Assembly (NCBI GenBank): GCA_043819075.1
Contig: JBDRFE010000016.1
Location: 1-13,895 of the forward strand
Source of the DNA: an archaeon
GTDB taxonomy: Archaea; Iainarchaeota; Iainarchaeia; Iainarchaeales; 1-14-0-10-31-34
DNA length: 13,895 nucleotides
Direction of reading: 5' to 3'
This document shows positions 1 through 13,895 of the stretch, in pieces. The notes under the pieces were generated by a model. That model saw only the letters and a list, made by a program, of their open reading frames with translations, did no database searches and was not told the DNA's origin. Position 1 is the stretch's first letter. Each line of letters starts with the position of its first letter. The translations under genes and the position numbers were made by a program.

Positions 1-1
1 A

Positions 2-3000
2 CGAATTTTTGTTTCACTAAGAAACCAAAAAAACAGTAATTGTAATGTTTCAGGAGTAAATAATTGTTCAACGCCTATTCAAACAATAGATGACTTAAAT
101 AATGTTATTTCAACTCCTCTGTATTTAAGCTATTCAGTAAAAGATTGGCAGAACCTTGACTATAATTTTGAGGTAGGCGAAACTCCTGTTAGATTAAGGT
201 TTAAAGCTTTAGCTGATGGGTGGTCTAGTTCAACTGCAATAAATGATATTTGGGTTGACAATATTCGGGTAACTGAGTTAGATGGTTCCCCTGTAAAAGG
301 CTATTTGATGATTGTTTCTCCTTTAACAAACCAGTCATTCAAACAAAGAGATTCAATGATTGTTGTATTAAAATTGTTGGATGCAAATGCAAACCAGTTT
401 GAGGGGCCAACTCAAGCAGAATACAAGCTAAAGGATTCTGATTCATGGCAACAAATTCAATTAACTAAAAACTATCAAAAAGAATACTACTTTTTTGTAA
501 CTGCACCAAACGAAATAGGAGACCATAACTTGAGTGTAAGAGTCTTTATGAACGGAGGATGGGTAGAAGAACAAACAACCTACAAAGTTTATGCAATAGA
601 CCTTGACTTGAAAATCAACTTCATCAAAGCAATTCAGGTAATTGAAGATGTTGATTTGGTTGCAGGAAAAGCTACTGCAGTGAAAGTTGGAGTGAACAAC
701 ACAAATGATTTAAATGAAAAAAAGTGGGTTAAGCTTACTTTAAGTTTCAATGGAATAGATAAAAATCAGACTAAAAAATTTGTTGGTGACTACAACTTCA
801 TTTTCTATGTTGATAATCCTTACGAAGAAGCAGGAGATTATACAATAACAGCAGAAATAGATCCTAACAAAATATTTGATGAAAGTGATGAAAATAATAA
901 TTATGAAAACACAGATGTTGCAGTAAAAAATGTTAAAACTTTGGTTTTAATTTTCACTCCTGTTGAAAAAGATGTATATGGACATTACACATATAACAAA
1001 GATTTGTTTCTTGGCAATTATTACATAAATAACTTTGATACTTACTATGAAGATATAATAAATCTAAAAGATTTTTTGTATTCAACATATCCTTTAGATG
1101 AAGTTATAGTAATTCCAAAGTTTAGTGTGTACTGTTTAGAAGCATCTTGCCCAATACATGATGATTACAATGCCGATCACTTACACCTATATCTAGAAGG
1201 GATCAGGAAAGAGCAAGAACTTGCTGGAGGTATTTTGGAATTTTTGAATTTTGAATACAGAGTAGTAGGCATACTGCCAGAAAACTGGTTTAGTGATAGA
1301 GTGCCCCCCTTTAGTAAAAGTGGCGGAGTAACAGATCGGGGAAAATCCGTATTGGGAGAGTATCCGCACACTGTAGTTTTAGCACATGAAGTAGGACACA
1401 CAGTAAAATATAATGGGCTACATTTGTGTGAAGAATATTGGGACAACAACATTCACGAAAAAAACTGTGCTAATCCGACTCCAATAGATTCTAACAGCAC
1501 ATATTGTGTTGACTTAAATTATGCTCCCGGGACATTTTTAGGAAATGTTGTTAAAAATGGAATATGGGTGGAAAAAGGTCCTGAAGAAGAAGAGTTTTAT
1601 AGTGTTGACGAAGGCCTTTGTAACCTTAATAACACTTTTTCTTTTATGGGACGAGCAAAATATTTGCCGCCTAGGAGATGGGCAACTTACGATGAATATC
1701 AACATATATTTTCTGCTTTTGAAACAACTGGTCAAACATACTCATATAGTTCTGGTGAAGACATTTTGTTGTTAAGCGGTTTAATTGAAGTGAATTTAAA
1801 TGTAGCTTTAGATGAGGCTTATGTTATTAAGGGGCAGGAATTTGGTTATTCAGATGGAAATTGTGCAATAAGGACAATTGATGTAAACGGTCAAAACATA
1901 GGAGACTATAATTTTGCTGTTTCGTTTATTATTCAGACAAACCCTCCGACAGAATCAAATTACTCTTCATTCCTTTTAGGTGTTCCTTTCTCTGAAGACA
2001 TTAATTCTGTTCAGGTTATTTGTAACGGTGAATTAAAGGCTGAGAGGTTTGTTTCAGCTAATGCTCCGAGCGTGTCTTTTGTTTCTCCTTCAGGCGGAGA
2101 ACAGTGGACTGGAGATAATTTGATTGAATGGACTGCAAGCGATTTAGATGGAGATGACTTGGAATACGTATTACAATATTCAGATGACAATGGTTCAACA
2201 TGGAATCCATTAGGAATGCATGTTACCGACACAAATTTTACTTTTGATGTAGGCATGGTTGACGGAAACACTTCATACAAAATCAAAGTAATTGCAACAG
2301 ACGGAGTATTAACAGGAGAAGCTATATCAAACACTTTCACAATATTGAATCCAAACATAGAAATTGAACCGTCAAGAGAAATAGATTTAGAAACAATAAA
2401 TAATTTGCAGAATGTTGTAAAAGACTTTAATATAGTGAACACAGGCAACGCAGACTTAAACGTATTTGACATGAATTACTCAGACAACCTGAATGTAACA
2501 GGATTAACTCTGCCAATTATATTACAGCCAGGAGAAAGTCATTCTTTTAGCGTTACCTTGAATGTTTTGGGCATGAACTTGGGTTCTTTTGAAGAAGACA
2601 TTAACTTGGCTTCAAACGACCCAAACCAGATAATAAAGAGAGTAAAGATTTATGGGGAAATAGAGCAAGCAAAACCAGATTTCAGGGTAACAGCAGAAAA
2701 CATTTCTTTTAATCCAGTTTACCCTGATGAGAATGGGAATGTCACAGTAAGTGCTTTGATTGAAAATTTAGGGGACTTGAATGCAAGCAATGTTAGTGTA
2801 AGTTTTTATGCACTTGACAAAAATACTGTTGCTTTGTATAAAGCTGATTCAAATTCTGGAACAATTTTAATTGATGAAACCGGAAACCATAATGGCTCTT
2901 TTAAGGCATTAGGAGAGCCTGCCTGGACTGAAAACTCAAGATTTGGTGTTTCTGCTTTAAGATTTGATGGAACAAATGATTATATTAGTGTTCCTGATAA

Positions 3001-4870
3001 CAGCGAATTAGATTTAGTGAATGAATTGAGTGTTGAGTTATGGTTTTATTTTGATGATTCTACAGCTTGGCAGGGATTGATTGCTAAGAGAAACCAGGAA
3101 ACTGATAGTACAACTAATTTTGGATTGAATACTAATGGAACAGCAATGCAGTGGTATTTTAGGGAAACTGGGGCTGGAGCTTGGGATATTTTATCTTTTA
3201 GCGCTCCATCAAGGTATGCTTGGCATCATTTTATGGGAACCTTCAGACAAGTTAATCCTACAACTGTTGAAGCGAAAGTTTATGTTGATGGAAACCTGCA
3301 GGCTAACACAAATTTAACTGGAAATTTAAGTAATACGGTTAATTCTCATGATTTAATTATTGGTTCAAGTGCTATTAACGTAGAACCCTTTGATGGCTTG
3401 ATTGATGAAATTAGAATCAGCAATAAAATAGGAGAACCCTTTGAGTTTACTGCTGAAAAAATTATTCCATTCATTGACGCTAATTCAAGTGCATTGGTCT
3501 CAGCTGATTGGAATTCTATTCCAGTTGGAACCCAAAAAGTGTATGTTTCAGTTGATCAAGACAATTTAATTGACGAAAGAAATGAAACAAACAATTACGA
3601 TTATAATTCTATTACAGTTTATTCAGAGCCAATGCTTTCAGGAGAATTTGGCTTTAATCCAGTGAATGATTTTGAAGAACAATTTGACTTGAATATTACC
3701 ATAGAAAATCTTGGAGCAAAATTACTGAACGCAAATGCAGAATTAATTTTACCAGAAGGATTAACTATAACAGATTCTTTGACTAAAAGCATTGGAACCC
3801 TAAACTCACATGAAACAGTTACAGTGAACTGGAATGACATTAACGCAGGAGAACAAGGACTAAAAGAAATAATAGTTAATATAAAGGGAACAAATGCTGA
3901 TGAAAACTTTTCAGCAATAACTTTGGTTAGAAGAATTGAAGTGCAAGACTTAAACGTAGTTCAAACGCTTTACCCTGATGACACAAATTTAGCTGAGTTT
4001 GAAGTAAAAAACTTTAATTCAGATATAACTTATGACGGACTATATTACAGGATAAGCATTTCTGGCCCGGAAAACTATTCAACAGACCAGAATACAGGAG
4101 TGTTATATGCAGGGCAGACAAAATCTTTTTCTTTTGACTGGAATGCATGGAAACAAACAGGAAATTACACTCTAACAGTTTCATTATACGATTATTTTGA
4201 TGAATTAGTTGACCAGAAACAAGATGTATTTGAAGTTATTCCGTACAAAGCTACAATGCTTTTATATTATTCAACTGATGGATTAGACTTTAATTCAGAG
4301 TTCAGTTCTTATGCAGACTATTTTTCTAGTGCAGTAAATGAAAGCAATGAATTAATGACAGTTTATTCTTATGACGGAGACTTAAATTATGCTATAAGGA
4401 ATCCGGAGACAATGCAGTGGACAACACAATACCTTGGAATAGGAAACTATCCTTATTTGGTTGCAGACGGAAGTGATTTCCAATTGGTTTACGTTGATTC
4501 AGGAGTAAAATACAGGAAGTATTCTGGTTCTTGGAGTTCAGCTGAACTGGTTTCAAATAAAACTTCAGTTGACCCTGTCTTGACAGCTGACGGAAGCAGG
4601 TTAATTGTCTTGTTTTCCTCTGACACAAACTCAAACAAAAATATTTTCTTAACAGGCTTTAATGGAACAACATGGGAAAACGAAATGGAGTTAACACACT
4701 GCAGGACAGCAAACTGTGTTAATCCAGTTGTATTAGATGAAGGTTTGGTTGAAGGAAAAATAGCTTATGCTTACAGAAAGTTTACAGGAGAAGAGTATGA
4801 GTCATTGGATTCAAATTTAATGAGTTCTTTGTTTGACGTGAATTACTTTTATTGGAGTGAAGTGCAATGA
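2..4870 (+). CDS. Giant multidomain surface/secreted protein with putative metzincin-like (M66/StcE-like) zinc metalloprotease, CARDB, Ig-like, ASH/choice-of-anchor-D-like, LamG and partial beta-propeller domains; 5'-truncated by the window edge
   Basis: The frame is open from nt 2 (RIFVSLRNQK...IWVDNIRVTELDGSPVKGY) straight into the ORF called at 305, so the true start is upstream of the window. Motifs: CARDB-like YTITAEIDPNKIFDESDENNN; HEVGH at 1385-1399 with a candidate Met-turn SFMG at 1640-1651; Ig-like APSVSFVSPSGGE..IEWTASDLDGD..YSDDNGSTW; ASH-like FNIVNTGNADLNV..LQPGESHSFSV..SNDP; LamG ALRFDGTNDYI..WHHF..YVDG..FDGLIDEIRI. No C-terminal hydrophobic anchor. Confidence 0.85.
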   Translation, partial: RIFVSLRNQKNSNCNVSGVNNCSTPIQTIDDLNNVISTPLYLSYSVKDWQNLDYNFEVGETPVRLRFKALADGWSSSTAINDIWVDNIRVTELDGSPVKGYLMIVSPLTNQSFKQRDSMIVVLKLLDANANQFEGPTQAEYKLKDSDSWQQIQLTKNYQKEYYFFVTAPNEIGDHNLSVRVFMNGGWVEEQTTYKVYAIDLDLKINFIKAIQVIEDVDLVAGKATAVKVGVNNTNDLNEKKWVKLTLSFNGIDKNQTKKFVGDYNFIFYVDNPYEEAGDYTITAEIDPNKIFDESDENNNYENTDVAVKNVKTLVLIFTPVEKDVYGHYTYNKDLFLGNYYINNFDTYYEDIINLKDFLYSTYPLDEVIVIPKFSVYCLEASCPIHDDYNADHLHLYLEGIRKEQELAGGILEFLNFEYRVVGILPENWFSDRVPPFSKSGGVTDRGKSVLGEYPHTVVLAHEVGHTVKYNGLHLCEEYWDNNIHEKNCANPTPIDSNSTYCVDLNYAPGTFLGNVVKNGIWVEKGPEEEEFYSVDEGLCNLNNTFSFMGRAKYLPPRRWATYDEYQHIFSAFETTGQTYSYSSGEDILLLSGLIEVNLNVALDEAYVIKGQEFGYSDGNCAIRTIDVNGQNIGDYNFAVSFIIQTNPPTESNYSSFLLGVPFSEDINSVQVICNGELKAERFVSANAPSVSFVSPSGGEQWTGDNLIEWTASDLDGDDLEYVLQYSDDNGSTWNPLGMHVTDTNFTFDVGMVDGNTSYKIKVIATDGVLTGEAISNTFTILNPNIEIEPSREIDLETINNLQNVVKDFNIVNTGNADLNVFDMNYSDNLNVTGLTLPIILQPGESHSFSVTLNVLGMNLGSFEEDINLASNDPNQIIKRVKIYGEIEQAKPDFRVTAENISFNPVYPDENGNVTVSALIENLGDLNASNVSVSFYALDKNTVALYKADSNSGTILIDETGNHNGSFKALGEPAWTENSRFGVSALRFDGTNDYISVPDNSELDLVNELSVELWFYFDDSTAWQGLIAKRNQETDSTTNFGLNTNGTAMQWYFRETGAGAWDILSFSAPSRYAWHHFMGTFRQVNPTTVEAKVYVDGNLQANTNLTGNLSNTVNSHDLIIGSSAINVEPFDGLIDEIRISNKIGEPFEFTAEKIIPFIDANSSALVSADWNSIPVGTQKVYVSVDQDNLIDERNETNNYDYNSITVYSEPMLSGEFGFNPVNDFEEQFDLNITIENLGAKLLNANAELILPEGLTITDSLTKSIGTLNSHETVTVNWNDINAGEQGLKEIIVNIKGTNADENFSAITLVRRIEVQDLNVVQTLYPDDTNLAEFEVKNFNSDITYDGLYYRISISGPENYSTDQNTGVLYAGQTKSFSFDWNAWKQTGNYTLTVSLYDYFDELVDQKQDVFEVIPYKATMLLYYSTDGLDFNSEFSSYADYFSSAVNESNELMTVYSYDGDLNYAIRNPETMQWTTQYLGIGNYPYLVADGSDFQLVYVDSGVKYRKYSGSWSSAELVSNKTSVDPVLTADGSRLIVLFSSDTNSNKNIFLTGFNGTTWENEMELTHCRTANCVNPVVLDEGLVEGKIAYAYRKFTGEEYESLDSNLMSSLFDVNYFYWSEVQ

Positions 4871-6102
4871 AAAAATTGTTAATGGTTTTATTGATTGTGT
4901 TGCTTTTGGGGTTGAGTTTTGGTGACCAGCCGCCTCCAGAAGAAACAATCAAAGACCAGGGTACTGGTTATGAAGACCCTTATTTAAGCGTTTTTTTTGA
5001 TGACCAGAAAGCAGACGGTTATTTTTTTGGATTAGATGAAAATATTATTGTTAATGGGAGAACTAAATGCAATGAATCTAGTTGTGGTGCTGCAAGCTCT
5101 TTTATTCAGTGGTGTGAAGGAATTTCCTGCAACAACTGGCAGAATGCTGGAACAACAGGAAAAATTAGTTTAGTTGCAGGAACAAACCCTGATGTAAACT
5201 CAAACTTGCTGGTAGGAAAATCTTATGACTTGAACTGGACAATAAAAATAACAGAACAAGGCATTTATGAAATAAGAATATTAGCTGATGCAGCTTATAC
5301 TGCCCCAACAGCCACATATCCAACTGCAAGAACCATTTACAATGGTTATTCAACAAAAACAACCCTAATAGACAATAATGTTTTCTGGCAAGACTTTGAC
5401 GCAAACCTGCATTTAACCTGCATTGATGTTAATGCAACAGACTGCAATGCCAGTTATTATAAAATAGATGTTAATCCAAAAAAAGACGTGAATTTTGGAG
5501 ACCTGAATCTATATAATGAAAGCATTTTAGTTTCACAAGACGGAAACATTGGAGTGAAGTATTATTCGGTTGATGCAAACAATAATGCAGAACCAGCAAA
5601 AACAGCTTTTGTTTTAATAGACAAAACAACTCATTCTTTGTTGACACAAAACTTTTTGCCAAACCCATCCAATGCAGCAAAAAATTTTATTCGATTATTT
5701 GATGGAAATTATGGTTTAAGCTATTGCTATAATTCTGGTTCAAATTTAGGTGACGCTTATTTTAGGAAGTCTTCTGATGCATTAAACTGGAATTCTCCTG
5801 TGCAGATTAATTCTGATGCAGGTTCTTGCAGTGGAAATTATAGTGAAACAGGACAAACTCCTTTCAGGACAGGCGAAGGAGGCATTACCTTAACCTCAAA
5901 CTCATTAAACGACTTAATCTTTTTATTCACCGAATGGAACTCAACTAAAGCCTGGACAAAAATCCTGCACTCAAGCGGAGCATGGGAAAACACTACTTTA
6001 ATCAGCGATTCAACCGGAAACAACCCAAACAAAGACACAGTAAATGTTGTAACTGATTCAAACAACGCAATCCATTATATTTTAACCAGCAAAAGCAAAT
6101 GA
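4867..6102 (+). CDS. Secreted protein (signal peptide, Ig-like/OmpL47-type beta module, C-terminal BNR/propeller-like repeats)
   Basis: Signal peptide MKKLLMVLLIVLLLGLSFG; ATGA overlap with the upstream stop; Ig-like motif LTCxD...YYKID...DGNIGVKYYSVDANNNAE..IDKT; Asp-box-like YFRKSSDALNW. Confidence 0.75.
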   Translation: MKKLLMVLLIVLLLGLSFGDQPPPEETIKDQGTGYEDPYLSVFFDDQKADGYFFGLDENIIVNGRTKCNESSCGAASSFIQWCEGISCNNWQNAGTTGKISLVAGTNPDVNSNLLVGKSYDLNWTIKITEQGIYEIRILADAAYTAPTATYPTARTIYNGYSTKTTLIDNNVFWQDFDANLHLTCIDVNATDCNASYYKIDVNPKKDVNFGDLNLYNESILVSQDGNIGVKYYSVDANNNAEPAKTAFVLIDKTTHSLLTQNFLPNPSNAAKNFIRLFDGNYGLSYCYNSGSNLGDAYFRKSSDALNWNSPVQINSDAGSCSGNYSETGQTPFRTGEGGITLTSNSLNDLIFLFTEWNSTKAWTKILHSSGAWENTTLISDSTGNNPNKDTVNVVTDSNNAIHYILTSKSK

Positions 6103-6209
6103 ATTAAAAAACAAAACAACTAATTAAATAAAGAAACAACAAAAATCCGTTAAACAGGAAAAAACAAACAAATTAAAAAAACTCTAAAACAAAAATTAAT
6201 TTGATTTTT

Positions 6210-6731
6210 ATGGACTTAAAAGAAAAAATCAGAAGCATTCCAGATTTTCCAAAAAAAGGAATAATGTTCAGGGACATTACAACACTGCTTCAGGACCCGC
6301 AGGCAACAAAAAAAGCAATTAAAGGAATGCTTAAGCCGTTTGAAAAAGAAAAAATTGACGTAGTTGTAGGAACAGAATCAAGAGGCTTTATTTTTGGGGC
6401 AATCATGGCATGGGAATTAAATGCGGCTTTTGTTCCGGTAAGAAAACCCGGAAAACTTCCATTCAAAACAAAAAAAGCTTCATACACAAAAGAATACGGT
6501 TCAGATGAACTGGAAATTCATTCAGATGCAATAAAAAAAGGCGACAAAGTATTAATTGCAGACGATTTATTGGCTACATCGGGGACTGCTGTTGCAGTAA
6601 AAGAATTAGTTGAAGGATTAGGCGGAAAAATAATCGGCTTCTGTTTTTTAATTGAATTAAGCTTCTTAAAAGGAAGAGAAAAACTGAAACCATACAAAAT
6701 TTTTTCATTAATAGATTATGCTTCGGAGTGA
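6210..6731 (+). CDS. apt: Adenine phosphoribosyltransferase
   Basis: IRSIPDFPKKGIMFRDIT, ESRGFIFG, RKPGKLP, EYG and the PRPP loop LIADDLLATSGT. ATG 6210 (MDLKEKIR) fits the family N-terminus better than TTG 6201. Confidence 0.96.
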   Translation: MDLKEKIRSIPDFPKKGIMFRDITTLLQDPQATKKAIKGMLKPFEKEKIDVVVGTESRGFIFGAIMAWELNAAFVPVRKPGKLPFKTKKASYTKEYGSDELEIHSDAIKKGDKVLIADDLLATSGTAVAVKELVEGLGGKIIGFCFLIELSFLKGREKLKPYKIFSLIDYASE

Positions 6732-6737
6732 AAAAAA

Positions 6738-7511
6738 ATGATTGGATTAATCGGCGGCTCAGGATTTGAAAACCCTTCTTTATTCAAATTAGAAGAAGAA
6801 AAAGAAATTAAAACAGAATTCGGAAAGCCTTCAGGAAAAATAAAAATCGGAACAATTGCAGGAAAAAAAGTTGCATTCATTTCAAGGCACGGAGAAAAAC
6901 ACACAATAAACCCTACTAACGTAAACTACAGAGCAAACATAATGGCTTTAAAAAAACTTGGGGTAAAAAAAATTATTGCTTCTTCTGCGGTTGGCTCACT
7001 AAAAGAAGAATTCAAGCCAGGAGAATTTGCTTTTGTAAACCAGTTCATTGACAGGACAACAAAAAGAACACAGACTTTTTACGACAAAAAACAGGTCTGC
7101 CATATTTCTGTTGCAGAACCATTCTGCAGTGATTTAAGGGAAAAGCTTATCCAGTCTGCAAAAGAACTGAATTTAGAATTCCACGAAAAAGCAACCTGTG
7201 TTGTAATTGAAGGCCCAAGGTTTTCAACTAAAGCAGAAAGCAATTTATTCAGGTCATGGAACGCTGATTTAATCGGAATGACTTTAGTGCCAGAAGCAGT
7301 TTTAGCAAGAGAAGCAGAAATCTGTTATGCAACAATTGCAATGATAACAGACTATGATGTCTGGAAAGAAAAGCCAGTTGACGTTGAAACTGTTTTAAAA
7401 AGAATGAAAGAAAATTCCAAGAAACTGCAAGACTTAATAAAAAAAACAATTCCATTAATAGATGAAAAAGATTGTGAATGCAATTCAGCTTTAAAGAATG
7501 CATTAATTTAA
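6738..7511 (+). CDS. mtnP: S-methyl-5'-thioadenosine phosphorylase (MTAP / purine nucleoside phosphorylase family 2)
   Basis: GLIGGSG, SRHG, VNYRANI, SAVGSL, QFIDRT, EGPRFSTKAES, IGMT, LAREAE, TDYD. RBS-like GGAGTGA at 6725-6731. Confidence 0.93.
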   Translation: MIGLIGGSGFENPSLFKLEEEKEIKTEFGKPSGKIKIGTIAGKKVAFISRHGEKHTINPTNVNYRANIMALKKLGVKKIIASSAVGSLKEEFKPGEFAFVNQFIDRTTKRTQTFYDKKQVCHISVAEPFCSDLREKLIQSAKELNLEFHEKATCVVIEGPRFSTKAESNLFRSWNADLIGMTLVPEAVLAREAEICYATIAMITDYDVWKEKPVDVETVLKRMKENSKKLQDLIKKTIPLIDEKDCECNSALKNALI

Positions 7512-8194
7512 GGCTTTCTTCTTGGCACGAGCGCTTTTCTTGGTTTAGCGTTTGGTTTAGGTCTTCTTTTATTTTTTCCTGCCTCAGCTAATCTTTGCAA
7601 AAATTCTACTCTTTCAGCAGTTGATTGCCTTCTTAATCTGTTTCCTTCACCATAAAATCCTGGGCAGGCTTGCACTAAAGTTTCAAAAGCAGAAACAGCT
7701 TTTGAAGTAAAAGCCTTGTTAATTAACTTTTCTGGAGTCAAAGGAATCAGCCCTTTTTTGTACATCAGGGAAGTAATGTGTTCAGGTTGTCATAGAATCC
7801 CTGTTTTTCTGCTTAACCTTATTGCATGAGCTGCACCCAAAACACTGATTTTGCATCCAGGGATTTTCTGCAAAAAAACTTCTTCTCTTGCAAACACTTT
7901 TTTTGCATCAGCTAAAGTTAAGGCTCTTTTATGGTGCGCTACATTTATTTCATTTCTTAATTCAGGGGAATCCAAAAAAACTACATTGCATTTTTTTTCT
8001 TTTAAAAAATCAATTATCTGTCTCCAAAAATTGTCTTGAGGAGGTATGTTATTTCTGTTGAACAAGGCAGCATAATGTTCTGCAGTGTATTCAACTCCAA
8101 TGTTCATTCCAGGTTTTACTTTTTCTCTGAGAAAGCTTAAAACATTAGGAAGAAGCTTTAGGTCAACAGCAACTCCATACAAAGTTTTCTCCAT
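7508..8194 (-). pseudogene. TraB/GumN/Tiki (EreA-ChaN-like) fold protein with a basic C-terminal tail, interrupted by one in-frame TGA at 7790-7792
   Basis: ORFs 7790..8194 and 7508..7765 are in the same frame and join as ...LSRKTGIL-TGA-QPEHITSL-MYKKG..., 228 aa if read through. The N-terminal part has IGVE, VVFLDS, RE and VLGAAH, resembling TraB/Tiki motifs. Confidence 0.55.
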
Positions 8195-8213
8195 AAAACA
8201 AATAACGAATTAG

Positions 8214-8227
8214 AAGTTAATTAACTT
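8214..8227 (-). promoter_or_regulatory. Palindromic TATA-like element (AAGTTAATTAACTT) upstream of the TraB-like gene
   Basis: Perfect 14-bp palindrome whose TTAATTAA core lies about 23 nt upstream of ATG 8194, preceded on the minus strand by A-rich BRE-like CGAAAAACAAAAG. No RBS, so the transcript may be leaderless. Confidence 0.4.
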
Positions 8228-8274
8228 TTGTTTTTCGTGATTAGGCACAGATGTCAACTGGCTGGGCAGTTGTT

Positions 8275-9165
8275 TTACATTGCATCCAATGCCTTGATTC
8301 TGTCATCTATTGGAGGATGAGTGTTAAACATTCCCTTAAACCAGCTTTTATGTTTTTCTTTGAATGGATTAGAAATATACAAATTTTCTGTTGCCTCATT
8401 CGCAACCTCTAATGGCTCAACATCAGCTTTAATTTTTCTTAAAGCATCTGCCAGGCCTTTAGGGTAACGGGTAAGCAATGCGCCGTCTGCGTCAGCCAAA
8501 AACTCTCTTTTCCTTGAAATAGCAAACTGGATTAACTGGGCAATAATTGGCGTCAGGATTGCAAGAATTAAGCCAAAAACAATGAAAGCAACCTGAATTC
8601 CTCCGGAACCTCTTCTGTTTCCTGTTCCTCCCCACAAAAAGCTTCTCAAAATAATATTGCTTAACAACGCGGTTGTTCCCACTAAAACTGTTACTAACAT
8701 CATAAACCTTATGTCAAAGTTTTTTATATGAGACATTTCGTGTGCAATAACTCCCTCTAATTCTAATCTGTTCAGCCTTTGAACTGCTCCTTTGGTTACA
8801 ACAATCACTGCATGCTGGGGGTCTCTTCCAGTGGCAAAAGCATTAATTGCTGTATCGTCAATCAAAAACAGTTTTGGCTTTGGAATTCCAGCCGCAATAG
8901 CCAATCCTTCAACTGAATTATACAAATGAGGAAACTCTTTTTCGTTTACAGGTTTTGCTTTTGATACTGCCAAAACAAATGAATCACTTTTATAATAAGA
9001 TAAAAGCATTAAAGCCATGGCAATAAAAAATGCCATAAAAATTCCAAAATAGCCTAACCCCATTATTTCAGAAAAAACCCAGCCAAGAAATAAGTTAAAT
9101 AAAAAAAAGCCTGCAAACAATAGAATTGAATTCCTTTTGTTTGCGGCAATCCTGTCATAAATCAT
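8275..9165 (-). CDS. htpX: M48 family membrane zinc metalloprotease HtpX
   Basis: NAFATGRDP, ELEGVIAHEMSHIKNFD, ISRKREFLADA, THPP..RIKAL, four hydrophobic segments; downstream of lemA. Confidence 0.95.
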   Translation of the reverse strand: MIYDRIAANKRNSILLFAGFFLFNLFLGWVFSEIMGLGYFGIFMAFFIAMALMLLSYYKSDSFVLAVSKAKPVNEKEFPHLYNSVEGLAIAAGIPKPKLFLIDDTAINAFATGRDPQHAVIVVTKGAVQRLNRLELEGVIAHEMSHIKNFDIRFMMLVTVLVGTTALLSNIILRSFLWGGTGNRRGSGGIQVAFIVFGLILAILTPIIAQLIQFAISRKREFLADADGALLTRYPKGLADALRKIKADVEPLEVANEATENLYISNPFKEKHKSWFKGMFNTHPPIDDRIKALDAM

Positions 9166-9180
9166 TGCATCACTTTAAAG

Positions 9181-9732
9181 TCAGAAGCTGACTTTTGGCG
9201 CGGTTCTGGCAGCTTCCTCTACTTCAAAGAATTCTTTTGCAGTAAAACCAAACATTCCTGCAATTAAATTATTGGGGAAAGTCTGCATTGAATTATTGAA
9301 TTCCAAAACAGAGTCGTTGTAAAACTGTCTTGCATAAGCAATCTTTGACTCAATTCCATCCAATTGTTCCTGCAATAACTTAAAGTTTTCGTTTGCTTTA
9401 AGCTGAGGATAAGCTTCTGCCACAGCAAACAAAGATTTTAATGCTCCTGTCAGCATGTTTTCTGCCTGGGCTTTTGCATTCAAATTGCTTCCTGCACCCA
9501 TTGCAGCACTCCTGGCTTTTGTAACGTTTTCAAACACTTCTCTTTCGTGTTTTGCATAGCCTTTAACTGTTTCCACTAAATTAGGCACTAAATCAATTCT
9601 TTTTTTGAGCTGGACGTCAATCTGGCTCCAAGAATTGTTTACCCTGTTCCTTTTGACAATCAAGCCATTGTAGACTATGATAAAGAAAAAAATTATCAAC
9701 ACTAATACTATTGGTATAATCCATTCAATCAT
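9181..9732 (-). CDS. lemA: LemA family protein
   Basis: N-terminal TM helix, [59 protein letters not shown]. Start moved to ATG 9732, supported by RBS GGAGGT at 9741-9746 (minus). Confidence 0.96.
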
Positions 9733-9740
9733 AAAAAAAG

Positions 9741-9746
9741 ACCTCC
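9741..9746 (-). promoter_or_regulatory. Ribosome-binding site GGAGGT for lemA
   Basis: acctcc on the plus strand, 8 nt upstream of ATG 9732. Confidence 0.75.
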
Positions 9747-9873
9747 GATAGAAAAAATGGAATGAAATAAAATAAAAAGGGAATTGTTGAAAAAAAACTG
9801 CAAAAAAGAAAAAATCGGCTTTAAGCAAAAAAAAACATTCAAATAAAAGCTTTTTTTTTGATAATTGAATGAA

Positions 9874-11463
9874 ATGGAAAAAGAGCTGACTTTAAGAGCA
9901 ATACTAATTGGCTCAGTTTTAGCAGTAATAATTACAATGTATTCTGCTTTTGCTGGATTAAAAATCGGCGGAGTTTACTGGCCGATAACAACAGCCTCAA
10001 TAATGGCTTTAGGAATTCTCACAATTTTAGGCAACACAAACAAAAACGAAGTAAATGTAACACAAACCATTGCTTCTGCAGGAGGATTGCTTGCAGCAGG
10101 AATAATTTTTACTGTCCCAGCGCTGTATATTGCGGGCTTTGAAATTTCTTTAACCGAAATAACAATTATTTCTTTGGTTGGAGGAATAACCGGAGTGATT
10201 TTTTCTGTTCCGTTAAGAAAGCAGATGATTGAAAAAGAAAAATTAGAGTTTGCAGACGGAAAAGCCGCTGCAGCAATAATTGAAGCAGGAGACGAGAAAG
10301 GAACAAAAATTAAAACCCTGACAGCAATGTTTGGAATTGGAGTATTATTTTCTTTTTTAAGAGACTACCTGAAATTAATTCCTTCTTTCTGGAACATTGA
10401 CTTAATTAAAACAGAGTTATCAAAACTGTTTTCTTTTGGCTCAAGCATTTCCTTGATTCCTTTTTCAGGAGGCTATTTAATTGGCCCAAAGTTTACTGGA
10501 ATATGGTTTTTGGGGGCAGTGATTTCATATCTTGTGTTGATTCCATTTGTTGTGGCAAACAATTTTTTTTCAGACAAGTTTACTGCAGGAATTGAATTAA
10601 CAAAGCCCTTAGGAATTGGAATAGTAATTGGTGCAGCAGTAATGTATTTTTTGCTGAAAGGAATTCCTGCATTAAAAAACATTTTATCCGACTGGAAAGA
10701 ATCATTCAAAGAAAACCAGAAAATAATCGGGTTAATGCTGATTGTTTTGGTTGCTACACTTACAATAATAACTGAAATGAATTTAGTGCTGGCAATTACA
10801 GCAATTTTTGGAGCATTTGCAATGGCTTACATTGGAGGAAGAGTTACAGGAGAAATAAATGTTGACCCAATGGAATTGTTTGCATTAATTGTATTGATTG
10901 CGGCAAAAATTTTGTTCGGATTCAACGCAGTTTTTTTGGTTATCATTGCAGCAGTTGTATGCATTTCAGCTGGAATAGCAGGAGACACTTTACAGGACTT
11001 AAAAACAGGTTTTTTGCTTGGAACAAAACCAAAAAACCAGTTTATTGCACAATTAATCGGAGTTGTTGTTGGAGCATTAGTCATTGGTTTTGTGTTAATT
11101 GCATTGCAAAACTCTTATGGTTTTGGAGGAACAGAGCTTCCCGCGCCCCAGGCAATGGCTTTAAGCGAAATAATCAAATCAGATTCTCTTTCAGGAAACT
11201 TGTTGCTTGGAATTTTAATCGGAGGAATTCTGGCTTTACTTGTTTCTTTTTTTGAGTCAGCAATAATTGTTGTGGCTTTTGGAATAGGAGTTTATGTGCC
11301 AATTGAATTAAGCTTTCCTTTATTCGTTGGAGGAATGATAAGGTTTTATGCTGACAGAAAAAAGTGGACAGAAAAAGGAAGATTAATTGCAGCAGGATTA
11401 ATTGCAGGTGAAGGCTTTACAGGAGTAGTTTTGGCACTGCTTGGATTAGGAAAACTGGTATAA
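9874..11463 (+). CDS. OPT family oligopeptide transporter
   Basis: [70 protein letters not shown]; many TM helices. Start is ATG 9874 or TTG 9865. Confidence 0.92.
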
Positions 11464-11486
11464 AAAAAACCAGTTTTAAAAAAAAA
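11462..11486 (-). terminator. T-tract archaeal-type terminator between convergent genes
   Basis: Two long A runs on the plus strand give oligo-T tracts on the minus strand just after the stop at 11487. Confidence 0.45.
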
Positions 11487-11780
11487 TTAATATTCTTTAG
11501 TAATTTTTTTCTCTATCAGCCTTCCTTTGTGATCGTATTCTTTTCTTAGTTTTTTAACCGGATGGCGAAGCGTTGGAGTAACGGTTTTTTCGGCGGTCGC
11601 CCTTAACCCTGTACCTGACCAAACTTTTCTTGTTTGAACATCCCCTGCGGGAATCCCGCCCCTGCCAGTGCGCTTAACAAATACTCCCGGACCAGGTATA
11701 AAATCTATTTCATTATGCTTTCCTGCCCTTGCTTTATCCATTGTTTTTTGCCTTAACCTTTTTTTCATGAACATTGGCAT
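11487..11780 (-). CDS. Small, highly basic hypothetical protein (97 aa)
   Basis: ATG 11780 (MPMFMKKRLR...) has RBS GGTGA at 11785-11789 and a TATA box at 11846-11853. K/R-rich; no family recognised. Confidence 0.7.
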   Translation of the reverse strand: MPMFMKKRLRQKTMDKARAGKHNEIDFIPGPGVFVKRTGRGGIPAGDVQTRKVWSGTGLRATAEKTVTPTLRHPVKKLRKEYDHKGRLIEKKITKEY

Positions 11781-11845
11781 TAAATCACCAAAAGAATTAC
11801 TCAACCAGAATTAATAAAGATTTCCTTTCCAAGGCTTTGCAGATT

Positions 11846-11853
11846 TATTTAAA
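11846..11853 (-). promoter_or_regulatory. Archaeal TATA box TTTAAATA
   Basis: Matches the consensus TTTAWATA with A-rich BRE-like sequence upstream; lies in the intergenic region before the basic orphan. Confidence 0.55.
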
Positions 11854-11867
11854 GTAGTTTTATTAAT

Positions 11868-12212
11868 TCAACTTAGTATTTCTATCTCAATTCTTTTTTT
11901 TGTTATTGGAATAAGCCTTAAAATGCCCTGATAGTGAAGTTCACTGAATTTTGCTATTTCAGGGGGGATTCTAACTACCAAAGAATTCCCTGACTTTGTA
12001 ACTGTTATTTTTCTATCCAAAGCGAACAGTTTTTTCTCTTTAACTTCTTTTTCCACTTCAGCCATTACCTCATCATCCAAATACTCTGCATTACATTTAG
12101 TGCAGACTTCACATTCTCTTACGCCAAAATCTATTCCAAAAAACTCCACTTCACAGTGGCTTTTCTTTAATCTCCCACCGCATCTGCACTTATAAGACAA
12201 TATTTTATCCAT
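11868..12212 (-). CDS. Putative antitoxin: YgiT/MqsA-type zinc ribbon fused to a C-terminal AbrB/MazE DNA-binding domain
   Basis: KCRCGG...EVCTKCNAEYLD (Zn ribbon), then RKITVTKSGNSLVVRIPPEIA (AbrB/MazE/SpoVT signature). Confidence 0.8.
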   Translation of the reverse strand: MDKILSYKCRCGGRLKKSHCEVEFFGIDFGVRECEVCTKCNAEYLDDEVMAEVEKEVKEKKLFALDRKITVTKSGNSLVVRIPPEIAKFSELHYQGILRLIPITKKRIEIEILS

Positions 12213-12217
12213 TCAAG

Positions 12218-12457
12218 TCACCATGTTTTAACCGTAACAGGAAAAATCTTCCTAATTTTTTGCTTTGAATAAACATATTCATCATAAACAACAGAATAAA
12301 AACCAAACAAAGATTCCATTAATCTCGTTTTCTTTTGCTTTCTTTTCTGCCCTTTCAAAATAGCCTCTTTTACCTCTTCTCTGGAAATTCCCCTTAACCA
12401 CATTCTCTCAATCATATGTTTTGTTCTTTTATGTTCCCAGTTAATCTTCAGTTCCAT
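12218..12457 (-). CDS. Putative DUF4258/RelE-like ribonuclease toxin
   Basis: TKHMIERMWLRGISREEVKEAILKG...VVY...VTV matches the DUF4258 pattern (sxHAxxRMxxRxIsxxeV); small, basic, 5 nt upstream of the zinc-finger gene. Confidence 0.72.
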   Translation of the reverse strand: MELKINWEHKRTKHMIERMWLRGISREEVKEAILKGQKRKQKKTRLMESLFGFYSVVYDEYVYSKQKIRKIFPVTVKTW

Positions 12458-12467
12458 CAGCTCACAT

Positions 12468-12495
12468 AATACATGTATTCTTAATAGTATTTAAA
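12468..12495 (-). promoter_or_regulatory. TA operon promoter: TATA box TTTAAATA (12488-12495) and 12-bp palindrome AATACATGTATT (12468-12479)
   Basis: Both elements are read directly from the sequence. The palindrome lies between the TATA box and the toxin start at 12457. Confidence 0.6.
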
Positions 12496-12619
12496 GGTTT
12501 TTGTTCGTTGATTCACGAAAAAAAGCATCTGCAAAAACTTAGTCATTATCTGCATATTTTCATGATCAGTGCAAGAAAAAGCTTTTGCACAAAGCTTGCA
12601 ATCACTGTTTAAAGAAAAA

Positions 12620-13105
12620 TTACTTTGATAATCCAAGCGAGGCAAACCCAACTGAAAGTATTCCGACTGAAAGCAATGTAATCATAATTCCTGCAAGAAT
12701 TACTCCTAAAGCAACTGAAAGAAAAGCCTCTTTTTTTGGTATTCCCAAAAGCTTTGAAGCCAGGGTTCCAGAGTAAGCTCCTGTTAAAGGAAGAGGAATT
12801 GCAACAAAAACCATTAACCCAAAAAAACCGTATTTTTGCACAAAAGGATTGGTTCTTGAATGCAGTGAATCCAACTGCTTTCTTATAAAAGGGAATTTTT
12901 CAAAAAAAGAAAAAACTAAATCCAAAAAAACAAAAACAAACGGAATTAACAGAATGTTTGTAAGAACACAGACAAAAAAAACAAGAAAAGGATTTAACCC
13001 AGAATAAATTCCCCAAGGAATTGCCCCTCTTAACTCAATATAAGGCAGTAAAGTAATCAGAATTAACTGAAAAATTTTGTCAGAAAAAAATGCAGTAAAA
13101 GTCAT
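12620..13105 (-). CDS. Small multi-drug export protein family (COG2426)
   Basis: LLPYIELRGAIPWG, KYGFFGLMVFVAIPLPLTGAYSG; four hydrophobic segments. Start is ATG 13105 or TTG 13111. Confidence 0.9.
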   Translation of the reverse strand: MTFTAFFSDKIFQLILITLLPYIELRGAIPWGIYSGLNPFLVFFVCVLTNILLIPFVFVFLDLVFSFFEKFPFIRKQLDSLHSRTNPFVQKYGFFGLMVFVAIPLPLTGAYSGTLASKLLGIPKKEAFLSVALGVILAGIMITLLSVGILSVGFASLGLSK

Positions 13106-13227
13106 GTTCAAGCCTTGAATGATTTAAAAAGGAATAAAAGCATTAAAAAACATTTTCTCTCAGGATATAATACTAATTCTGGCTGTTCAAAACGAGTAAT
13201 AGCCATTTATCCGGGGGGGGAATTAAA

Positions 13228-13895
13228 TTGAACAAAAAAATTGTTTTGCCTTTGCTATTAATAATGATAATTTCAGCTGCTTCAGCTGCAATAACAGTTA
13301 ATGTTACAGCACCAAATTCTTCAACAAAAATAAATTCAACAACAACTTCTTTTAACACAAATTTTACCGTCAGCTATGACGGAAACCTGTCTTTAGCTTC
13401 AAACATTTATCTTGACAATGATACAAACAATTCATCTTTCCTTCAGACACTTGCAACAGGAACAGCCACATTAAACGGAGCAAACACTTTTTCATGGAAT
13501 ACTTCTACTCTAACAGACGGAACATATTATATTTTTGTTAGGACAACAGACTCAAACCAGACAGCAGGCAATTACTCTGCAGGATTTCTGGTTGACAAAA
13601 CAATTCCTTCTGCAGTAACAGACCTAAATGCAACAGCAGGAAACATGCAGATAAATTTAATCTGGACTGCTTCAGCAAGCACTGATGTAAACCAACACAA
13701 TATTTACAGGAGCACAACAAATGGATTCACCCCTTCAGCAGCAAACTTTTTAAGGGCAGTTACAGCAACAAATTTCACTGACTCAAATGTTGTTTTTGGG
13801 ACAACATATTATTACATTTTAAAGGCAATGGATTCTGCCGGAAATTTATCAAATAATTCAAGTCAGGTTTATTCCAGTGCACTGGATTCAACTGC
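13228..13895 (+). CDS. Secreted surface glycoprotein-like protein with Ig-like and fibronectin type III domains; 3'-truncated by the window edge (absent from the ORF track)
   Basis: TTG 13228 follows a G8 RBS-like run at 13213-13220. The frame is open to the edge: MNKKIVLPLLLIMIISAASA (signal peptide), AITVNVTAPNSS..FSWNTSTLTDGTYYIFV (Ig-like), DKTIPSAVTDLNATAGNMQINLIWTAS..HNIYRS..FTDSNV..TYYYILKAMDSAGNLS (FN3). Confidence 0.88.
   Translation, partial: MNKKIVLPLLLIMIISAASAAITVNVTAPNSSTKINSTTTSFNTNFTVSYDGNLSLASNIYLDNDTNNSSFLQTLATGTATLNGANTFSWNTSTLTDGTYYIFVRTTDSNQTAGNYSAGFLVDKTIPSAVTDLNATAGNMQINLIWTASASTDVNQHNIYRSTTNGFTPSAANFLRAVTATNFTDSNVVFGTTYYYILKAMDSAGNLSNNSSQVYSSALDST

Follow-up and report, generated by a model that had tools for sequence, protein, structure and literature searches.

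A Conserved D-x-N Motif of Iainarchaeota Surface Proteins, a Likely Mark of Sugar-Attachment Sites

The window analysed here, the whole 13,895-nucleotide stretch from the genome (G000) of an Iainarchaeota (Diapherotrites) archaeon, raises the question of why Asp is so often followed two residues later by Asn in its secreted proteins. The initial annotation, which counted these D-x-N sites by hand, proposed either an oligosaccharyltransferase (OST) or other modifier that reads D-x-N, or a bias towards Ca2+-binding sites and Asx turns.

D-x-N Sites in the Window and in the Secretome

The window opens with a gene (2..4870, forward strand) for a large secreted surface protein, truncated at its 5' end and 1622 aa long in the window. 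It contains a CARDB domain, an HExxH zinc-peptidase-like motif, a HYDIN/ASH-like Ig domain, LamG, and a second CARDB domain; a paralogue on contig C54 has a signal peptide upstream. The hand count for this gene, 43 of 112 Asp in a 1521-aa ORF, was reproduced exactly (10.9 expected; 43 reached in 0 of 1000 shuffles), but the length did not hold, as the reading frame runs off the 5' end of the contig. The 1622 aa hold 45 D-x-N sites, 11 with Ser/Thr at +2, and each of seven close homologues has D-x-N at 3.5-4.0x. The only stretch without excess is the LamG domain (2822..3451, forward strand, residues 941-1150), with 2 sites where 1.4 are expected; this domain is swapped or missing among the homologues.

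The counts for the two other secreted proteins were likewise recovered. The 411-aa signal-peptide protein (4867..6102, forward strand), which belongs to no Pfam family and for which the ESM Atlas gave a top score of 0.77 and no lead, has D-x-N at 14 of 29 Asp (3.2 expected; 0 of 1000 shuffles reach 14). All 14 sites are retained in two paralogues of 83-88% identity, with x or the +2 residue varying. A 3'-truncated Ig/FN3 protein (13228..13893, forward strand), which runs on into contig C52 through an identical overlap of 141 bases, has D-x-N at 6 of 11 Asp (1.3 expected; 1 of 1000 shuffles reaches 6), four of the six with Ser/Thr at +2, and 16 N-x-S/T. In the 1521-aa ORF and the 411-aa protein, none of the patterns E-x-N, D-N, D-xx-N, and N-x-D exceeds its expected count. 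The cytoplasmic Apt-like phosphoribosyltransferase (6210..6731, forward strand) and MtnP/PNP-family phosphorylase (6738..7511, forward strand) contain no D-x-N, as had been noted, but they are uninformative as a control because only 0.1 and 0.5 sites, respectively, are expected.

Across the genome, with gene calls and a secreted/cytoplasmic split made by our own heuristics rather than by Prodigal and SignalP, D-x-N heads the 2000 residue pairs compared in the 150 secreted proteins (344 observed, 188.7 expected, 1.82x, z 11.3), while 816 cytoplasmic proteins give 436 against 462.7 (0.94x). In the secreted set E-x-N stands at 1.06x and D-x-D is depleted (0.80x). A ratio of at least 2x is found in 23 of 62 secreted proteins, counting those with an expectation of at least 1, versus 8 of 124 cytoplasmic ones. 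The proposed secretome-wide enrichment is thus true in sum but not uniform: without the top 20 of the 150 proteins the ratio falls to 1.05. The motif had been seen across unrelated folds, and it extends to linkers and to pilin-like proteins (25 observed, 6.4 expected). The excess survives composition-matched shuffling, and it persists under 20-residue local shuffles (1.75x) and beta-strand-parity shuffles (1.72x), which rules out local composition or strand periodicity as its cause. A repeat or signal at the DNA level was also rejected, since only the sense strand of secreted genes, read in frame, shows an elevated coding pattern (22.8 versus 6.4 per 10 kb). The GAC codon preference at D-x-N sites is identical in cytoplasmic genes.

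Spread of the Motif and Residues Under Constraint

The D-x-N motif is conserved, and its enrichment in surface proteins extends throughout Iainarchaeota. In the S-layer proteins of 45 genomes we counted 487 sites against 209.5 expected (2.32x), with 38 of the 45 exceeding 1.5x and N-x-S/T at 1.07x; another 52 S-layer homologues, which may overlap with these, gave 598 against 234.2. In unselected genome slices the secreted proteins showed ratios of 1.93x (G003), 2.54x (G075), 1.57x (G052), and 1.45x (G010), with cytoplasmic values of 0.83-1.08x, so that equal cytoplasmic enrichment, looked for as a refutation, was found neither here nor in G000. The excess is present in four of five such slices from other genomes; the fifth, G006 (family f5), has none overall (120 against 130.2). 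S-layer D-x-N is low in G006, G007, G009, G017, G102, G062, and G111, the figures for the last two, like those for G001 and G014, resting on few loci per genome. Many large CARDB proteins of the phylum have no excess, and it is uneven from protein to protein.

Conservation of the sites in homologues from unrelated taxa was likewise sought as a refutation. Distant homologues with like folds show no excess, at 349 against 358.1 (0.97x) in 45 proteins and 388 against 346.3 (1.12x) in 118, 163 proteins in all. Two homologues that do carry it, P0002 (3.75x) and P0257 (10 against 4.3), are labelled Micrarchaeota by NCBI. For outgroup archaeal S-layers, a homologue search returned only Iainarchaeota-type proteins and a contig scan one locus; a convergence check on Hydrothermarchaeaceae-type AglB covered a single locus with a single secreted neighbour. 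The C-terminal domains of AglB are uninformative as an archaeal control, because the ingroup also lacks the excess (39 against 49.5 in 102 sequences; 26 against 23.7 in 47 outgroup sequences).

The residue at -2 to Asn is specific: in 394 pooled proteins Asp is enriched 2.04x and Glu 1.03x. In eight family-f1 S-layers, Asn within D-x-N is retained in 81% of cases versus 47% for other Asn, and Asp in 83% versus 63%, with Asp replaced by Glu in 2 of 109 cases, while x is retained in 34%. At the level of sequence, purifying selection demonstrably acts on Asp and Asn, not on x or +2. Intolerance of Pro at +1 is a hallmark of OSTs (PMC8342417). Asp before Asn-Pro shows no excess in three sets (0.97x, 1.01x, and 1.15x; 0.9x pooled), a signal that is partly background, given 0.51x in G000 cytoplasmic proteins; local shuffles gave 9 D-x-N-P against 5.8. 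Pro at -1 is not clearly excluded (D-P-N, 1.7x pooled). The working consensus would be D-x-N-(not Pro)-(Ser/Thr best), where hydrophobic residues, Gly, and Asn may be accepted at +2 and Lys, Glu, Arg, and Pro would be poor.

The AglB Oligosaccharyltransferase of the Lineage

The candidate reader is an AglB of the STT3 family (G000, contig C3, 31630-33597; PF02516 and PF22627 above cut-off), whose gene lies within a cluster of glycosyltransferase-like genes, as judged from their N-terminal sequences only. An STT3 match is present in 134 of 151 genomes. The model (pLDDT 89) has the STT3/AglB/PglB fold, with Foldseek E-values of 2.6e-20 to 9.2e-15 to STT3, AglB, and PglB; in a separate residue-level alignment search PglB was matched at an E-value of 6.6e-7, ranking below the best five. 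Asp42, Arg154, and Glu303 are invariant in 34 of 34 AglBs, Glu161 is near-invariant, and Asp163 is present in 79 of 102 clade sequences.

Two features had been singled out for inspection in such an enzyme, a basic residue equivalent to the PglB Arg and an altered WWD/DK motif; a basic residue that aligns to the PglB Arg and an eroded WWD/DK pocket are both present. Lys314 is invariant among the 42 genome-derived AglB sequences and occurs in 96 of the 102 from the clade. It is also carried by G006, which shows no overall excess, and Lys or Arg also occupies this column in 9 of 47 outgroup AglBs. In 32 of the 47 outgroup AglBs the column of Lys314 falls at Glu+12, the spacing of E319 and R331 in PglB (PMC7226087). 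The spacing in the clade itself is Glu+11, and the HMMER register places the Lys three residues before the Asp of human STT3A, so that the putative equivalence of Lys314 and Arg331 is one of alignment. The Ser/Thr pocket is eroded: WWD is intact in 63 of 102 clade versus 47 of 47 outgroup AglBs, with 18 parsimony changes of state, and the DK Lys in 37 of 102 versus 38 of 47. Among mutants of C. jejuni PglB, those with D459V and one D459N-S492C clone were inactive (PMC3527161). The G000 enzyme retains the WWD Asp (Glu replaces the Tyr of WWDYG) and a DK-like Lys, yet most excess sites of this genome lack Ser/Thr. A predicted link between loss of the WWD Asp and the +2 Ser/Thr preference at D-x-N sites was not borne out: the preference is 1.33x where this Asp is lost (8 genomes) and 1.28x where it is kept (17 genomes). 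An AglB-peptide complex prediction scored 0.01 and carries no weight either way.

Of the options proposed at the outset, the tests favour an OST that reads D-x-N; all three refutations named for it (loss of the excess on shuffling, equal cytoplasmic enrichment, and conservation in unrelated taxa) failed. We infer that AglB of this lineage glycosylates D-x-N, with Ser/Thr at +2 preferred but optional, and put the probability at about 0.65. Somewhat better than even, in our judgement, are the chances that the enzyme needs no Ser/Thr at all, through a phylum-wide shift of the sequon from the +2 hydroxyl to the -2 Asp, a third rule beside N-x-S/T and D/E-x-N-x-S/T, in which a PglB-like basic residue was gained convergently and WWD/DK then lost repeatedly. 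After export, an extended peptide would be bound by AglB along the TIXE-type motif, and Pro at +1 would therefore not be tolerated; Asp42, Glu303, and the metal would activate the Asn, and Lys314 would form a salt bridge to the -2 Asp, as Arg331 does in Campylobacter PglB. Because of this extra grip at -2, we propose, the Ser/Thr pocket (WWD and DK) became dispensable and decayed many times, and sites with a hydrophobic residue, Gly, or Asn at +2 could be accepted.

The closest parallel is the 'minus two rule' of Campylobacter PglB (D/E-x-N-x-S/T; C. lari R331, PDB 3RCE/5OGL), an enzyme of the same fold; a favoured acidic residue at -2 and a conserved basic residue about 12 positions after the EL5 catalytic Glu are features that Iainarchaeota AglB would share. 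The Iainarchaeota enzyme differs in being archaeal, in the Lys aligned to the Arg, and in an unconserved WWD and DK/MI pocket. It would take Asp alone and not Glu, Ser/Thr at +2 would be optional (lacking at 74% of 1439 pooled sites), and its putative sites do not clearly exclude Pro at -1. With canonical AglB/STT3 (A. fulgidus AglB, 7E9S; yeast Stt3, which has Asp362 at the position of PglB Arg331) it shares the Pfam STT3 and AglB core domains, the catalytic Asp/Glu/Arg, the TIXE-type motif, the depletion of Pro at +1, and, as putative substrates, proteins of the typical kinds (S-layer, pilins). Unlike canonical sequons, N-x-S/T that lacks the Asp shows scarcely any enrichment (0.98-1.15x across six genomes). 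The natural single-subunit PglBs of Desulfovibrio also have shifted sequon rules (PMC4894442, PMC12229607); in them the Arg is retained although the -2 rule is not followed. They relax -2, whereas Iainarchaeota AglB would tighten -2 and relax +2. Asn without a +2 hydroxyl has been found glycosylated at N-x-C/V/A/G sites (PMC13738210) and at Asn-2 of the H. salinarum S-layer with Ser changed to Val, Leu, or Asn (PMC2952790). Such cases are single exceptions, whereas in Iainarchaeota sites without Ser/Thr would be the majority throughout the proteome and the phylum, with a determinant of their own.

Alternative Readings and Meaning

A strict Campylobacter-like rule, D-x-N-x-S/T, with all other D-x-N being decayed or structural, would account for the full motif having the highest enrichment per site in five of six genomes (1.7-3.9x; in G000 secreted proteins 3.18x, versus 1.56x for D-x-N without +2 Ser/Thr and 1.07x for N-x-S/T without Asp). 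G006 alone among these genomes fits it, and does so exactly (1.73x versus 0.74x), and the rule agrees with the WWD Asp and DK-like Lys kept in G000 and with a +2 preference independent of WWD loss. We nevertheless consider it unlikely. The non-Ser/Thr class is also enriched in five of six genomes and makes up most of the G000 excess (240 sites against 153.8, versus 86 against 27.1 for the full motif), and Ser/Thr occupies +2 at just 372 of the 1439 pooled sites. Unlike Asp and Asn, Ser/Thr at +2 is retained no better (45%) than any other Ser/Thr (49%); S-layer columns across many families hold D-x-N mostly followed by a residue other than Ser/Thr at +2 (for example in 13 of 31 sequences, 15 of 30, and 18 of 30), and at one site compared between paralogues Thr is changed to Ala or Val while Asp and Asn stay. 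Nor would the strict rule explain why the WWD/DK pocket has decayed repeatedly. Another modifier of exported proteins, a further GT-C glycosyltransferase or an enzyme that hydroxylates, cross-links, or lipidates Asn or Asp, is improbable. G000 encodes several further membrane proteins that resemble GT-C enzymes, including two similar to STT3, the excess is uneven between proteins, and the H. salinarum site tolerates Ser loss for an unexplained reason (PMC2952790); but the preference for Ser/Thr at +2 and the depletion of Pro at +1 fit an OST, and the candidates are patchy. The 469-aa paralogue is closely matched in just 13 of 52 genomes and three other GT-C-like genes in 8, 2, and 10 of 40, and these queries have no match in G075, G010, or G036, all with the excess. 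We therefore rejected the idea that a short STT3-like paralogue, or another of GT-C type, is the universal reader (the C39 and C13 genes lay outside this search). In G000 (90.6% complete), we found no PMT and no match to the HMW1C-like GT41 N-glycosyltransferase (PF13844), for which the control matched in 2 of 14; G000 was also searched for Asp/Asn hydroxylases, with no positive control.

The other half of the original proposal is that no modification is involved and that these surface proteins favour D-x-N for structure or for calcium binding (Asx turns, Dx[DN]xDG-like loops); the data disfavour it. In Dx[DN]xDG calcium loops, Asp and Asn are interchangeable at position 3, followed by Asp-Gly. 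This pattern is not seen: D-x-D is depleted, and Asp at +2 of D-x-N is not favoured (15 observed versus 20). The same folds outside the lineage have no excess; within it the sites are spread over folds that are unrelated, over pilins and linkers, and over 120 distinct S-layer columns. In a low-confidence model (mean pLDDT 59), the blocks predicted better have 9 sites in strands and 10 in loops. Nor would such a preference account for the changes in AglB. Some sites, such as D-P-N, are invariant within domain cores, D-P-N is at 2.0x in the non-Iainarchaeota control set as well, and sites conserved among paralogues inflate the counts. A structural role is probable for a few of the sites, namely D-P-N in the CARDB and ASH-like domains, but as an account of the whole motif we regard this reading as quite unlikely.

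The literature searched holds no earlier description of a D-x-N sequon rule, and, according to PMC2952790, the bacterial extended motif was not found in Archaea. Iainarchaeota likely mark their sugar-attachment sites by a previously undescribed rule. If glycosylation of D-x-N by AglB is correct, a natural D-x-N-reading clade would overturn both the universality of N-x-S/T and the absence of a minus-two rule in archaea, and would let one test directly if catalysis, or only binding, depends on the +2 hydroxyl. Asn-x-Ser/Thr is regarded as universal for oligosaccharyltransferases, and most glycosites of the phylum would be missed by sequon predictors. The single-subunit enzymes would provide an orthogonal sequon for glyco-engineering, and the rule would bear on the coats of ultra-small archaea and on their encounters with hosts and viruses.

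D-x-N in the window and across its genome

The initial annotation had counted by hand the Asp residues followed two positions later by Asn, and recounting returned the same figures: 43 of 112 Asp in the 1521-aa ORF (10.9 expected, 0/1000 shuffles), 14 of the 29 Asp in the 411-aa protein (4867..6102, +; 3.2 expected, 0/1000 shuffles) and 6 of 11 in the Ig/FN3 protein at 13228..13893 (+; 1.3 expected, 1/1000 shuffles). The 1521-aa ORF is a reading of a secreted big ORF (2..4870, +) that is truncated by the contig start and, at its full window length of 1622 aa, carries 45 sites. It contains CARDB, HYDIN/ASH-like and LamG domains; the LamG insert has 2 sites vs 1.4 expected. The LamG domain (2822-3451) differs between close homologues and is missing in one (P0008), and thus behaves as an exchangeable cassette. 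The pair formed by the big ORF and the 411-aa gene (2-6181) has several paralogous copies, on contigs C10, C29 and C54, with 85-92% DNA identity. Elsewhere in the window, the stretch 8275-11463 encodes LemA paired with an HtpX-like M48 peptidase, together with an OPT-family transporter, all of them ordinary, and a weak MazE/AbrB-like match (11868-12415, -) adjoins a 65-aa ORF, with which it could be a toxin-antitoxin pair.

The genome (1.24 Mb, GC 34.6%, window contig C16) gave 1235 genes by our own calls, which were split into secreted, membrane and cytoplasmic sets by hydrophobicity, with 4 near-duplicate paralogues dropped. Among 2000 residue pairs, D-x-N ranks first in the 150 secreted proteins (344 vs 188.7 expected, 1.82x, z 11.3); the counts are 436 vs 462.7 in the 816 cytoplasmic and 152 vs 140.3 in the 228 membrane proteins. 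Other pairs in the secreted set gave 1.06 (E-x-N), 0.94 (D-xx-N), 0.92 (N-x-D) and 0.80 (D-x-D), and the D-x-N excess persists under local (1.75x) and parity-keeping (1.72x) shuffles. It is concentrated in the S-layer, pilin-like proteins (25 vs 6.4), lipoproteins and large adhesins, and the secreted ratio falls to 1.05x once the top 20 proteins are taken out.

An origin of the excess at the DNA level was excluded. The choice of Asp codon varies with the codon that lies two further along: GAC accounts for ~55-67% where that later codon has A as its second base (residues D, E, H, K, N, Q and Y; residue-by-residue table from this genome) and ~30-50% otherwise. The dependence was seen genome-wide and in a slice of a second genome (G003), in cytoplasmic and secreted genes alike; it suggests an avoidance at the DNA level.

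Range and conservation of the motif

S-layer orthologues from 45 genomes contain 487 D-x-N vs 209.5 expected, with 38/45 above 1.5x and N-x-S/T at 1.07x; 52 database S-layer homologues, which may overlap that set, contain 598 vs 234.2. Named S-layer homologues are mostly labelled Diapherotrites or ainarchaeum, and the S-layer of the window's genome shares 71% identity with that of Candidatus Diapherotrites archaeon (L082), which places the lineage in Iainarchaeota. Slices of five further genomes, picked without reference to the motif, gave secreted ratios of 1.93 (G003), 2.54 (G075), 1.57 (G052), 1.45 (G010) and 0.92 (G006), and cytoplasmic ratios of 0.83-1.08. As the genomes are related, pooled statistics overstate independence. 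Thirty CARDB loci were very uneven (163 vs 101.0 overall). For the big ORF, the seven close homologues reach 3.5-4.0x, whereas 45 distant homologues (bacterial where named) stand at 0.97x; for the 13228 protein, a set of 118 distant FN3 homologues stands at 1.12x. D-x-N therefore tracks lineage, not fold. Two homologues labelled Micrarchaeota by NCBI also carry the excess, which may reflect mislabelling or a wider range of the motif.

Across eight S-layers of the family to which the window's genome belongs (f1), Asn within D-x-N is kept in 597/737 comparisons (81%), vs 47% for other Asn and 56% for Asn in N-x-S/T lacking the Asp; Asp within D-x-N is kept in 83% vs 63% for other Asp. The middle residue is kept in only 34%, and the +2 Ser/Thr in 54/120 (45%), similar to any Ser/Thr (49%). 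Asp-Asn co-occurrence is 1.6x the independent-column expectation, the top of 19 pairs (others 1.02-1.40), relatedness inflating all of them. Three 411-aa paralogues (83-88% identity) keep 14/14 sites, one of which has its +2 Thr changed to Ala or Val. Secreted proteins of the window's genome have 86 D-x-N-x-S/T vs 27.1 expected, 240 D-x-N-x-other vs 153.8 and 535 N-x-S/T without Asp vs 500.8.

In a pooled set of 394 proteins, from which the family-f5 genomes G006, G062 and G097 were excluded, +2 is Ser/Thr at 372/1439 D-x-N sites vs a 16.3% background; Lys is disfavoured at +2 (0.6x), as are Glu, Arg and Pro, and the +1 position is poor in Pro (0.9x), Glu and Asp. The effect of Pro at +1 stands out in three Iainarchaeota sets and was not seen in distant controls; it is supporting, not decisive, because cytoplasmic proteins of the window's genome are likewise low in D-x-N-P (0.51x). 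In the better-predicted blocks of a low-confidence model (mean pLDDT 59), 9 of 19 D-x-N sites lie in strands and 10 in loops.

The oligosaccharyltransferase AglB

The genome has one full-length STT3-family gene, AglB (C3:31630-33597), whose model (pLDDT 89) has the STT3/AglB/PglB fold; 134/151 genomes of the phylum have an STT3-family match. Asp42, Arg154 and Glu303, which are catalytic, and Lys314 are invariant in 34/34 aligned AglBs. A FastTree tree of 149 full-length AglBs separates a 102-member clade, containing all 42 genome-derived AglBs, from a 47-member outgroup (support 0.56).

Two features that the initial annotation had proposed to look for in AglB were found. One is a basic residue that aligns with the PglB Arg: Lys314 is present in 96/102 clade sequences, vs Lys or Arg in 9/47 of the outgroup. 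This column lies at catalytic Glu +12 in 32/47 outgroup sequences and Glu +11 in the clade; in C. lari PglB, E319 and R331, which binds the -2 acid, are reported to be 12 apart, and yeast OST has D362 there (PMC7226087). Lys314 is a putative, alignment-based equivalent of Arg331, although HMMER against human STT3A gave a different register. The other is an altered WWD/DK: WWD is intact in 47/47 outgroup vs 63/102 clade sequences, its Asp replaced by Asn (17), Ser (11), Gly (5) or others (6) in 18 changes by parsimony, and the DK Lys column holds Lys in 38/47 vs 37/102. WWD and DK/MI are described as forming the Ser/Thr pocket of OSTs, and the TIXE motif as accounting for Pro exclusion (PMC8342417); C. 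jejuni PglB clones D459V and D459N-S492C are listed as inactive (PMC3527161).

Six long-branch clade members (P0109, P0113, P0122, P0123, P0129, P0138) lack the Lys, have a degenerate TIXE motif and are possibly second paralogues with different specificity. In the group of P0153, P0162 and L227:9989-12085, which includes a member labelled Hydrothermarchaeaceae, a Lys lies exactly at Glu+12 and Gln replaces the DK Lys; one secreted neighbour has 5 D-x-N vs 1.4 expected, a possible case of convergence. At residue 622 of the AglB in L001, 38/42 genome-derived AglBs have N-x-S/T (counted irrespective of -2 Asp); this may be either a canonical site carried by AglB or an Asn kept for structural reasons. 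Other GT-C-like genes of the genome have close matches in 13/52, 8/40, 2/40 and 10/40 genomes, and none were found in family f7, which has the excess. Two putative short STT3-like membrane proteins, of 469 aa (L214:733-2139, -; degenerate WWD-like motif) and 480 aa (L229:60-1499, -), are patchy across the phylum.

A candidate sequon rule

We propose that Lys314 would grip the -2 Asp while x-N-x is threaded along the TIXE strand and the Asn is activated as in other OSTs. Given this anchor, a hydroxyl at +2 would contribute to affinity and not be required; the Ser/Thr pocket could therefore decay, and surface proteins could acquire sites by gaining Asp and Asn alone.

Several results count against such a relaxed rule. 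Secreted proteins of G006 (family f5) have 34 D-x-N-x-S/T vs 19.7 expected and a deficit of D-x-N-x-other (74 vs 99.9), with the Lys kept in AglB; this genome may represent a subgroup with a strict rule. As a side observation, the cytoplasmic proteins encoded in its slices (L133-L152) are poor in D-x-N-x-S/T (11 vs 23.4), which is enriched in the secreted ones. The +2 Ser/Thr preference is 1.68x in the window's genome and 1.85x in four f5 genomes, and is not lower after loss of the WWD Asp (1.33x, 8 genomes) than with it (1.28x, 17 genomes), 19 genomes having no assigned AglB class. Work on Desulfovibrio indicates that a basic residue at this position does not guarantee the -2 rule (PMC4894442, PMC12229607).

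The bacterial extended motif is reportedly not found in Archaea, and one H. salinarum site is said to tolerate Ser loss (PMC2952790); rare non-Ser/Thr N-glycosylation sites are listed in PMC13738210, and a term search of PMC11407970 gave no occurrence of "sequon". A literature search, with most subscription journals outside its coverage, found nothing on the D-x-N signal or Iainarchaeota AglB specificity. The D-x-N excess is a real sequence signal at the scale of the phylum, accompanied by a matching change in AglB. We infer that the Asn is glycosylated and that D-x-N is most likely (probability about 0.65) a new rule of sequon recognition within a known family of enzymes.
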